Shown: piece after piece, positions 1 to 64,000 of the stretch | How the letters are laid out: each line of letters opens with the position of its first letter | Numbering within the stretch: the stretch's first letter is position 1 | Origin: an uncultured Candidatus Saccharibacteria bacterium | GTDB lineage: Bacteria; Patescibacteriota; Saccharimonadia; Saccharimonadales; JAGQNJ01 | NCBI GenBank assembly: GCA_964584895.1 | Contig: CAZPAW010000002.1 | Span: forward strand, 130,748 to 194,747 | Length of the DNA: 64,000 nucleotides | Direction of reading: 5' to 3' | The notes under the pieces: model-generated | What the model was told of the DNA's origin: nothing | Databases searched by the model: none | Seen by the model: the letters and a program-made list of their open reading frames with translations, nothing else | Position numbers and translations under genes: made by a program

Positions 1-363
1 CTAAACGAAGAACATGGCGTCGGCAACAAATTTACAGCCGACGTTTTTAATGTTGGCGATATCGTCGATGCTTCTGGCGTTAGTAAGGGTAAGGGCTGGG
101 CAGGCACAATCAAACGCCACAACTTCCACCGCGGACGCAAAACACATGGTGGTAGAAGTTATCGCCGTCCTGGATCAATTGGATCAATGTACCCACAAAA
201 AATCTTTAAAGGTAAGAAAATGGCTGGCCGAATGGGCGGTGAAAACGTAACAGTAAAAAACCTAACAGTTACAATAGTTGACGTTGAAAAAAACATTATT
301 GGCGTAAAAGGTGCGGTTCCTGGACCAAAAAGAGGAACAGTAGTACTGCGAGGGGTTAAATAA
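1..363 (+). CDS. rplC: 50S ribosomal protein L3, C-terminal part (5' end outside window)
   Basis: Frame 1 is open from base 1 to TAA 361-363 and reads ...GKGWAGTIKRHNFHRGRKTHGGRSYRRPGSIGSMYPQKIFKGKKMAGRMGGENVTVKNL..., the conserved L3 C-terminus. It lies directly upstream of rplD. The tracked ORF 14..250 is a different frame. Confidence 0.93.
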   Translation, partial: LNEEHGVGNKFTADVFNVGDIVDASGVSKGKGWAGTIKRHNFHRGRKTHGGRSYRRPGSIGSMYPQKIFKGKKMAGRMGGENVTVKNLTVTIVDVEKNIIGVKGAVPGPKRGTVVLRGVK

Positions 364-364
364 T

Positions 365-1000
365 ATGCAAGCTATGACTTTTACTAAAACTGGCACAAAA
401 GCGACTTCCGACGTCACTCTTAGTAAAGACATATTTGGAATCGAAGTTAACTCCACTGATTTACTGAAAAAAGCTTATCTAGCAAATCAAGCAAGAGGCC
501 GACACAACCCTGCCGTAACTAAACTTCGTGGCGAAGTCAGAGGTGGTGGCCGGAAGCCTTGGAGACAAAAAGGTACTGGTAATGCTCGCGTTGGATCAAT
601 CCGTAGCCCACTATGGCGTGGCGGTGGTATTACTTTCGGTCCGACCGGCAATGAAAATCACCAAATCAGAATATCTAAATCCGAGAAAAAAACTGCCACA
701 AAACAAGCACTAAGCCTCAAAGCTAAAGATATTATTGTTATTGAAGGATTCAATATAACTTCAAAACCAAACACTAAGTCGGTTGCAAAGGTTTTAGATA
801 AAATTGCTCCAAACCAAAGACTGCTAGTCGCTTTAGATAAACCTAGTGAAAACACCATAAAGTCTTTTAGCAATATCCCTAATACAAAATTAATTAATTC
901 TGTATCGGTAAATGTAGCTAATATACTTGACGCAGATAAGGTCATTCTATCTAAAGACGCATTGTCAGTACTAATGAAAAATCTCGGAGATCTAAAATGA
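365..1000 (+). CDS. rplD: 50S ribosomal protein L4
   Basis: Contains ...GGGRKPWRQKGTGNARVGSIRSPLWRGGGITFGP... and sits between L3 and L23. Confidence 0.97.
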   Translation: MQAMTFTKTGTKATSDVTLSKDIFGIEVNSTDLLKKAYLANQARGRHNPAVTKLRGEVRGGGRKPWRQKGTGNARVGSIRSPLWRGGGITFGPTGNENHQIRISKSEKKTATKQALSLKAKDIIVIEGFNITSKPNTKSVAKVLDKIAPNQRLLVALDKPSENTIKSFSNIPNTKLINSVSVNVANILDADKVILSKDALSVLMKNLGDLK

Positions 1001-1494
1001 CCGAAACTACAAAAAAGACACCTACCCAGTCGACTTCATTTGCATCAAATAGCGATATAGCTATGATGATGGCGTTAAAGCCTCGTATCAGTGAAAAAGC
1101 ATATACTTCTGCCGAGGAAGAAAATATTTACATGTTTGAAGTTCCCAAAAATGCTAGTAAGCAGTCAATAGCCGATGCAGTAGAGTCTCAGTTCAAGGTA
1201 AAAGTCAAAAACGTAAGAATAGCCAACATCAAAGGTAAACCGAAAAGAGCAATTCGAAAAAGACAAAGACCAGCATCCGGTAAAAGAAAGGACATCAAAA
1301 AAGCCTACGTCAGTCTCAATCCCGAAAATAAAATCAATATTTTTGGCTCTGATGATAAAAAGAAAAAGACAGCAAAATCCGAAATTGCAACGACGGAGAC
1401 TAAAACGACAGATAAGGTTCAAAAAAAATCTGGATTAAAAAGAGTTTTTAACAGAGGACCACGACACACACAAGATAAAGGTGGAGGCAAGTAA
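997..1494 (+). CDS. rplW: 50S ribosomal protein L23 with N-terminal and Lys-rich C-terminal extensions
   Basis: Core reads ...ISEKAYTSAEEENIYMFEVPKNASKQSIADAVESQFKVKVKNVRIANIKGK.... It is 165 aa versus roughly 95-100 typical, and has an ATGA overlap with rplD. Confidence 0.93.
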   Translation: MTETTKKTPTQSTSFASNSDIAMMMALKPRISEKAYTSAEEENIYMFEVPKNASKQSIADAVESQFKVKVKNVRIANIKGKPKRAIRKRQRPASGKRKDIKKAYVSLNPENKINIFGSDDKKKKTAKSEIATTETKTTDKVQKKSGLKRVFNRGPRHTQDKGGGK

Positions 1495-2348
1495 TGGCGA
1501 TTAAATATTACAAACCAACTACTCCAGCTCGAAGAGGAATGACCAATCGAGACTTTACGCAAGTTACAACCAAAAAACCCCTTAAATCGTTAACATCAAT
1601 TAAAACGAAAACAAATGGTCGTAATAATAGCGGTAGAATCACCGTAAGACATAGAGGTGGTGGCGCAAAAAGATTCTATAGAATCGTTAATTTCAAACTT
1701 CAGCCAGGTACTTCGGCAGTTGTAGAAGCGATAGAATATGATCCAAACCGTACTTCACATATTGCACGTATCAAAGACAATGACAACAAATATCATTACA
1801 TCCTTGCGTCATCTGGCATGAAAGTAGGTACAAAAATTGAAAGTGGAGAAGAAGTACCGATCGAAAAAGGCAATAGATTAACTCTCAACCACATCCCGAT
1901 TGGTAGCACAATCCATAATATCGAGCTGATTCCGGGCAATGGTGGCAAATTAGTACGCTCTGCTGGCGCATCAGCGCAACTTGCAGCAAGAGAAGGTGAT
2001 TATGCTCAGATTAAATTACCTAGTGGAGAAGTAAGATTAGTTAATGTTAAATGTAGTGCCAGCCTAGGAAGTGTCGGCAATATATCTCATCAAAATGTAA
2101 AATACGGCTCCGCTGGTAGAAAACGTCATATGGGATTCAGACCGTCTGTCCGAGGGGTTGTAATGAATGCCGCCGATCACCCGCACGGTGGTGGGGATGG
2201 TGGACGTCACGGAATTGGTGGTGGCAAAAACCATGGTGCTGCACCACGTACACCTTGGGGTCAAAAAACACTAGGATATAAAACACGACGCCGCAAGGTA
2301 AGCAATAAGTTTATCATTCGTTCACGACATGAAAGCAAGAGGAGATAA
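1494..2348 (+). CDS. rplB: 50S ribosomal protein L2
   Basis: Carries the L2 signatures ...GRNNSGRITVRHRGGGAKRFYR... and ...MNAADHPHGGGDGG.... Confidence 0.98.
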   Translation: MAIKYYKPTTPARRGMTNRDFTQVTTKKPLKSLTSIKTKTNGRNNSGRITVRHRGGGAKRFYRIVNFKLQPGTSAVVEAIEYDPNRTSHIARIKDNDNKYHYILASSGMKVGTKIESGEEVPIEKGNRLTLNHIPIGSTIHNIELIPGNGGKLVRSAGASAQLAAREGDYAQIKLPSGEVRLVNVKCSASLGSVGNISHQNVKYGSAGRKRHMGFRPSVRGVVMNAADHPHGGGDGGRHGIGGGKNHGAAPRTPWGQKTLGYKTRRRKVSNKFIIRSRHESKRR

Positions 2349-2351
2349 GCA

Positions 2352-2627
2352 ATGAGTCGATCGCTAAAAAAAGGACCATATATAGATTATAAGCTAGCTA
2401 AAAAAATTGATGCACTTGCCAAAGAAGACCGCACAATTATCAAGACTTGGGCGCGCTCATGCACTATTCCACCAGAATTTGTTGGACGAACAATTGCTGT
2501 ACATAACGGAAAAGTACATGTGCCTGTATTTGTATCAGAGAATATGGTTGGTCATAAGCTTGGTGAATTTTCGCCTACACGAAAATTCAGATCACACGGC
2601 GGTAAACTAGCGAAAGGTCAGAAATGA
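2352..2627 (+). CDS. rpsS: 30S ribosomal protein S19
   Basis: Contains ...[10 protein letters not shown]... and ...[29 protein letters not shown].... Confidence 0.98.
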
Positions 2628-3010
2628 GCGTTAAAGCAATAGCAAAAGGCGTCCAGATAAGCCCACGAAAAGTTGAAGTTGTGGCTGATTTAGTCCGCAA
2701 TCAATCAGTTAATAATGCTTTAACGATACTAGAGCATACTCCACGACGTAGCGCTGTAGCAGTTAGTAGCGTAATAAAATCAGCAAAAGCCAACGCAGAA
2801 AATAACCATAATTACAAACCTGACACTCTAACTATAACTGAAATATTTGTAACTTGTGGTCCTAGGATGAAACGTTTCCGACCAGCTGCACGAGGTCGTG
2901 CGTTGCCATTTCAAAAGAAATCATCGCATATCCGTGTTGTGGTTGAAGGTGAAAAACGTGTAGTAAAGAAAAAAACAACTTCTGCAACCAAAACTAAGGA
3001 GACTAAGTAA
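2624..3010 (+). CDS. rplV: 50S ribosomal protein L22
   Basis: Contains ...[30 protein letters not shown]..., sits in the conserved operon position and has a Lys-rich tail. Confidence 0.96.
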
Positions 3011-3639
3011 TGGGTCAAAAAGTTAATCCAACAAGCATGCGCCTTCAAGCAAATAAAAATTGGCGCAGTAAATGGTTTGCCAACAAGCGCGAATATCCTA
3101 AATACCTTAAGCAAGATTTAGATGTTCGAAAACTTATTGTTAGCAAGCTAGGTACACGCGCATCAATAAATAAAGTCGACATTGAAAGATCTCCAAATCT
3201 TGTTTCTGTAACTATTGTTACTGCTAAAGCTGGCGTCGTAATAGGGCGTGGTGGTACAGGTGCAACCGAGCTAAAAAATGCTATTGAAAAAATCTACGGT
3301 GTTCCAACTAGGGTCAATATCGAAGAAATTAAAAAACCAGAATTATATGCAAAACTTGTAGCCGAGAATATTGCTTTCCAACTACAAAGACGGATTTCTT
3401 TTAGACGAGCTATAAAAATGGCAGCCCAAAACACAATTCGTTCAGGTGCTAAAGGCGTAAGAATACAGTTATCTGGTCGATTAAACGGTGCAGAAATGGC
3501 TCGTAGAGAGAAAGAAATTATGGGTAGTGTACCACTACATACAATCAGAGCTGACATTGATTATGCTTACGTACCTGCTCAAACGCCCGGTGGAGTCATC
3601 GGCATAAAGGTATGGATTTATAAAGGAGAGGTAGTCTAG
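3010..3639 (+). CDS. rpsC: 30S ribosomal protein S3
   Basis: Begins [12 protein letters not shown]... and contains ...[31 protein letters not shown].... Confidence 0.98.
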
Positions 3640-3641
3640 TC

Positions 3642-4061
3642 ATGTTAATGCCAAAACGGTCAAAATTCAGAAAAGCTAGAAAAGGCCGAATTACTGGCGT
3701 AGCCTCAAGAGGCAATAATATTGCTTTTGGTACATACGCATTGCAAGCACAAAGTATAGACAGAATAACCTCTAGGCAGATCGAGGCCGCAAGACAAGCA
3801 ATGACAAGATATGTAAAGCGTGGCGGAAAGATCTGGATCAGAATATTCCCACATACTCCTGTAACAAGAAAACCGCAAGACGTAAAAATGGGTAGCGGAA
3901 AAGGAAATCCAGAATTTTTCGTGGCCAAGGTAAGACCTGGCACAATCATGTTTGAGATGCAGGGAGTAGAAGAAGATATTGCTCGCGAAGCAATGAGACT
4001 TGCTAGTCATAAACTACCCGTAAAGACAAAATTTTTAGTAAGAGAGGATGGATCACAATGA
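3642..4061 (+). CDS. rplP: 50S ribosomal protein L16
   Basis: Begins [19 protein letters not shown]... and contains ...[25 protein letters not shown].... Confidence 0.98.
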
Positions 4062-4258
4062 AAATTGCAGAAATCCGTAAACTACCAACTAAGAGTTTGA
4101 CTGAAAAATCTACAAAGATTAGACAAGAAATTGCAGACATGAGAAGACAGTACGCATTAGGCGAAATCCAAAATACTAGAGGAATCAGAAACAAGCGCAA
4201 AGAGCTAGCAAGAATTTTGACTGTTCTCGGAGAAGAATTAGTGAAGGAGACTAAATAA
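4058..4258 (+). CDS. rpmC: 50S ribosomal protein L29
   Basis: 66-aa ORF between L16 and S17 with an ATGA overlap and a helical Lys/Arg-rich sequence. Confidence 0.93.
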
Positions 4259-4539
4259 TGGCAAAACAATTAATCGGTGTAGTTTCATCAGACAAAGCAG
4301 ACAAAACGATTGTTGTTAAGATTTCTGTAAAAAAATCCCACCCAATCTATCGAAAACAATTCACTGAATCTAATAAGATTATGGCTCATGATGAAAAAAA
4401 TGAAGCAAAAATTGGTGATAAAGTTCTTATCGTTGAAACTCGACCAATCAGTTCACGTAAATCATTTAAATTAGTCCAAATACTTGATCGTCCAGTACTC
4501 GTTGTAAGTAAAGATGATGAAGGAGCGCCTTCTAAATGA
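4258..4539 (+). CDS. rpsQ: 30S ribosomal protein S17
   Basis: Contains ...[21 protein letters not shown]...[14 protein letters not shown].... Confidence 0.96.
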
Positions 4540-4904
4540 TCCAACAAGAATCAAGACTGGCTGTATGTGACAACAGTGGGGCTAAAGAGATTCTATGTAT
4601 TAGAGTCCTCGGTGGAACCAGAAAAAGATACGCACGAATTGGCGATGTTATTGTTGCTACCGTAAAAGACGCCAGTCCATCAGGAAACGTAAAAAAGAAG
4701 TCAGTAGTTAGGGCGGTCGTAGTAAGAACAAAATACGTGATTGCTAGAAAAGATGGTTCTACTATCAAATTCGATGATAATGCAGCAATTATTATCGGAG
4801 ACGATAAATTACCAAAAGCGACTAGAATCTTTGGTCCTGTGCCTAGAGAACTACGCGAAATGGGATATTCTAAGATAATTTCATTAGCACCGGAGGTCCT
4901 ATAA
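4536..4904 (+). CDS. rplN: 50S ribosomal protein L14
   Basis: Begins [18 protein letters not shown]... and is 122 aa. Confidence 0.98.
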
Positions 4905-5170
4905 TGACAAATCGTGTTTTCAAAATAAAACTCAACATCAACGACATGGTTGAAGTTATTTCCGGAAAATACAAAGGAAAAACAGGAAAAGTTGTAAAAA
5001 CTCATCCAAAAATCAACAAAGTTACTGTCGAAGGTATAAACATTGCAAAAAAACATCAAAAGCCGAACAAAAAATACCCCCAAGGAGGAATTATAGAAAT
5101 AAATCAACCTATTTGGGTATCAAAAGTAAAGCTTATTACGCCAAAATCTTCAAATGGGGTTAAAAAATGA
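4904..5170 (+). CDS. rplX: 50S ribosomal protein L24
   Basis: Has a KOW-like ...DMVEVISGKYKGKTGKVVK... and sits in the conserved position. Confidence 0.95.
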   Translation: MTNRVFKIKLNINDMVEVISGKYKGKTGKVVKTHPKINKVTVEGINIAKKHQKPNKKYPQGGIIEINQPIWVSKVKLITPKSSNGVKK

Positions 5171-5766
5171 GTAGTACTAAATCGATGACACAATCACAAC
5201 CAAGGCTAAAATCGCTATATAACAATGAGTTAAAACAACAGCTCAAAACCGAGTTAGAACTTAAGAATATTAATCAGGTTCCAAAACTTCAAAAAATTGT
5301 GCTGAATGTTGGGCTCGGTAAAGCAAAGGACGATAAAAAAGCAATGGAAATAGCCACAACTACGCTTACAAAAATTAGTGGTCAATCCCCGATTAAAACT
5401 TCAGCAAAGGTTTCGGTGGCTGGCTTCAAATTACGTGAAGGCAATAAAATCGGACTGAAAGTTACTCTTCGCGGTGATAATATGTATGAATTTTTAGACA
5501 GATTAATAAATATTGTCCTTCCTAGATTGAGAGATTTTCATGGAGTTAGCAATAAATCGTTCGATGGACAGGGAAATTATAGTATTGGACTCGCAGATCA
5601 GACCGTATTCCCGGAAATTAACTTTGAAGATAGCCCAATGACGCATGGATTGCAAGCAATAATCGTTGTTGATTCTAGTAGTATCGATCATAGTAAAAAA
5701 CTATTGAGTAAACTTGGAATGCCATTTGAAAAAGACTTAAAAATGACTAAAGGAAAGGAAGAATAG
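5167..5766 (+). CDS. rplE: 50S ribosomal protein L5
   Basis: Contains ...[15 protein letters not shown]... and ...[22 protein letters not shown].... Confidence 0.97.
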
Positions 5767-5768
5767 CC

Positions 5769-6038
5769 ATGGCCAAGAAATCGATTATCGCAAGAGATCT
5801 TAAACGTCAGAAAATGATTATGAAATATGCAGCAAAGCGAGCCGAGCTAAAGTCTATTGGTGACCAAGATGGTCTAGCGAAGTTACCAAAAAACTCTTCG
5901 CCATCTCGCTGGAATAACAGGTGCTTAGAAACAGGTCGTTCACGAGGTTACATGAGAACATTTGGCTTATCTAGGATTTCATTTAGGGAACATGCAAGTA
6001 AAGGAGAAATACCCGGTGTCACAAAATCAAGCTGGTAA
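5769..6038 (+). CDS. rpsN: 30S ribosomal protein S14 (long, non-zinc form)
   Basis: Begins [15 protein letters not shown]... and ends ...[31 protein letters not shown]. It is 89 aa with no CxxC pairs. Confidence 0.95.
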
Positions 6039-6042
6039 TAAT

Positions 6043-6453
6043 ATGAAAAACTCAGGCAGTACTTCAACTGACCCTATTGCAGACATGCTTAGCCGTATTA
6101 GAAATGCTATTGCAATCCACAAATCCGAAATTATGGTACCTCATTCAAAATTGAAAAAAGCAGTTCTTGAATTACTTGTAGAAAACGGATTTATCAATAA
6201 GATTGAAGAAATGCCATTAAGTGTTGGAAAAATGATAAAAATTACTATTAATTCAGTGGATCAAAATGCAAAAATTAGCCATATTTCTAGAATTAGTAAA
6301 CCTGGCCGCAGAATGTACACTAAAGCTAAAGACATCCCAACAGTCAAACATGGCAGAGGCATGATTATTATATCAACTTCGCAAGGAGTAGTTACCGACA
6401 AGAAAGCTAAAGAAAAATCTCTCGGTGGCGAGTTAATTTGTAAGGTGTATTAA
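6043..6453 (+). CDS. rpsH: 30S ribosomal protein S8
   Basis: Start set at in-frame ATG 6043 (MKNSGSTSTDPIADMLSRIRNA...), 5 nt after the rpsN stop. The tracked start at 5962 would overlap rpsN by 77 nt. Confidence 0.95.
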   Translation: MKNSGSTSTDPIADMLSRIRNAIAIHKSEIMVPHSKLKKAVLELLVENGFINKIEEMPLSVGKMIKITINSVDQNAKISHISRISKPGRRMYTKAKDIPTVKHGRGMIIISTSQGVVTDKKAKEKSLGGELICKVY

Positions 6454-6454
6454 G

Positions 6455-6991
6455 ATGAGTAGAATAGGAAGATCACCGGTTAAAATACCAACAAATGTCA
6501 CAGTTAGTATTACTGACGGAATAATTAAAGTTTCAGGGCCAAAAGGCGATTTGCAAGAAAAAATTCTTGTTGGTGTAACAATCGACCAATCAAATGACGA
6601 GATTACTGTATCCAGAAAATCTGATTCAAAACTTGATAAATCAAACCATGGATTGATGAGGTCTCTGATCCAAAACATGGTAACTGGCGTTACTGATGGC
6701 TTTAAAAAAGAACTAGAGGTAAACGGTGTTGGTTTTAGGGTTGGCGTATCTGGTAAAATATTAAAGTTAAAAGTCGGATTTTCTCACGAAATCGAGTATA
6801 AATTTCCTGAAGGAATTAACGTATCTGTTGAACAAAACAAGATTACGGTTGAAGGCATAAGCAAACAACAGGTAGGTCAAACCGCTGCCGAAATTCGATC
6901 TTTTAAGAAACCAGAACCTTATAAGGGCAAAGGGATTAGTTACGTAGGAGAAAGAATTCTTCGAAAGAGCGGAAAGTCAGGCAAGGAATAG
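6455..6991 (+). CDS. rplF: 50S ribosomal protein L6
   Basis: Begins [12 protein letters not shown]..., shows the two-domain L6 pattern and sits in the conserved position. Confidence 0.97.
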
Positions 6992-6999
6992 GACGCATT

Positions 7000-7350
7000 A
7001 TGAATAGACTAGAAGAAAAAAAGAATAATTTAATTCGTAGAAAGATTAGAATTCGTAAAAAAATTTTTGGTACAAAAAATCGACCACGAATGAGTGTAAA
7101 AATCAGTAATAATAATATATCAATACAATTAATTGACGATACTTCGTCACAAACATTAGTTGAAGAAAACAGTTTTAAGTACGACAAAACTTCTTTAACA
7201 GAAAAAGCACAAAAGGCAGGAACAGAAATCGCAAAAAAAGCTAAATCAAAAAAAATAAATTCAGTAGTTTTTGATAGGAATGGACGACTATATCATGGAA
7301 GAATCAAGGCGCTGGCTGAAGCTGCAAGAAAAGAAGGATTGGAGTTTTGA
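7000..7350 (+). CDS. rplR: 50S ribosomal protein L18
   Basis: Contains ...[21 protein letters not shown]... and ...[17 protein letters not shown]. Confidence 0.96.
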
Positions 7351-7907
7351 CTATGTACCAGAAAAAAACCGATAGAAAAGACGTATTTGAAGAAAAGCAA
7401 TTCGACGAACGAATGGTTCACATCGACCGCGTCGCCAGAGTTGTTAAAGGTGGTCGAAGATTTAGATTTAGAGCGCTTGTTATAGTTGGAGACCATAAGG
7501 GAAAAATTGGCGTAGGTACTTCTAAAGGCGCAGACGTAACAACCGCCGTAGCAAAAGCTACTGACGTAGCTAAAAAGAATTTGGTCACAATAAATCTATA
7601 CAATGAAACTATTCCACACGAATCACAAGCAAAAGTCAGTGGAGCAAAAATTCTAGTAAAACCTGCAAGCCCTGGAACAGGCTTGATAGCTGGAGGAGTC
7701 GTAAGAGTTGTCTTAGAAGTTGCCGGAATCAAGAATGCATTATCTAAATCATTGGGTTCAAGTAATAAAATAAATATCGCATATGCAACTGTTGAGGCGT
7801 TAAAGCAAATCGAACCGAAAAAAAACTGGGTTACTGCTAATAAACCTAAAGCCGTAGCTAAAAAACGTCCTGTCAAAAAAGAAGATCTAGTGGAGTCTAT
7901 CAAATGA
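7347..7907 (+). CDS. rpsE: 30S ribosomal protein S5
   Basis: Contains ...[22 protein letters not shown]..., has a Lys-rich C-terminal tail, and its stop overlaps the rplO start. Confidence 0.97.
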
Positions 7908-8377
7908 AATACAATCAGCTCGAACTAAAAAAGTACAAACAAACTCGTCGCAAAGGTAGAGGGATTGGATCAGGAGCAGGAAAAACCGCAGGACGGGGTA
8001 CGAAGGGGCAAAATTCAAGATCTGGAGGCGGTGTAAGATTAGGGTTTGAAGGTGGTCAAAACCCACTAATGCAACGCCTACCAAAAAAACGAGGTTTTAC
8101 ATCTCATCGAATCAAAGCAACAGCGATTACGTTAGACAAGTTAGCTCTAATTAAAGGCGAGATTAACAATGCTAGCGTTTTTGAATCTGGATTGTCAAAA
8201 GATCCATACACCCCGATCAAAGTTTTATCATCAAACAAACAAATACCTAAGCTAAACATTTCATTGCAATCAATTTCAGCCGGCGCGTTAAAACAACTGG
8301 AAAAATCCGGTGGTAAGTTTAGTAAAATCGAAAACCCAAAACGGTTAAAAAAAGAAGAAGCAAAAACTACAAAATAA
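7904..8377 (+). CDS. rplO: 50S ribosomal protein L15
   Basis: Contains ...[28 protein letters not shown]... and directly follows S5, with no L30 gene between them. Confidence 0.96.
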
Positions 8378-8410
8378 CGTATTATAGTATAAGAATTAGA
8401 GGGTAATTGA

Positions 8411-9904
8411 ATGAGTTGGAAAACAATCTGGTTGTCGTTCAAGAACAAAGATATGCGGAAACGAATATTTGCGGTTCTTGGGATGTTATTCATATTCCGT
8501 GTTTTGGCACATATTCCTATACCTCTTGCAGACGGAGCAACACTAAAACAGGTTTTAGAGACTTTATTTGCATCTAAAGACACCCCTCAAATACTAAGCT
8601 TCATTGATGTTCTATCAGGGGGCGCGCTTGCTAATTTTTCTATCATGCTTGTTGGCCTAGGCCCTTACATTAACGCATCGATCATCATGCAGTTACTCAC
8701 AAAGGCTATTCCTAAATTAGAAACACTCAACAAAGAAGGTGAGTATGGTAGAAAAAAGATCAACCAATATACGCGCATGCTTGCCTTGCCACTAGCGATA
8801 GTTCAATCAATCGGTACAATATTCTTGGTTCGCCAAACAGCAAGTCAGATTGGGGGACTGGGCGATATAACCGCCAACGCATCGATCGCTCAATGGGGAT
8901 TAATGGTAACAGCACTCACCGGAGGTGCAATGCTATTGATGTGGTTAGGCGAATTGATAACAGAAGAAGGTATTGGTAACGGTATATCACTGGTGATTAC
9001 GGTCGGCATCGTTAGTAATTTACCAAGTACAGTTGCATCTATATTTAATTCGATTTTTGCCGATGGCGCCCAGATGAGCCTACTTGGATTCACACTACCT
9101 ATTGATTCAACCGCTCTACTTTATGCCGCTTTAATACTGCTCACTATAATTGTTGTCACAGTACTAGTTGTCAAACTAAACGAAGCCGCCCGAAAACTAA
9201 CAATTCATTATGCTAAAAGAGTCCAAGGAAATAGGACTTATGGGGGAGTCCAGACAACTCTACCTATTAAGTTGATTACCGCCGGAGTAATTCCAATTAT
9301 TTTTGCAGTGGCATTTTTGAGTATTCCAAGCTTTGTCGGTCAACTGCTAAGTTCTTCGGCTAATCAAAATCTTCAGGAATTAGGGCTAAAACTAACTCAG
9401 TGGTTCCAACAACCAACACCAGAATCATTTGCTGCCGGAGGACTCCAACCGTATATCTATCCGTTAGTATATTTTATTTTGGTTTTTGCTTTTACATTTT
9501 TCTACACAAGCATAACTTTTAATTCACAGGAAATAGCTGAAAACTTGCAAAAACAAGGAGGATTTTTCTCTGGGGTTAGGTCAGGTAAACAAACAGAAAA
9601 ATATCTATCTCGAATCGTAAATAGATTAACTCTATTTGGCGCCCTAAGCTTAGGTATGCTTGCAGTTTTTCCAATAATCTTGCAAGCATTTATAAATACC
9701 AGTATAGCGCTTCAGGGTACAAGCATTCTAATTTTGGTCGCAGTCGCCCTAGAAACATTACGTCAAATTGAATCCAGAGCATTAATGGTAACTTATGATC
9801 AATATGATCAACCTGATTTCTTTTACGATTCATCAGACCCGGCTAATGCTGCAACCGGCGGAAGAAGACTACGATTTCGCAATAAAAAAGAAAAGAAAAA
9901 ATAA
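8411..9904 (+). CDS. secY: preprotein translocase subunit SecY
   Basis: 497 aa with about 10 hydrophobic segments, in the conserved position after rplO, with a basic C-terminal tail. Confidence 0.96.
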   Translation: MSWKTIWLSFKNKDMRKRIFAVLGMLFIFRVLAHIPIPLADGATLKQVLETLFASKDTPQILSFIDVLSGGALANFSIMLVGLGPYINASIIMQLLTKAIPKLETLNKEGEYGRKKINQYTRMLALPLAIVQSIGTIFLVRQTASQIGGLGDITANASIAQWGLMVTALTGGAMLLMWLGELITEEGIGNGISLVITVGIVSNLPSTVASIFNSIFADGAQMSLLGFTLPIDSTALLYAALILLTIIVVTVLVVKLNEAARKLTIHYAKRVQGNRTYGGVQTTLPIKLITAGVIPIIFAVAFLSIPSFVGQLLSSSANQNLQELGLKLTQWFQQPTPESFAAGGLQPYIYPLVYFILVFAFTFFYTSITFNSQEIAENLQKQGGFFSGVRSGKQTEKYLSRIVNRLTLFGALSLGMLAVFPIILQAFINTSIALQGTSILILVAVALETLRQIESRALMVTYDQYDQPDFFYDSSDPANAATGGRRLRFRNKKEKKK

Positions 9905-9907
9905 CTC

Positions 9908-9937
9908 TTTACAAACAGATACAAAATAGATTATAAT
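9908..9937 (+). promoter_or_regulatory. candidate sigma-70-type promoter upstream of infA
   Basis: TTTACA (9908-9913), an 18-nt spacer, then TATAAT (9932-9937), 17 nt before ATG 9955. This is a consensus match only. Confidence 0.4.
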
Positions 9938-9954
9938 AAACTCTTGTTATATTT

Positions 9955-10176
9955 ATGACTAAACAAAAGGAAGTAATTGAACTAGAGGGTAAGATAGTAG
10001 AGACGCTTCCAGGCGCTCAGTTCAAGGTCGAACTAGAGAATGGTCATCAAATTATAGCTCACGTTGCCGGAAAGATGAGGAAATATTTTATCCGAATCGT
10101 ACCCGGTGACAGCGTGACGGTCGAGTTGACCCCTTATGACCTAACTAAGGGCAGAATCACCTATCGCAAAACGTAA
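9955..10176 (+). CDS. infA: translation initiation factor IF-1
   Basis: 73 aa, containing ...[36 protein letters not shown].... Confidence 0.97.
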
Positions 10177-10270
10177 ATATTAAAGCAGTGTGTTCACGTT
10201 TAATGTTTAAATGTGAATCCGCATTCATCAACAACAATGTTGAATCCTAGATGAAAGGAATTCTAAAGGA

Positions 10271-10387
10271 ATGAAAGTGCGTGCGAGCGTAAAAAAGATT
10301 AGCCCAGACGACAAAATTGTACGTCGTAAAGGACGTGTCTATATTATTAATAAAATGAAACCTAAGCACAAACAGAGGCAAGGCTAA
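10271..10387 (+). CDS. rpmJ: 50S ribosomal protein L36
   Basis: 38-aa ORF below the track cutoff: [38 protein letters not shown]. It lies between infA and rpsM. Confidence 0.92.
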
Positions 10388-10391
10388 ATCT

Positions 10392-10778
10392 ATGGCAAGA
10401 ATTTCTGGTGTAACAATCCCAACAGACAAGCAAATCCAAATAGCCTTAACTTACGTCTACGGTATTGGAACAAAATCTAGTCAAGATATCTTATCTAAAG
10501 CAAAAATTGATCCTACAATACGAGTAAAAGATCTTACAGATAGCGAAATATCTAAAATTCAAGATATTATCAACGAAAGCTACTCTGTCGAAGGTGATTT
10601 ACAGAGGATCGTAACTACGAATATTAAACGTCTAAAAGATATTGGATCTTATCGGGGATTACGCCATCAAAGGAATTTACCAAGTAGAGGTCAGCGAACA
10701 AGGACTAATGCAAGAACAAGAAGAGGCAAAAAAGTGACCGTAGGCGGTACGAAAATAAAGGCGGCGGCTAAGACTTAG
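10392..10778 (+). CDS. rpsM: 30S ribosomal protein S13
   Basis: Begins [14 protein letters not shown]... and contains ...[27 protein letters not shown].... Confidence 0.98.
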
Positions 10779-10789
10779 AGGATTGATAT

Positions 10790-11239
10790 ATGGATGATAA
10801 AAAAACTGACAATATAATAGCTGAAACAACAGAGACTAATGATGTCCCTAAGCCAACTACAACTGCAAAAAGAAAGAAAGTTAAGCGAACGGTTCCTTAC
10901 GGTCAAATGCATATATTAGCTACATTTAATAACACCATAGTTACATTTACTGATTCTAAAGGTAATGCATTAACTTACAGCAGTGCGGGCGCATGCGGAT
11001 TTAGAGGATCGAAAAAAGGAACAGCCTACGCTGCGCAAATTGCTGCAGAAAAAGCAGCAAATAGCGCAAAACAAACTTACGGGCTTTCAAAAGTTGATGT
11101 ATTCGTAAAAGGTGTTGGTTTAGGGAGAGAAGCTGCTATTCGAACACTAATCAATGCCAATATTAAAGTTGAAAGCATTGCAGACGTTACAGGTGTCCCT
11201 CATGGTGGAGTAAGACCTAGAAAGGCGCGGAGAGTTTAA
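10790..11239 (+). CDS. rpsK: 30S ribosomal protein S11 with about 20-aa N-terminal extension
   Basis: Contains ...MHILATFNNTIVTFTDSKGNAL... and ...GVPHGGVRPRKARRV. Confidence 0.97.
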   Translation: MDDKKTDNIIAETTETNDVPKPTTTAKRKKVKRTVPYGQMHILATFNNTIVTFTDSKGNALTYSSAGACGFRGSKKGTAYAAQIAAEKAANSAKQTYGLSKVDVFVKGVGLGREAAIRTLINANIKVESIADVTGVPHGGVRPRKARRV

Positions 11240-11240
11240 A

Positions 11241-11861
11241 ATGGCAAGAGATAGAAGTAGTGTTGTTAAACAAAGCCGAAGAGAAGGTTATGCAATTCAC
11301 CCTAAGGCGCATAAAGCCCTTGTGAAGAAAACGTCTTTACCTGGAAAAGCTCCAAACTACCGTGCTAGAAGCAAAAACAGTCAATATTCACTACAGTTAC
11401 GCGAAAAGCAAAAAGTAAAGCGACTTTATGGTCTTTTGGAAAAGCAATTCAGAAAACTAATGAAAGAAGCAGATTCAACTAAGGGTCAATCTGGTGAAAC
11501 ATTACTAAAATACCTAGAACAAAGGGCCGATAATATTGTATATAGAGCAGGTTTTGCAACCAGTCGACGAGCAGCAAGACAGTTAGTTACGCATGGTCAC
11601 TTCAATCTCAACGGAAAACGATTTGATATACCATCAATAAGAATTAATCCAGGCGACATATTAACCGTTCGCGATAAAAGTAAAAAAACCGAGTACTTTA
11701 AACTAATTGATGATCTAAGTCCTGCAGGCGCAGAAGCATCAGCCAGTTGGTTAAAGGTAAATAGAAAGAAACTTGAAATATCTGTTTTGGCCCTCCCGCC
11801 ACGCGAAGAAGCCGAGCCAGATATTAACGAGCAATTAATAGTAGAGTATTACTCACGATAA
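11241..11861 (+). CDS. rpsD: 30S ribosomal protein S4
   Basis: Has the S4 domain ...RADNIVYRAGFATSRRAARQLVTHGHF... and is 206 aa. Confidence 0.97.
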   Translation: MARDRSSVVKQSRREGYAIHPKAHKALVKKTSLPGKAPNYRARSKNSQYSLQLREKQKVKRLYGLLEKQFRKLMKEADSTKGQSGETLLKYLEQRADNIVYRAGFATSRRAARQLVTHGHFNLNGKRFDIPSIRINPGDILTVRDKSKKTEYFKLIDDLSPAGAEASASWLKVNRKKLEISVLALPPREEAEPDINEQLIVEYYSR

Positions 11862-11878
11862 GGGAGGTGAGCAGTAAA

Positions 11879-12814
11879 ATGTCAAAATCAATTTATACAC
11901 CAGGAGTCGTATCGGTCAAAGATAACAGCAAAACAAGTTCAACATTCGTTATCGAACCATTACACACAGGATATGGGATGACCTTGGGAAATAGCCTTCG
12001 CAGAGTATTACTTTCAAGTATCTCAGGAGCGTCTGTAACAGCTTTCAAAATCGAGGGCGTAACACATGAATTCACTAGTGTCCCAGGAATCAAAGAAGAT
12101 GCTGTCGATATCATGCAAAATCTAAAAGGTATCAACTTTAGAGTTTTTAGCGAAGAACCTCAGACTTTACGAATATCGAAAAATGGAAGCGGTCCTGTTA
12201 CAGCTAAGGATATTGAACTAAATTCAGATGTTGAAGTAGTCAATCCAAAACACGTTATTTGCACGATAGACGATTCTAAGGGTAGTTTTGTTGCAGATAT
12301 TGTGGTAGAAACCGGAAGAGGTTATCGACCAATAGAAGAGGGAGCACAAAGAAAACCAAGTGACATGATTGCTATTGATGCAATATTTGGTCCAGTCCAG
12401 AGAGTTAGATATAAAGTAGAGCATACTCGTGTCGGTCAAATGACAGATCTTGATAAATTAGTTATCGATGTTGATACGGATGGTACTATTAGCCCTAGTG
12501 ACGCGTTCGAAGAAGCAGCCGCAATACTCGTAAACCAATACACTGCACTTGCTGGCCAGACTAGGATTAAGCCATCAGCTCCCTTAACTGCTGAACCAGA
12601 AATCGAAAATCCTGCAGAAGAACAAACAGAGTTAATGACTCCTATCGAAGACCTCAACCTTTCAGCTAGAACAACAAATGCGCTTGTAAATAACGATATT
12701 CATACATTAAAAGATTTATTTAGCCTTAGCGATATAGAGCTTCGTGAGTTGAAGGGTTTTGGCTCAAAAGCACTTGACGAAGTGAAAGATAAAATGGCGG
12801 AGTTGGAGCTTTAA
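11879..12814 (+). CDS. rpoA: DNA-directed RNA polymerase subunit alpha
   Basis: Has an N-terminal domain ...TFVIEPLHTGYGMTLGNSLRRVLLSSI... and a C-terminal HhH domain ...DLNLSARTTNALVNNDIHTLKDL.... ATG 11879 lies 11 nt after GGGAGG. The tracked GTG at 11867 abuts the SD site. Confidence 0.95.
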   Translation: MSKSIYTPGVVSVKDNSKTSSTFVIEPLHTGYGMTLGNSLRRVLLSSISGASVTAFKIEGVTHEFTSVPGIKEDAVDIMQNLKGINFRVFSEEPQTLRISKNGSGPVTAKDIELNSDVEVVNPKHVICTIDDSKGSFVADIVVETGRGYRPIEEGAQRKPSDMIAIDAIFGPVQRVRYKVEHTRVGQMTDLDKLVIDVDTDGTISPSDAFEEAAAILVNQYTALAGQTRIKPSAPLTAEPEIENPAEEQTELMTPIEDLNLSARTTNALVNNDIHTLKDLFSLSDIELRELKGFGSKALDEVKDKMAELEL

Positions 12815-12816
12815 AT

Positions 12817-13302
12817 ATGCATCGTCACGGATATCAAGGAAGAAAGTTTGGCAGAGAACGCGATCAACGCAAATCGCTAATAAAATCTTTGGCAGATTCT
12901 TTGATATTACATGAATCAATCGAGACGACGCTAGAAAAAGCCAAGGAAGTTAATCCATATGTTGAAAAACTAATAACTAAGGCCAAAAAAGGTGGGCTAG
13001 CTAATCGACGATACATAATCGCACACCTACAGACTAAAGAGGCTTCACACAAATTAGTTGACTCAATCGCGCCTCAGTTATCCAATAGAAACAGTGGACA
13101 TTTAAGAGTTGTAAGGACATCATTAAGAAGAGGTGACAATGCGCAACTAGCTAGAATTAGTTTCGTAGACGAGTTAAAAGAAGCATCTAAAGAAGAGACT
13201 CCTCCTAAAAAATCAGAAAAACCAAAGACTAGTTCAAATGCAAAAACTACACCTGCAAAGAAAACACCAGTCAAAAAACCTGTTAAGGCGGAGAAAAAAT
13301 AG
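12817..13302 (+). CDS. rplQ: 50S ribosomal protein L17 with Lys/Pro-rich C-terminal tail
   Basis: Begins MHRHGYQGRKFGRERDQRKSL... and ends in the tail ...PPKKSEKPKTSSNAKTTPAKKTPVKKPVKAEKK. Confidence 0.96.
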   Translation: MHRHGYQGRKFGRERDQRKSLIKSLADSLILHESIETTLEKAKEVNPYVEKLITKAKKGGLANRRYIIAHLQTKEASHKLVDSIAPQLSNRNSGHLRVVRTSLRRGDNAQLARISFVDELKEASKEETPPKKSEKPKTSSNAKTTPAKKTPVKKPVKAEKK

Positions 13303-13743
13303 ATGAAAACTTATAGCGCAAAAAATACTGATGTAAATCGAAAATGGTGGCTTGTTGACGCATCCGATCTTAGTTTGGGACGGCTATCTACCGTGATCGC
13401 GACAAAACTAATAGGTAAAGATAAGCCGATGTTTACTCCTCATGTTGACTGTGGAGACTATGTAGTAGTTATAAACTCAGATAAACTAGTTGTATCAGGC
13501 AATAAATTAAATAAAAAAATGTATTATCGTCATAGCGGTTTTCCTGGTAGCTTAAAAGAATCGACCCTACAAGAACAAATTGATAGAGACTCACGAAACA
13601 TAATCATTTATTCGGTTAGAGGAATGCTCCCAAAAAATAAACTACAAGATCCTAGACTAAAACGACTAAAGGTCTATGCCGGTCCTGAACACGATAATAC
13701 AGCACAAAAACCTGTGATTTTAAATCTTAAGGAAGGTAAATAA
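13303..13743 (+). CDS. rplM: 50S ribosomal protein L13
   Basis: Contains ...NRKWWLVDASDLSLGRLSTVIATKL.... Confidence 0.97.
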   Translation: MKTYSAKNTDVNRKWWLVDASDLSLGRLSTVIATKLIGKDKPMFTPHVDCGDYVVVINSDKLVVSGNKLNKKMYYRHSGFPGSLKESTLQEQIDRDSRNIIIYSVRGMLPKNKLQDPRLKRLKVYAGPEHDNTAQKPVILNLKEGK

Positions 13744-14144
13744 TGGCTACAAAAAATTCATACTTCTATGGACTAGGTCGTCGAAAAAGCGCCTCAGCGC
13801 GCGTCAGATTAACCGGTGGTACTGGCAAATTTACTATTAATGATCGCAGCGCGGAAGACTATTTTGCGAATAGTAAAAACCTACTTAGCGAGCTCACAAA
13901 ACCCTTCGCTGTAGTAGATCTAGTAAACAAATTTGACGTAAGTGTAAAAGTTATCGGTGGCGGACATAGTGGGCAGGCTGACGCTATTATTCTAGGTATC
14001 TCTAAAGCTCTTGCAGTAATGAACGAAGACCTCAGAAGCACCCTACGTCGCGCTGATCTACTTGGTCGTGATCCAAGAGAGAAAGAACGTAAAAAATTCG
14101 GACTTAAAGGTGCTAGAAAACAACGACAATTCACAAAACGTTAA
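13743..14144 (+). CDS. rpsI: 30S ribosomal protein S9
   Basis: Contains ...GLGRRKSASARVRL... and ...GLKGARKQRQFTKR. Confidence 0.97.
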   Translation: MATKNSYFYGLGRRKSASARVRLTGGTGKFTINDRSAEDYFANSKNLLSELTKPFAVVDLVNKFDVSVKVIGGGHSGQADAIILGISKALAVMNEDLRSTLRRADLLGRDPREKERKKFGLKGARKQRQFTKR

Positions 14145-14152
14145 TTATATAT

Positions 14153-14181
14153 TTGACATAAGTATCATAAAGCTGTATTGT
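14153..14181 (+). promoter_or_regulatory. candidate promoter downstream of rpsI
   Basis: TTGACA (14153-14158), a 17-nt spacer, then TATTGT (14176-14181). This is a consensus match only. Confidence 0.3.
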
Positions 14182-14294
14182 CTTATGGTTATGTTACAAA
14201 ACATTATAAATAATACTACTTATTGGTTTACCTCCTCATATTCGTGGCGGCAAACTTCGTATTGTCTATAAAATAATAAAATATCAAAAATGTT

Positions 14295-14319
14295 AACCGC
14301 CACAAAAAGGCGGTTTTTT
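14295..14319 (+). terminator. intrinsic-terminator-like hairpin
   Basis: AACCGCC-ACAAAAA-GGCGGTT followed by a T-run (14314-14319). It lies about 150 nt after rpsI and 20 nt before ATG 14339. Confidence 0.6.
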
Positions 14320-14338
14320 AATATATAAGGAGAAGAAA

Positions 14339-14608
14339 ATGACATTAATTAGAGGAGATTTATCGATGGAAAGAGTTGCCAACGGGTTGCCAGACGTAAT
14401 TACAGAAATACCGGAAAGATTACTAAGTGCTCTTGAAACTAAAACGATTAAACAATCTGATCTGGCACCTAACATTGCTGCAATAGTAGCTAGTAATCAT
14501 CCATCCCAGACTGAACCACCGCTTAATATTCATGAACAAGTCGCTCGAACTCTTCTAATAAATACATTAGCGGCGAACTGTGTAAATGAGTTTTTGAATA
14601 ATCAATAA
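14339..14608 (+). CDS. hypothetical protein, 89 aa, acidic
   Basis: Strong SD (AAGGAG, 14328-14333). No motif recognised. Confidence 0.6.
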   Translation: MTLIRGDLSMERVANGLPDVITEIPERLLSALETKTIKQSDLAPNIAAIVASNHPSQTEPPLNIHEQVARTLLINTLAANCVNEFLNNQ

Positions 14609-14626
14609 TTTGAATAAGGAAATACT

Positions 14627-15299
14627 GTGAAACGAAACATATTAATCATCGGTGGCATGGGGCCACAGGCAAGCATAAAATTGCACGAGAATATTATAGG
14701 AGAAGCTATAAAGAACGGTGCTCGAAATCCTGAAGATTTTCCAGCTATCACCCATCTTTCGTTGCCATTTAAAGATTTTATTGCAAACGATACTCATAAA
14801 CGAGCTGCTCTTGATTTAATCAAGGAGCGTCTTTATTATCTTTGGCGATACCGCGTTTTCACATATAATCATCGCCTGCAATACTGCACACTTACTTATC
14901 GATGATATCAGCAAAGCACTAGGTAAACGACCTATGTCTTTAATTGACATTACGATAGAGGAGATTCTTCATCGTAAATTAACATCGGTGGCAGTGTTGT
15001 CGTCGCCATTGACGCAAAGAACTGGTTTATTTATTGATCGACTTAAAGCAATCCATGTAGAATGCATTAGTCAAAATGCTGATGAAGCTCATCAGACTGA
15101 AAAAATCATACGTCAAATAATCGCTGGACAAAATAAAGATGAATCAATGCTAGATAATCAGATAATGGCTCTCGTGAAACGTGGAGCAGAAGGTGTTGTA
15201 CTGGGCTGCACTGAGCTGTCTGTGCTCGGCGCCAAGCATAATGCTAACCACACTATTGACCCCTTACGACTAGTGGCTGAAAATATTTTTAATAATTGA
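14627..15299 (+). pseudogene. Asp/Glu racemase-family gene interrupted by an apparent +1 frame change
   Basis: ORF 14627-14905 carries IIGGMGPQAS. The +1 frame, open from 14820, reads ...FIIFGDTAFSHIIIACNTAHLLIDD... and continues into ORF 14934-15299 with ...VLGCTELS.... Both catalytic-Cys motifs are intact but lie in different frames. Confidence 0.7.
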
Positions 15300-15318
15300 G
15301 CTATAATAAGGAGGAATT

Positions 15319-16347
15319 ATGAGTAAACCAGTAATATTGACAGGCCTTAGAGCCAACAACGACTTGCACCTAGGCAGTTATCTAGGCGCTATTTTACCAA
15401 TGGTCCAACTACAGGCAAAATACGGAGAAACATACCAAATCAACATGTTCATCCCTGATCTGCATAGCTTTACAACGCCAATAGATCACAGCAAGCTGTA
15501 CGACCAAACAATACATAATATTAAATTGTTTATTGCGTCTGGGCTGGATATCAATCACTCGGACACTTATATTTACCGACAAAGTCGAGTACCTGCACAT
15601 TCTGAACTAACAGTAATTTTGAACTGCTTTACCTATATGGGTGAGATGCAACGCATGACCCAATTTAAGGAGAAAAGCCAGAAGGCAGAGTCCGTAAGTG
15701 TCGGGCTCTTCGACTATCCAGTGCTGATGGCCGCCGATATTTTGTTGTACGGGGCAAAATATGTCCCTGTGGGTGCCGACCAAACTCAACACGTAGAATT
15801 AGCGCGCGATATTGCAATCCGCGTGAATAATAAATTCGACAGAGAACTGTTTATTTTGCCAGAGGCTGAAAAAGAACAAATTGCTTTTGCTACTCAAAAT
15901 GAACGCATGCGCGTACGTGATCTGGTTGACCCAGCAAAAAAAATGAGCAAATCTGACGAAACTGGTAAGGGTGTCATCTTCCTTGGTGATAGTCCTGAGA
16001 TTGGTGCTAAAAAAATAATGAGCGCAACCACAGACAGCCTCGGCAAGATCAACTATGACTTCAAAAAACAACCAGGAATCAGCAATTTGCTTGATATCAT
16101 TAGCGCGCTAACGGACACTCCGATTAAAGAAGTTATAGCAAAATATCAAGGGCAATCTCAATATGGACCACTTAAGCAAGATGTTGCAGCGGTAGTTAAA
16201 TCATTTTTGACTAATTTTCAAGCAAAGCTTGCTAATATCGACGAAAAGGCTCTTATGAAAAAACTTGAATCATCTGAAATGACAATGAATGAAGTTGCCA
16301 ACATGACGCTTCATAAAGTTCAAAAAGCTGTCGGCTTACGCAAATAA
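15319..16347 (+). CDS. trpS: tryptophan--tRNA ligase
   Basis: Class I synthetase of 342 aa with N-terminal ...GLRANNDLHLGSYLG... and KMSKS at ...AKKMSKSDE.... Confidence 0.9.
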   Translation: MSKPVILTGLRANNDLHLGSYLGAILPMVQLQAKYGETYQINMFIPDLHSFTTPIDHSKLYDQTIHNIKLFIASGLDINHSDTYIYRQSRVPAHSELTVILNCFTYMGEMQRMTQFKEKSQKAESVSVGLFDYPVLMAADILLYGAKYVPVGADQTQHVELARDIAIRVNNKFDRELFILPEAEKEQIAFATQNERMRVRDLVDPAKKMSKSDETGKGVIFLGDSPEIGAKKIMSATTDSLGKINYDFKKQPGISNLLDIISALTDTPIKEVIAKYQGQSQYGPLKQDVAAVVKSFLTNFQAKLANIDEKALMKKLESSEMTMNEVANMTLHKVQKAVGLRK

Positions 16348-16348
16348 T

Positions 16349-17206
16349 ATGCAAAAATTTGTCATAGAACAGGAAGATCGCGAACGACTGGACGTTTTTT
16401 TAGTTAATAAAATTCCCGAGCTAAGTCGAAGCTCAATTACAAAGTTAATAAAATCTGGCAAGGTCCTAGTTGGTGGCCAACCAAAGCCTACTAATTATAA
16501 TATTAAAGTTAACGATATTATATCTGTATTTTTTGACCCTAAAGAATTAGACGAGATACCCGACATCAACCTGCCAATAATATATGAGGATAAAAATTGC
16601 ATCGTAATCGATAAACCCACCGGGATACTGACCCACAGCAAAGGCGCATTTAACCCAGAAGCGACAGTCGCTACCTTTATACGTAATAAAATATCCTTTT
16701 CAAATAGTGAACGCGCTGGGATCGTTCACCGACTAGACAGAGGGACCTCGGGAGTCATTATATGTGCCAAAAATCAAAAAAGCTTAGAATACCTGCAAAA
16801 ACAGTTCGCGGACAGAAAAACAACTAAAAGCTATGTTGCAGTAATAGAGGGGGCAATAGAACCAATTGAGGCAATAATCGATATGCCGATTGCTCGAAAT
16901 CCAAGAAATCCAAAATCATTTTACGTAAAAACTAATGGCAAAGATGCAAAAACAAGCTATAAAGTCTTAAAACAAACCAATCAATATTCGCTACTAGAAC
17001 TTATTCCAACGACTGGCAGAACCCACCAATTACGCGTTCATTTAGCTCATCAACAGCACCCAATCGTAGGAGACGAACTTTACGGAGGAGCACCATACAA
17101 GAGAATTCTACTTCATGCCAAACAATTAATAATTCACATACCCGGAGAAAGATTAATGACATTTGAATCAAAAATACCATCCGATTTTGATGAGATCTTA
17201 AAATGA
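16349..17206 (+). CDS. RluA-family 23S rRNA pseudouridine synthase (RluD-like)
   Basis: Has an N-terminal S4-like domain and the catalytic motif ...HRLDRGTSGVIICAKN.... Confidence 0.88.
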   Translation: MQKFVIEQEDRERLDVFLVNKIPELSRSSITKLIKSGKVLVGGQPKPTNYNIKVNDIISVFFDPKELDEIPDINLPIIYEDKNCIVIDKPTGILTHSKGAFNPEATVATFIRNKISFSNSERAGIVHRLDRGTSGVIICAKNQKSLEYLQKQFADRKTTKSYVAVIEGAIEPIEAIIDMPIARNPRNPKSFYVKTNGKDAKTSYKVLKQTNQYSLLELIPTTGRTHQLRVHLAHQQHPIVGDELYGGAPYKRILLHAKQLIIHIPGERLMTFESKIPSDFDEILK

Positions 17207-18057
17207 AAACTGAAATTCTCCTCAACAATCAGACTAAAGAATCAATAGAAAATTTTATAAAAATGCCGATGCATGCATTATTGATAATCGGTAAAAAAGG
17301 TTCTGGTAAAAAATATTTAGCAAATTTCATATCCCAGCAGTTATTAGGAATTTCAGACATCAATAATTATCCATATTTATATTCAATCAAAGCAATAGAA
17401 AACAAAATTGGAATCGATCAAATCAGAGATATTCAAAACATGACTAAATTAAAAATCCCCAGCGATAAAGCTGTTTCTAGAATCTTGATTATTCAAGAAG
17501 CCAATGCTATGACAGAAGAGGCTCAAAATTCATTGTTAAAAACATTGGAAGAACCGCCAAAAAATACTGTAATAATTATGTTAGCCAACGATATTAATAA
17601 CTTGCTTTCGACAATTAGATCTAGGGTGCAAATTATAAAAATCCTAGACCCAACCTATCAGCAAATTATTGAATACTTTTCGAAAAAGAATTACGACATA
17701 GCAGATATACAAAGAGCTTCAAATATTGGTGCGCATAAGATTGGGCAAATTCAAAAAATCCTTGATAAAGAGCTAACTGAAGTCGAAAAGTCTATTGTTG
17801 ACACAAAAGAACTACTATCCGCTACCGATTTTGAAAAACTAGCAACCATTAATGAGATTTATAAAGATAAAGAAAAAGTTATGTCAACTGTATCGTCGCT
17901 AGAACTAATCGCAAGAAGCGCTATGAAAAACTCAAATAACAAAAAGCAAATAAAAAGATGGCATAAAATTCTACAAAACACTAACAATGCTAATGAAAGA
18001 TTATTAAAAAATGGAAGTCCTAAAATAATTTTAACTGATTTGTTTTATAACCTATAG
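17203..18057 (+). CDS. holB: DNA polymerase III subunit delta'
   Basis: Contains ...GKKGSGKKYLA... and ...EEAQNSLLKTLEEPPKNTVIIMLANDINNLLSTIRSRVQ.... Confidence 0.85.
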   Translation: MKTEILLNNQTKESIENFIKMPMHALLIIGKKGSGKKYLANFISQQLLGISDINNYPYLYSIKAIENKIGIDQIRDIQNMTKLKIPSDKAVSRILIIQEANAMTEEAQNSLLKTLEEPPKNTVIIMLANDINNLLSTIRSRVQIIKILDPTYQQIIEYFSKKNYDIADIQRASNIGAHKIGQIQKILDKELTEVEKSIVDTKELLSATDFEKLATINEIYKDKEKVMSTVSSLELIARSAMKNSNNKKQIKRWHKILQNTNNANERLLKNGSPKIILTDLFYNL

Positions 18058-18072
18058 TATAATATCAGCTGA

Positions 18073-18729
18073 ATGATAGAACTTTTCTTAATTGTAGGAT
18101 TTGGAATAATCGCCTATAGAAGCGCAGAATTGCGTAGTGAAGATTTATCCCCATTGCCAAAGAAAATGAGCGACAAATTAGGGCAATTATGGCGGATAGC
18201 CCATCAAGGCATGCGAGACAACAGTTTAATACGAGCCGAAAAAGCATTATTGACTATACTAAAAATAGATAAAAAGAATGCTGCCGCATATAACAGACTG
18301 GGGATACTATACGCTAAACAAAAAGAATACAAAGATGCTATAGACTGCTTTGAGATTGCTTCCAGTATAGAGGTAAGCCCGTCAAGTTTGCACAACCTGG
18401 GCTTGATCTATTTCGAAACAGAAAATTACGAAATAGCAGCAACCGCATTTGAGCAAGCGCTAAAACTGGAAGATAATTTGGCGGCTAGACATGTCGCTTA
18501 TGCGAAAGTTCAGGAAAAGCTTGGTAACACTAAATTAATGTTTGCTGAACTCGAAAAAGCAGTCGAACTAGAGCCGACAAAAGAATCATTGAAATATCTC
18601 CATCAAGCATACGAAAATCATGACATGCACGATGAGGCACGCAGAATTAGAAGAAGGCTAGATAGAGCAACAGTCTCAAAAACAAAACCGAAGAAGTTAA
18701 CAAAACCTAAACAACGAGTTGTTATTTAA
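18073..18729 (+). CDS. TPR-repeat protein with N-terminal hydrophobic segment
   Basis: Repeated TPR-like units (...AAAYNRLGILYAKQKEYKDAIDCFEIA..., ...LHNLGLIYFETENYEIAATAFEQALKL...). Confidence 0.8.
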   Translation: MIELFLIVGFGIIAYRSAELRSEDLSPLPKKMSDKLGQLWRIAHQGMRDNSLIRAEKALLTILKIDKKNAAAYNRLGILYAKQKEYKDAIDCFEIASSIEVSPSSLHNLGLIYFETENYEIAATAFEQALKLEDNLAARHVAYAKVQEKLGNTKLMFAELEKAVELEPTKESLKYLHQAYENHDMHDEARRIRRRLDRATVSKTKPKKLTKPKQRVVI

Positions 18730-18903
18730 CCCCTGTTCTGATAAAATTTACAGGTACTTTTCGCTGTTTTAACCTAGCTTTTCAACCTAACGATTCGATT
18801 TATTCGGCTCGAGCGATTGAAAGGCTAAGAAAAAGAAGCGACTAGAGATTGAAGGCAAATATTCGTAGAATGTTAGCGGAAAGTCGACCGTCGGTTCTGA
18901 CGA

Positions 18904-18980
18904 GCCGCCTTAGCTCAGTTGGTTAGAGCGACGGTTTTGTAAACCGTAGGTCGTCGGTTCGAATCCGACAGGCGGCTCCA
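18904..18980 (+). tRNA. tRNA-Thr (anticodon TGT), CCA encoded
   Basis: Hand-folded cloverleaf: acceptor GCCGCCT/AGGCGGC, D arm GCTC..GAGC, anticodon arm ACGGT-TTTGTAA-ACCGT, T arm GTCGG-TTCGAAT-CCGAC. Confidence 0.93.
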
Positions 18981-19030
18981 CAGAAAACTTTTTACCAGTT
19001 TACTGGAATGAAGTTTTCGAGGAAGCAACT

Positions 19031-19057
19031 GCAGCCGCAAGGCTACAGGCGGCTCCA
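19031..19057 (+). repeat. tRNA-Thr-derived acceptor-stem relic (minihelix-like) ending in CCA
   Basis: ACAGGCGGCTCCA (19045-19057) is identical to the last 13 nt of tRNA-Thr (18968-18980). GCCGC (19034-19038) can pair with GCGGC (19049-19053). Confidence 0.6.
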
Positions 19058-19141
19058 ATTTGAATACCATGCGAGAGTATTCAAGAACGTTTGAGGATAG
19101 TTCAGAGAAGTGTTTTTCGACCCGTAACTCGGGTCGTTTAC

Positions 19142-19227
19142 GCAGGGTTAGTGAAGCGGTCAAACACGGCAGACTGTAAATCTGCTGGCTTATGCCTTCG
19201 TAGGTTCGAATCCTACACCCTGCACCA
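19142..19227 (+). tRNA. tRNA-Tyr (anticodon GTA), long variable arm, CCA encoded
   Basis: Acceptor GCAGGGT/ACCCTGC, anticodon arm GCAGA-CTGTAAA-TCTGC, variable arm TGGCTTATGCCTTC, T arm GTAGG-TTCGAAT-CCTAC. Confidence 0.92.
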
Positions 19228-19273
19228 GAGGTTTGGAAATAGTTTTTACTATCTTTGAACCTCTTTTGTATTC

Positions 19274-19391
19274 GTATGGGATTCGAACCGAAAGGCGAAA
19301 ACAGCAGGGCCTGATTGAGCTATGCACTTTTCTAGCAAGATGCTTTGGCTCTCAAGCGGATAAATTAATTCGAATCCTACACCATACACCG
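19274..19391 (+). repeat. tRNA-Tyr-derived fragment / degenerate tRNA-like element
   Basis: TTCGAATCCTACACC (19369-19383) duplicates tRNA-Tyr 19205-19219. The following ACCATAC (19381-19387) can pair with GTATGG (19274-19279). An inverted T-loop-like GGATTCGAACC lies at 19279-19289. No full cloverleaf could be drawn. Confidence 0.45.
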
Positions 19392-19438
19392 GCAAAGAAT
19401 TTCACTAAATAATTCAAAGAATTTGATACAATAAAACT

Positions 19439-19615
19439 ATGAAATGCCCAAAATGTAAACAAGAAATGAGAAGAGTACGTTGGGAAATATCAAATAACTT
19501 CAAAATGGCTGATCAGTATAAAGAATACGATAAAACTACCTACGAATGTAAAAACGACGATATTTGGGTAACAACCGAAGTCCCCATGGCAAAAAAGCCC
19601 TCTAAAAAATCATAA
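19439..19615 (+). CDS. hypothetical 58-aa protein with CxxC...C (zinc-ribbon-like)
   Basis: ORF below the track cutoff: MKCPKCKQEMRRVRWEISNNFKMADQYKEYDKTTYECKNDDIWVTTEVPMAKKPSKKS. No clear SD. Confidence 0.4.
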   Translation: MKCPKCKQEMRRVRWEISNNFKMADQYKEYDKTTYECKNDDIWVTTEVPMAKKPSKKS

Positions 19616-19770
19616 GCTACCATATCGATCAAATTCAAAAAATATTAAATTGACAAGCATAGATACGAATAAATTTATAGCCTATCATTTGATGGAAAAA
19701 ATTTGTTGTATTATTCTGCCAGATAGAACTTAATATTTGGATTAATTCAAACATCTTATAAAATAGTGTT

Positions 19771-21201
19771 GTGGCTGGTGAAGCAAGAGAAAAATGTGCA
19801 GTTGGCGGGATCGTCCTTGAAGAGGGTAGTGATGCTGCTTCAGCATTACTTTATGAAACTTTATTTGCAATGCAACACAGAGGTCCAGAAGCAACCGGAA
19901 TGGTTAGCCTTAGACATGATGGTGCTCTAGTTGAACATAGAGGACTTGGTATGGTTCGTGATGTTTTTAACCAAGATTCAATAGATAGACTAGCTGGTTC
20001 AATAGCTTGCGGGCATGATCGATATTCTACAAATGGCTCAAAAACTGGTCATCCGCAACCAGTAATCGACAAAGAGGTTGGATTCGCCTTTAGTCTTAAT
20101 GGCAATAATCCTACAACAAGGTTTCTAGAAAATACTTTAGCCAGACGCAATATTCGTACAGCTGACATGAATGACGCGCAAATGGGAGGAATGGAAATTG
20201 CTCAAAACATTAGAAGTGGTCATGATTTGGCAGACTCAGTCGAACTCACGTTTCCACTACTTAGAGGAGCCTTCTCTTGTGTATCAATGCACGACGACAC
20301 ACTTGTAGCTTTTAGGGATCCAAAAGGAATTAGACCTTTAGCGCTCGGAAAACTTGATAACGGATATGCAGTCGCATCAGAGACGTGCGGACTTGATATT
20401 ATTGATGCCCAATATGAAAGAGAAGTCCAACCTGGAGAAATGATTATCATCACAAAGGATAGTATAGAATCTAGACAACTGTCTGATCCTGACCCAAAGC
20501 TAGATATGTTTGAGTTTGTATACTTCGCGAGACATGACAGCGAATTATATGGCAAGCGAGTTAATGAAGTACGTAGACAGTTCGGTGTTGAGCTAGCCGA
20601 ACAACACCCTCCAATAACCAACGATCCAGATAATATAATAGTAGTGCCTGTCCCGGACACATCAACCCCCGCAGCGGAGGGATACGCCGATGCTTTAGGA
20701 CTTAAGCATGCCCAAGCTATAATAAAAAATCGATATATAGGAAGAACATTTTTACAACCAAGTCAGGGCTCAAGAACAGATTCCTTAAGAAGAAAACATA
20801 ATTTTATCCCAGAGGCCGTTAGTGGCAAAGATGTAATAATGATTGATGATTCTATTGTAAGACTCAATACAATTCCTAGACTAGTTAAGCAAGCTTATGA
20901 ATGTAACGCTAAGAGTGTAACCGTATTAATCGCTTCATCACCTGTAAGGTTTCCTGACTATTATGGGATTGATACTCCGGAGCAAAAAGAACTTGCCGCC
21001 GCTAATATGACGATTGAAGAAATGCGCCAACAAATAGAATGTTTGTATCTAGGATACTTATCACTAGATAGAATGATAAGAGCTACTGGTTACGATGAAA
21101 GCATGTTTAACTTATCTTGTTTTACAGGGGTTTATCCGCTGGATATTGGTGAAAATAAAAAAAATATATACAAACCAAAAAGCATGGAACTCGTAGAATA
21201 G
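19771..21201 (+). CDS. purF: amidophosphoribosyltransferase (PurF-type glutamine PRPP amidotransferase)
   Basis: GTG start. Short propeptide then the Ntn Cys (...EKCAVGGIV...), ...DRYSTNGS..., a PRPP loop ...VIMIDDSIVRLNT... and the C-terminal ...SCFTGVYP.... Confidence 0.85.
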   Translation: MAGEAREKCAVGGIVLEEGSDAASALLYETLFAMQHRGPEATGMVSLRHDGALVEHRGLGMVRDVFNQDSIDRLAGSIACGHDRYSTNGSKTGHPQPVIDKEVGFAFSLNGNNPTTRFLENTLARRNIRTADMNDAQMGGMEIAQNIRSGHDLADSVELTFPLLRGAFSCVSMHDDTLVAFRDPKGIRPLALGKLDNGYAVASETCGLDIIDAQYEREVQPGEMIIITKDSIESRQLSDPDPKLDMFEFVYFARHDSELYGKRVNEVRRQFGVELAEQHPPITNDPDNIIVVPVPDTSTPAAEGYADALGLKHAQAIIKNRYIGRTFLQPSQGSRTDSLRRKHNFIPEAVSGKDVIMIDDSIVRLNTIPRLVKQAYECNAKSVTVLIASSPVRFPDYYGIDTPEQKELAAANMTIEEMRQQIECLYLGYLSLDRMIRATGYDESMFNLSCFTGVYPLDIGENKKNIYKPKSMELVE

Positions 21202-21249
21202 TCACTATATTTTAAAACATTTGTTAAAATCAATAAGCGAGTCTATTTT

Positions 21250-21324
21250 GCCGACATAGCTCAGGGGTAGAGCGCATCCATGGTAAGGATGAGGTCCTGG
21301 GTTCAAATCCCAGTGTCGGCTCCA
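21250..21324 (+). tRNA. tRNA-Thr (anticodon GGT), CCA encoded
   Basis: Acceptor GCCGACA/TGTCGGC, anticodon arm CATCC-ATGGTAA-GGATG, T arm CTGGG-TTCAAAT-CCCAG. Confidence 0.93.
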
Positions 21325-21370
21325 TAAATAACACTTGAATATATTAATCTAATCTGTTAATCTATACTTC

Positions 21371-21577
21371 ATGGCTAAAAAAACAGGTAAACGAAAAACA
21401 ATTGGACTAGTTAGCGAACTTTCTGGACATCGCCATTATTACACTGCCAAGAATCAACAAAATACTTCTGATAAATTAAGTCTTAAAAAATATGATCCAG
21501 TAGCAAGAAAACACACCCTTTATATAGAGACAAAAAAGAGTTTAGGTCGCAACGAAGTCAAACCTCGAAAAAAATAG
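21371..21577 (+). CDS. rpmG: 50S ribosomal protein L33
   Basis: Reads MAKKTGKRKTIGLVSELSGHRHYYTAKNQQNTSDKLSLKKYDPVARKHTLYIETK... with a short basic C-terminal extension. Confidence 0.9.
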   Translation: MAKKTGKRKTIGLVSELSGHRHYYTAKNQQNTSDKLSLKKYDPVARKHTLYIETKKSLGRNEVKPRKK

Positions 21578-21594
21578 TTATCCACAGCCCCCTC

Positions 21595-21622
21595 TTGACA
21601 CTAAAAATAGGTCTTGTATGCT
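21595..21622 (+). promoter_or_regulatory. candidate promoter of the LysM/Rpf gene
   Basis: TTGACA (21595-21600), a 16-nt spacer, then TATGCT (21617-21622). It would leave a 5' UTR of about 120 nt. Confidence 0.3.
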
Positions 21623-21748
21623 GGTCATTGTGTCTTTTGTCAGTGAGAGTGGAACGCTGTATTAAACGCCCTGGACACGAAAAAATTAATTAGAAAAATT
21701 TCTAAAATAAAAAATAAAACAAAAGGGCAGCAATTAAGAGGAGGTGTT

Positions 21749-22363
21749 ATGCGAAAATTCGCACTACTAGCAGTGCTAGTATTTAGCGTACTGTTTTTCA
21801 GTACTGCAACAGGTTCAGCCCGTGCTGAAACCATTAAAAAAGTAAATAAAAGTAAACAAAGAATTGTTATTGTCTCGAGCGGAGACTCTTTAGTTAAAAT
21901 TGCCAAAAAGCATAAAACAACTTATAAACGCATTTTTGACGCAAATAAACAAATAAAAAGTCCAGACTTAATTTTTCCAGGTCAGAAACTAAGAATCCCA
22001 AAGAAAACAGAGAAATTAAAATCTAGGACTATAGCTCCTGTAGTTACGACACCCGTCGCCAATCGGCAACCTGTTGTCGCCACTACACCACAACCTCAGC
22101 AAGCTCCAGCAAACTTCGCACCAGGAAACAGTGTATGGGATCAGCTGGCTGCTTGTGAATCAGGCGGAAACTGGGCTATTAATACTGGCAACGGATATTA
22201 TGGAGGGCTGCAGTTCTCTTTATCAAGTTGGAGGGGCGTGGGTGGTAGCGGCTATCCTCACCAAGCAAGCAAAGCCGAACAAATACAGCGAGCCGAAATT
22301 CTACGTTCAAGCGGTGGCTGGGGTCATTGGCCGGCCTGTTCAGCAAAACTAGGTTTGATTTAA
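21749..22363 (+). CDS. secreted LysM + Rpf-like (resuscitation-promoting-factor / transglycosylase-like) protein
   Basis: Signal peptide MRKFALLAVLVFSVLFFSTATGSARA, LysM ...VSSGDSLVKIAKKHKTTYKRIFDANKQIKSPDLIFPGQKLRIP..., and Rpf core ...WDQLAACESGGNWAINTGNGYYGGLQFSLSSW...WPACS.... Confidence 0.88.
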   Translation: MRKFALLAVLVFSVLFFSTATGSARAETIKKVNKSKQRIVIVSSGDSLVKIAKKHKTTYKRIFDANKQIKSPDLIFPGQKLRIPKKTEKLKSRTIAPVVTTPVANRQPVVATTPQPQQAPANFAPGNSVWDQLAACESGGNWAINTGNGYYGGLQFSLSSWRGVGGSGYPHQASKAEQIQRAEILRSSGGWGHWPACSAKLGLI

Positions 22364-22385
22364 TTTAATCTACTAGGCTTAAAAA

Positions 22386-22416
22386 AAGAATCTGCAGTTT
22401 TTGCAGATTCTTTTTT
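22386..22416. terminator. bidirectional intrinsic-terminator-like hairpin
   Basis: AAGAATCTGCA-GTTTT-TGCAGATTCTT is flanked by an A-run (22381-22387) and a T-run (22411-22416). It lies between the 3' ends of the Rpf gene (+) and tRNA-Trp (-). Confidence 0.75.
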
Positions 22417-22417
22417 A

Positions 22418-22494
22418 TGGCAGGGGTGGAGGGACTTGAACCCGCGACCTTCGGTTTTGGAGACCGACGCTCTAGCCAGCTGAGCTACACCCCT
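22418..22494 (-). tRNA. tRNA-Trp (anticodon CCA), CCA encoded
   Basis: The reverse complement folds as acceptor AGGGGTG/CACCCCT, anticodon arm TCGGT-CTCCAAA-ACCGA, and T arm GCGGG-TTCAAGT-CCCTC with one mismatch. Confidence 0.9.
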
Positions 22495-22639
22495 AAATCT
22501 ATTTATTAAGATACCGAGTTAATAATACAATACGTTATCTGTTATGTCACATAGAGTTTGTGTCCATACATGCCAAAATTACGGAATAAAATCTTTAGCA
22601 TTTAACCTACAAGGAACTCTGTTATACAATAGGATGTAC

Positions 22640-23290
22640 ATGTCAAAAATCCCATTAAAAAAACCAGTTTTAATAATATTATTCGGTTATCCAGGATCTG
22701 GAAAAACCTATTTTGCAAAAGATTTATCTAATCATATTCAAGCCGTCCATATAAGCGCAGATAAACTAAGGAATGAATTATTTGAAAATCCAAGATTTGA
22801 CAAAGATGAAAACACAGTCGTAACTCACTTAATGCAATATATGGCTGAAGAATTTCTTTTAGCTGGAGTAAGCGTTATCTATGATGGTAATAGTGACAAA
22901 TTTGCAAAACGTCAGTCATTGCGAGAAATCGCAAAAAAAAATCGAGCAGAATCATGTTTGATTTGGTTTCAAATCGACAAGGATTCAGCATTTTCACGTA
23001 TGAAAAATAGAGACAAACGAAAACGTGAAGATAAATACTCACGTATTTTTTCTAAAGAGGAATTCGGAGCATATATTAGTAATATCCAAAACCCAAAACA
23101 AGACGAGCAGTACCTAGTACTTAGCGGCAAACACTCTCCTACAATGCAAAGAAGCGCACTAGTCAGGCGTTTATTCGAAAGAGGAATAATCTCAGCAGAC
23201 TATGTACCAGCAAATATCACAAAGCCAGGCATGGTAAACCTAGTACCGGGGCGCGTCGATGAAAGTCGACGAAACATATCTATTAGATAG
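22640..23290 (+). CDS. P-loop kinase-like ATPase (AAA_33-type)
   Basis: Walker A ...LFGYPGSGKTYFA.... Start placed at ATG 22640, 5 nt after AGGA; the tracked start at 22544 has no SD. Confidence 0.7.
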   Translation: MSKIPLKKPVLIILFGYPGSGKTYFAKDLSNHIQAVHISADKLRNELFENPRFDKDENTVVTHLMQYMAEEFLLAGVSVIYDGNSDKFAKRQSLREIAKKNRAESCLIWFQIDKDSAFSRMKNRDKRKREDKYSRIFSKEEFGAYISNIQNPKQDEQYLVLSGKHSPTMQRSALVRRLFERGIISADYVPANITKPGMVNLVPGRVDESRRNISIR

Positions 23291-23293
23291 GTT

Positions 23294-23992
23294 ATGGCAA
23301 AACAAATCATTGCACTTCCTGAAATCGGAGAAGTAGAGTTTTCTAAAAATCAAAGGGCAAAAAGTCTCAAAATTAATATCAGTGGTAGCAAGATCAAGGT
23401 TACTTATCCTAGGTACGTTTCATTACTGATGGCAAAATCTTATGTTATTTCTAAAAAATCATGGATTATAAAAAATAGAAAAAACTCACATATTTTTCAC
23501 TCAGGCGATCTTATAGGAAAAACGCATAAACTAGTTATTGAATCATCCAACCGCTCGTCAATAACTTCAAAGATACATGACAATACATTGATTGTAAAAA
23601 TCCCGAATAATCTTGATCCTTATTCGGCTGAAATTCAGCATAAGATAAAATCTAAGATCGAAAAAGTATTAAAGACAGAGAGCGAAAACTTAATTACAAC
23701 AAGACTAAAAGACATATCCTACGAACAAAATATAAATTATAGATCAATCAATTATAAAAAATTATCAAGACGATGGGGTAGCTGTGATAGCAAAAAGAAC
23801 ATCATTCTAAACCTATACCTAGTTCAATTTCCATGGAATATTATTGATTACGTTATTGCGCACGAATTAGCACACACGCAAGAACTTAACCATAGTCCCA
23901 AATTCTGGAAAGTCGTCGAATCAATATATCCAGACTACAAGACAGCAAAACAAGCGATAAAAGATCATTCGCCTGAAGCATATGGGATATAG
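23294..23992 (+). CDS. YgjP-like (DUF45 / M48-type) metal-dependent hydrolase
   Basis: C-terminal ...RRWGSCDSKKNIILNLYLVQFPWNIIDYVIAHELAHTQELNHSPKFW... with an HExxH motif. Confidence 0.8.
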   Translation: MAKQIIALPEIGEVEFSKNQRAKSLKINISGSKIKVTYPRYVSLLMAKSYVISKKSWIIKNRKNSHIFHSGDLIGKTHKLVIESSNRSSITSKIHDNTLIVKIPNNLDPYSAEIQHKIKSKIEKVLKTESENLITTRLKDISYEQNINYRSINYKKLSRRWGSCDSKKNIILNLYLVQFPWNIIDYVIAHELAHTQELNHSPKFWKVVESIYPDYKTAKQAIKDHSPEAYGI

Positions 23993-24030
23993 CTCAGATA
24001 AGGATTAGAATTATAAAATAATGTGCCATA

Positions 24031-25164
24031 ATGTTAATCATGGATAAAGAGCCTTCAAAGACGGCCCAGAATATACAACAAATTGACCATGAAAGGTTAA
24101 AAAGCCTAATCAACAGCATGGGCGATGGCGTGATTGCAGTAGATGAAAATCAAAAAATCGTTCTATACAACGGAGCGGCACTCAACATACTAGATAAAAA
24201 CACGCCCTTAAACAATTTATTCATTGCTGATGTGATTAATATTATTGATAAAAACAAGAATTCTATTAACATAAGACAGTTAATCCATAGTATTAAAACT
24301 TCATATTTCAATCGAGATTTTTTACTACTATACCCAGACAAAAGTACAATTAATCTATATATAAGCATTGCGCCAGTCCGACTTGGCTATGGGCACGAAG
24401 GCATGCTTGGTTACGTGATTTTGTTAAGAGATATTACTAGAGAGAAAACTTTAGAAGAAGAACGCGATGAATTTATTAGCGTCGTAAGCCACGAACTCCG
24501 GACACCGATTGCAATTACCGAAGGTAATATTGGTAACGCTCAACTAATCGCAGACAAAACTGGAGACATAGCAAAGATTAAGGAAGCCTTAAAGCTCGCT
24601 CATGACCAAGTATTATATTTGGGCGATATGATAAATGATTTGTCGACATTATCACGGGCAGAGACAGGAAAGTTGGATGTCCAGATAGAACCAATTAATG
24701 TACATGATCTAGTTAACGAGTTAGTCTCAAATTACAAACCTAATGCAGAAGAAAAGAACTTATCGATAAAGCTCGATTTAGATCCGCAACTCGAACTTCT
24801 ACATTCGAGCAAACTATATGTGACAGAAATATTACAAAACTTTATAACAAACGCAATTAAATATACTCAAAAAGGGTATATCCAGATTATGGCAAAGCCG
24901 ACAAAAGATGGGGTTTGTTTTAATGTAATTGATACTGGGATTGGGATTGGAAAAGCGGATAAAGAAAAGCTCTTTAATAAATTTTTTAGATCAGAAGATT
25001 ATAGAACCCGCGAAACAAACGGCACAGGTCTAGGGCTTTACGTTACGATGAAACTAGCCAAACTTATACATGCACAGATAACTGTCGAAAGCGAACTAGA
25101 TAATGGATCGATTTTTACAGTAAATATTCCGAATTTAAATACCGCTATTGAACCAAAAACATAA
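24031..25164 (+). CDS. cytoplasmic PAS-domain sensor histidine kinase
   Basis: H-box ...FISVVSHELRTPI..., N-box ...NAIKYT..., G-boxes ...DTGIGIG... and ...GTGLGL.... No TM segment. Confidence 0.88.
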   Translation: MLIMDKEPSKTAQNIQQIDHERLKSLINSMGDGVIAVDENQKIVLYNGAALNILDKNTPLNNLFIADVINIIDKNKNSINIRQLIHSIKTSYFNRDFLLLYPDKSTINLYISIAPVRLGYGHEGMLGYVILLRDITREKTLEEERDEFISVVSHELRTPIAITEGNIGNAQLIADKTGDIAKIKEALKLAHDQVLYLGDMINDLSTLSRAETGKLDVQIEPINVHDLVNELVSNYKPNAEEKNLSIKLDLDPQLELLHSSKLYVTEILQNFITNAIKYTQKGYIQIMAKPTKDGVCFNVIDTGIGIGKADKEKLFNKFFRSEDYRTRETNGTGLGLYVTMKLAKLIHAQITVESELDNGSIFTVNIPNLNTAIEPKT

Positions 25165-25230
25165 CTCTGGTATTATTGACATAGACAGCACATACTATAA
25201 ATGTATGTGTTTTTTAATAGGAGGCACAAT

Positions 25231-25623
25231 TTGAGTAAAACGCCGAAGTCGAAACAAGCAAAATCACTACGTCAAACTATTGACGACAGTGCGTCAAAAA
25301 CACCCAAAAAACGTCGCTTAAAAACTAGCGCCAATAACGTGTCGAAACCTTTAAAAAACGCTTATTCAAAAGGCAAAAAGGAATTTAATATACCATTGCC
25401 AGATAACAAAGTTGGTCGGTTTTTAGCTAAAAGACCAAGGCTAATCCCGAGCTACTTTAGAGAAAGTTGGAAAGAGTTAAAAGAAGTAACTTGGCCAGAT
25501 CGCAAAACAACAATCAAGCTAACTATAGCAGTTTTTATATTTGCGATTGTTTTTGGATTAGCTATTGCAATTATTGATTATGGACTTGATAAATTATTTA
25601 GAATATTAATATTGGAGAAATAA
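25231..25623 (+). CDS. secE: preprotein translocase subunit SecE with long basic N-terminal extension
   Basis: C-terminal ...SWKELKEVTWPDRKTTIKLTIAVFIFAIVFGLAIAIIDYGL.... TTG 25231 lies 6 nt after AGGAGG. Directly upstream of nusG. Confidence 0.85.
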   Translation: MSKTPKSKQAKSLRQTIDDSASKTPKKRRLKTSANNVSKPLKNAYSKGKKEFNIPLPDNKVGRFLAKRPRLIPSYFRESWKELKEVTWPDRKTTIKLTIAVFIFAIVFGLAIAIIDYGLDKLFRILILEK

Positions 25624-26165
25624 TGACAAAACGATACGACACTACAAAACAATGGTACGCAATCCACACATATAGTGGATACGAAGAAAAAGTTGCAGAA
25701 AGCATCCGCCAGCGTGCCGACAGTCTGGATATGAAGGACAAAATCTTTCAAATTCTAGTACCAAAAGAAAAAATGATTGAAGTAAAAAATGGCAAACGAA
25801 AAGTTGTAGAAAAACGAATTTTTCAAGGTTATTGCCTCGTAGAGATGAAATTAACTGAAGATGCATGGTACATCGTACGAAATACGCCTAATGTAACGGG
25901 TTTTGTTGGTACTGGCACAGAGCCAACACCAGTGTCATACGAAGAAATTGAAAAGATTATGAAACGAATGGGCCGAGAAGAGCCAAAACACAAAATTGAC
26001 TTCAAAGTTGGCGAAGTAGTTAACATTATCGATGGACCATTTAAAGGTTTTGACGGTGCAATTAACGAAATTGATGTGCAAAAAGGTAAGCTAAAAGTAC
26101 TAGTGAACATGTTTGGCCGTGAAACCCCGGTGGAACTTGATAGTTTGCAGGTTAAGCGAGTATAG
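25623..26165 (+). CDS. nusG: transcription termination/antitermination factor NusG
   Basis: NGN domain ...WYAIHTYSGYEEKV... and KOW ...GEVVNIIDGPFKGFDGAINEID.... Confidence 0.96.
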   Translation: MTKRYDTTKQWYAIHTYSGYEEKVAESIRQRADSLDMKDKIFQILVPKEKMIEVKNGKRKVVEKRIFQGYCLVEMKLTEDAWYIVRNTPNVTGFVGTGTEPTPVSYEEIEKIMKRMGREEPKHKIDFKVGEVVNIIDGPFKGFDGAINEIDVQKGKLKVLVNMFGRETPVELDSLQVKRV

Positions 26166-26179
26166 TTATACGCAAAATT

Positions 26180-26443
26180 ATGGAACCGATGGATTCTGGA
26201 CAGAGCGAAAGAAAGTATCTAAGTTTTACGAAGCACGAACTTTTTTTAAATACTCAAATTTTTTCGGGATTAGGAGCGGTACTTCTTGGTTCTGAAATGA
26301 TTACACAAAGTGGAGATGTTTTATCTAAGATTGCCGGAGCAGTTTTTGCGATATCAGGAGTCGTTAATATTGTTAAACCAGCAATCGAAGTTAGGACGAT
26401 AATTCGTAACGAACAAGGTCTGGACAACAGGGGTGATATATAG
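26180..26443 (+). CDS. hypothetical small protein with two hydrophobic segments
   Basis: 87-aa ORF filling the nusG-rplK gap. No SD and no motif recognised. Confidence 0.4.
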   Translation: MEPMDSGQSERKYLSFTKHELFLNTQIFSGLGAVLLGSEMITQSGDVLSKIAGAVFAISGVVNIVKPAIEVRTIIRNEQGLDNRGDI

Positions 26444-26567
26444 TAAACTTATTTAGTTACGCACAACGACGAAATATCGTAGTACTAAATAGACTGTATC
26501 CAGTTATCTGTGAAATAACTGACAACAGGCTACATTCAACAGACAACAAAATATCGGAGAGAATTAT

Positions 26568-26990
26568 ATGGCAAAAAAAGTTACAGCAAATTTAAAGATG
26601 AAAATCTCAGCTGGTAAAGCTAGTGCCGGACCTCCAGTAGGTTCAACCCTAGGTCAGTACGGCGTAAATATGATGGATTTTGTTACACCGTTTAACGAAC
26701 AAACACGTGAGTTAAAAGGCACAGTTACAGCGCATATTCAGATTTATGATGATAGAAGCATGGATTTTAGAGTAGTCGCCGAGCCTACAGATGATTTGAT
26801 TCGTCAAAAACTAGGTATCGACAAAGGTAGCGGCAAGCCAAACACTGAGAAAATTAGTAAAAAACTAACTGATGCTCAGCTGACTGAAATTGCCGAAATT
26901 AAAGCCAATGACATGAATACGGAAGATATCGAAGCGGTAAAGAAAATGGTTGCCGGCACAGCTAGAAGCATGGGCGTGGAGATAGGATAA
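26568..26990 (+). CDS. rplK: 50S ribosomal protein L11
   Basis: Contains ...KMKISAGKASAGPPVGSTLGQYGVNMMDF.... Confidence 0.97.
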   Translation: MAKKVTANLKMKISAGKASAGPPVGSTLGQYGVNMMDFVTPFNEQTRELKGTVTAHIQIYDDRSMDFRVVAEPTDDLIRQKLGIDKGSGKPNTEKISKKLTDAQLTEIAEIKANDMNTEDIEAVKKMVAGTARSMGVEIG

Positions 26991-26996
26991 ATTATT

Positions 26997-27383
26997 GTGG
27001 GTAGATATTCCGCAGCTACAACTGATGCAAACGAAATTACTACTCGCTTACGTATGGATTCAGATGAAATCGCTGATACGATACGCGCTGCATCTACTAC
27101 GCTTTCTGGAAGCGATTTTCAAGATACCGTCGATCAACTACAAAGATTATGGAAAGACCACCAGGATAGAACAGCGTTGAGCCATCTAAAGAGACTAGAT
27201 CGGCTTGTTTACGGTTTAAATCAGACGACAGGTAAGATTACAGAAGTTGAATTTGTTGACCCACAAACTCTTAGACCCGATGAAAAAGAACAATGGATAG
27301 CTGAAATAACAATGAGATCAGCAGAACGAGAACAGACACAATTCCCTGAAAAATTTTTTGACGACCCACATATTGTCGATTAA
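26997..27383 (+). CDS. hypothetical acidic protein, 128 aa, inserted between rplK and rplA
   Basis: GTG start 9 nt after AGGA (26984-26987). The 387-nt open frame occupies the whole rplK-rplA spacer in AT-rich DNA. No motif recognised. Confidence 0.6.
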   Translation: MGRYSAATTDANEITTRLRMDSDEIADTIRAASTTLSGSDFQDTVDQLQRLWKDHQDRTALSHLKRLDRLVYGLNQTTGKITEVEFVDPQTLRPDEKEQWIAEITMRSAEREQTQFPEKFFDDPHIVD

Positions 27384-27441
27384 TAATTAATAAACTGTGG
27401 GAGGCCGTCGAATAGCCGTTATTACCACGAAAGGAGCCACT

Positions 27442-28416
27442 ATGGCAGAAGCCAAAAAAACAATTAAAAAAACACCAGAACAAGAAAAAGAAATTCTTGA
27501 ATCCATTAAAAAGGCCGATAAAGAAATTGTAGAAAATGAAGCCAAAGAAATTATCGATAAAGAAAAAGCTAAAGTAACCACCAAAAAAGCCGGTAAACAT
27601 AGCGCAAAAGGTATTAAAGAAGAACAAGAAAAACTAGAAAAAATCGAACGTCAAAAGCATAAAGAAGAGCAAATAACTGCAGAAGAGTCTAAACCAAAAA
27701 ATGTTCAAAAACCGGCAAGACCACATCATGAAAGAAAAGGTAAAAAGTATCGTGAAAGTTATAAACTAATTGATAAGAATACTGAATACAGCCTAAACGA
27801 TGCTGTTGCACTAGCAAGAAAAACTAGCACTGTTAAGTTTGACGCCTCGGTAGAGCTACACGTTCGACTAAACGTCGATCCAAAACATGCTGACCAAAAC
27901 ATCAGAGAAAGCATTGTCTTGCCCGCCGGAACAGGTAAAAAAGTAGTGGTCGCGGTATTTGCTGAACCAGAAGATGCTAAAAAAGCAAAAACTGCTGGTG
28001 CTGACATTGTTGGTGAAGATGACTTTTTGCAACGTCTTGATAAAGGACAGTTCGATTTTGATGTATTAATATCTACTCCAAAAATGATGGCTAGGCTTGG
28101 CAAATACGCTAAAGATCTAGGGCCTAGAGGTCTAATGCCAAATCCAAAAAGCGGCACGGTAACAACTGATGTTTCAAAAGCAGTAAACGAATCTAAGGGC
28201 GGTAAGGTTGAGTATCGTGTTGATAGTACGGGAATCGTTCATATTGCCACAGGCAAAGTGAGCTTTAGCGATAAAGACTTAATAACAAATATAAAAACTA
28301 TACTCGCTAGTATAAAGAGCGCAAAACCAACTTCAACAAAAGGCATTTACGTAGAATCTGTATATATCAGCACTTCTATGGGCCCAAGCATCAAACTAGC
28401 TAACAGTATTATTTAA
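27442..28416 (+). CDS. rplA: 50S ribosomal protein L1 with about 98-aa Lys/Glu-rich N-terminal extension
   Basis: ATG 27442 follows AAAGGAG. The canonical L1 sequence begins at ...KGKKYRESYKLIDKNTEYSLNDAVALARK... and continues ...FDASVELHVRLNVDPKHADQNIR.... Confidence 0.93.
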   Translation: MAEAKKTIKKTPEQEKEILESIKKADKEIVENEAKEIIDKEKAKVTTKKAGKHSAKGIKEEQEKLEKIERQKHKEEQITAEESKPKNVQKPARPHHERKGKKYRESYKLIDKNTEYSLNDAVALARKTSTVKFDASVELHVRLNVDPKHADQNIRESIVLPAGTGKKVVVAVFAEPEDAKKAKTAGADIVGEDDFLQRLDKGQFDFDVLISTPKMMARLGKYAKDLGPRGLMPNPKSGTVTTDVSKAVNESKGGKVEYRVDSTGIVHIATGKVSFSDKDLITNIKTILASIKSAKPTSTKGIYVESVYISTSMGPSIKLANSII

Positions 28417-28552
28417 AAAAATTTTAGCTTAAGAAGTTTAACGCAATAAAGTAAAGCTGATTGTAAAAATGATGTTGTAATAATCATTATTTACTTGTTT
28501 AGTCTCGCTTTTGCAAAGTACAATATAGTCATCACTAAGCGAGGGTAGAAAG

Positions 28553-29266
28553 TTGTCTGTATATAGCAATACTCAGATCAAACAAGCGATTAACTATGGT
28601 CATATAGTTTGTACCCCTTTTAATCCAAAACATGTTGCCCACGCCAGTCTTGATGTAACGCTAGGATTTTACTATTACCGAACAGAACGAGCGGGAGATC
28701 ACACAATTTACAATCCTTTCGACGAATCTGATGTTGAAAGATATTTCGAGGGCCCACATAAAGCAGTGCCTCACAAACAATGGTGCGACCAAAACGGCGC
28801 AAAACCATTAAAAGGTATTCCGATAGATCATCCAGTTATCCCTATCAAACCCGGCGAGCGAATACTTGCACATACCCACGAGTTTTTTGGCATAAAACCA
28901 CCCGGAGCGTACGAACTAAAATCTCGATCTAGCTGGGGACGTAACGGGATTGCAGTCTGCTTTGATGCCGGATGGGTTGACCCTGGCTACATAAACCGAT
29001 TAACCTTAGAAATATATAACCTAAACCATAAAGAAATCGTATTATTGCCGGTTGGCGAACGCATTGGACAAGCTGTTTTTCATGACACAGGGCAGGTAGA
29101 CGGTAACTACGGCGAAGGCCGAGAGAATGGATTTAGTGGTAAATACCAATCAGGAACAGATTTAGAAACATTAATAAGGCAATGGGAGCCTAGCCAAATG
29201 TTACCTAAAGCTTACAAAGACAAAAGATCGCTCCCAGTGAAAATAAAGGGACTAAAAGGTGATTAA
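28553..29266 (+). CDS. dcd: dCTP deaminase-family protein (dUTPase fold)
   Basis: Contains ...SLDVTLG... and ...KSRSSWGRNGIAVCFDAGWVDPGYINRLTLEIYNLN.... TTG start after GAGGG. Confidence 0.82.
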   Translation: MSVYSNTQIKQAINYGHIVCTPFNPKHVAHASLDVTLGFYYYRTERAGDHTIYNPFDESDVERYFEGPHKAVPHKQWCDQNGAKPLKGIPIDHPVIPIKPGERILAHTHEFFGIKPPGAYELKSRSSWGRNGIAVCFDAGWVDPGYINRLTLEIYNLNHKEIVLLPVGERIGQAVFHDTGQVDGNYGEGRENGFSGKYQSGTDLETLIRQWEPSQMLPKAYKDKRSLPVKIKGLKGD

Positions 29267-31601
29267 CGACCGCCATAACTTTGGTGGGGGAGATAATACC
29301 AACACAAATAAAGGAATATTTATCGTTATTGAAGGCACCGATGGATCGGGCAAAAGCACTCAATACAATTTATTAAAGAAGCACCTAGAAAAACTTGGAC
29401 ACGAAGTAGTGCCAATTCATTTTCCGCGCTATGATCAACCGTCAAGTTATTTTATCCGACAATATCTTGGCGGAGCCTACGGAACAGGCGATCAAGTAAA
29501 CCCTTATTCTAGCTCATTATTTTATGCTTTGGACAGGTATGAAGCGTCGTCTGAGATTAACAAAGCGCTTAACGATGGAAAAATTGTTTTGTGCGATAGA
29601 TTCGTAGGATCAAACATGGCGCATCAAGGTACAAAGTTTAATAATCCAGCCGAACGCAAAGGATATTTTATTTGGTTAGACAATCTCGAATTCGGGACGC
29701 TAGGGATTCCTCGACCTGATATTAGTTTTGTCCTTAATAATCCATTTGATGTAATATCATCCCGGCTTAGTATCAAACAAGAGTCTAGCACTCATGTGAA
29801 TAAAAAAGACGTCCACGAAGTTGATCCTGATCATATAAAAAAATCAATCGAAGTTTACCGTGATATGTGCGAGCTTTTTCCTAAAGATTTTGTAAGAATC
29901 GATTGCTCTAGAAACGGCATAATTTTATCACCTGATGATGTATTTAGTTTGTTATGGGAAAAGATTATGCCTAGACTGCCAATTAACAACCAACCAAATC
30001 CGGATATAACAGATGCTGATTATGTCATAAAGAATCAAAATGGATCATACTCTATCACAAGCGCCGGTAAAGAATTTCTCGAAGGCGCCATTACAAACAC
30101 AGATGACAATGTCTATGCATTCACAGGCGAAAAACTAACACCAATTACGGCTGCAGCTGCCATGGCTAGACTAAGTCGTCGTGGTGATGATATGCGCGTT
30201 ACGATTTTAGACGAATTTGCGAAGAATCTAGGTAAAGATGAAGGCCTATTGAAACGTGTCATAACTGCGTATGGCGATGACTCTGTACAGCAACTAGTCG
30301 GTCAACATCTAGTTATAGAAGAAGCATCAAATTTGCTTACAAAAAAACTAGAATGGGGAAGATTAGCTTCCTATCTAGAACAATCAACTAGATATATATA
30401 TTTTGACCAAAAAGACAAAAATGGACGCTACAAATACTACACCCCTCCAGAATTAGACAATCAAACAAAGCAAGTTTATGAGCAAACAATGGACGAACTA
30501 TTTGACAATTATTCAAAACTCGCCAGCGACCTAACGGACTACGTTAGGAATCAATCATCCGTGCCAGCATCAGAACAAGATATTGCCTGGAAAGGCGCAA
30601 CGAGAGCTCAAGCATGTGATGCAATAAGAGCAGTACTACCGGTAGCCACGAAATCGACTGTAGGAATATATGCTTCTGGGCAAGCCTTAGAAAGCTTAAT
30701 TATGCACTTGCAAAGTGATGAGCTTGCAGAAGCGAGGATTACAGGAAGCAAAATCCTAACAGAATCCAGAAAGGTTTTACCAGCATTTTTAGAACGTGCC
30801 GATAAGCCAGAAAGAGGTGGTGCGAATATTGCCTATAGAGCAAATACAGCAAAAAAGATAAGTCAACTTTCAGAAGCCTACCTTCCGAACACCAACGTTG
30901 GCTCAAACCAAGACGCCGTTCTAACTGATTACTGGCCAAAAAATGAGTTCGATCTGGTAGCGGACATGTTATATGATCAAAGCTCTCTGTCGCTCGAAGA
31001 TATTCGTAAAAATGTCGCTGAGTGGCCTTTTAAGCGTAAACAAGAGGTTTTTGATGCTTATATGGGAGAGAGGTTGAATCGACGCCATAAGCCGGGCAGA
31101 GCCCTAGAAAAGGCCCATTACAGTTGGGACATAGTCTGTGATTATGGAATATTTCGCGACCTACAACGTCATCGAATAGTCGATGACCTAGAGTGGCAAC
31201 AACTTACGCCTAGATATGGCTACGAAGTACCAGAATTAGTCGAAAAAGCAGGTCTTAGTGATATTTTTGAGCAAAGTTTTGATCTTAGTCTCAAGCTCTA
31301 CAGTGATTTACAGCAGGCAGGATACGCACTAGAGGCACAATATGCTACTTTGCTCGGCCACAGAATGCGTTGGAAGGTTACATACAACGCTAGGGAGGCT
31401 TTTCACCTACACGAACTACGCACCGCTCCTCAAGGGCATCCAGGCTATAGAAGGCTAGTAAAACAAATGCACGATCGGTTATGCGAAGTTCACCCATCAA
31501 TCGGCGCAGCAATGAAATTTGTTAATAAAGATGAGGATCCTGAATTAACTAGATTGGCAGCTGAACGCTACACCCAATTCAAACTTAGAGATCTGGGTTA
31601 G
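29259..31601 (+). CDS. fusion protein: dTMP kinase (N-terminal) + long-form flavin-dependent thymidylate synthase ThyX-like (C-terminal)
   Basis: Tmk P-loop ...FIVIEGTDGSGKSTQ... and ...CDRFVGSNMAHQG.... Thy1-like region ...AAAMARLSRRGDD..., ...GIFRDLQRHRIVDD..., ...REAFHLHELRTAPQGHPGYRRLV.... The GTG start overlaps the dcd stop by 8 nt. Confidence 0.8.
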   Translation: MINDRHNFGGGDNTNTNKGIFIVIEGTDGSGKSTQYNLLKKHLEKLGHEVVPIHFPRYDQPSSYFIRQYLGGAYGTGDQVNPYSSSLFYALDRYEASSEINKALNDGKIVLCDRFVGSNMAHQGTKFNNPAERKGYFIWLDNLEFGTLGIPRPDISFVLNNPFDVISSRLSIKQESSTHVNKKDVHEVDPDHIKKSIEVYRDMCELFPKDFVRIDCSRNGIILSPDDVFSLLWEKIMPRLPINNQPNPDITDADYVIKNQNGSYSITSAGKEFLEGAITNTDDNVYAFTGEKLTPITAAAAMARLSRRGDDMRVTILDEFAKNLGKDEGLLKRVITAYGDDSVQQLVGQHLVIEEASNLLTKKLEWGRLASYLEQSTRYIYFDQKDKNGRYKYYTPPELDNQTKQVYEQTMDELFDNYSKLASDLTDYVRNQSSVPASEQDIAWKGATRAQACDAIRAVLPVATKSTVGIYASGQALESLIMHLQSDELAEARITGSKILTESRKVLPAFLERADKPERGGANIAYRANTAKKISQLSEAYLPNTNVGSNQDAVLTDYWPKNEFDLVADMLYDQSSLSLEDIRKNVAEWPFKRKQEVFDAYMGERLNRRHKPGRALEKAHYSWDIVCDYGIFRDLQRHRIVDDLEWQQLTPRYGYEVPELVEKAGLSDIFEQSFDLSLKLYSDLQQAGYALEAQYATLLGHRMRWKVTYNAREAFHLHELRTAPQGHPGYRRLVKQMHDRLCEVHPSIGAAMKFVNKDEDPELTRLAAERYTQFKLRDLG

Positions 31602-31911
31602 GCATTCTATAAGTTACTTCCATAAGAGCACCCTCTTCATTAAAAACACGGTCAACGGATAAAACCATCTCACCAATGGCTAAAACGAGACTTGGGTCAT
31701 CTAGACGAGGCATAATATCGGCTTCGTCGATAAAAACTTCATGGGCAACAGAATGTATCTGGTTGTATCCAACAGCAAAATACCCAAGAATTGATCTTTT
31801 TGGTGCATAACCGTCTAATATCCGACCAAGATTTTCGGCAACATCTTTACCCATTCTTGCTCCAAGAGTCTCAACCGAATCGCTTGGGTTAGGTAACCTA
31901 ATTAGTGACAT
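31585..31911 (-). CDS. hypothetical acidic protein, 108 aa
   Basis: SD GAGGA 6 nt upstream of the ATG. The 3' end overlaps tmk-thyX by 17 nt (convergent). No motif recognised. Confidence 0.6.
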   Translation of the reverse strand: MSLIRLPNPSDSVETLGARMGKDVAENLGRILDGYAPKRSILGYFAVGYNQIHSVAHEVFIDEADIMPRLDDPSLVLAIGEMVLSVDRVFNEEGALMEVTYRMPNPDL

Positions 31912-31923
31912 AATTTCCTCATT

Positions 31924-32068
31924 AAAAAACCTCCGCTGATGGGAGGCTGATCTTTCATTATTTATTGCTTTATTGCAACAGGCCTCCGTACATATCGCTA
32001 CAAATGATCACGCGATCTGCGAGCATTGCTTTGTGGCTATATTTAACTGGTTGCATTAAATTTTTCAT
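31924..32068 (-). promoter_or_regulatory. candidate attenuator leader (32-codon leader ORF, antiterminator/terminator alternative)
   Basis: On the minus strand there is an ORF at complement(31970..32068), MKNLMQPVKYSHKAMLADRVIICSDMYGGLLQ. GGAGGC (31982-31987) can pair with GCCTCC (31942-31947). GCCTCC can alternatively pair with GGAGG (31930-31934), which is followed by T6 (31924-29), 13 nt before the start codon at 31911. Confidence 0.4.
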
Positions 32069-32099
32069 ACCGCATTTAAAATTACTCCTACAAAAATAA

Positions 32100-32128
32100 C
32101 TTGTCAAGAATTTTTTTTGTGATAAATT
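32100..32128. promoter_or_regulatory. candidate divergent promoter core
   Basis: The near-palindrome CTTGTCAAG (32100-32108) gives TTGTCA on the plus strand (16-nt spacer to TAAATT 32123-32128) and TTGACA on the minus strand (17-nt spacer to TAATTT 32084-32079). Consensus match only. Confidence 0.3.
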
Positions 32129-32137
32129 ATATATCTA

Positions 32138-32272
32138 ATGACTACAAATACGTTGAAGCAACAGATTTTACTCCTCGGCCTACAAGGGTTGTGCTTCAAC
32201 ATGGTTGAAGCCTAAGCGAACATCTCGCTTCTAGCACAACCGACATCAGACGGCTTCAACGAAGCCGATTTT
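32138..32272 (+). promoter_or_regulatory. candidate multi-state attenuator leader (25-codon leader ORF, four alternating 8-mers, terminator)
   Basis: GTTGAAGC at 32152 and 32204, GCTTCAAC at 32193 and 32253. Terminator-like CGGCTTC-AAC-GAAGCCG (32251-32267) followed by ATTTTT. ORF 32138-32215 encodes MTTNTLKQQILLLGLQGLCFNMVEA. Confidence 0.45.
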
Positions 32273-32292
32273 TAATTTATAAGGAGAAAAAT

Positions 32293-32766
32293 ATGGAAAT
32301 AACTAAAGAATATAGGAACAATCATAACAAGCTAGTATTCACACCAGATCCCAGTTATTCACTCGCCACTGTCAGTGGCACCCCAAAAACCACAATTATA
32401 GGTTCTAGGAATAAAACTAGTATTCGCGAGACTGAAGTCGATGAAATTTCAAGTATGAGTATTTTCGACTTTAAAGGAGTTTTATACGCTATGTCGATGG
32501 CATATTTAGAATCATCTAAAGCAAGTGTTCAAGAAAAAATAACCACAGAAGATGACCACACTGTATTAATGAGTGGAATTGTGAAACGAGCAACTCGATA
32601 TTACATTGATTCTAGCGAAATTGATCCAATCGTGAATTATTTAGAACTCAGGAACACCTGCAGATTCTCAGATGAAGAAGGGAATAGCGGTTCGTCGTTA
32701 CCCAGACAGCCAATTGTGCCAAATAACAGTGGTTCAATGGCAATAGAACTAATAAACGTGGCATAA
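32293..32766 (+). CDS. hypothetical protein, 157 aa
   Basis: Strong SD (AAGGAG 32281-32286). No motif recognised. Confidence 0.65.
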   Translation: MEITKEYRNNHNKLVFTPDPSYSLATVSGTPKTTIIGSRNKTSIRETEVDEISSMSIFDFKGVLYAMSMAYLESSKASVQEKITTEDDHTVLMSGIVKRATRYYIDSSEIDPIVNYLELRNTCRFSDEEGNSGSSLPRQPIVPNNSGSMAIELINVA

Positions 32767-32789
32767 ATTAAATATAAGAAGGAGTAGAT

Positions 32790-33008
32790 ATGAGATTTTC
32801 AATAGAAGGAGAAACAGGACACGGAGATGGGGGCATTCAGCCAGATAATGTCGTGAGAATTGAAAGAATTCTTCCAGCGGCATCAGAAGCAATTGGAAAA
32901 CCCGCAATACGAGGTTACGGTATTTCTTATACTGGGAATGATAGGGACACAATAGCCCCAGATGTCATAACACCTCCGACACACTCAATAGTCGAGGTAA
33001 TAGCTTGA
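32790..33008 (+). CDS. hypothetical acidic protein, 72 aa
   Basis: Strong SD (AAGGAG) 6 nt upstream. No motif recognised. Confidence 0.55.
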   Translation: MRFSIEGETGHGDGGIQPDNVVRIERILPAASEAIGKPAIRGYGISYTGNDRDTIAPDVITPPTHSIVEVIA

Positions 33009-33115
33009 CAGGTTTTCATATAATAGTAGGATAAAAAACATGGGCAAGATAATAATTATTGAAATTATTGAAGGAACCGTAAACGCGGAGTAGTGTTAAT
33101 ATTTATAAGCTAACG

Positions 33116-33139
33116 AACCCCGCAACCAGCGGGGTTTTT
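33116..33139 (+). terminator. intrinsic-terminator-like hairpin
   Basis: AACCCCGC-AACCA-GCGGGGTT plus a T-run (33135-33139), 20 nt before ATG 33159. Confidence 0.65.
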
Positions 33140-33158
33140 AAATAATAAGGAGTAGATA

Positions 33159-33542
33159 ATGAGTTTTGATCACAATAGTCTAGAATACAGCACACCTGAT
33201 CACGAAGCTGCAATTGATTTACGTGAATTAGGATTACAAGAGCGGCAATTAGTTACTCAACAGCTTGCAGACTTTATGATAAGTGGCTTTAATGATAGTC
33301 AACTAATAGTGGCCACAAGCTCAGTTGAATTTTTATACGCAAGAGCATCTACCGTAAACAGTCCTTATACCTATTTTGAAGCGGATGTTTTTGCAAGAGC
33401 AGCTTTGTTGGCTATTAATGAACGCGATTTACCTGAAAAGCCTATACTTACTAATCGGATAAAAAAATCTAGGAATGTATCACAAGGCAGGGCTGGATGC
33501 ACGGACGTCCCAGAACTAAAACTAATTGACGCTGCATCATAA
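33159..33542 (+). CDS. hypothetical protein, 127 aa
   Basis: Strong SD (AAGGAG 33147-33152). No motif recognised. Confidence 0.6.
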   Translation: MSFDHNSLEYSTPDHEAAIDLRELGLQERQLVTQQLADFMISGFNDSQLIVATSSVEFLYARASTVNSPYTYFEADVFARAALLAINERDLPEKPILTNRIKKSRNVSQGRAGCTDVPELKLIDAAS

Positions 33543-33566
33543 CTCTGTTAAGATAATAATGTTAAT

Positions 33567-33675
33567 TACCAAAGACAGCGATGGTCAAATCGACTTAATC
33601 ATATCGCCGAGGCAAAAACATCAACTTTTTGTATCGTACGTTTTTAAAAGTCTTTGGTAGCCCAAAGACTTTTTT
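33567..33675 (+). promoter_or_regulatory. candidate rplJ (L10) leader with antiterminator/terminator alternative
   Basis: A 12-bp hairpin AAAAGTCTTTGG-TAGC-CCAAAGACTTTT plus T-run (33646-33675). TACCAAAGAC (33567-33576) can pair instead with GTCTTTGGTA (33650-33659). It lies 45 nt upstream of rplJ. Confidence 0.5.
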
Positions 33676-33719
33676 AGTCTTCGAACATTTATATTAAAAA
33701 TAATTAAAGAAAGGAAGAT

Positions 33720-34250
33720 ATGGCTTTAACAAAAGATCAAAAGAAAGATATTGTTGAAGAGGTGTCTAACTTGCTTGAAACTTCAAAACTAACTGTTATC
33801 GCAGAGTACAAAGATACAAGCGTAAAACAATTACAAGAACTACGAAAATTGGCTAGAGAAAGTGAAACTCTAGTAAAGGTAGTAAAAAACCGTCTTGTTA
33901 TTAAAGCTATGAAGTCTAACGAGCGATTTAGCTCTATAGATACAAGTACCGTTAATGGACAGTTACTTTACGCCTTTAACTCTGTCGACGAAGTTGCACC
34001 TGCACAAAGCTTGGCTAATTTTGCTAAAAAGAACCCAAGCATAAAATTCGTCGGGGGGATAACATCAGATGGTCAATTGATTAACGCTGATGATGTGGCA
34101 GCGCTTGCCGCATTGCCAAGCAAAGATCAATTAAGAGCACAGTTAGTTGGAACGATTGCCGCTCCACTTAGCGGATTCATGAATGTACTATCAGGCAATG
34201 TTAGAGGAGTACTCAATGTTCTTCAAGCAAGAGCAGATGCAATTAATTAA
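33720..34250 (+). CDS. rplJ: 50S ribosomal protein L10
   Basis: 176 aa, begins MALTKDQKKDIVEEV... and sits directly upstream of rplL. Confidence 0.95.
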   Translation: MALTKDQKKDIVEEVSNLLETSKLTVIAEYKDTSVKQLQELRKLARESETLVKVVKNRLVIKAMKSNERFSSIDTSTVNGQLLYAFNSVDEVAPAQSLANFAKKNPSIKFVGGITSDGQLINADDVAALAALPSKDQLRAQLVGTIAAPLSGFMNVLSGNVRGVLNVLQARADAIN

Positions 34251-34276
34251 AGTAATAAAACAATAGGAGAAATAAA

Positions 34277-34699
34277 ATGAGCGAAGAAGCAAACACAGTA
34301 GAAGACAAAAAAGTAGAAACTCCAAAAGAGTTCGAAAAACTAGTTGCAGAACTAGACAAAATGTCAGCATTAGAAATTAGTAAATTTGTAAAATTTCTAG
34401 AAGAATATTGGGGCGTTAGCGCTGCAGCACCTGCCGTAGCAATGGCAGCAGCACCAGCTGGTGGCGACGCACCAGCCGAAGAAGAAAAATCTGAATACGA
34501 CGTTATTCTAAAAGACGCTGGAGCTCAAAAAGTTGCAGTAATTAAAGCTGTAAAAGACATAACAGGACTTGGTCTAGGCGAAGCAAAAGCTGTAGTTGAC
34601 GGTGCTCCAAAACCAGTACTAGAAAAAGCTAAAAAAGAAGATGCTGAAAACGCTAAAAAAGCATTAGAAGATGCTGGCGCAACAGTTGAACTAGCTTAA
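34277..34699 (+). CDS. rplL: 50S ribosomal protein L7/L12
   Basis: Ala-rich hinge ...[15 protein letters not shown]... and C-terminal domain ...[28 protein letters not shown].... Confidence 0.97.
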
Positions 34700-34829
34700 T
34701 ACTCGATAATTAAAGTACAAATATAACTTAAGTTGTCCACAGGCATTTTGACTATTTAAGTCAATAATGATATTTTAATGGTTATAGTACTAAGGATAAT
34801 AAAAAGTACAATTAAAGAGACAAAACAAA

Positions 34830-35339
34830 ATGGCGGATGTATCAGACAAACAAATAAAACGACTAAAAGTCTTACTTCAGGAATCTGAAACTAGTTTAGC
34901 GGCTGCGAAGGAGCTGCTTGTTAGCCTTATAGGTGACGACGAAAGTGTCCCAGTGATTCCGAGTGAAGATATCGCCGGAAAGATCATAGAAGGCGTCTTT
35001 GACGGACAGAACATGGTCGGTAGCGATGGCAAGACATACCCAGTTCCCGCGAACTATGCCTCAAAATCTAAACTCGTTGAAGGCGATATTTTAAAACTAA
35101 CAATAGCCGATGATGGGGCGTTTTTGTATAAACAAATTGGACCAGTCGCAAGAACACAAAAAGTCGGTACGCTTGTAATGGAAAGTGGTCATTATTTTGT
35201 AAATGTAGATAAACAAAAATACCGAGTATTGCTTGCTAGTGTAACCTACTTTAAGGCTAAACCTGGCGATCAAGTTAGTATTAATGTTCCAGAAAGTAAC
35301 GACAACGCCGAATGGGCAGCACTAGAAGCCGCACTATAA
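34830..35339 (+). CDS. hypothetical protein, 169 aa (N-terminal helix, beta-rich C-terminal part)
   Basis: Clean ORF where rpoB would be expected after rplL. No motif recognised. Confidence 0.6.
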   Translation: MADVSDKQIKRLKVLLQESETSLAAAKELLVSLIGDDESVPVIPSEDIAGKIIEGVFDGQNMVGSDGKTYPVPANYASKSKLVEGDILKLTIADDGAFLYKQIGPVARTQKVGTLVMESGHYFVNVDKQKYRVLLASVTYFKAKPGDQVSINVPESNDNAEWAALEAAL

Positions 35340-35466
35340 ATTGTTGATATTTTAGTTATATTGATTTGGCAATATCTTTGTTATTAAATTATCCATATTT
35401 AAACAATCGATAGTGTATTTTATACAATCATAATCCAAGATTAATTGACGTATAATAAATAGTCCG

Positions 35467-36894
35467 ATGGGGAAAGCACTATACCGAAAATATCGGTCAA
35501 AATCTCTTGATGAGATTGTTGGCCAAAAACACATAACCGAAACTCTTGGTAATGCCATTAAATCTGGACACATTAGTCATGCGTATTTATTCACAGGACC
35601 ACGCGGAACAGGTAAAACTAGTATTGCCAGGATAGTCGCGCACTCGGTCAATAATTTGCCCTACAATGCTGACGTAACCGATAATTACGTCGATATTATC
35701 GAGATTGACGCAGCCAGTAATCGCAGGATAGATGAAATCCGAGATTTGAGAGAAAAGGCTATGATTGCTCCTACTTCATCAAAATATAAAGTCTATATTA
35801 TCGATGAAGCTCACATGTTAACAAGAGAAGCATTTAATGCTTTATTGAAAACTTTAGAAGAACCTCCATCTCACGTTATTTTTATACTGGCAACTACAGA
35901 AATCCACAAATTACCAAAAACAATTATTAGTCGAACCCAACATTTCAACTTTAATCCAATTCCAGAATCAGATCTAATAAATCATTTGGAAAATATTGCA
36001 AAAAAAGAAAAGATTAATATCGATAAGTCAGCTCTAGAATTAATCGCAAAACATGGGAGAGGTAGCTTCCGTGACAGCATAAGCTTATTGGATCAGCTCG
36101 GCTCATCTGGAAACAAAATTACTGTCGATACGATTCAACGTGCAATCGGTTCAGCTCCTACTACGATTATTCAAAGCATAATTCATGACATATCAGTCAA
36201 TAACCTCGCCGGAATCCTTGCTACAATCGATCAAATATCCAAACAAAGTTTAGACCCAACAGTAATAGCAGATAGTTTAATTGAAAAAATGCGTGATTCG
36301 ATTCGTAAAGGCGATAATCAAATTCAAAAAAAGAAATTATTTTGGTTATTGAACGAACTTTTAACAGTCCAAAAGTCAGCAGATCCAAGTATTCGTCTAG
36401 AACTAATCTTACTAGAAGCTACCTGGCTTGATGATAATAATAAAGATACCCCAATAATATCTATAAAAAAACAACCAGAAAAACAAAACAAGCAGTCAAA
36501 CGAAGCAGACTTTCAAGTTAAGGAAAAAAGCGAAATTAGTAACAAAAAAGCAGATAATGAATTAGATTTATGGGACAGTGTTATTTCTGACTTGAAGGGT
36601 AAGTACAATTCGTTATACGGCGTAGCCAGAATGGCAGAAGCCAATATTGATGGAAAAACCATAACCCTTAGTTTTAAACATGATTTTCATAAAAGGCGTT
36701 GTAGTGAACCTAGAAATAAAACAATAATAAGCGACACCATTAACAAAATATCAAAAAATGATTACGCACTAAATTTTGTCACCAATCCCAGTATCGTCAC
36801 CAAAGAACCTGAAAAAGAAAGTGTCACAAAATCTTCTGATACACTAGAGACAATAACAAAAGTTTTTGGCGGTGGGGAAGTATTGGACGAATAA
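35467..36894 (+). CDS. dnaX: DNA polymerase III subunit gamma/tau
   Basis: Contains ...HAYLFTGPRGTGKTS..., ...YIIDEAHMLT... and ...TLEEPPSHVIFILATTEIHKLPKTIISRTQ.... Confidence 0.93.
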   Translation: MGKALYRKYRSKSLDEIVGQKHITETLGNAIKSGHISHAYLFTGPRGTGKTSIARIVAHSVNNLPYNADVTDNYVDIIEIDAASNRRIDEIRDLREKAMIAPTSSKYKVYIIDEAHMLTREAFNALLKTLEEPPSHVIFILATTEIHKLPKTIISRTQHFNFNPIPESDLINHLENIAKKEKINIDKSALELIAKHGRGSFRDSISLLDQLGSSGNKITVDTIQRAIGSAPTTIIQSIIHDISVNNLAGILATIDQISKQSLDPTVIADSLIEKMRDSIRKGDNQIQKKKLFWLLNELLTVQKSADPSIRLELILLEATWLDDNNKDTPIISIKKQPEKQNKQSNEADFQVKEKSEISNKKADNELDLWDSVISDLKGKYNSLYGVARMAEANIDGKTITLSFKHDFHKRRCSEPRNKTIISDTINKISKNDYALNFVTNPSIVTKEPEKESVTKSSDTLETITKVFGGGEVLDE

Positions 36895-38259
36895 ATGAAC
36901 CCAAACAATAATAATCCTAGAATACCACCTCAAAACACTGACGCAGAAGCAAGCTTATTAGGCGCAATACTTATCGACAGTGATGCGATTATTAAAATTG
37001 CCGATCAGCTAGACCCTGAAGATTTTTATGACGACAGACATAAAGTAATTTACGAAAATGTAAAAATATTATACGACAAACACAGCCCGATAGATGTATT
37101 AACCCTAACTAATCAACTAAAGGCTCACAATTTACTTGATTCAGTCGGTGGCTCGTCATATTTGAGCGAATTAACTAACTACGTACCAACTGCCGCCCAC
37201 GTTGATCAATATGCAGAGATTGTCTCTCAGAAAGCTCTACGTCGTAGATTAATCCAAAATAGTCAAAATATTGTTAATCTTGGTTATGACGAAACTAAGA
37301 ACCTACAAGAACTAATTGAACAATCGGAAAAGGAATTATTCGAAACAAGCCACAAATATGTAGGTCAAAATGTCGTCAGTCTAGAAGAAATCTTGACCGA
37401 AAGTTTTGATAGATTAGACGAGCTTCATAAAGACAAAGGGAAAATTAGAGGAGTCCCGACTGGGTTTAGAGACTTAGATAAAATTCTAGCCGGTCTTCAA
37501 AAATCAGATTTATTTATATTGGCCGCCAGACCTTCAATGGGAAAGACTGCGCTTGCACTAAACTTGGCGCATAATATAGCCTCTAAGTCAGGCGAACCAG
37601 TTTTGGTGTTCAGCCTCGAAATGAGTAAGGAACAGCTTGTCGATAGATTACTAGCTATGGAATCCGGTGTTGATGCCTGGGCGCTCCGGACTGGAAACCT
37701 CACAGACTCGGACTTTGAAAAGATTGGACAAGCAATGGGAACTCTTGGTGAGGCTCCGATATATATTGACGACAGCCCAGGAATTACAGTTAGCGACTTG
37801 AGGACAAAATCAAGACGTGAAGCACATAAAAGACCAATTGGATTAATAATTATTGATTACCTACAATTAATGAGCGGTGGCGGTAGGTATAACGAAGGTA
37901 ATAGAGTCCAAGAAATATCTGAAATTTCTCGTGGTATTAAAGGAATAGCTAGAGAACTCAACGTACCCGTTATAGCTTTAAGCCAGCTTAGTCGATCAGT
38001 AGAAAGCAGAAGCCCTCAAATTCCTCAATTAGCCGATCTCCGCGAATCAGGATCAATCGAGCAAGATGCAGACGTGGTCGCGTTTATGTACCGAGAAGAC
38101 TATTATAAAGCAGATTCAGATCGTCGAAATATAACCGACATATTTATTAAAAAACACAGGAACGGGCCAACAGGCAGCGTTGAACTATTCTTCGATAAAG
38201 AAAGACAACGTTTTAGATCTCTGGATAAAAAACACGACCAACCATTTTCGGATGAATAA
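36895..38259 (+). CDS. dnaB: replicative DNA helicase DnaB
   Basis: N-terminal ...PPQNTDAEASLLGAIL..., Walker A ...AARPSMGKTALALN... and ...IIDYLQLM.... Confidence 0.96.
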   Translation: MNPNNNNPRIPPQNTDAEASLLGAILIDSDAIIKIADQLDPEDFYDDRHKVIYENVKILYDKHSPIDVLTLTNQLKAHNLLDSVGGSSYLSELTNYVPTAAHVDQYAEIVSQKALRRRLIQNSQNIVNLGYDETKNLQELIEQSEKELFETSHKYVGQNVVSLEEILTESFDRLDELHKDKGKIRGVPTGFRDLDKILAGLQKSDLFILAARPSMGKTALALNLAHNIASKSGEPVLVFSLEMSKEQLVDRLLAMESGVDAWALRTGNLTDSDFEKIGQAMGTLGEAPIYIDDSPGITVSDLRTKSRREAHKRPIGLIIIDYLQLMSGGGRYNEGNRVQEISEISRGIKGIARELNVPVIALSQLSRSVESRSPQIPQLADLRESGSIEQDADVVAFMYREDYYKADSDRRNITDIFIKKHRNGPTGSVELFFDKERQRFRSLDKKHDQPFSDE

Positions 38260-38292
38260 GATCATCACGATGCTATAATAAACATAAATAAT

Positions 38293-39468
38293 ATGGACAA
38301 AACCGACAAACGAGATACTAAGAATTGGTTAAAAATCGCCGGATTAACATTATTTGTAATCGGTATTCTAGCATTTTTATTTTATAATTTAAGTTCTATT
38401 CCACCAGGGGTATCAAACAGGGAAATATCATATATTAATTCTACCAACAGCGTTAATGAATTAATCTCAAATCCAATCAATGCTCCACAAAAAATATTAT
38501 TTTTGTTAGCTAGCTTGCTTAACTTTGACTCAATAACCATATATAGATCGATTTCTTCGTTCTTTGGATTAATAACAGTCTTATGTTTCTATCTATACAT
38601 AAGAAAATACCAAACCCTTAGAGTAAGCTTAATATCTACGGCACTATTAGCATCTAGTAGTTGGTTTTTGCATAATTCTAGGCTAGCGCTACCAATAGTT
38701 TTGTTACCGCTTGGCACAATCATAGTACTGCTGAGTGCCCGCGATATTATTAAAATTGAAAAAACAAAACTATCCAGTGTATTTTCTGGTATCCTAATCG
38801 GTCTGTCTTTGTATATTCCAAGTGTTTTTCTAATTTTTATGACGATGTTAATCTTCGGCCTTAAATCGAAAAAGGAAAAACTTCAACTTAAACAACTGTC
38901 GATTCTATTGACTACCGCATTAATCGTTATCATTCCTTTAATTTTAGCAATAATAAAAAATTCAGATTTGTTATTAACTTTATCGGGATTGCCAAATTCA
39001 TTTATGCCAATTGAATGGTTAAAAAGGTTAGCGATTATTCCGATTTTCCTTTTTGCTAAAGGACCATTTGATCCACTGATTAATATCGGTAGATTACCTT
39101 TACTTGATTTGTATAGTTGCGCTTTAGTTCTGCTGGGTGTATACGCAATGTATTTCAAACTGCGTGAAAAAAATATAAAACAGATAGTGATAGCCGTTTT
39201 ATTCTCAGTTCTATTAATTTCGCTCGCAGGGATACCATTGCTCGGACTTATATTACCATTGATTTTTATTGTCGCGAGTTATGGTGTAGCTTTGATACTT
39301 CAACAATGGTTTACTATATTTCCAAAAAATTCATTAGCAAAGAATATCGGAGTTATAATCTTTATTATATCGTTAATATTCGTAGGGGCTTACCACGCTA
39401 AGAGATATTTTGTAGTTTGGCCTAATACCCCTGCTACACAAGCAGTTTTTCGCACACAAACACCGTAA
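38293..39468 (+). CDS. polytopic membrane protein, function unknown (possibly GT-C/ArnT-like)
   Basis: 391 aa with at least 9 hydrophobic segments. The functional suggestion rests on topology alone. Confidence 0.6.
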   Translation: MDKTDKRDTKNWLKIAGLTLFVIGILAFLFYNLSSIPPGVSNREISYINSTNSVNELISNPINAPQKILFLLASLLNFDSITIYRSISSFFGLITVLCFYLYIRKYQTLRVSLISTALLASSSWFLHNSRLALPIVLLPLGTIIVLLSARDIIKIEKTKLSSVFSGILIGLSLYIPSVFLIFMTMLIFGLKSKKEKLQLKQLSILLTTALIVIIPLILAIIKNSDLLLTLSGLPNSFMPIEWLKRLAIIPIFLFAKGPFDPLINIGRLPLLDLYSCALVLLGVYAMYFKLREKNIKQIVIAVLFSVLLISLAGIPLLGLILPLIFIVASYGVALILQQWFTIFPKNSLAKNIGVIIFIISLIFVGAYHAKRYFVVWPNTPATQAVFRTQTP

Positions 39469-39512
39469 GAGTTTGTTACAATATAAATACAAATTAGATT
39501 AAAGGAGATGAT

Positions 39513-39806
39513 GTGAGCAAATTTGACCAAGCTAAAATGTTACTTAAAGTAAAAAAACTTCAAAAAGAACTTTCAAAACAAGTAATAACCGTAGAAGCAG
39601 GAGAAGGTGCGGTTCAAGTAGAAATTACTGGAGAACAAAAAATTAAAAAAATCCATATAGACCCAGAGTCAATTGATTTAGATGACATAGGGCAACTTGA
39701 AAAATGGGTCGAAGAAGCAGTTAAAGACGCTATATCAAAGAGTCAAAAAATAGCTGCCGAAAAAATGCAGCCAATGATGGGCGCCTTAGGCGATTTGGGC
39801 TTATAA
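39513..39806 (+). CDS. YbaB/EbfC-family nucleoid-associated protein
   Basis: 97 aa. Contains ...MLLKVKKLQKELSKQVITVEAGEGAVQVEITGEQKIKKIHIDPE.... GTG start after AAAGGAG. Upstream of recR. Confidence 0.88.
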   Translation: MSKFDQAKMLLKVKKLQKELSKQVITVEAGEGAVQVEITGEQKIKKIHIDPESIDLDDIGQLEKWVEEAVKDAISKSQKIAAEKMQPMMGALGDLGL

Positions 39807-39828
39807 TCCGAAAAATCGTAATTATATT

Positions 39829-40434
39829 ATGCAAGTAATTCCGCCAGCGTTAACAGACCTCATCGAAGCATTCAGCGCATTACCGGGAGTTGGGCCAAGG
39901 TCTGCGGAAAGATTTGCGTATTATCTTTTTAGGTCCGATAATTCAAAAAGCACAAAACTGTCAGACAGCCTAAATAATCTTCATAAAAACATAAAATTAT
40001 GCAAAAAAACCTTCGCGTTAATTGAAAGCACTAAAGAATTTTCCGATTTATACACTAATCCTTCTAGAGACAAGCAGGTTATAGCAGTCGTCGCAGAGCC
40101 GTTTGATGTGGTGGCACTAGAAAATACTAGCCATTTTAATGGCACATATCATGTACTCGGAGGTTTAGTATCACCTATCGATGGCATTTCACCCGAATCA
40201 CTCCATATAAAAGAGCTTGTTCAAAGAATAGATGACGATAAAGTAAAAGAGATAATATTGGCCACTAATTCAAGCGTTGAAGGACAGTCGACCGCTTTAT
40301 ATATTCAACAGCAAATCGGCAATCGGCCTGTCAAGATTACTCGTTTAGCCAGAGGGTTGCCAATTGGAGTAGACTTAGAATATGCAGACCAAATAACTTT
40401 AACTAGCGCTCTACAAGACAGGCAGGCTTTATGA
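39829..40434 (+). CDS. recR: recombination protein RecR (zinc-finger cysteines largely absent)
   Basis: HhH ...LPGVGPRSAERFAYYL... and Toprim ...VIAVVAEPFDVVALENTSHFNGTYHVLGG.... Only one Cys remains where the C4 finger is expected. Confidence 0.9.
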   Translation: MQVIPPALTDLIEAFSALPGVGPRSAERFAYYLFRSDNSKSTKLSDSLNNLHKNIKLCKKTFALIESTKEFSDLYTNPSRDKQVIAVVAEPFDVVALENTSHFNGTYHVLGGLVSPIDGISPESLHIKELVQRIDDDKVKEIILATNSSVEGQSTALYIQQQIGNRPVKITRLARGLPIGVDLEYADQITLTSALQDRQAL

Positions 40435-41444
40435 ACAAAAATGATATTAAAAAAATTGACGAGATAATAAAGCAGGCAAAGATCATACTGATAATCCAAG
40501 CCGACAATCCAGATGGGGATAGTCTAGCCAGTAGTCTTGCTCTTGAACAAATACTGCATAAACTAGGCAAAGAACCGATTATGTATTGTAGTGTCTCTGT
40601 TCAAAGTTATCTTAAGTACCATAATGGTTGGGACAGAGTAAACAATGAAATACCGAGTAGTTTTGATGCAAGTATTATTGTCGATACATCTACAATCACC
40701 CTACTACAAAAACTTCAAGAAAGTAATTCAGCTAGTTGGGTTAAATCCAAGCCATGTATAGTATTAGACCATCACGCTGAAACAAAAAATGATATTGATT
40801 TTGCAACAGTAGAGATAACCGACCCGTCCTCATCCTCGACCGGAGAACTCGTCTTCAAGCTATCAAAAGAGCTGAATTGGCCAATCGACAAAATATCGGG
40901 TTTAAATATTATGTCGGCTATACTTAGCGATACTCAAGGCCTCACCAACGATTTGGCATCACCCGATACTTATAGATTACTAGCAGATCTTGTAGAACTG
41001 GGCGTAGATAGACCAGCCTTAGAGGATAAACGTCGCAATATGTCTAAAATGGAGCCCGTTATATTTAAATACAAATCTAGACTCATCGATCGGACAGAAC
41101 TACTAATCGACAATCAATTAGCATTCGTAGTTATACCTCAAAACGAAATCATTGAATACAGCCCCCTGTATAATCCAGCTCCTCTAATACAGACTGATAT
41201 GCTCCAGATTAACGGTGTTGGTATAGCTTTAGTGGTTAAGCAATATGACGATGGGCACATTACTGGCTCAATCAGATGTAATCAAGGTTATGGAATAGCA
41301 TCAATGATTGCCGAAGAACTCGGCGGTGGCGGGCATGAATATGCTTCGGGTTTCAAAATTCAAAGTCCTATACAACTAAAAGATCTTAAATCAGACATAA
41401 TTAGAATAGTACAAAAACATTTAATAAGCAGAAGTCATGGATAA
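40431..41444 (+). CDS. DHH/DHHA1 phosphoesterase (NrnA-like)
   Basis: Contains ...ADNPDGDSLAS..., ...VLDHHAE... and ...GGGGHEYASGF.... Confidence 0.85.
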   Translation: MNKNDIKKIDEIIKQAKIILIIQADNPDGDSLASSLALEQILHKLGKEPIMYCSVSVQSYLKYHNGWDRVNNEIPSSFDASIIVDTSTITLLQKLQESNSASWVKSKPCIVLDHHAETKNDIDFATVEITDPSSSSTGELVFKLSKELNWPIDKISGLNIMSAILSDTQGLTNDLASPDTYRLLADLVELGVDRPALEDKRRNMSKMEPVIFKYKSRLIDRTELLIDNQLAFVVIPQNEIIEYSPLYNPAPLIQTDMLQINGVGIALVVKQYDDGHITGSIRCNQGYGIASMIAEELGGGGHEYASGFKIQSPIQLKDLKSDIIRIVQKHLISRSHG

Positions 41445-42855
41445 AATAAGATTATACAACACAGCCACAAAAAACATTGAAGATTTCTATCCGATAAACC
41501 CAAAGAAAGTCGGCTTTTATAGTTGCGGACCAACTGTTTATGATTTTCCTCATATCGGAAATTGGTACACATTCATTAGATACGATGAACTTAATAGAAT
41601 GCTTAAACTTGCAGGTTACAATACATCTTGGGTAATGAACATTACCGATGTCGGACATCTAGTTAGTGATGAAGATGAGGGTGAAGACAAGTTAGAAAAA
41701 GGAGCAAAAAGAGAAGGAACAACTGCATGGGATATTGCAAAAAAATATACACAATATTTTGAGCAAGGATTAGAGCGACTAAACATTGAGAAGCCTGATA
41801 AACTACCAAAAGCAACAGATCATATTACCGAACAAATCGAATTAATTAAAAAGCTAAAACGTAACAAGCATATCTACATTATTGATGACGGGGTATATTT
41901 CGATACTTCAACTTTTCCTGATTATGGCAAACTGGCTGGAATAAAATTATCGGGGCAACAAGAAGGGGCTAGAGTTGCTATAAATAAACAAAAACGTAAT
42001 CCTAGCGACTTTGCGTTATGGAAATTCAGTCCTAAAACTAAAGATGAAAAAAAACGCGACATGGAATGGGATAGCCCATGGGGCAAAGGATTCCCAGGAT
42101 GGCATTTAGAGTGTAGTGCCATGAGCATGAAATATCTCGGTCAAACACTAGATATTCATGGCGGAGGCGTTGACCATATTCCTGTCCACCACACCAATGA
42201 GATTGCTCAATCCGAGGGAGCTACCGGTAAACCTTTCTCAAATTTCTGGTTTCATAGTCACTTTAATTTAGTTAACGGTAAGAAAATGTCAAAATCCTTG
42301 GGCAATTTTTACACTCTTGAGGATATCGAAAACAAAGGCTTTAGTGTTATAGCTTTTCGCTTATTGGTTTTGCAGTCACACTACCGAACAGATGCTCATT
42401 TCAGTTGGGATAATTTACAAGCTGCTCAGAATAGATTGCAAGAACTTACTGCTATGGCTGATATGCAGTGGCAACCTTTAGCGAAGAAAGCACAAATGAA
42501 TAGGTATGCACACAAAATCAATATTATTAACGCACTCGCTAATGACCTGAACACCCCCGAGGCATTAGCCATTCTTGCGCAAATTTCAAATGATATCGTT
42601 AGTAATTCAATCCACAAAAACGAAATACCTTCGTTGATAGAGTTTCTTAGTTTTCTTGATTCAGCATTCGGTCTTTCATTGAGCGGAAGAAGTGACATCA
42701 GTACAGAACAGAAAAACACGTTACAAAAAAGAAAAGAAGCGAGAGACGCTAAGGATTTTGAAGCCTCCGACAGATTACGTGATGTTCTAAAAAAACAGGG
42801 GATTATCGTACGTGATACAGATCATGGACAAATCTGGTCGCGAACACTATCTTAA
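41437..42855 (+). CDS. cysS: cysteine--tRNA ligase
   Basis: Contains ...YSCGPTVYDFPHIGNW..., ...GWHLECSAM... and KMSKS (...GKKMSKSLGN...). Confidence 0.95.
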   Translation: MDKIRLYNTATKNIEDFYPINPKKVGFYSCGPTVYDFPHIGNWYTFIRYDELNRMLKLAGYNTSWVMNITDVGHLVSDEDEGEDKLEKGAKREGTTAWDIAKKYTQYFEQGLERLNIEKPDKLPKATDHITEQIELIKKLKRNKHIYIIDDGVYFDTSTFPDYGKLAGIKLSGQQEGARVAINKQKRNPSDFALWKFSPKTKDEKKRDMEWDSPWGKGFPGWHLECSAMSMKYLGQTLDIHGGGVDHIPVHHTNEIAQSEGATGKPFSNFWFHSHFNLVNGKKMSKSLGNFYTLEDIENKGFSVIAFRLLVLQSHYRTDAHFSWDNLQAAQNRLQELTAMADMQWQPLAKKAQMNRYAHKINIINALANDLNTPEALAILAQISNDIVSNSIHKNEIPSLIEFLSFLDSAFGLSLSGRSDISTEQKNTLQKRKEARDAKDFEASDRLRDVLKKQGIIVRDTDHGQIWSRTLS

Positions 42856-43943
42856 TCTATTTTTGATAACGTTTTTTGAGCAGTTGTTCTGTTTTCAAAA
42901 TATTCAACTAAAACAAGTCTAATACAAGCAACTATAGGAATAGCCACAAATGCACCAATTATTCCGCCCGCACTAACACCTATTAAGGCGGCAATAAAAA
43001 CAGTTAATGGACTAATTTCGCTTTGCCAAGATTGAATTAATGGTTGGATCGTAATGTTTTCTAACTGCTGATAAGTTAAAAAGAATATGGCCATAACAAA
43101 TGCTAGTGGTAAAGACGTAAACGAACATAATATCACCACTATAAAGGCACCGACAGTAGCGCCAAACATAGGTATCAAGCTAGTTAAGGTCACTATTAAC
43201 GCTAATACAACTGCGTTTATATCGCCACCAAAAATTGCACTAGCCGCAAGTAATGCAAATAACGAAACAGTACCGGCAATTACAGCTATTAGCAACTGAC
43301 CGTTGACATATCCGGTAACTAATCGGTACATCTTTGAAAGTAGTCTTTTTCTTTTACGAAGCTCTTTAGGGTTTTGTAGCGTCCAAGAATATGCAATCCA
43401 ATCAGGACCCTCAACTAACATCATAAAAGTTAATGTAAGGACAATAATTAGTGAGATTATTGCAGTCCATACTTTATTAGCAGTCGATAATACAGAACTA
43501 CCTGCATCTTCAAAGCTATCCCTAAAACTAACAGTGGCTCTATCAATATCATCTTCTAGGTTATATTCACGTATATATTTTTGTACAGTACTGTCTTCTT
43601 GTGTGTATTTTGAAAATGTTTCAGGTAGATGCTTTACAAAAGTTGTAGTTTGCGAAGCAATCGTAGGCACGACAACAATTAAGAACGACGAGATTAGAAG
43701 CAGAACCATAACATAAGCTGCGCCTGTCGCACGGACCCTGCTCTTGCTTTTTAGATGTTTCGAAATCCAACTTACAGCTGGATTAAGAGCTACAGCTAGA
43801 AATGCAGATATAAAAATCAGAATTATGATATTGGCAATTTTAGATAAAAACGCAAAACACAGAATAGACAATACTCCAATAACAACGACTCTTATGATTG
43901 TTCTATAAGTGAATGAGACGACTATTTTTTTGTCACTAAACAT
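42852..43943 (-). CDS. AI-2E family transporter (PerM/UPF0118-like)
   Basis: 363 aa with about 8 TM segments and typical family length and architecture. The 3' end overlaps cysS by 4 nt. Confidence 0.65.
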   Translation of the reverse strand: MFSDKKIVVSFTYRTIIRVVVIGVLSILCFAFLSKIANIIILIFISAFLAVALNPAVSWISKHLKSKSRVRATGAAYVMVLLLISSFLIVVVPTIASQTTTFVKHLPETFSKYTQEDSTVQKYIREYNLEDDIDRATVSFRDSFEDAGSSVLSTANKVWTAIISLIIVLTLTFMMLVEGPDWIAYSWTLQNPKELRKRKRLLSKMYRLVTGYVNGQLLIAVIAGTVSLFALLAASAIFGGDINAVVLALIVTLTSLIPMFGATVGAFIVVILCSFTSLPLAFVMAIFFLTYQQLENITIQPLIQSWQSEISPLTVFIAALIGVSAGGIIGAFVAIPIVACIRLVLVEYFENRTTAQKTLSKID

Positions 43944-43945
43944 AT

Positions 43946-45079
43946 CTATAATACATTATGGGATGTATGAACTTTTTTTGCAATTACACTATTATATTCA
44001 TCTAGTATTTTTGGTGCGACAATATCGACATCAAATTTTTTCATTAGTTCATATTGAAATTTATGATCACTAGCAAGATCTCTATTGATAAATTCCTCAA
44101 GCTTTGATGCAAATAATTTTACATTTTTGGGGTTAAATAGGTAATCCTTCTTCTGCAGAACTTCACTATATCCAGGATTGTCACCACCTAAAACAACACC
44201 AGAACCACAAGCCATAGCTTCAATTAACACAATACCAAAACTCTCGCCTCCAATCGATGGAAACACTGCAATTTTCGCCCCAGATAACAATTTTGCTTTT
44301 TCTTCTTCTGTTACTCGACCAAGTAATTGAATGTGTTTTGTTAGTTTGTTATTAGTAATATATTTTTCAATTTTTGCCCTATCAGGGCCATCGCCTGCTA
44401 TCACAAGATTTGGAACAATCATATTCTTTTGATTTTGGAGTAAATATTCATAGGCTTTTACTAGTTCGAGGCAACCTTTGCGTTTTACAAGTCTACCTAA
44501 AAAAACGATATCTTTTTGATCGGCTGGTTTATTTTTAGATATATTGAGTCTTGAATAATCGACTACATTTGGGATAATTTTTGAATCAATATTAAATGTT
44601 GATTTTGCTGTTTGTTGCGCCGCTGATGAAACACTAATTACAGAATCAAATAACCCGAGGTTTGGTCGTAATACGTAACCAAGTGCCCAAGTCGAAAACT
44701 TGTGTAGTTTTGAAAAAGGCGCGATATGAAATGTCCCAATTATTGCTGTGCGCGGGGGAGACAGTTGGATAATTCTTGCGGCAAGCATTGGACTATAAGG
44801 CATCTGGATATGCAACACATCAAACTTTTCTCTGATTAGAACTTTTCTTATTGATCTTGATGAGCTAGGTAGTGGTATTGTAAGTTTATTTTTATTAAAT
44901 CTTACAGGGATCTTAGAGGCCAACGAATGCAGTCTATCTATGTCTTGCCGATTACTTGATCCACATAAATAATGGACCTCTATCCCTTTTCGAGTCATCC
45001 ATAGCCCAAGATTTAATATATACTGCTGAACCCCGTCGGTGGTATCTAGGCTATCATCTAATACAAATCCAACTTTCAT
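43946..45079 (-). CDS. glycosyltransferase family 4
   Basis: GT-B C-terminal motif ...PSIGGESFGIVLIEAMACGSGVV.... Confidence 0.85.
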   Translation of the reverse strand: MKVGFVLDDSLDTTDGVQQYILNLGLWMTRKGIEVHYLCGSSNRQDIDRLHSLASKIPVRFNKNKLTIPLPSSSRSIRKVLIREKFDVLHIQMPYSPMLAARIIQLSPPRTAIIGTFHIAPFSKLHKFSTWALGYVLRPNLGLFDSVISVSSAAQQTAKSTFNIDSKIIPNVVDYSRLNISKNKPADQKDIVFLGRLVKRKGCLELVKAYEYLLQNQKNMIVPNLVIAGDGPDRAKIEKYITNNKLTKHIQLLGRVTEEEKAKLLSGAKIAVFPSIGGESFGIVLIEAMACGSGVVLGGDNPGYSEVLQKKDYLFNPKNVKLFASKLEEFINRDLASDHKFQYELMKKFDVDIVAPKILDEYNSVIAKKVHTSHNVL

Positions 45080-46212
45080 TTGTTAAGCTTCTTTTTCGCT
45101 ATTGCATCTTTATAGACACGCTCGTATGAGTCGGTAATTTTTTTATAGTCATAGTTTGTTATATATACTTTTGCCCATTTCAACCAAAGCTCTCGGAGTT
45201 CATTATCAAACATCAATAACTTTAATTTTCCTGCGAATGCTTGAGTGTCCCTAGGATTAATAATTGAAAGATTTCCTTTGTCCTGCATAACCGCGGTGTA
45301 GCCAGGGTTATCGCCAGCTACTACGACTGCGCCGGCCGCCATTGCCTCCAGCAAAACGATACCAAAACTTTCCCCAAATATCGCAGGCGAACAGTAGATA
45401 TCACAATTATGTAGCAAATCAATTTTTTTGTTTTCACTAACGTAACCTAAGAATTCAACTCCTGGGATCTTTTTCTCTTTCACTAATGACTCTAATTTTT
45501 TTCGTTCTGGTCCATCGCCAGCAATTATTAACTTGATGTTGCTTACTTCACTGACAAGTTTCATATAAGCGAGTATAAGATATTTAACTCCTTTTCGTTT
45601 TTCCAACCGTCCAATAAATACAATATTTTTTGATTCTTTTGATTTTTTGCTTTTTTTCGAATATTTAGAAACATCGACACCGTTTGGGATTATGACAGGA
45701 TTTTGTTTGCTAATTACTCTATAGTATTCCGCTGCCGCATCTGATACAGCTGTCGAAATATCGAGCGATTTAACTATAGATTTTGTATAAGGGGTTATTA
45801 CTTTTTCGACCGTTTTACTAAGTACAGTTTCGGGTAATTTTGCATGAAACGTGGCAACATTAGCACAAGTTGATTTCGCTAATATTTGCATCGATAACAT
45901 AGGAACCCAAGGTTCATGAAAATGTATTACATCAAAATTATGTTCTGCGAGCATATCGTCTATTGCCTTTAAGTCAACTGAGGCCGAGATTTGAGCTGTT
46001 GTTGCCTGGAAGGGAGATTTGATATCTGCTGAAGTACCAACTAAAATCATGCCAGTCGGTTCTTTTTGTAATTTTTTGAAGCCTATTGGGCGTGGAGTAA
46101 TAATGTATACTTCATGGCCTCTAAGAATTAGCTCTATTTGTAAAGCCTTAACGCATTCCTGAACGCCACCACCCTTAAACATATCATAGGGGCATACTAA
46201 CCCAATCTTCAT
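45076..46212 (-). CDS. glycosyltransferase family 4
   Basis: Contains ...PAIFGESFGIVLLEAMAAGAVVV.... ATGA overlap with the downstream GT4 gene. Confidence 0.85.
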   Translation of the reverse strand: MKIGLVCPYDMFKGGGVQECVKALQIELILRGHEVYIITPRPIGFKKLQKEPTGMILVGTSADIKSPFQATTAQISASVDLKAIDDMLAEHNFDVIHFHEPWVPMLSMQILAKSTCANVATFHAKLPETVLSKTVEKVITPYTKSIVKSLDISTAVSDAAAEYYRVISKQNPVIIPNGVDVSKYSKKSKKSKESKNIVFIGRLEKRKGVKYLILAYMKLVSEVSNIKLIIAGDGPERKKLESLVKEKKIPGVEFLGYVSENKKIDLLHNCDIYCSPAIFGESFGIVLLEAMAAGAVVVAGDNPGYTAVMQDKGNLSIINPRDTQAFAGKLKLLMFDNELRELWLKWAKVYITNYDYKKITDSYERVYKDAIAKKKLNK

Positions 46213-46229
46213 ACTATTGATTATACCAT

Positions 46230-47153
46230 TTAGTTTTTGTTTAAAATTCTTCTAACCCGTAGAGGTATGAAATTTATTGCCTCATCTGCAGATGCGACTA
46301 CAGTTGGAGCATGTTTTTGCGAATTAACAATACTAGATTTATGATTTGGGTAAACAATTTTTAAGTGTTCGTTAACAATATGGCGATCTAAATACTGGTC
46401 TTTAGCTGTAGCGATACTTTCAAGCCGAACCGGCACTTTTTTTGAACATATATCCAAATGCAATATTTGATTTAATGTATAAAAATGGGTCCTCATATCA
46501 TTAGTCTGCCACAAAATGATTTCAAAATTAATTCTTTTTTGAACCTCAGAGGGATTATCTGTTTTGTTTTTTCTCTCGCTTGATTCGAGAAGAAAACGTA
46601 GTAATGGAGTTATCTTTAACAGGAGTTCTAGAATTTTTGCAACAAGTCGAAACGACAGCACTCTAGTGAGTCCTCGTAAAAATTGTTTTTTCTTATGAGA
46701 ATAGACTATATCTGAATGATGCAGGAATCCGATACCTCCCACTACTAAATCAACTTGAGACGCTACACTTGGGTATTTTTGCAACATCCTAGTGACAATC
46801 ACAAAACCTAGAGACACCGTTACTATTGTTATTGGCTTTGATCTGTATCTAAGTTTTATATATGCTGCTAGATAATCTGCAAGATTGTCTATAGTTGGCT
46901 TAAGCCCGATTTTATAAAAGCTATCCATTCCACCAAAACCTGGCATGTCAGCGATTGTGACAGATCCATATTTATTAAGCGCCCTTATAAAACCCTCCAT
47001 CCTTTCAATACTTGCATGATGCCCATACACAATTAAGATTTCTTTCGATTTATTTTTTGGGGCAGGTAATCGTAGCTCACGACCATGTAAACCATTGATT
47101 GATAGCGAGGTAATTGAATCGCTGATATCCTTTTCTGCTTCAAGTTTTTTCAT
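46230..47153 (-). CDS. putative alpha/beta hydrolase
   Basis: 307 aa. Has ...ILIVYGHHAS... and a nucleophile-elbow-like ...TVSLGF.... Weak assignment. Confidence 0.45.
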   Translation of the reverse strand: MKKLEAEKDISDSITSLSINGLHGRELRLPAPKNKSKEILIVYGHHASIERMEGFIRALNKYGSVTIADMPGFGGMDSFYKIGLKPTIDNLADYLAAYIKLRYRSKPITIVTVSLGFVIVTRMLQKYPSVASQVDLVVGGIGFLHHSDIVYSHKKKQFLRGLTRVLSFRLVAKILELLLKITPLLRFLLESSERKNKTDNPSEVQKRINFEIILWQTNDMRTHFYTLNQILHLDICSKKVPVRLESIATAKDQYLDRHIVNEHLKIVYPNHKSSIVNSQKHAPTVVASADEAINFIPLRVRRILNKN

Positions 47154-47244
47154 ATTTACTTAGCTTATTTTCCTTAAAAATTTATATATAGATTACGACA
47201 AATAGTAAATACGTATTTTTGATATAATTAATATATCTGTTGAT

Positions 47245-47982
47245 ATGAAAATTAAATTTATTACATTACTAATTATACTATCAATCATATTAGTATATAT
47301 TGCTTCTAACTTATCTAAAAATGACTCAAATACGACACAAAGAGAATATAAACCAAACCATGCATCTCATTCTTTAACAGATGGTGTCAAACTTTCTACG
47401 ACGGACCCAGATAGTCTTTGGGTGATAGTCAATAAAAAAAACCCTCTCCCAAAAGATTTTGAACCAAAAAATCTTTCAAATATATCCGATATCAAAACTA
47501 TCAATGTTGATGAAGCACAGTTAAGGCGACAAGTACTAACGCCACTGAACGAAATGATAAAGAGCGCAAACAATGATCGCCTAAAAATAATCATCATCAG
47601 CGGTTATAGGTCTTATAATCTACAATCGATTATATACAACGCAAATGTAGCTAAGGATGGTCAAGATAAAGCTGATGCGACAAGCGCAAGACCTGGATAC
47701 AGTGAGCATCAGACTGGTCTAGCTGTTGATGTTGGTGGAGCGAATCGCAAATGTGAGCTTAAAGAATGTTTTGGGACTACAGATGAAGGTAAGTGGCTTA
47801 TCCAAAATGCGTATAAATATGGTTTTGTAATTAGATACCAAAAAGATACACAAAAAATAACTGGCTATAGTTATGAGCCATGGCATTTAAGATACGTCGG
47901 CAAGCAGTTGGCAAGAGCTCTCCAAACCACTAATCTCACAATTGAAGAATATTTCGACTATCCACCGGCAGAGGATTATTAG
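47245..47982 (+). CDS. M15B (VanY-type) D-alanyl-D-alanine carboxypeptidase, membrane-anchored
   Basis: Contains ...SGYRSYNLQ..., ...SEHQTGLAVD... and ...EPWHLRYVG.... Confidence 0.88.
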   Translation: MKIKFITLLIILSIILVYIASNLSKNDSNTTQREYKPNHASHSLTDGVKLSTTDPDSLWVIVNKKNPLPKDFEPKNLSNISDIKTINVDEAQLRRQVLTPLNEMIKSANNDRLKIIIISGYRSYNLQSIIYNANVAKDGQDKADATSARPGYSEHQTGLAVDVGGANRKCELKECFGTTDEGKWLIQNAYKYGFVIRYQKDTQKITGYSYEPWHLRYVGKQLARALQTTNLTIEEYFDYPPAEDY

Positions 47983-48872
47983 TCAATCAAGGACTGTAGC
48001 CCAACCCAAACATATTCCCAAGGTTCTGGTTCTGGACCCTGCATATCGGCGCCACTTGGGTAACTTGGTAAAATGCCTACCGATTTTGCAATTTTATAGT
48101 TGTCTTTTTTTAACCAATCAAAACAAACAGTGTATTTAAATGATTGCTCTCCGTTACCACATATAAAGTCCATCGTATAACCATTATGGTGTCTTGAAAA
48201 ACCTGGTGGGGCAGTTGATTTCAACACGGCAGTTATTTGATCATCAAATTGGCCGCTAACAATAGCATCAAACTTTACTCCTGCCGCTGTGAGCCTTGAA
48301 AGAAAAATATCCTTTTGTAGATCTACCGACCTATAACCTGAATTTAAACGTAGCGGAATACCTTCAGCTTTTGCTTTTTGCTTTAGTGCGTTCCACGACA
48401 TAAATGCCTTAGGTTGTAAAAGATCATCCTCGCCTAAATTAGGATCATCAATCTTGACAATTGGTAGTTTTGGTATTGCTCGTAGTTCATAGCCTCGACT
48501 TTCGGCAATCGTTACAATTCTCTTGTCAGCATTTTCAATGCCAGTAATTACAGGGGGCGTAATTAACTGTTCTGTATTTGGATAAACAATGTCACTATAT
48601 AAATTATGGATTTGTTCGCCATTAAGATATTCAAAATTAGTGTCGCTGACTCCAGCAATGTTTGCAGAATCGACTTCGACGCTAGTAGCTAGTGTCGCAT
48701 TGCTATCCACAGAATCTAGAGCCGTTCTTTTGTAAGAATTAGCTAAAGAAATAAACAAAATACTAATAATGATCAGGCCTACGATGATTATCAACGGTCG
48801 GATTTTAGACCTTTGTTTTTTTACAGCTAATCGCGATTTGTGATGTGTAGGTTTTGGTTCTATAATTCGCAT
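47979..48872 (-). CDS. M15-family peptidase (VanY-like, divergent), membrane-anchored
   Basis: Contains ...SGYRSVDLQ..., ...SRHHNGYTMDF... and ...EPWEYVWVG.... Confidence 0.8.
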   Translation of the reverse strand: MRIIEPKPTHHKSRLAVKKQRSKIRPLIIIVGLIIISILFISLANSYKRTALDSVDSNATLATSVEVDSANIAGVSDTNFEYLNGEQIHNLYSDIVYPNTEQLITPPVITGIENADKRIVTIAESRGYELRAIPKLPIVKIDDPNLGEDDLLQPKAFMSWNALKQKAKAEGIPLRLNSGYRSVDLQKDIFLSRLTAAGVKFDAIVSGQFDDQITAVLKSTAPPGFSRHHNGYTMDFICGNGEQSFKYTVCFDWLKKDNYKIAKSVGILPSYPSGADMQGPEPEPWEYVWVGLQSLID

Positions 48873-48945
48873 AACATTTACTATCTTGCTTTAGTTTATC
48901 ATCTGATTGTATATTAACAGATAATAGGCTACAATTTAAGCGTTA

Positions 48946-48981
48946 TATTTCGGGATCGTCTAATGTGAGAAAGTCCCGATG
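48946..48981 (+). repeat. tRNA-Gln-derived truncated copy (acceptor/D-arm 5' part fused to acceptor 3' part)
   Basis: TATTTCGGGATCGTCTAATG (48946-48965) is identical to 49149-49168. AGTCCCGA (48972-48979) is identical to tRNA-Gln 49213-49220. TCGGGA/TCCCGA can pair. Confidence 0.6.
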
Positions 48982-49151
48982 GACTTTCGCAAGACCGGAA
49001 GCACGGATGACGAAAGTCACCGAGCTGAGGTGGGGTCGAGAATTTTTTCAAAGAAAAAATATCGTGACAGGACATCTTATCATTAGACATAACAATTATA
49101 AGCAGAAGATTACCAAGTAATCTGTCACCATTAACAATTAGGTTTTAGTAT

Positions 49152-49225
49152 TTCGGGATCGTCTAATGGTAGGACACTGGTTTTTGGTACCAGCAATCTA
49201 GGTTCAAATCCTAGTCCCGAAGCCA
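49152..49225 (+). tRNA. tRNA-Gln (anticodon TTG), CCA encoded
   Basis: Acceptor TTCGGGA/TCCCGAA (U1-A72), D arm GTCT..GGAC, anticodon arm CTGGT-TTTTGGT-ACCAG, T arm CTAGG-TTCAAAT-CCTAG. Confidence 0.9.
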
Positions 49226-49271
49226 TCCTTCATCGCCAATCCCTTGAGTGGTTAGCTATGAAGGATTTTTT
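49225..49271 (+). terminator. terminator-like hairpin after tRNA-Gln
   Basis: ATCCTTCAT (49225-49233) pairs with ATGAAGGAT (49258-49266) and is followed by T6. The loop is large (24 nt). Confidence 0.5.
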
Positions 49272-49470
49272 CGTTCTATGGACTTGAACTCTGGTCGTAA
49301 ATAGGCTAAGAAGCCAAAAATTATTGCTAACTGTAAAAAATGCTAGTAAAGAAAGCTTATTTCGGCCAATATATTTTGATAAGTTGAAAGAATGATGTGA
49401 AATTCTACACAATCACAATATTTAACACCTTACAAATCATCATAGTGCTTATGCTTTACTACCAACATTA

Positions 49471-49500
49471 TTGACTGTTTGTAAATATGAGGCTTATAGT
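49471..49500 (+). promoter_or_regulatory. candidate promoter of the Gly/Asn-rich protein-sortase pair
   Basis: TTGACT (49471-49476), an 18-nt spacer, then TATAGT (49495-49500). Confidence 0.4.
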
Positions 49501-49530
49501 GAAGGTACAAATAAATTTAAGGAGGGTTAT

Positions 49531-50097
49531 ATGAATAAATTAAAGGTACTATTGGGTTCAAGCGTAGCATCGTTTGCACTAGTAGCAGGTTTGACTTTGC
49601 CGGCTGCAGCTGCAACACAAACGTGTAGTGTGGAAGATGTGACACTTGGTGTTGCAGGTTGTCTTCAAAACAGCACAGAAGTAAACCAAGATAGCCCAAC
49701 AAACGAAAGTGGCAATCAAGCTACTCAGGGTGGAACAGTTGTTTCTGGAGATTGTAATGTACTAAATAGTTCTGTCTACGCACAGGGTGGTAACGGTGGA
49801 AATGGCGGGAACGGAAATGGTGGAGTAGCAGGAGCTGGTGGAGCAGGTGGAAGCGCAACTGCATCACAAAACATCGAAGCTGACTGTAGCACTACAAACG
49901 TAACAAATGTTACAAAAACTGTAGCAGCAGAAAAAGCACCAGTAGTTGCACAAGTTACTAGCGCACCAAAAGGTGGTGTACACGCAGGGTCCGGTAGCAC
50001 TGCAACAAATAGTTCAAGCGCAGTAGCACTAGTTGGTCTTACTGGATCACTAAGTGTTGTTGGACTTGGCCTTAGATTCCTAAAAGGGGAACTATAA
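49531..50097 (+). CDS. secreted Gly/Asn-rich protein with C-terminal hydrophobic anchor and basic tail (sortase-substrate-like, no LPXTG)
   Basis: ATG 49531 lies 7 nt after AAGGAGGG. Signal peptide MNKLKVLLGSSVASFALVAGLTLPAAAA, low-complexity ...QGGNGGNGGNGNGGVAGAGGAGGS..., and C-terminus ...AVALVGLTGSLSVVGLGLRFLKGEL. Confidence 0.7.
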   Translation: MNKLKVLLGSSVASFALVAGLTLPAAAATQTCSVEDVTLGVAGCLQNSTEVNQDSPTNESGNQATQGGTVVSGDCNVLNSSVYAQGGNGGNGGNGNGGVAGAGGAGGSATASQNIEADCSTTNVTNVTKTVAAEKAPVVAQVTSAPKGGVHAGSGSTATNSSSAVALVGLTGSLSVVGLGLRFLKGEL

Positions 50098-50119
50098 GTT
50101 ATAGAGTTAAAGGAGTAGT

Positions 50120-51055
50120 TTGTTGAGTAGGACAACGAAATTCAAACAATTTAAACGGCGGCTAGGCAGAAACTGGCTGCCGTTTAATTTACTCTACAAG
50201 TCTAGAATTTCTGATAAAAAAACTAGCCGAGTTTCGCTCAAACAAATAGCTCTCAGCAGACGTTCGTATTTACTAATTTATCTTCGTAGCAACAGAACAA
50301 CTAAGGCGAGTCGTAAAAAATATTTTTTGACTATTCCTATTATTAGAATTTATGGTTCAAACCTAAAAGAGATTGATTTTCAGCTAAAAAAAGTTAAAAA
50401 ATCTAAAAAACGAAAAACAACAATACGAAAAATCCAACTCAGTAAATATAGTTATGCAAAAATACTAATTATCATTGGGGTTGTTGGGGTTGGCGTAACC
50501 TTATTATCGCTCAAGAATGAGTCTGTCCCAGCAAACTTTAGCACAACATCGTCAGTTATCCCCGTACAGACAGAAAAACCAATAAAAGATCAAACATCAT
50601 ACCTTGATAAATCAAAACCAATAAGTCTTAAAATCCCAGCAATCGGTGTATCAAGCGAAGTAATTACTGTCGGCAAATTACCAGACAATTCAATGCAAAC
50701 TCCAAACAACGGCACACAGGTTGGCTGGTACAAATACAGCCCATCTCCGGGCCAAATAGGCCCATCTGTAATCGTTGGACATGTTGACTGGATAAATGGC
50801 CCTGCAGTTTTTTGGAGCCTAAAGGATTTAAAATCTGGGGATATTATCAAAGTAAAACGCCAAGATAAAAAAGTTGTTGAATACAAGGTTGATAAAATCC
50901 AACAGTTTAGCCAAGATAATTTCCCGACAAAAGCAGTTTACGGAAACACGGACACACCAACACTTCGTTTAATAACTTGTAGCGGTACTTTTGATAGTTC
51001 TACATATCAATACGACAAAAATATTGTGGTGTTCGCTAAAGCAATCAATATTTAA
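50120..51055 (+). CDS. sortase-family transpeptidase with about 110-aa basic N-terminal region
   Basis: TTG start after AAGGAG. TM segment ...ILIIIGVVGVGVTLL..., catalytic His ...SVIVGHVDW... and Cys ...PTLRLITCSG.... Confidence 0.85.
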   Translation: MLSRTTKFKQFKRRLGRNWLPFNLLYKSRISDKKTSRVSLKQIALSRRSYLLIYLRSNRTTKASRKKYFLTIPIIRIYGSNLKEIDFQLKKVKKSKKRKTTIRKIQLSKYSYAKILIIIGVVGVGVTLLSLKNESVPANFSTTSSVIPVQTEKPIKDQTSYLDKSKPISLKIPAIGVSSEVITVGKLPDNSMQTPNNGTQVGWYKYSPSPGQIGPSVIVGHVDWINGPAVFWSLKDLKSGDIIKVKRQDKKVVEYKVDKIQQFSQDNFPTKAVYGNTDTPTLRLITCSGTFDSSTYQYDKNIVVFAKAINI

Positions 51056-51694
51056 TTAAGCGGATGGCGAATTAGTATTTATTTTTCTAACTGTTTTTTT
51101 GATTTTTTTACCTTTATCATCAATATCATAAATTAATATTTCACCAAAAATCATTTCTACATTTTCTATATCATGGTCAGATATAGAATCTATATATTTA
51201 ACGAGCGACCTAATTGAATTACCGTGGGCAACCAGCAAGATATTCTTACCATTTGTTATCTCATTTAGCACAGCGCTTTTATAAAAGGGTATAACTCGAT
51301 CATAGACCATCTTTAGGGTCTCGCCATTTGGGACTGGGTGATTCCAACCTCTACGAATCGCCTGAAATTCTTTTTCTCCAACTTGCTTTTGTACTTCCCA
51401 TTTGTTTTTACCGGTATAATCACCGTAATCACGTTCGTTTAATGCGCTGGATCGTTCATAGGCAACATCATACTGCGATGAAGCATCTAAAATACCCTCT
51501 AATGTTTCTAGCGCTCGTACTTGCTCTGAACAAAATGCTTTGTCGATCTTAATATCTTTTAGCTTTTCACCAAGCAACCTAGCTTGCTTGAATCCATTTT
51601 TTGATAAATGGACGTCAGTCGAGCCAGTCCAAACTCCCCGAGCGTTCCATTCGGACTCACCGTGTCGAACTATGATTAATTTTCCATTAGCCAT
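51056..51694 (-). CDS. gpmA: 2,3-bisphosphoglycerate-dependent phosphoglycerate mutase
   Basis: Contains ...LIIVRHGESEWNARGVWTG... and ...LLVAHGNSIR.... Confidence 0.9.
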   Translation of the reverse strand: MANGKLIIVRHGESEWNARGVWTGSTDVHLSKNGFKQARLLGEKLKDIKIDKAFCSEQVRALETLEGILDASSQYDVAYERSSALNERDYGDYTGKNKWEVQKQVGEKEFQAIRRGWNHPVPNGETLKMVYDRVIPFYKSAVLNEITNGKNILLVAHGNSIRSLVKYIDSISDHDIENVEMIFGEILIYDIDDKGKKIKKTVRKINTNSPSA

Positions 51695-52703
51695 TACTAA
51701 CTATATTAACAGGTTTGTTAGCCAAAAATCCTTTTATGTTGTTTAGAGTTGTACTATTTATTCGTCCTATAGCCTCAACAGTATTATAGGCATTGTGACT
51801 GGTGATAATAACGTTAGGCATTGTTTTTAATATATTAATCTCAAGCGCATGTTCCAACGAGATATTAGATGGCCTACCACTAGTAATTAATGTTTCTTCT
51901 TCATCTAGATCGAGCAGTTTTTCGTCCTCTAATACATCAAGCCCGGCCCCAGCCAGCTTATTATCTTTCAAGGCTCTAACTAGTTGCTTGGTATCGACAA
52001 GCTCGCCTCGAGCTGTATTGATCAAAATCGATGATGGTTTGAGAGCATCGAATTGAGCCTTTCCGATTAAATGCTTTGTGCCTGGAGTCAGTGGAGTATG
52101 CAAAGTAACAATATCGCTTTCACTCAATAAGTGATTAAGTGAGCATTTTTCACACCCCATTCGCTCAACAACAGAGCCGTCTACATAAGGATCAAAGATG
52201 TTGACTTTCATACCAAAAGCCTTGGCTACCCGCGCAACGTGCCGTCCAATCCGACCAGCACCAATAACCCCTATAGTTTTTCCGTGCAAATCATTGCCGA
52301 GTATTAAATCACTATCGATATCTTCAGTCTGAACTTGATTAATGGCATCTCTTAACCTTCTAGTCATCATTAAAATTAACGCAAACGTATATTCAGTTAC
52401 GGTATATTCACCATAAGTAGGGACGTAGGATATTACAATTCCTTTTTTTTGTGCTGAATCAACATCGATATTATTAATACCCGTAGACCGAGCGGCAATA
52501 AAACGAAGACGAGCAAAACGACCAATCACCTGCGCCGTCATTTTGCTAGACACAAAGACCGAAACAACATCAGCATCAGTCACAATATTATTTAACGACA
52601 AAGGCTTATCCTCATGAATAACCTGATGATTTTTTTCAAAAACTGAAAATGCCTTACGTTCAATATCTGTCGAATCGTACACCACAATTTTTGCCATAAC
52701 CAC
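51687..52703 (-). CDS. D-isomer-specific 2-hydroxyacid dehydrogenase (substrate not assignable)
   Basis: NAD-binding ...GVIGAGRIGRHVARVAKAFGMKV..., plus ...INTARGELVD... and ...ITSHNAYNT.... Confidence 0.85.
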   Translation of the reverse strand: MVMAKIVVYDSTDIERKAFSVFEKNHQVIHEDKPLSLNNIVTDADVVSVFVSSKMTAQVIGRFARLRFIAARSTGINNIDVDSAQKKGIVISYVPTYGEYTVTEYTFALILMMTRRLRDAINQVQTEDIDSDLILGNDLHGKTIGVIGAGRIGRHVARVAKAFGMKVNIFDPYVDGSVVERMGCEKCSLNHLLSESDIVTLHTPLTPGTKHLIGKAQFDALKPSSILINTARGELVDTKQLVRALKDNKLAGAGLDVLEDEKLLDLDEEETLITSGRPSNISLEHALEINILKTMPNVIITSHNAYNTVEAIGRINSTTLNNIKGFLANKPVNIVSNG

Positions 52704-52752
52704 TATTATGCCACAGTTGTTCTATCAACTCCACTCAGGCATAATAGTACTT

Positions 52753-54018
52753 ATGTCTAAACCAAAAATAGCAAACATTAAATCAAGGATGATTTTTGAT
52801 TCTCGCGGTAACCCTACAATCGAAACTGATGTAATCCTTCAGTCTGGAGAAATTGGGCGGGCAGCGGTCCCATCTGGAGCTTCTACCGGTTCACACGAAG
52901 CCCTAGAACTAAGAGATGGAGGAAATAAATTTGGTGGGCTAGGAGTTAACAACGCAATTGCAAACGTCGTAAATAAAATCAAACCTTTCATTATTAATCT
53001 CAACCCAACAGATCAAGAAAAACTAGATCAAATAATGATAGATATTGACGGAACGAGCGGAAAATCTAGCTTAGGCGCAAATGCTATGTTGTCAGTATCA
53101 CTGGCAGCAGCCAAAGCTTCTGCAATATATACAAAACAACCTTTTTATACATACATAGCCACACTGGCAGACAATAATCACAAAGACTTAAAACTACCTA
53201 TTCCAATGGTTAATGTTATAAACGGTGGCAAGCATGCTGAAGGTGCGTCCGACTTTCAGGAGTACATGATAGTTCCATCAGGGCGTGGTAGCCTAAATGA
53301 ACAACTTCAAGCCTGTAGTGAGATATTCCATGCATTAAAATCCGAATTATCTAGGCGTCATTTTCAGACTACGGTAGGCGATGAAGGGGGGTTTGCACCA
53401 AAATTAGATGGTGGCAACCAAGCTGTCTTTGAGCTGTTATTAAGTTCAATAGAGCACGCAAAATATAATGCAGGCAAAGACATATTATTGGGGCTTGACG
53501 TTGCAGCAAGCGAATTCTATGCAGATAAAAAATACAATCTAGCATCAGAAAACCGAATTCTTCAATCGCATGAGTTATCCCAATATTACGGCCAATTAAT
53601 AAACGATTTTCCGATTTTTTCTATAGAAGACCCTTTTGCTGAAAACGATTTCGAAGCGTGGGAAAAATTTACGACAGATTACTCTTCTGCGATTCAAATA
53701 GTTGGAGACGATTTACTGGTAACTAATCCAGCCTTGATTAATGAATCAATTCGTTTGCAACGCGCAAATTCATTACTCGTAAAGCCTAATCAGGTAGGCA
53801 CCTTGACTGAAACAATAGAAGCGACAAAACTAGCAAAAAAAGCAGGCTGGACTACTATCATGTCGCATCGATCAGGCGAAACAGAAGATACAACAATCGC
53901 ACATCTAGCAGTCGGATTACAAACAGACTACATAAAGTCAGGCTCAATGAGCCGTAGTGAACGACTTGCGAAATATAACGAACTACTCAGGATATCCGAA
54001 CAAATCAATGATAAATAA
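52753..54018 (+). CDS. eno: enolase
   Basis: Begins MSKPKIANIKSRMIFDSRGNPTIETDV... and contains ...SHRSGETEDTTIAHLAV.... Start set at ATG 52753 rather than the tracked 52708. Confidence 0.96.
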   Translation: MSKPKIANIKSRMIFDSRGNPTIETDVILQSGEIGRAAVPSGASTGSHEALELRDGGNKFGGLGVNNAIANVVNKIKPFIINLNPTDQEKLDQIMIDIDGTSGKSSLGANAMLSVSLAAAKASAIYTKQPFYTYIATLADNNHKDLKLPIPMVNVINGGKHAEGASDFQEYMIVPSGRGSLNEQLQACSEIFHALKSELSRRHFQTTVGDEGGFAPKLDGGNQAVFELLLSSIEHAKYNAGKDILLGLDVAASEFYADKKYNLASENRILQSHELSQYYGQLINDFPIFSIEDPFAENDFEAWEKFTTDYSSAIQIVGDDLLVTNPALINESIRLQRANSLLVKPNQVGTLTETIEATKLAKKAGWTTIMSHRSGETEDTTIAHLAVGLQTDYIKSGSMSRSERLAKYNELLRISEQINDK

Positions 54019-54652
54019 CAAATTTATCACAAAACGTGAAGAAGGTTTTACGATTATTGAATTACTGATCGTTATAATTGTTATCGCAATTCTTGCTACT
54101 ATCACATATGTTGTCTATAAAAACATCACTGGCAAAGCTCAAGCGACTGTTACAAAAAATATAGTTCAGCAATACACAAAAGGATTAGCTGGCTACAAAG
54201 CAGAGCATGATTCATATCCAAATTTTGATGAATATATGGCTCAAGAATTTAAAGCAGGAGTATGTCTTGGCACGGGATACGAAGGTAATGGCTGTGGGTC
54301 AAACTTTGGCGAGGGTGGAGAAAGTGATGACTTTAACCAACAAATGAAGCCTTACATCGGCAACGTACCAGATATCAGACCTCATACATCATCATATTAC
54401 TTTAATGAAATTGACATTTCACTAACAGGAATAATATTGCAACATTTCGATATAGATAGCCAGACATTAAATGGAGAACCAGTTGACGCATACGCAATAA
54501 CCTACGCTCTGGACGAACCTGACGCCACCTGTATAGGAGGAGAGGTATTGAAAGTCGGCTCGGTGCCTGGCACAGATTACGTTACCGGTAACTTTAAAAA
54601 TACTTTAAATGATGGCAAGAGAACAGGATGCTTTGTTTTGCTGCCCCAATAA
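54008..54652 (+). CDS. type IV pilin-like protein (prepilin-type N-terminal cleavage/methylation domain)
   Basis: Begins MINNKFITKREEGFTIIELLIVIIVIAILATI.... ATG 54008 overlaps the eno 3' end by 11 nt. Confidence 0.85.
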   Translation: MINNKFITKREEGFTIIELLIVIIVIAILATITYVVYKNITGKAQATVTKNIVQQYTKGLAGYKAEHDSYPNFDEYMAQEFKAGVCLGTGYEGNGCGSNFGEGGESDDFNQQMKPYIGNVPDIRPHTSSYYFNEIDISLTGIILQHFDIDSQTLNGEPVDAYAITYALDEPDATCIGGEVLKVGSVPGTDYVTGNFKNTLNDGKRTGCFVLLPQ

Positions 54653-54692
54653 ATTCTTATTCTATTTTGCAATAAATTGATACAATTATTAA

Positions 54693-55298
54693 ATGGCGGA
54701 CATGAGTAAATTAACTTTAAAACAGATCATTCCATATTTGTTAATCATTTTTGGTGTCGTTGGATTATTTGCATCATTTGTACTGACAATGGAAAAAATG
54801 AGCTTGCTCGCAAACCCAAATTACCAACCAAGCTGCAATCTCAATCCAGTACTTAGTTGTGGATCAATAATTCGGACAGATGAAGCCTCAGCATTTGGCT
54901 TTCCAAATCCATTCATTGGTCTAATCGGTTATGCGGTAGTGATAACTATCGGGGTAGGCATTCTGGCGGGGGCGACATATAAAAAATGGTTCTGGAGGGG
55001 TCTAAATATTGGCGCATTATTTGGTTTTATTTTTATTCATTGGTTGTTTTATCAAAGCCTATACCATATTGGGGCTTTATGTATTTACTGTATGATAGTT
55101 TGGGCAATTACGGCGCCGCTGTTTTGGTATATCACCCTTTATAACCTTCGAGAAGAAAATATATCCACCCCAAATAAGCTAAAGTCCATCGTTGATTTTG
55201 CTAACAAACACCATCTTGATATATTAATAACCTGGTATCTACTGATATTACTGGCAATAGTTACCAACTTTTGGTATTACTGGAAAACTTTGATATAA
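54693..55298 (+). CDS. vitamin K epoxide reductase (VKOR) family protein
   Basis: Loop cysteines ...PSCNLNPVLSCGS..., active-site CIYC in a TM helix, and about 5 TM segments. Confidence 0.85.
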   Translation: MADMSKLTLKQIIPYLLIIFGVVGLFASFVLTMEKMSLLANPNYQPSCNLNPVLSCGSIIRTDEASAFGFPNPFIGLIGYAVVITIGVGILAGATYKKWFWRGLNIGALFGFIFIHWLFYQSLYHIGALCIYCMIVWAITAPLFWYITLYNLREENISTPNKLKSIVDFANKHHLDILITWYLLILLAIVTNFWYYWKTLI

Positions 55299-55300
55299 GG

Positions 55301-55792
55301 CTATTTTTTGGAGCTAACTTTTTTTGAGCCTTTAAAATAAGATCGAATTTGGAATAAAAAGTACAGACTTACCGTAAGGCCAATTAAATTCCATAATAAA
55401 TTAAAAATTGCTCCAGCACCTATGTATGAAAGAGCGTATAACACACTGTATGCAAACCAAGCCAACTCACCATAAAATATTAAATCCCATCCACCGGCCT
55501 GTTTAGCCTTAAGTTTTGGGACAGCCATTCCGAGAATTACCAAGTATGCAACTAAGGCAAGGAAAGAAATCCAAGCAAAAAATACATATTGTCCCGCACC
55601 TACAACAACTCCGACCGATGAAACGATACCTAGCACAGCTAATAGTCCCAAAGCGCCAAATACACCAAAAATAAGTCCAACTACCGCAAAAATCCACACG
55701 TAATCAGCTAACCATTTTCTCACCCCTTCAGGCAGTTGAAAAGGTGCATTTTTAACTAGCATTTCGTTTAGTTTGTTTTCTAGATTTTGCAT
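55301..55792 (-). CDS. hypothetical membrane protein, 163 aa
   Basis: About 4 hydrophobic segments and a basic C-terminal tail. Confidence 0.6.
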   Translation of the reverse strand: MQNLENKLNEMLVKNAPFQLPEGVRKWLADYVWIFAVVGLIFGVFGALGLLAVLGIVSSVGVVVGAGQYVFFAWISFLALVAYLVILGMAVPKLKAKQAGGWDLIFYGELAWFAYSVLYALSYIGAGAIFNLLWNLIGLTVSLYFLFQIRSYFKGSKKVSSKK

Positions 55793-55872
55793 ATAACCTC
55801 CGTTTGTAATATTTGCATATAGTTATACTCCTAATAATTGCTTAGTACAACATTATATCAAGGTACAATAGG

Positions 55873-58800
55873 ATGAGCATGGATAACTACAAAGAACAAT
55901 TAGCATTACTTAATCCAGAACAAAGAAGTGCTGTTGAGCACACCGAAGGACCTGTTCTCGTTATTGCAGGCCCTGGCACAGGCAAGACACAATTACTTAG
56001 TACAAGGGCGGCCTATATCCTCCAAAATACTGATGCGAAAGCTCATAACATTCTATGCTTGACCTACACAGAATCCGGCGAATTCGCCATGAGACAACGA
56101 CTAGTAAATATTATCGGCCAAAAAGCCTACAACATAACTATTAGCACCTATCACGGATTCGGCAGTGAATTGATTAATAGGTTTCCGGAACATTTTTCTG
56201 ATTCAAATGATCTGATCGCGGTTGATGCTCTGGGAATACACTCAATCGTCTCAAAACTAATCGAAAAACTTCCATACGATAATCCACTAAAAAAAAGCGA
56301 ATATTATATAAAAGACGTCATCACAACTATTAGCGACTTTAAAAAAGCCTTACTAAAACCAAGCAATGTTCGGACAATCGCCAAATCCAACGCCAAATTT
56401 ATAAAACAAACATCGACACTAACTAAAGAGGTTTTATCTTCCGTAAATAGAATTGGCAAGAACTCTCTGCCTGCTTTTATAGATTTATACCATAAAACAA
56501 AAAACCTAGTGACTAACAAAGATCGGACGGGAATCCATTCACTCTCAAAAATATGGCAGACAGAGCTTCAAGAAGCTATAGAGAATGCTCAAGCCCTAAA
56601 CAAAACAACACCCTTAACAGAATGGAAAAACAATTGGCTAGAGAGAGACGATAACGGTCTTTTTGTAGTCCAAGGAAAATACTCGGCTGACAAGCTTATG
56701 GCGCTTGCAGATATTTATGATTCGTATCTTAAAGAACTCGAAAAACAAGGCCTGTTTGACTATGACGATATGATACTAAGAGCTATTGAGGGACTAAGAA
56801 CGAACAAAGCTTTACGGTTTTCGCTGCAAGAGCAGTACTTATATGTAATGTTAGACGAATTTCAAGATACAAACGGCGCCCAACTAGAGCTGATAAAACT
56901 ACTTACAGATAGCCCAGTATACGAAGGCACACCGAATGTTCTAGCCGTCGGCGACGATGATCAGGCGATATATAGTTTTCAGGGCGCAGATTATTCGCAC
57001 ATGACAACCTTTAAAAATCTTTTTAGAGATACACGCGTAATTTGTTTAACAAAAAACTATCGTTCACATCATCAGATACTCGAAACCGCGCATAATATTA
57101 GCTCGCAAATCGAGACTAGACTCCATAAAAGCATGGAAAATGTCAATAAAATCCTTACAGCAGAAAGCAGTAACATGCCGGCAAAGGCACACATAGAACG
57201 CCATGAATTCAAAAGTGATGTTGCTCAGTTTGCGTGGGTAACAAAGCAGATACAACATCTTATTAAATTAGGGGTTAATCCCAGTGAAATTGCCATACTT
57301 GCGCCAAAACATAAATTTTTAGAACCAATATTACCGTATCTCGCTAAAGCAAAAATTCCTGTACGATATGAAAAAAGAGAAGATATTCTCAGCGATCCTA
57401 AAGTAATACAGATTATCAAAATGTGTCAGTTAGTAATCGCGATGAAAAATAATGATTTAGCTCAGGCAGACAGCTTGTGGCCTGAAATATTGAGTTACGA
57501 TTTTTGGCAGTTTGATACTAAGGATATTTGGGATCTTTCGTGGCAAGCTAACGACTCGCGAATATCATGGACGTCACTAATCATGAAATCTGATAAATTT
57601 AGTCAGGTAGGGTTATTCTTCTTCCAACTAAGTAATATTTGCGCTATAGAAACCCTAGAATCAATTCTAGATTATATAACTGGCAACAAGGGAATTGTAA
57701 TTAGTAAAGACGAGAAAGTTCCTTTCGTTAGTCCTTATTTCGAGTCAAACTTTGGTGCCCAAGCAGAAATACACAAACGTCAGGATTATTGGGACCTTTT
57801 ATCAAACTTAACTGTTTTACGACAACATCTTCGAGAACATCGAGGAATATCAAAAAGGCAACTTTACTTGAATGACTTAATAAATTTTGTCGATGAGCAT
57901 ATTTCAGCCGACATAAAATTACTTAATACTAGTCCATATCATGAGCAATCCGACTCCGTTCAGATCATGAGTGCCTACAAAGCAAAAGGTTTAGAATTTG
58001 AAGCAGTGTTCATGTTAGCCTGCATTGATGAAGTCTGGGGCAGTAAGGCCAAATCTCAATCCTCAAAAATTCCGTTGCCTAAGAATCTTTTACACATCAG
58101 ATACAGCGGAGCATCAGACGACGAAAAGCTTAGATTGTTATTCGTAGCGATAACAAGGGCAAAACATCGTCTATACATGACGAGTTACGCTAATAACTAT
58201 TCGAACAGACCAACAACAAGAGTCAAGTATTTTAATGAAATCGATAAAGACAGCGCTATAGTCAGCGAAATACTCCCCATTTCAAAACAAAAAGTTACGC
58301 GAACAGACGTAGATCAACCTACAATCGAAGATCTTTCTTCTTATTGGGCTGACACCCATCTAAAACTAGTTCAAGATGTTCATTTCAAGGATTTATTAAT
58401 ACCTAGGCTGCAAAGATTTCTTTTGTCTCCAACCAATCTTAATGCATTTACGGATGTTGTTTACGGTGGACCTAAGTATTTTTTTACAAATACTTTACTT
58501 AAATTCCCATCCGCTCCAACACCAGCAGGGGAGTTTGGAAACTCGATTCACGAGGTAATTGAGTGGATACACATACAAAACATCAAAAATAACCACCTAC
58601 CAACAAAATCAAAAATACTAAAAAAATTTGACGACAGTCTATCGCAAAAAAACATTAGCAACAACGACCACAAACTACTACTAGAACGAGGCAGACAATG
58701 TCTTGAAACGCTTATTAATCAAAAATCTTCCCAATTCCACGCAAGCGATATCCATGAATATAATTTTAAAAATGAAGGCGTGCTTGTTGGGCCAGCACAC

Positions 58801-59208
58801 TTAACCGGAAAAATCGATAAGATGATTATTGATAAGGATTCTCGCACAATTACGATTATAGATTTTAAAACAGGGAAATCATTTAACAAGTGGAAATCAG
58901 GCGAGTTAAAACTTCACAAATACAAACAGCAATTGTATTTCTACAAATTGTTGGTCGAGGGATCATATACATTTTCGGATTACAAGGTAACCGATGCATA
59001 CTTGCAATTTGTAGAACCTAATGAAAACGGAAAGATAGTTGACTTGCATGTGAATTTCAATTCCAAAGATCTAAAAAGAACGAGAGATCTAGTGATTGCT
59101 GTATGGAAGCATGTTCAAGCACTCAACTTACCCGATATCAATAATTATAAAAAAGACTTGAGTGGCACGCTCCAATTTGAAGACGACCTAATAAAAAACT
59201 CCCCCTAA
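55873..59208 (+). CDS. UvrD/PcrA-type SF1 helicase fused to a C-terminal PD-(D/E)xK (RecB-like) nuclease
   Basis: Contains ...VIAGPGTGKTQ..., ...VMLDEFQDTN..., ...TKNYRS... and a C-terminal ...GKIDKMIIDKDSRTITIIDFKTGK...YKQQLYFYKLL.... Confidence 0.88.
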   Translation: MSMDNYKEQLALLNPEQRSAVEHTEGPVLVIAGPGTGKTQLLSTRAAYILQNTDAKAHNILCLTYTESGEFAMRQRLVNIIGQKAYNITISTYHGFGSELINRFPEHFSDSNDLIAVDALGIHSIVSKLIEKLPYDNPLKKSEYYIKDVITTISDFKKALLKPSNVRTIAKSNAKFIKQTSTLTKEVLSSVNRIGKNSLPAFIDLYHKTKNLVTNKDRTGIHSLSKIWQTELQEAIENAQALNKTTPLTEWKNNWLERDDNGLFVVQGKYSADKLMALADIYDSYLKELEKQGLFDYDDMILRAIEGLRTNKALRFSLQEQYLYVMLDEFQDTNGAQLELIKLLTDSPVYEGTPNVLAVGDDDQAIYSFQGADYSHMTTFKNLFRDTRVICLTKNYRSHHQILETAHNISSQIETRLHKSMENVNKILTAESSNMPAKAHIERHEFKSDVAQFAWVTKQIQHLIKLGVNPSEIAILAPKHKFLEPILPYLAKAKIPVRYEKREDILSDPKVIQIIKMCQLVIAMKNNDLAQADSLWPEILSYDFWQFDTKDIWDLSWQANDSRISWTSLIMKSDKFSQVGLFFFQLSNICAIETLESILDYITGNKGIVISKDEKVPFVSPYFESNFGAQAEIHKRQDYWDLLSNLTVLRQHLREHRGISKRQLYLNDLINFVDEHISADIKLLNTSPYHEQSDSVQIMSAYKAKGLEFEAVFMLACIDEVWGSKAKSQSSKIPLPKNLLHIRYSGASDDEKLRLLFVAITRAKHRLYMTSYANNYSNRPTTRVKYFNEIDKDSAIVSEILPISKQKVTRTDVDQPTIEDLSSYWADTHLKLVQDVHFKDLLIPRLQRFLLSPTNLNAFTDVVYGGPKYFFTNTLLKFPSAPTPAGEFGNSIHEVIEWIHIQNIKNNHLPTKSKILKKFDDSLSQKNISNNDHKLLLERGRQCLETLINQKSSQFHASDIHEYNFKNEGVLVGPAHLTGKIDKMIIDKDSRTITIIDFKTGKSFNKWKSGELKLHKYKQQLYFYKLLVEGSYTFSDYKVTDAYLQFVEPNENGKIVDLHVNFNSKDLKRTRDLVIAVWKHVQALNLPDINNYKKDLSGTLQFEDDLIKNSP

Positions 59209-59243
59209 AATCGGAGGAGTATTGCTGCAAAAGCTATAGTAAA

Positions 59244-59957
59244 TTATTTCTTTTTCTTAGCCTTGGCTTTTGTTTTTGTTGTTGTTTTACTGCTTGATGT
59301 AGATTTCTTTTTTGGTGCAACTAATGCCTTGATGCTACCTTCTGGCGCAAACAACAAAACGTACAAATTAATTCCGATGATAGCTCCAATGATTGGACCA
59401 AGTACATATGCTTTATCCCATGATTGAACGCCCAGAGCTGCTGCCGGGTTTAGGATTCCGTTTGATGCAACGCCTGCTAGTAGAATTCCTAGGAACAATG
59501 ATCCTCCAACTGTTGCTGCAAGTTTACCGCCTTCATATTTATGAAAAACAGCTGAGGCAATTCCAAACGTAAAGACAAACGTACCTAGGATTTCTGCGAC
59601 TAGTACCCTCCAATCAAACTGAGCAGGGGCGATACTTTGAACACCTTGAGTCACTAAATACTCATAAAGTTTAAATGTTGCTACCGCGCCCATGAATTGA
59701 GCCACAATATACAATACTGCGTCGAGTGATTTTATTTTTCTTACTGTCCACATTCCGATTGTTACGGCCGGATTAACATGAGCGCCAGAGATCTGGCCAA
59801 TCGTCATAACAAGAACCGCAAGAGTTGCTCCAACACCAATTGCTACAAAGTAGGGCACACCTACTGCAGAACGTGACACCGCTAAAATACTAAATGTTAA
59901 AATTGCTGTTCCGAAAAACTCGGCTACATACGCTGTAATTTGCTTTTTTGATAGCAT
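59244..59957 (-). CDS. MIP-family channel (aquaporin/glycerol facilitator) with Lys-rich C-terminal tail
   Basis: Two NPA boxes (...GAHVNPAVT... and ...GILNPAAAL...). Tail ...KKKSTSSSKTTTKTKAKAKKKK. Confidence 0.9.
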   Translation of the reverse strand: MLSKKQITAYVAEFFGTAILTFSILAVSRSAVGVPYFVAIGVGATLAVLVMTIGQISGAHVNPAVTIGMWTVRKIKSLDAVLYIVAQFMGAVATFKLYEYLVTQGVQSIAPAQFDWRVLVAEILGTFVFTFGIASAVFHKYEGGKLAATVGGSLFLGILLAGVASNGILNPAAALGVQSWDKAYVLGPIIGAIIGINLYVLLFAPEGSIKALVAPKKKSTSSSKTTTKTKAKAKKKK

Positions 59958-60025
59958 AGAACTTTTTCTCCCTTATTTAAATTTCCTTAATAAGATAATA
60001 CTACTTATAGAGGATATACTCAATG

Positions 60026-60916
60026 CTACTGTTGACTATCAAGAATTATGCCGTGCAATTCTTGGTTAGGGACAGCCATTGCGATAGCGGCTAACACAAT
60101 TTCTCTAGCATGGCGGGACAGTTCTGTCATTCTTACTGCATCAGGACCACTAGAAATTGCATTTTCTATTCTTTCTGCGTAATCCTCGGTATGTACAAAA
60201 CTATATTCACCAGTTTTTTCGTGTAGCGTAGTTTGATCCACAGTTTTTCCTGGGACTCGCTCTCTGATAAATGTTTTTCCTAAATGAGGCACATCTTCTA
60301 ACTGTTCTATGGCTTGGCCTGCTTCATCTCCGAGTACACGAGCTAAAGAATCCTCGCTCCAATTACTATATCTACCGGATTGATGCGTTTTTGTGGCATT
60401 ATCAAAAATTACTTCAGCTGCCCCCATATTATAAGAATCACCCATATTTAACTGAACTTGTGCATTAATTTCATCTCTGAGCATAGAAATGTTTCCTATT
60501 ACTACACCAAAGCTTGCATTGGCTGCGCAATGTCCATGACCCCCTGAAGGTATGCCAAATTCATTTATTAAGTCAGTAACTGTTGCAAGTCTCTCTTCTC
60601 CATCTCCACCTTCTTCATCGCCGTCGAAATATCCAATTAATTCTGCTAAATATAAGGCATATATATTAGGACCGCCAGTTGCCGATGGTCTCGCCTCAAC
60701 ATTTTTGCTTCCATCGAGCAATCCAACACGCGGTCTTTCGTCTATGCATGTTCCACGAGTATTATCATCGTATTCCCGTAAACACTCTCTGGCTGCCTCG
60801 GCTTGCTCCTCTATTTCTTGGAGCCCGATTGTTTGATTCCCAACAAGTTTAATAGGTCTCTCAAGGACAGTGGCCCCTATACTTTGCCTCTCTGATTGCA
60901 TTTTAAATTCTTCCAT
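60026..60916 (-). CDS. hypothetical acidic protein (about 296 aa); CxDxR and HxxC motifs
   Basis: Start chosen at MEEFKMQ.... The upstream 27 codons of the tracked ORF are Cys/Tyr/Trp-rich and look non-coding. Contains ...GTCIDERPRV... and ...SGGHGHCAANA.... No family recognised. Confidence 0.6.
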   Translation of the reverse strand: MEEFKMQSERQSIGATVLERPIKLVGNQTIGLQEIEEQAEAARECLREYDDNTRGTCIDERPRVGLLDGSKNVEARPSATGGPNIYALYLAELIGYFDGDEEGGDGEERLATVTDLINEFGIPSGGHGHCAANASFGVVIGNISMLRDEINAQVQLNMGDSYNMGAAEVIFDNATKTHQSGRYSNWSEDSLARVLGDEAGQAIEQLEDVPHLGKTFIRERVPGKTVDQTTLHEKTGEYSFVHTEDYAERIENAISSGPDAVRMTELSRHAREIVLAAIAMAVPNQELHGIILDSQQ

Positions 60917-61016
60917 AATTATTTTTTTCAAACAGAAATAATCATACCAATCTGAGGGATAAATGCAATACCACACATATAGCGTGACATATATCACATT
61001 TAAGCACCATATGTAC

Positions 61017-61025
61017 TGCTATAAT
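61017..61025 (+). promoter_or_regulatory. extended -10-like element (TGCTATAAT)
   Basis: TGCTATAAT ends 6 nt before ATG 61032 and there is no SD. This would give a leaderless or near-leaderless mRNA. Confidence 0.35.
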
Positions 61026-61031
61026 TGAAAT

Positions 61032-61394
61032 ATGGATCGAAATCGAAAAATGACTTTTTTAGATGGGGACGTAGATAGAGAAGTAGCGAATCAACTAATT
61101 AATAGCCTCGACAATAAGGCGGGTTATGCAAAATTTCCTTTTAATCAATGGCGGACTATACGCAAACATAACCCAGAATTAGCAAGGTTTGTCGTTTTAA
61201 CCGCCAATACTTTAGCTGGAGAGAGTCGCGATCCGGCAATAATCGAGGCTACTTCTAGAGCCATGTTAGGTGTGATTGCTTTATTGGAAGGCACGGAAAT
61301 GTCGCAAATACTGACAGCCGAATTCGGTGAAGAACTACAAGATTCGAATTATCCAGAGATTATCAAATCTTTTAGACAAAAATCAACTGGTTAA
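61032..61394 (+). CDS. hypothetical acidic protein, 120 aa
   Basis: Clean ORF, divergent from the 296-aa gene and convergent with atpC (stops 1 nt apart). No motif recognised. Confidence 0.55.
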   Translation: MDRNRKMTFLDGDVDREVANQLINSLDNKAGYAKFPFNQWRTIRKHNPELARFVVLTANTLAGESRDPAIIEATSRAMLGVIALLEGTEMSQILTAEFGEELQDSNYPEIIKSFRQKSTG

Positions 61395-61395
61395 T

Positions 61396-61830
61396 TTATT
61401 TATACTGTTTTTTTCGGCGGCGTTTTAATTCGGCGACTCGAAGGCGAGTTTGACTACGATCTAGCAGGTTTTGAGCAGCATCTAACGAGACTTGATCTTT
61501 AGCCTCAGCACGGAGTTTTCTCGCGTCTTCAATTGCTTTTTGGGCTTCAGCGGCATTGATCTCGTCTGCATGATCGGCTTCATCGGCCAGCACCCTAATT
61601 TCGTTATCTATAATTTCTATGACCCCGCCATTAGTAGCGTAATGTTCCATCATGTCATCAGGCTCATTGGACTTACTCCTAATACTAATAACTCCAGGGC
61701 TGGCAATGCTAATCAGTGGCATATGATCTTTGAACACAGCTATTATACCCTGCGGGGTAGGCAATAATACTTCGTAAGCCTCATCAGAATATTTAACTCC
61801 GGCGAGCGTTACAAGCTGAAATTTTATCAT
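61396..61830 (-). CDS. atpC: F0F1 ATP synthase subunit epsilon
   Basis: Begins MIKFQLVTLAGVKYSDEAYEVLLPTPQGIIAVFKDHMPLIS... and has a helical C-terminal domain with a basic tail. Confidence 0.9.
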   Translation of the reverse strand: MIKFQLVTLAGVKYSDEAYEVLLPTPQGIIAVFKDHMPLISIASPGVISIRSKSNEPDDMMEHYATNGGVIEIIDNEIRVLADEADHADEINAAEAQKAIEDARKLRAEAKDQVSLDAAQNLLDRSQTRLRVAELKRRRKKQYK

Positions 61831-62056
61831 TCTTCTCCTCTGATAATATTTGACCCAATATCTGGGTCATCCGCATATGGCAAGCCCCATTCAACTTCTT
61901 CAGGTACGACTGTATCATTAAATTCTGCCATCTGTTCCAACAAGCCCAATCTCGCAGCTTCTTTAGCTGCAGCCAAATCTTCCGTAGTAAAACCCTCCGG
62001 TAAACCATTCACTATATTTCCAACACGCTTACCGATCTCTTCAGGTATAAATCCCA

Positions 62057-62057
<1 letters not shown>
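61827..62057 (-). CDS. hypothetical acidic 76-aa protein encoded between atpD and atpC
   Basis: TAATG overlap with the atpD stop and ATGA overlap with the atpC start. SD GAGG 8 nt upstream. No motif recognised. Confidence 0.6.
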
Positions 62058-63481
<1,424 letters not shown>

Positions 63482-63691
63482 TTAATCTAATGTATTAACT
63501 TCTTCTGTTTTTGGAAGCGCAATCGATCCAATATTACGAAAAGTATTAACTATGGTATCTTTAGCAACCAACAAAACCCATTCGGCTGCGCTAAAGTCTA
63601 AATGTTGTCTTCCAGTTTCTTCTTCCCAGCCAGTCGAGGATATTCCTGTAACTCTTTCTCCATATTCAAAAAGCTTATCAAATGATATCAT
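63482..63691 (-). CDS. hypothetical acidic 69-aa protein immediately upstream of atpD
   Basis: SD GGGAG 8 nt upstream. ATGA overlap with the preceding ORF. Ends 18 nt before atpD. Confidence 0.55.
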   Translation of the reverse strand: MISFDKLFEYGERVTGISSTGWEEETGRQHLDFSAAEWVLLVAKDTIVNTFRNIGSIALPKTEEVNTLD

Positions 63692-64000
63692 CTCATATTC
63701 TCCCGAGTTACTGGCAATTGATTTCCGTCAGGATGCTCCCAGCGATATACTTTAACTGGATCATCAATTACTTGAATTTCGGGTAAACCAGCAAGTCTAC
63801 CCAAATAATCTTCATGTCCAAGAAAAAAAGTCCGATGAATTGTCTCGCTCTCAGTCGCTCTACCTAGTAAAAAAGTAACAGCTTGACTAATAGGTTCTTG
63901 AGCTACGACAAGCAATTCTTTTTGAAAAGCAAACTCATCCCGCATTAATCCAGAACAGTGATTTGCTTCAATCTGTTCGCGTGATTCTTTGTGGCCATGA
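63688..64000 (-). CDS. hypothetical protein, possibly 5'-truncated by the window edge
   Basis: The minus-strand frame stays open from 63688 to the window end (...HGHKESREQIEANHCSGLMRDEFAFQ...). An internal Met lies at 63945. It does not resemble AtpG, which would be expected here. Confidence 0.5.
   Translation of the reverse strand, partial: HGHKESREQIEANHCSGLMRDEFAFQKELLVVAQEPISQAVTFLLGRATESETIHRTFFLGHEDYLGRLAGLPEIQVIDDPVKVYRWEHPDGNQLPVTRENMR

Follow-up and report, generated by a model that had tools for sequence, protein, structure and literature searches.

Candidate leader-peptide attenuators upstream of orphan genes in the thyX-rplJ interval of Saccharibacteria

Within a 64-kb stretch of genomic DNA from an uncultured Candidatus Saccharibacteria bacterium (here called the window), four orphan genes encoding proteins of 108, 157, 72, and 127 amino acids sit between tmk-thyX and the L10 leader of rplJ. 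The original prediction, made from the sequence alone, described a 2-kb island at this place; the four genes that it listed are real and each has a strong Shine-Dalgarno (SD) site, although its title counts five; the short leader ORFs that it also mentioned prove to be the key element. The genes and the right-hand border of the slot are as follows.

31585-31911, minus strand: o108, 108 amino acids, convergent with tmk-thyX, whose end (31601) it overlaps by 17 nt
32293-32766, plus strand: o157, 157 amino acids, first cargo gene of leader A
32790-33008, plus strand: o72, 72 amino acids, second cargo gene of leader A, with SD AAGGAG at 32779-32784
33159-33542, plus strand: o127, 127 amino acids, cargo gene of leader B, predicted to be all-helical
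33551-33685, plus strand: L10 leader (RF00557), right border of the slot (cmscan, 72.3 bits, E 2e-10)
33720-34250, plus strand: rplJ, next after the L10 leader

The proposed rplJ leader is a genuine L10 leader, an element involved in autoregulation by the L10(L12)4 complex (PMC4538822). The island had also been thought to split rplKA from rplJL; the two pairs are indeed apart, but mainly because of dcd and tmk-thyX, in an order conserved across Saccharibacteria. The thyX-to-rplJ gap varies from 216 bp to 5 kb across the Saccharibacteria examined, and the interval is an old, variable gene slot in nearly all of them; a recent insertion is not supported. Comparison of gene neighbourhoods, one of the checks initially suggested, found the slot to be widespread but its cargo variable between species. 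Features of a mobile genomic island were sought and not found: there is no integrase or transposase ORF, no flanking direct repeat, no adjacent tRNA (the nearest is >9 kb away), and no atypical composition, the GC content lying inside the local range.

The absence of any assignable motif in the four proteins was confirmed in searches of Pfam, NCBIfam, PHROGs, and PADLOC, in which nothing reached curated thresholds, and of PDB sequences, which gave no match. Their restriction to the lineage also stands, as no orphan family exceeds a handful of clusters in searches of billions of proteins. The o108 family comprises eight clusters out of 5.8 billion proteins, each either without a name or labelled 'hypothetical protein', with homologues at the loci L001 (52%), L002 (69%), and L017, and a truncated copy of 69 amino acids in L064. 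Three relatives matching o157 over its full length turned up in 1.84 billion cluster representatives; two of them (P0027 and P0029) sit in the same thyX-rplJ slot, while P0030 lies directly 3' of a copy of leader A on a 1.2-kb contig; a fourth match, the repeat protein P0028, covers residues 7-41 only. The sole homologue of o72 is a 78-amino-acid gene at the same position in L064 (36%), and the o127 family has five clusters, with homologues in the corresponding place in L001 and L017. Open frames are kept in relatives and no well-known family is matched, so neither outcome that the original prediction named as refuting it was observed. The orphans evolve far faster than their neighbours, with 36-69% identity compared with 83-97% for most flanking proteins.

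In the structure prediction for o157, the N-terminal part is a sheet of four strands, three long helices are present, and residues 126-157 make up a disordered tail (pLDDT 70.7, pTM 0.70), with no fold match in the PDB or a viral structure set; the o127 model (pLDDT 72.8, pTM 0.63) likewise had no match among PDB folds. A conserved C-terminal tail motif in the o157 family is common to many other cargo proteins, in the form PYxGxE followed ∼15 residues on by LPA at the very end. The profile of this tail matches the o72 homologue in L064 weakly (12 bits) and the o72 of the window at only 2 bits.

The slot holds three transcription units, composed of leader C with o108, leader A with o157 and o72 (with no terminator between these two genes), and leader B with o127. 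All three follow one design of promoter, small ORF lacking an SD, terminator, SD, and gene, with the terminator 10-25 nt upstream of the cargo SD and start. Three of the six terminator-then-SD-then-gene sites in the window fall inside the 2-kb island, and the near-identical SD/start contexts noted for o72 and o127 correspond to a 17-nt repeat (32774-32790 and 33142-33158, 94% identical). The original prediction envisaged a single, tightly regulated module. Tight regulation is supported by the promoter, small ORF, and terminator at the start of every transcription unit, but in place of one module there are three separately controlled units with cargo reshuffled between species. Short leader ORFs and two terminator-like hairpins had been seen, and a third hairpin lies on the minus strand; what had been missed is that these elements would form leader-peptide attenuators rich in Leu or Ile. 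Their parts are listed below.

32101-32273, plus strand: leader A, candidate Leu-type attenuator with a covarying antiterminator
32101-32106 (-35, TTGTCA) and 32123-32130 (-10), plus strand: leader A promoter
32138-32215, plus strand: leader A small ORF, no SD, predicted leaderless, encoding MTTNTLKQQILLLGLQGLCFNMVEA
32186-32195 (B5') and 32233-32241 (D), plus strand: leader A stem B5':D
32204-32212, plus strand: leader A segment C, predicted to pair with E (32252-32260) as the antiterminator or to be covered by the ribosome
32251-32267, plus strand: leader A terminator, with a T-run after it
33005-33140, plus strand: leader B, candidate Ile-type attenuator
33005-33010 (-35, TTGACA) and 33027-33032 (-10, TAGGAT), plus strand: leader B promoter
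33040-33093, plus strand: leader B small ORF, no SD, predicted leaderless, encoding MGKIIIIEIIEGTVNAE
33084-33090, plus strand: CGCGGAG at the end of the leader B ORF, which can pair with the terminator 5' arm CCCCGC
33117-33135, plus strand: leader B terminator, with a T-run after it
31928-32107, minus strand: leader C, candidate attenuator of o108
32107-32102 (-35, TTGACA) and 32084-32079 (-10, TAATTT), minus strand: leader C promoter
32068-31970, minus strand: leader C small ORF, encoding MKNLMQPVKYSHKAMLADRVIICSDMYGGLLQ
31987-31981, minus strand: GGAGGCC of leader C, which can pair with the terminator 5' arm
31948-31928, minus strand: leader C terminator, with a T-run after it and then SD GAGGA and the o108 ATG

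The non-coding DNA of the slot is highly conserved. Intergenic region IG1 (31890-32310) is 92% identical among the window and its three congeners L064, L001, and L002, compared with ∼75% for flanking coding DNA, and IG2 is conserved in like manner. A profile of leader A finds one copy per locus in 22 of ∼50 species-representative loci, always on the plus strand and within the thyX-rplJ gap, and the 64-kb window contains it only once. The core motif occurs in 116 further stretches in a metagenome scan; leader A is present on ∼100 Saccharibacteria contigs, one per genome, and in reference genomes always in the thyX-rplJ slot. The L10 leader resembles leaders A, B, and C in being cis-acting, with a terminator directly upstream of the gene, in the same neighbourhood, but it is protein-binding and not a leader-peptide sensor, and the three leaders do not match RF00557.

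In the units of the window the promoter is of the sigma-70 type and its -10 box ends ∼7-10 nt 5' of the small-ORF ATG, with no SD, a geometry that suggests leaderless translation. Among 67 distinct leaders, a promoter of at least 9/12 ends 6-9 nt (mode 7) before the ATG in 35, and none has an SD before the small ORF. Actinobacteria have leaderless small regulatory ORFs, such as the cysteine-rich uORFs of mycobacteria. Those ORFs are similarly short, placed at or next to the transcription start without an SD, enriched in one amino acid, and upstream of genes related to it, whereas the leaders described here belong to another phylum and another sequence family, and have a covarying terminator/antiterminator pair.

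The small ORF of leader A carries a run of branched-chain codons, I-L-L-L-G-L-x-G-L (ILLLGLQGL in the window), and Leu, Ile, or Val make up 56% of the eight codons preceding the GLCF motif. A codon run of this kind is kept in ∼100 copies of leader A. Across the last 20 codons, 19 of 20 sequences keep the peptide frame open (1/20 and 4/20 for the other two frames), and among near-identical leaders the Leu codons differ synonymously (TTA CTC CTC, CTA CTG CTA, CTG CTA CTC). This substitution pattern points to translation of the ORF. Segment C coincides with its last codons and is complementary to the 5' arm of the terminator, and the stop is always 0-6 codons past C.

At the RNA level, RNAalifold picks the antiterminator helix C:E for leader A. 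This helix is 99% paired across the alignment, with compensatory changes in three pairs, and B5':D is 87.5% paired, with compensatory changes in four; none of 500 shuffles reached the observed values, and slid controls were 25-43% paired. Mean duplex energies are -12.9 kcal/mol for C:E compared with -9.4 kcal/mol for the terminator. An anti-antiterminator helix B3':C had no support beyond shuffles. No Rfam family matched leader A at the gathering threshold, the best being freshwater-2 (19.9 vs 49.9 bits); the families compared include the Leu, Thr, Trp, and His leaders, T-box, and ppGpp.

The two helices B5':D and C:E could together form a pseudoknot, and their strong covariation, along with a highly conserved nucleotide core (GGGCTGTGCTTCA..ATGGTTGAAGCC) and the coincidence of the conserved peptide half GLCFxMVEA with helix strands, would also suit a riboswitch-like RNA that binds a ligand or protein, in which the pseudoknot competes with the terminator and the ORF is incidental or secondary. 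We regard this as very unlikely, given the open frame, the synonymous changes at Leu codons, the fixed position of the stop relative to segment C, and the lack of a match to any Rfam aptamer; in addition, the aliphatic run is conserved though it lies outside the helices, and the Leu or Ile type of the leader tracks LeuA-like or PALP cargo, as described below.

Leader B has Ile at 6 of its 17 codons, including the run IIIIEII, and the codon run is conserved in ∼15 copies. Pairing of the ORF end with the terminator arm is predicted at -8 to -15.5 kcal/mol in 8 of 9 loci, compared with ∼0 to -5 in most loci for upstream control windows (up to -9.4 in L049); the antiterminator of the copy in the window is only 4 bp (-8 kcal/mol). 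It belongs to no Rfam family, the best match being Trp_leader with 20.6 bits against a threshold of 41. The ORF and elements of leader C are conserved in the window, L064, L001, and L002; it is a weaker candidate than A and B because the comparison comprises only these four close relatives, and V-I-I is the only branched-chain run in its peptide.

In relatives, the codon type of the leader corresponds to the enzyme that follows it. Where the cargo is annotated, Leu-type leaders are followed by an HMGL-like or LeuA-like enzyme in 12 of 12 cases (a LeuA_dimer domain is present in one of them) and Ile-type leaders by a PALP (threonine-dehydratase-like) enzyme in 2 of 2; this association (Fisher p = 0.011) rests on 14 cases because 59 of 78 cargo are unannotated. 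In L066, leader B lies upstream of RidA and IlvA. Most cargo consists of small orphans, one or two tiny proteins, and the RNA scaffold of leader A occurs with Leu, Ile, or mixed codon runs. Saccharibacteria are usually regarded as lacking the capacity for amino-acid synthesis, which leaves LeuA-like and IlvA-like cargo without an obvious physiological sense.

Leader-peptide attenuators are known from the leu, ilvGMEDA/ilvBN, thr, and trp leaders of Proteobacteria and the ilvB/leuA leaders of Actinobacteria. The features of such systems are found here as an upstream ORF with a codon run (A and B), an intrinsic terminator before the gene (A, B, and C), and an antiterminator that excludes it (A and B). 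As in amino-acid operon attenuators, the short ORF is rich in the amino acid that is presumably sensed, and an intrinsic terminator lies just ahead of the first structural gene. The antiterminator has a strand in common with this terminator and would be occluded by a ribosome finishing the leader ORF; in relatives, Leu-rich leaders precede LeuA-type genes and Ile-rich leaders IlvA-type genes. The leaders described here differ in lacking a sequence or structure match to Rfam leader families, in an apparently leaderless ORF, in the extra covarying stem B5':D of leader A, which would form a pseudoknot with the antiterminator, in the use of one RNA scaffold with different codon runs, and in their setting, with mostly tiny orphans instead of a biosynthetic operon and a Saccharibacterium as host. 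General background on leader-peptide transcription attenuators is given in PMC1183508 and PMC2965389. The literature searched contained no report of amino-acid-sensing leaders in Saccharibacteria or other candidate-phyla-radiation bacteria; the attenuation mechanism is of a known kind, and the RNA family, host phylum, and cargo are new.

These comparisons suggest that the leaders are probably ribosome-mediated attenuators that sense branched-chain amino acids and, at this locus, drive orphan proteins. When charged tRNA-Leu or tRNA-Ile is ample, the ribosome would reach the stop and cover the antiterminator strand, allowing the terminator to form and transcription to stop. When Leu or Ile is scarce, it would stall upstream, so that the ORF end could pair with the terminator arm and the cargo genes be transcribed. 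On this mechanism, a shortage of leucine or isoleucine most likely induces the four orphan proteins. Which way the switch works, its amino-acid dependence, leaderless initiation, and any function of the cargo are points that we only infer. When the ribosome footprint was masked in equilibrium folding, the terminator hairpin persisted in almost all states, the exception being leader A with the ribosome at the stop, where the upstream GUUGAAGC segment paired with the terminator arm, opposite to the prediction of the model; such folding does not decide the switch direction because the program cannot model the B5':D and C:E pseudoknot.

A further question is whether the proteins under this control are functional. 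The leaders might be relics of a lost branched-chain amino-acid operon and the four small ORFs decaying or non-functional frames, as could be argued from their low identity relative to flanking proteins, the shortened o108 in L064, their tiny families without family or fold matches, and the real enzymes found at the same places in relatives. Yet frame and length persist at identities of 28-38% (five loci for o157, 72 and 78 amino acids for o72, five clusters for o127), all four genes keep strong SD sites, and the AlphaFold models of o157 and o127 have ordered cores. Moreover, the tail motif of the o157 family recurs in many cargo proteins, and no similarity was found between the orphans and the enzymes in the slots of other loci. 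Decay is an unlikely explanation of these observations, and attenuators that drive orphan proteins are the preferred reading.

Recombination appears to distribute the cargo. The dcd and dnaB genes are ∼98% identical in the three congeners, and between them the window, L064, L001, and L002 display all four ways of combining the two versions of cargo A (o157-o72 or HMGL) with those of cargo B (o127 or p199), which indicates recombination; identities in the adjacent thyX and rplJ are mosaic in like manner. The pattern indicates that leaders stay conserved while cargo is apparently swapped between species, and the leaders can serve as fixed joints, with exchange of the cargo genes that lie between them. 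Small, fast-evolving, lineage-specific proteins at a recombination hot spot where alleles have diverged deeply are typical of conflict loci, and a toxin/immunity function had been offered as an example in the original prediction. A role for the island in toxin/immunity, defence, or another form of conflict nevertheless seems highly improbable: PADLOC, Pfam, and PHROGs gave no matches, the sole conserved pair is o157-o72 in two genomes with cargo genes otherwise assorting independently among species, the same leaders drive metabolic enzymes in relatives, and mobile-element features are lacking.

Gene regulation is little known in Saccharibacteria and other candidate-phyla-radiation bacteria, and this locus provides a widespread cis-regulatory element, with ∼100 copies, a fixed position in reference genomes, and a testable logic. 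A more speculative and rather doubtful idea is that Saccharibacteria, whose amino acids come from a host bacterium, gauge nutrients through leaderless Leu/Ile attenuators that couple starvation to hypervariable, recombining small proteins, as a new sensor-effector system and not a leftover of biosynthetic regulation. If so, the small cargo proteins, many with the PYxGxE...LPA tail, could act on the host or on the growth of the symbiont itself. Expression of the orphan proteins should report leucine and isoleucine supply, and this opens work on how an obligate episymbiont senses provision by its host and on the role of its fast-evolving cargo.

The interval between tmk-thyX and the leader of rplJ, referred to here as the island, lies in the following local gene order.

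Genes and RNA elements flanking the island (window coordinates)
26568-26990: rplK, the first gene in this order
26997-27383: orphan of 128 aa with no recorded Pfam family, between rplK and rplA
27397-28416: rplA
28553-29266: dcd
29259-31601: tmk-thyX fusion, 5' of the island
33551-33685: L10 leader (RF00557, 72 bits), 3' of the island and followed by rplJ and rplL

The fusion joins thymidylate kinase and ThyX in a single 780-aa protein, and its gene overlaps dcd by 8 nt. It is kept in most Saccharibacteria loci; in L034, L035, L046, L048, L052 and L053 the match is to the ThyX part only. Read as its longest ORF, rplA encodes 339 aa, including a Lys/Glu-rich N-terminal extension of about 100 residues, and the rplK-rplA interval of relatives contains ORFs of 77-78 aa where the window has the 128-aa ORF. 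A 44-aa ORF at 33526-33660 was dismissed as a gene, as it sits within the L10 leader.

The window is of Saccharibacteria (TM7) origin, and its L10 protein belongs to a cluster, at 90% identity, to which one source gives the name Candidatus Saccharibacteria. The tmk-thyX protein was used to retrieve 54 species-representative loci for comparison; the related loci are all from metagenome-assembled Saccharibacteria genomes. The backbone rplA-dcd-thyX-[gap]-rplJ-rplL-o169-dnaX-dnaB is kept in nearly all 54, and the gap between thyX and rplJ has a median length of 1.7 kb (range 216 bp to 5 kb). In BLASTP comparisons of the ORFs within these gaps, 108 of 141 were singletons, and the slots of other loci hold a class IV aminotransferase or M20 peptidases. 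The same island is present in close strains at 99.2-100% nucleotide identity. On this comparison, the thyX-rplJ slot is both old and variable. The rplA-dcd, rplL-o169 and o169-dnaX intervals also differ by kilobases among species (loci L001-L054), and the backbone may contain several such variable slots, of which thyX-rplJ is one. The 169-aa protein o169 (34830-35339) is 97-98% identical among congeners of the window and 65-78% across the other Saccharibacteria loci examined; dnaX (35467-36894) is only about 60% identical among congeners, compared with 94% for dnaB.

The original prediction described four ORFs in the island, here named by length as o108, o157, o72 and o127, with a 17-nt overlap between the first and thyX, a duplicated Shine-Dalgarno (SD) context, internal hairpins and no features of mobile elements, and all of these descriptions proved accurate. 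It also recognized no known family among the four, and their profiles gave zero matches at curated thresholds in Pfam, NCBIfam, PHROGs and PADLOC. A PcfJ match of o127 was set aside at 16.5 bits against a cut-off of 25. For o157 and o127, profile search of the PDB gave no sequence match, and the fold search that had been proposed was likewise negative: Foldseek found no match in the PDB to either AlphaFold model, nor to that of o157 in a viral structure set (best E-values 0.8 to 3.4). In the o157 model, three long helices accompany a sheet of four strands, and the tail is disordered (mean pLDDT 70.7, pTM 0.70); the o127 model is all-helical (mean pLDDT 72.8, pTM 0.63).

Large-scale homology searches returned tiny families only, confined to the thyX-rplJ slot. 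Copies of o108 are found in L001, L002 and L017, with a shortened copy in L064; o127 is found in L001 and L017; L064 has both o157 and o72, and L066 and L070 each have o157. When 1.84 billion cluster representatives were searched exhaustively with HMMER, o157 had only three true relatives. Two (P0027 and P0029) are likewise encoded in the thyX-rplJ slot; P0030, the third, is encoded on a contig of 1.2 kb immediately 3' of a copy of leader A, described below. Among 5.8 billion sequences, o127 belongs to a family of five clusters and o108 to one of eight. Residues 7-41 of o157 (window 32311-32415; N-terminal sheet LVFTPDPSYSLATVSGTPKTTIIG) match a repeat that occurs 11 times in the 912-aa protein P0028 (TVTPDTGYSIASVDGSCGG); this likeness was treated as one of motif and may be one of repeat fold.

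Comparison of the window with its congeners L064, L001 and L002 gave an unexpected pattern. Identity is 79-98% for most proteins of the backbone (only about 60% for dnaX) and about 75% for its DNA, and the island proteins are 36-69% identical or wholly replaced. From o108 to o157, the 380-nt intergenic stretch keeps 92% identity over all four loci, and the stretch before o127 is similarly kept. In these alignments, the conserved part of the island is its non-coding DNA. The gene that follows each conserved stretch differs among species. After the first, IG1, comes o157 in the window and L064; in L001 and L002 it is an HMGL-like (LeuA-type) enzyme of 427 aa. After the second, IG2, comes o127 in the window and L001; in L064 and L002 it is an unrelated 199-aa protein (p199). 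These stretches contain leaders, each made up of a promoter, a small ORF, a terminator and an SD site.

Elements of leaders A (before o157-o72), B (before o127) and C (before o108)
TTGTCA at 32101 and -10 box at 32123-32130, plus strand: leader A promoter
32138-32215, plus strand: leader A small ORF, encoding MTTNTLKQQILLLGLQGLCFNMVEA
32251-32267, plus strand: leader A terminator, followed by a T-run, an SD site and the o157 start at 32293
TTGACA at 33005 and TAGGAT at 33027, plus strand: leader B promoter
33040-33093, plus strand: leader B small ORF, encoding MGKIIIIEIIEGTVNAE
33117-33135, plus strand: leader B terminator, followed by an SD site and the o127 start at 33159
32068-31970, minus strand: 32-codon ORF of leader C, a mirror-image unit before o108
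GGAGGCC, minus strand: leader C segment able to pair with the terminator arm
31948-31928, minus strand: leader C terminator

The -35 boxes of the divergent promoters of leaders A and C overlap in the palindrome CTTGTCAAG (32100-32108), and this may lead the two units to share RNA polymerase binding or to compete for it. Three of the six sites in the 64-kb window where a terminator is followed by an SD site and a gene fall within the 2 kb of the island. The others include 14295-14315 and 25187-25211 (gene starts 14339 and 25231), where no amino-acid-rich small ORF is evident upstream. Leaders A and B match no family in Rfam, even with lax filters. With an nhmmer profile, leader A was found in 22 of about 50 reference loci as a single copy on the plus strand inside the slot, with no second copy in the window, and an exact-pattern scan added 116 further stretches in metagenome contigs. 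On contigs L079, L093, L096, L098, L107, L113, L126, L130, L134 and L135 there is no thyX for more than 2.5 kb upstream of the leader, so that leader A occurs in other genomic contexts too.

Translation of the small ORFs is indicated by several features. Of 20 aligned reference leaders, 19 keep the peptide frame of leader A open over its last 20 codons, and the other two frames are open in 1 and 4. Differences among the 92%-identical leaders cluster in Leu codons and are synonymous (TTA CTC CTC / CTA CTG CTA / CTG CTA CTC); Leu, Ile or Val make up 56% of the eight codons preceding a GLCF motif, and the stop codon invariably lies 0-6 codons past segment C, which spans the final codons of the ORF. 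In 35 of 67 distinct leaders, the distance from the end of a good sigma-70-type promoter to the ATG is 6-9 nt (mode 7), and an SD site upstream of the small ORF is absent from all 67; the transcript from which the ORF is translated is therefore probably leaderless. The promoter-to-ATG geometry of leader B is the same.

Alternative RNA structures were analyzed in the same 20 leaders. RNAalifold picks a helix between segment C (GUUGAAGCC; window 32204-32212) and segment E (GGCUUCAAC; 32252-32260), which is the terminator's 5' arm. This helix, the putative antiterminator, is 99% paired by pair count with compensatory changes at three pairs, and for a second stem, B5':D (32186-32195 with 32233-32241), pairing is 87.5% and four pairs show compensatory changes. 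None of 500 shuffles attained the observed values for either, and sliding the partners lowered pairing to 25-43%; a third candidate helix, B3':C, had no support above shuffles. Mean duplex energy is -12.9 kcal/mol for C:E compared with -9.4 for the terminator, and the antiterminator should therefore win whenever segment C is free. In eight of nine leader B loci, pairing of the terminator arm (CCCCGC) with a GCGGG-like segment at the end of the ORF has an energy of -8 to -15.5 kcal/mol; in most loci, control windows range from about 0 to -5, and those of L049 reach -9.4. Ribosome-masked minimum-free-energy folding showed no switching: the terminator persisted almost throughout, except in leader A with a ribosome at the stop codon. 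As the method cannot represent the pseudoknot of B5':D with C:E, this outcome was weighed neither for nor against attenuation.

The codon run of the leader was then compared with the first cargo gene downstream in 78 distinct copies of leader A.

Codon type of leader A and first cargo gene (number of copies)
Leu leader, HMGL-like or LeuA-like enzyme: 12
Leu leader, o157 family: 5
Leu leader, other small orphans: 33
Ile (IIII) leader, PALP, a threonine-dehydratase-like enzyme: 2
Ile leader, other orphans: 6
Mixed leader, other orphans: 20

Within annotated cargo the association is complete (two-by-two counts 12, 0, 0, 2; Fisher p = 0.011). One HMGL-like enzyme carries the LeuA allosteric domain in Pfam, and in L066 leader B lies 5' of RidA and IlvA. 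This pattern is that expected of amino-acid-specific attenuators. Clustering of 82 first-cargo proteins grouped many proteins, 56-160 aa long, with the o157 family by a common C-terminal tail, (V/I)xPY(A/S)G(T/S/D)E followed after about 15 residues by (L/M/R/I)PA at the extreme C-terminus; a -PA ending is found in 14 of 71 distinct complete cargo proteins. The tail of the window o157 is a degenerate form of this PYxGxE...LPA motif. A C-terminal motif common to o157, o72 and o127 had been suspected by eye; the statistical link held only for the o157 family and the o72 homologue of L064, which matches the first half weakly, and the window o72 was not significant (2 bits).

The evidence from translation, RNA structure and codon-cargo pairing therefore leads us to read leaders A and B, and provisionally leader C, as ribosome-mediated attenuators, a reading that builds on their observed anatomy, conservation, covariation and match of codons to cargo. 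What we infer is leaderless initiation, a switch that depends on amino acids, and the following direction of switching. A ribosome that finishes the leader ORF would cover the antiterminator strand, allowing the terminator to form; one stalled at hungry Leu or Ile codons would leave that strand free, and transcription would continue into the cargo. The original view of the island as a tightly regulated, lineage-specific accessory module is partly right, in the regulation by leaders and the scarcity of relatives; its suggestion of a toxin/immunity function found no support.

The slot is also mosaic. Among L064, L001 and L002, dcd and dnaB are about 98% identical; for thyX, L064 and L001 share 94.7% identity and either shares 84% with L002; for rplJ, L064 and L002 share 96.6% and either shares about 90% with L001. 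Cargo A (o157-o72 or HMGL) and cargo B (o127 or p199) occur in all four possible combinations over the window and these three loci. Together with the matching mosaic in thyX and rplJ, this identifies the slot as a recombination hot spot, and the conserved leaders sit at the joints of the exchanged pieces.

The mechanism proposed for leaders A-C belongs to the well-known kind of leader-peptide attenuation. No report of such leaders in the Saccharibacteria phylum was found in the literature searched, and the RNA family has no Rfam entry. Further new features are that the leader ORFs are probably leaderless and that the antiterminator is predicted to be capable of forming a pseudoknot. The cargo, too, is new, consisting mostly of tiny, fast-evolving orphans instead of biosynthetic operons, and we expect that o108, o157, o72 and o127 would be induced by limitation of leucine or isoleucine.

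Follow-up and report, generated by a model that had tools for sequence, protein, structure and literature searches.

The intergenic region studied here, in the middle of the window (the whole stretch of DNA analysed, 64,000 nucleotides from an uncultured Saccharibacteria bacterium), carries two back-to-back leaders that, judged by comparison of sequences, are members of two undescribed families of amino-acid-sensing leader peptides, widespread in Saccharibacteria. Taking the comparative data and the folding models together, we consider it probable that transcription of both arms is attenuated by a ribosome-mediated mechanism, with the supply of charged branched-chain tRNA as its signal. Ribosome-mediated attenuation is textbook biology. 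The earlier note on this DNA had proposed attenuation of the trp/his/leu type for both arms, issuing from one divergent core, and the comparative data (covariation and a rule that links codon runs to downstream genes) support it. We regard the conservation and covariation of the elements in other genomes as the strongest argument against chance.

All the coordinates given earlier for both leaders were verified in the window sequence. The plus leader (32138-32273, plus strand) does have the 8-mer GTTGAAGC at 32152-32159 and 32204-32211 and its complement GCTTCAAC at 32193-32200 and 32253-32260, as had been claimed. Its ORF of 25 codons (MTTNTLKQQILLLGLQGLCFNMVEA and a stop, 32138-32215) includes six Leu codons, at 32153, 32168-32176, 32180 and 32189, and ends immediately 3' of segment 3. 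Segment 1 (CGTTGAAGCA, 32151-32160) has segment 2 (32192-32200) as its partner in the untranslated RNA, while the 8-mer of segment 2 (32193-32200) can pair with segment 3, forming hairpin 2:3, or with segment 1. Segment 3 (GTTGAAGCC, 32204-32212) is also the 5' strand of the antiterminator and pairs with 32252-32260. This last stretch is segment 4, which is overlapped by the 5' arm of an intrinsic terminator (CGGCTTC-AAC-GAAGCCG at 32251-32267, then ATTTTT, the whole site spanning 32251-32273) that was also found by a terminator scan. Both of the extra helices pointed out before were confirmed, i.e., GGTTGTGCT/AGCACAACC (32187-32195/32233-32241), which we refer to as P2 and whose 5' arm is located inside codons Gly17 to Phe20, and AAGCGA/TCGCTT (32214-32219/32225-32230), the arms of hairpin P3 (AAGCGA-ACATC-TCGCTT, 32214-32230). 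In the minimum-free-energy structure, p0 (CGGCCU, 32176-32181) pairs with GGGUUG (32186-32191), making a helix that is the apical portion of the 1:2 hairpin and a competitor of P2, and the CAACC of the P2 3' arm finds an alternative partner in GGTTG (32203-32207). Further on, the plus strand holds in 32283-32766 the cargo of the plus leader, which in this genome is the orphan p157 (32293-32766), and ahead of it a Shine-Dalgarno sequence (AGGAG).

The two arms meet at the palindrome CTTGTCAAG (32100-32108), in which -35 hexamers of opposite strands overlap, TTGTCA on the plus strand (32101-32106) and TTGACA on the minus strand (c32107-32102), and 17 nt from each of them there is a hexamer that resembles a -10 box. 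On the plus side this is an extended -10 (TGaTAAATT, 32120-32128) with the ATG 9 nt downstream. For the minus strand the putative -10, an assignment read off the sequence, is TAATTT (32079-32084), 17 nt past TTGACA and with the ATG of the minus ORF 10 nt beyond. With the transcription start predicted from these promoter-like hexamers, the plus leader ORF would be leaderless or almost so. The same geometry (TTGNNN-N16-18-TWNNNT-N6-11-ATG) was found in 69 of 113 family members (61%), compared to 1.4% of random anchor positions, and a TTGTCAA/TTGACAA core is located between both leaders in 16 loci. The data suggest leaderless translation in Saccharibacteria.

Relatives of the locus were fetched via the neighbouring Tmk-ThyX gene. 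An nhmmer search located the plus leader between thyX and rplJ in another 15 genomes of Saccharibacteria, and a pattern scan detected it on more than 120 metagenome contigs, with the ORF present in nearly all; altogether the plus-leader family has more than 130 Saccharibacteria loci. In the metagenome pattern segment 2 was fixed in sequence, as were parts of both P2 and segment 3, which restricts the covariation that can be seen there. Members have a sigma-70-like promoter, an ATG 6-11 nt past the -10 and an ORF of 24-37 codons, followed in order by helix P2, hairpin P3, the antiterminator (3:4) and the terminator. The presence of the ORF, its promoter-adjacent start and the location of its stop, either just past segment 3 or inside P3, are all conserved. 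The peptides share the motif (L/I)-run...GLCFxMVEA, and the C-terminus ...GLCFxMVEA is nearly invariant over more than 100 loci; in the region of segment 1 the motif TGAAGCA (MKQ/VKQ) is frequent. In the closest relatives (loci L006 and L007) the plus leader has a nucleotide identity of 90% to that of the window, matching the 89-90% of rplL, compared to 76-77% for thyX and at most 77% for the p108 gene. The ORF is kept in both, and the differences in its LLL run are purely synonymous (TTA CTC CTC / CTG CTA CTC / CTA CTG CTA).

Covariation in related leaders had been put forward as a check, and compensatory changes were detected in P2, in the 3:4 antiterminator and in the terminator. Considering P2 and 3:4 jointly, 97.3% of the cells were paired and both sides had changed at 9 pairs, a result matched by none of 500 shuffles, while slid controls gave 26-47% paired. 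In P2 96.6% of the cells were paired (114 sequences), and one of its pairs changed from C-G (88) to U-A (23) and is broken in 3; none of 500 shuffles attained the observed value. This helix had been listed before as an extra one; it exists, but far from being accessory it is the best supported of all, and acts as the anti-antiterminator in the scheme described below. For 3:4 the figure was 98.8%, with compensatory changes at 5 pairs, and 107 of 115 members have 10/10 or 9/10 of the pairs. Segment 2 was pairable in 94% of the cells, a number that holds no covariation information since the search pattern fixed its sequence. The 1:2 pairing, also claimed earlier, is possible in the window but weakly conserved across the family (60% paired in the MAFFT alignment), and p0 is paired in 88%, with little covariation. 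The MAFFT alignment could not be trusted at segment 1, at P3 or at the 3' arm of the terminator, and P3 and the terminator were analysed per sequence instead of by counting within columns. At the P3 site 106 of 113 members have a hairpin with 4 bp or more; 75 distinct sequences occur in its 5' arm, and its mean energy is -6.3 kcal/mol (-2.1 in shuffles). The terminators averaged 8.3 bp and -10.9 kcal/mol (-1.9 in shuffles), and four positions of the stem have changed in a compensatory manner.

The amino acid that is read appears in the run of codons before GLCF. Leu runs had LeuA-family genes downstream in 13 of 13 loci and Ile runs IlvA-like genes in 6 of 7, while mixed Val/Ile/Leu runs were followed by IlvB, identified with a score of 704 bits (cutoff 538). 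Some Saccharibacteria have an ilvB-ilvN-ridA-ilvA operon or a leuA gene behind such leaders, and in three loci (L085, L109 and L171) a plus-family leader stands ahead of acetolactate synthase genes. Both families would normally control genes for the synthesis of leucine, isoleucine and valine.

The proposed mechanism combines transcription starts, ORF translation, stalling and regulation that are all predicted. On the plus arm, the transcript would begin with the ATG (32138) or immediately beside it, and its 25 leader codons would be translated by a 70S ribosome. With ample Leu-tRNA this ribosome would reach codon 20 or later, or the stop (32213), covering segment 3 (32204-32212), so that segment 4 would pair with segment 5, the terminator (32251-32267) would form and transcription would end upstream of p157. 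When Leu-tRNA is scarce the ribosome would be slow at Leu13, Leu15 or Leu18, where it would mask segment 2 together with the P2 5' arm. Segment 3, no longer open to capture by P2 or by hairpin 2:3, would pair with the newly made segment 4 in the antiterminator and let the polymerase read through. With a ribosome far upstream, P2, 2:3 and P3 would form, and then the terminator. The key state, absent from the earlier note, would be the ribosome stalled at the last Leu codons, which in the model leads to read-through.

The folds agree with this scheme to a different degree depending on how they are made. Decision-point folding, in which just the RNA 3' of the modelled ribosome was folded, was applied to 111 members. 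An A site placed at codons -3 to +2, i.e., around GLCF, made the antiterminator the fold of lowest free energy in 90-95% of them. With the A site at -6/-5 the antiterminator came out in 17%, and from +3 onwards in 0, where the terminator forms. The outcome of full-length folding agrees with this. Alternative structures, which had been suggested for comparison, do come out of the models, with different folds for stalled and terminating ribosome positions. Codons -3 to +2 of the window leader are Gly14 to Cys19, including Leu15 and Leu18, and its first three Leu codons (-6 to -4) are mostly beyond the predicted read-through zone, given the assumed footprint. At equilibrium the fold of the window leader with the terminator is preferred by 2.4-4.5 kcal/mol wherever the ribosome is placed, and read-through in the window thus rests on kinetic, co-transcriptional reasoning. 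An untranslated leader had been expected to give read-through, and this stands for RNA cut after segment 4, in the window and in about half of the family, but not for the full-length equilibrium fold, which is the terminator. Full-length masked folds of the window leader never contained 3:4, and the pairings around the ribosome that they gave instead, such as 1:4 and 1:2, were set aside as sterically doubtful. A pseudoknot of P2 with 3:4 as the ON state became unneeded after decision-point folding had given 3:4 at -3 to +2. For stalls further upstream such a pseudoknot is possible.

The minus leader (c32068-31924) is a diverged member of the second family. Its ORF (MKNLMQPVKYSHKAMLADRVIICSDMYGGLLQ and a stop, 31970-32068, minus strand) has Val-Ile-Ile as codons 20-22, and its cargo is p108 (31585-31911, minus strand). 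The segments described earlier were found again: GGAGGC (segment A, 31982-31987, within codons 28-30) as 5' strand of the antiterminator, and a terminator (31924-31948) composed of GCCTCC (segment B, c31947-31942), GGAGG (segment C, c31934-31930) and T6 (c31929-31924), for which a scan also gave a terminator-like site at c31948-31928, 12-13 nt upstream of p108. The folding energy of the whole minus leader was unexceptional compared to shuffles (z = +0.8). Just 5 clusters are known of the p108 protein family and, this family being tiny, the minus arm was studied via its own DNA family. This second family has about 25 loci (GTG instead of ATG starts were assumed for its ORFs), mostly divergent from a plus leader and with overlapping -35 boxes, an arrangement in which the divergent core noticed in the window has its usual counterpart. 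The minus peptide aligns with family peptides ending in ..G(F/L)V(L/I)(V/I)(V/I).., a Val/Ile/Leu-rich end of the ORF; the family counterpart of segment A is GGTTGGAGC and that of the terminator ACCGGACTCCAACC...GGGxxCGG with a T-run. In L006 and L007 the ORF has the same length, with 11-12 codons differing non-synonymously and 3 synonymously, and the terminator stem is retained with differing loops. The logic would be the same as on the plus arm, only simpler. A ribosome at codon 25 or later, or at the stop, would cover A, leaving B to pair with C and transcription to end, while one held at Val20-Ile21-Ile22 or earlier would leave A free for B and p108 would be transcribed. In the folding model A:B can pair as long as the A site is no further than codon 24, and is lost once it has come to codon 25; the evidence for A:B is this pairability, while compensatory changes were shown for the 3:4 of the plus arm.

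The window copy of the plus leader has six Leu codons, yet p157 has no link to leucine synthesis, and neither p157 nor p108 has a connection to branched-chain amino acids. The sole match to p157 among 5.8 billion proteins was p157 itself, and no Pfam matches were found for p108, p157, p72, p169 or the divergent-side protein of locus L108. In L006 and L007 a 427-aa leuA-like gene begins where p157 begins in the window, and the boundary of the cargo swap is exactly at the start codon. A leuA pseudogene remnant was sought in the window by tblastn and none was found, nor were there homologues of LeuA, IlvB or IlvA in the 64 kb. The biosynthetic cargo appears to have been replaced by orphan genes in this genome. 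An orphan p157, a tiny p108 family, the lack of those homologues and a swap that begins so precisely would all fit an alternative in which the window copies are relics, a promoter and a leaky terminator left after loss of a leuA-like cargo, without amino-acid-specific meaning. We think this unlikely, as the ORF, the Leu codons, P2, 3:4 and the terminator are all intact and the leader is as conserved as rplL. Besides, in 94 of the 121 non-redundant plus-family loci the leader precedes unrelated orphan genes, i.e., about three quarters of the family are ahead of non-biosynthetic small genes, which suggests maintenance over decay.

That retention before orphan genes might equally be expected if the conserved 25-aa peptide (...LLLGLxGLCFxMVEA), which is hydrophobic and has a C-terminal motif near-invariant in more than 100 loci, were a functional micropeptide whose gene had its own promoter and terminator, the downstream genes being independent. 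However, the nucleotides that code for the invariant residues are the very ones of P2, 2:3 and 3:4, which covary, the variable part is a Leu, Ile or mixed run according to the downstream enzyme, which a peptide function does not predict, and the Shine-Dalgarno and start of the cargo are within about 20 nt of the terminator, with no separate promoter-like site. All this makes such a gene distinctly improbable. The strongly conserved end GLCFxMVEA could also reflect a separate peptide function. A type I toxin was considered as well and dropped, the hydrophobic stretch being of about 14 residues and the codon-run rule indicating attenuation.

The three-way junction P2/2:3/P3 is strongly conserved in sequence, with P3 kept in shape only, and many of the downstream genes are unconnected with amino-acid synthesis, features that would suit a ligand- or protein-binding RNA, similar to a riboswitch, with an incidental ORF. 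We give this very little weight. No Rfam family matched, including riboswitches and T-boxes, and what is conserved instead is an ORF with gene-specific codon runs, with its promoter-adjacent start and its stop past segment 3 or in P3; the identity of the run follows the downstream gene, and the changes in the Leu run are synonymous. Finally, that the copies of the 8-mer cluster by chance, or are merely a terminator on the thyX side plus a promoter, deserves practically no credence: four copies on both strands of 64 kb are not rare alone (expectation for the whole window about 1.8, reached by 9 of 100 shuffles), but all four are inside 109 nt, the plus leader is more stably folded than its shuffled versions (z = -2.95, 2 of 200 equally good) and conservation with covariation in more than 130 loci refutes it.

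Returning to attenuation by charged branched-chain tRNA, a tentative extension, which we hold as possible rather than probable, is that modular sensors, each a conserved scaffold of RNA and peptide with the codon run retuned to Leu, Ile or Val/Ile/Leu, have been co-opted, often back-to-back on a single promoter core, to switch on lineage-specific accessory genes of the thyX-rplJ hotspot when the supply of branched-chain amino acids is low. The genomes concerned would be those from which the biosynthetic genes of this locus have apparently gone. If co-option is true, amino-acid attenuation would work as a general nutrient signal and not as biosynthesis feedback. If the copies ahead of orphan genes still respond to tRNA charging, they would provide a handle on nutrient sensing in reduced, poorly cultivable bacteria and a ready annotation rule for hundreds of intergenic regions. 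A literature search found no description of either leader family, nor of ribosome-mediated attenuation anywhere in the candidate phyla radiation, Saccharibacteria included. The data point to two, possibly three, new cis-regulatory families with more than 130 examples and a clear rule from codon run to gene. Unusual features are the single fixed scaffold with exchanged regulatory codons, the two divergent attenuators on overlapping -35 boxes and the persistence of leaders ahead of orphan genes, those of the window included.

The statement that no known Rfam family could be recognised was borne out by a covariance-model search of the window and 11 member loci, in which neither leader had a match and the lone match was an L10_leader elsewhere. 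Sub-threshold matches to freshwater-2 (19.9 against 49.9 bits), RsaJ, MIR2084 and Trp_leader (33063-33142) were at chance level, and the amino-acid leaders of Rfam (Leu_leader RF00512, Leu-phe and Trp/His/Thr) gave none at the gathering score. The plus leader is like the enterobacterial leucine operon leader (RF00512) in having a short ORF with a run of Leu codons, mutually exclusive terminator, antiterminator and anti-antiterminator hairpins among which the position of the ribosome decides, as in the trp/his paradigm, and, in relatives, a leuA-family gene behind it. It differs in the host phylum (Saccharibacteria), in lacking any sequence or covariance-model similarity, in an ORF predicted to be leaderless instead of preceded by a Shine-Dalgarno, in its five to six interacting segments with the long-range helix P2 closing a three-way junction, and in the reuse of one scaffold and a fixed peptide end with Leu, Ile or mixed runs.

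Similar designs have been described in other bacteria. The leaderless ilvBNC attenuator of Corynebacterium glutamicum has its transcription start at a distance of one nucleotide from the start codon of a leader peptide (MTIIRLVVVTARRLP) that is rich in Ile, Val and Leu, and anti-antiterminator, antiterminator and terminator hairpins control acetolactate synthase genes (PMC11857589). The three-hairpin logic is shared, as is acetolactate synthase control in the three loci mentioned above, a likeness in design: sequence, peptide and phylum are different, and the Saccharibacteria leaders also form divergent pairs and also precede non-biosynthetic genes. The ilv-leu operon of Staphylococcus aureus is described as having a Leu-rich leader peptide that attenuates branched-chain synthesis genes (PMC5794164); such a peptide is common to both, with no sequence relation. 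In mycobacteria, leaderless short ORFs encoding polycysteine are reported to be Cys-responsive attenuators (bioRxiv 10.1101/834739). The amino acid and the phylum are different, and the likeness is one of ORF placement and codon content: short ORFs, leaderless there and predicted to be so here, at the 5' end of an operon, with a codon content that senses one amino acid.

Re-reading both strands bore out all the coordinates of the earlier note. In the plus leader (32138-32273, ahead of p157), the 8-mer GTTGAAGC (32152 and 32204, segments 1 and 3) and the complementary GCTTCAAC (32193 and 32253, segments 2 and 4) account for four occurrences in the whole 64 kb, every one inside one 109-nt span. 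The 25-codon leader ORF extends over 32138-32215, additional helices are found at 32187-95/32233-41 and 32214-19/32225-30, and the terminator-like hairpin CGGCTTC-AAC-GAAGCCG (32251-67) is followed by ATTTTT. This leader folds better than shuffled sequences (z = -2.95). On the minus strand, the palindromic promoter core reads TTGACA, 17 nt, TAATTT, 10 nt, ATG, and the minus leader (c32068-31924, ahead of p108) contains an ORF (c32068-31970) and, in this order, the segments GGAGGC (A), GCCTCC (B) and GGAGG (C) and then T6; its folding energy was unremarkable against shuffles (z = +0.8).

The two nearest genomes, L006 and L007, share the intergenic region with that of the window, at nucleotide identities to it of 90% in the plus leader, 92% in the promoter core and 82-83% in the minus leader (76-77% in thyX, 83-85% in rplJ and 89-90% in rplL). 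Past the common Shine-Dalgarno sequence, both code for a 427-aa 2-isopropylmalate-synthase-like protein with an HMGL-like domain. The boundary of the cargo exchange coincides with the start codon. In the leader peptide, the LLL run shows only synonymous differences among the three genomes (TTA CTC CTC / CTG CTA CTC / CTA CTG CTA). In L006 and L007 the leuA-like gene is isolated: the island has no further leu genes next to it.

The window comes from a member of the Saccharibacteria. The order rplA, dcd, tmk/thyX fusion, variable stretch, L10 leader, rplJ and rplL recurs in 54 species-level genomes, and the stretch of the window contains p108 (minus strand) followed by p157, p72 and p127. No relatives of p157 were found among 5.8 billion proteins, and the clusters related to p108 number only four. 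The thyX-rplJ gap (31602-33550 in the window) is a variable hotspot whose length ranges over 0.2-5 kb in the 54 Saccharibacteria genomes (L006-L059) and whose genes differ: some have ilvB-ilvN-ridA-ilvA or a leuA-like gene there, others orphan genes.

With a profile of the region, the plus leader turned up in 15 more genomes, each time in the thyX-rplJ gap, and at least 120 metagenome contigs, among the matches listed, fit a 27-nt degenerate pattern of it. Nearly all members have a leader ORF, 24-37 codons long, whose peptide closes with GLCFxMVEA and 0-6 further residues. This ORF is most likely leaderless, judging from the promoter-like spacing TTGNNN-N16-18-TWNNNT with an ATG 6-11 nt past the -10 box, present in 61% of the members vs. 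1.4% of random positions. The covariation that the earlier note had proposed to look for was found in the plus arm, with compensatory changes in 3:4, P2 and the terminator. Over an alignment of 114 sequences (A3), the long-range helix P2 (32187-95/32233-41) was 96.6% paired, one of its pairs changing from C-G in 88 sequences to U-A in 23 with three breaks, and the antiterminator 3:4 (32204-12/32252-60) was 98.8% paired, with compensatory changes in five pairs. None of 500 shuffles matched these values, and slid partners paired at 26-47%. The terminator stems (mean 8.3 bp) had -10.9 vs. -1.9 kcal/mol in shuffles and covaried at four positions, and 106 of 113 members had the P3 hairpin, for which 75 distinct stems were counted. 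Hairpin 2:3, the small hairpin p0:p (32176-81 with 32186-91) and the alternative 3:q (q being part of the P2 3' arm) are pairable with little covariation, in part owing to a search pattern that kept segment 2 constant; helix 1:2 was only 60% paired in A3. In one homologous locus (L009, 10234-10365) segments 4 and 5 are absent and the terminator is made from the P2 3' arm (AGCCC...GGGCT and T6), so that this variant appears from its sequence to be a plain four-segment attenuator.

In the ribosome model, a mask spanned -15 to +12 nt relative to the first base in the A site; folding was confined to the RNA 3' of the ribosome, and codons were numbered from the Gly of GLCF. When the RNA was cut after segment 4, i.e., at the moment preceding synthesis of the terminator 3' arm, 90-95% of the 111 members had 3:4 as their minimum-free-energy structure for A sites from -3 to +2 (Gly14, Leu15, Gln16, Gly17, Leu18 and Cys19 in the window). 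The proportion was 65% at -4, 17% at -6/-5, where P2, 2:3 and P3 formed instead, and 0% from +3 onwards, where segment 3 is masked. In the full-length RNA the terminator stood at 0.9-1.0 for any A site outside -3 to +1. Following classical attenuation logic, P2/2:3 would be the anti-antiterminator, 3:4 the antiterminator and 4:5 the terminator. The equilibrium fold of the window alone always favours the terminator (by 2.4-4.5 kcal/mol), and therefore read-through would require the antiterminator to form first. The suggestion that an untranslated plus leader would read through stood for the RNA cut after segment 4, which folds 1:2 and 3:4 as proposed, but not for the full-length RNA, which folds with the terminator.

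The nine codons ahead of GLCF form runs whose identity tracks the downstream gene. Leu runs precede a LeuA-family gene in 13 of 13 loci, Ile runs (IIIISP, IIIPGI, IIIIPDI and others) a threonine-dehydratase-like gene in six of seven, and mixed Val/Ile/Leu runs adjoin a gene for the acetolactate synthase large subunit. In two loci (L109 and L147) an ilvB-ilvN-ridA-ilvA operon follows the plus leader at the thyX-rplJ site. About three quarters of the members, the window among them, precede small uncharacterised genes, some with ilvB, ilvA or leuA no more than 1.7 kb downstream. Many Leu leaders are followed by short LeuA-like proteins, of about 400-450 aa, in which the LeuA allosteric/dimerisation domain is missing (L006 10024-11307, L007 10036-11319, L122).

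The divergent layout of the two leaders recurs in other lineages (L010, L069, L077, L078, L088, L108, L111, L147, L170, L009 and more). Here a second leader family has its start codon, often GTG, 7-9 nt past the -10 box. Its ORF comprises about 24-34 codons and closes with G(F/L)V(L/I)(V/I)(V/I), and the family further has a segment GGTTGGAGC pairable with ACTCCAACC within the terminator 5' arm, and a terminator with T-run. The minus leaders of the window, L006 and L007 align to it (E = 2e-20), with RVIIC in the place of the FVLI run and the three segments represented by GGAGGC, GCCTCC and GGAGG. In the ribosome model of the window, the A:B antiterminator could form for A sites as far as codon 24, but no longer from codon 25 through the stop. 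Attenuation in the minus arm is predicted less securely than in the plus arm, since the sequences are few, the evidence for A:B is its pairability, the ORF changes among close relatives are mostly non-synonymous and the downstream genes are uncharacterised. Leaders of a third flavour, MSTKSIILGLVIIGSLERG / MTTAMFSYVLVILGSKERG followed by a terminator, occur at L099 7052-7155, L118 194-299, L070 3910-4018 and L034 4515-4624, with a RidA-like gene downstream in L099 and L118.

Taken as a whole, conservation, covariation, the match of codon runs to genes and folding support in silico the ribosome-mediated attenuation put forward in the earlier note: the leaders are real, and their function is predicted. 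As that note had also anticipated, an Rfam search gave no match to the leaders in the window or 11 member loci, and a literature search brought up no attenuators described for Saccharibacteria or for the candidate phyla radiation. The nearest parallels in the literature include the leu leader of Enterobacteria and the Corynebacterium glutamicum ilvBNC attenuator, which is leaderless, its transcription start and leader start codon being one nucleotide apart, with a leader peptide MTIIRLVVVTARRLP and three hairpins (PMC11857589). The mycobacterial leaderless polycysteine ORFs (bioRxiv 10.1101/834739) and an S. aureus attenuator peptide rich in Leu (PMC5794164) also belong here. The present families are predicted to work as described attenuators do, yet they are outside every catalogued family. 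Distinctive are the fixed scaffold of RNA and peptide with retunable codon runs, the predicted leaderless starts, the two leaders back-to-back on overlapping -35 boxes and their maintenance ahead of orphan genes, as in the window.

Several other features were observed around the locus. The fusion of thymidylate kinase and a ThyX (Thy1) domain (780 aa, 29259-31601) overlaps the end of dcd and has 48-86% identity across the 54 genomes. Upstream of rplJ there is a ribosomal protein L10 leader (RF00557, 72.3 bits, 33551-33685), also found in L010, L032, L156 and L170. A terminator-like hairpin, CCCCGC-AACCA-GCGGGG and T5 (~33108-33130), lies between p72 and p127, a Trp_leader match at 33063-33142 was sub-threshold (20.6 bits vs. 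a cutoff of 41), and the ribosome-binding-site region ATAAGAAGGAGTAGATA is present twice (32774-90 and 33142-58). In 17 of 109 loci (antisense control, 1 of 109) the plus leader is immediately followed by a member of a family of 55-120-aa proteins with the motif (V/I)PY(A/S)GTE and a C-terminus ANLPA (e.g., in L015, L017, L020, L033, L071, L078, L113 and L140), and p72 (32790-33008) has a weak form of the motif, ISYTGND. Between rplL and dnaX, a 169-aa protein without Pfam match (34830-35339) has 97-98% identity in L006/L007 and 65-78% phylum-wide, a conservation exceeding that of ribosomal protein L10.
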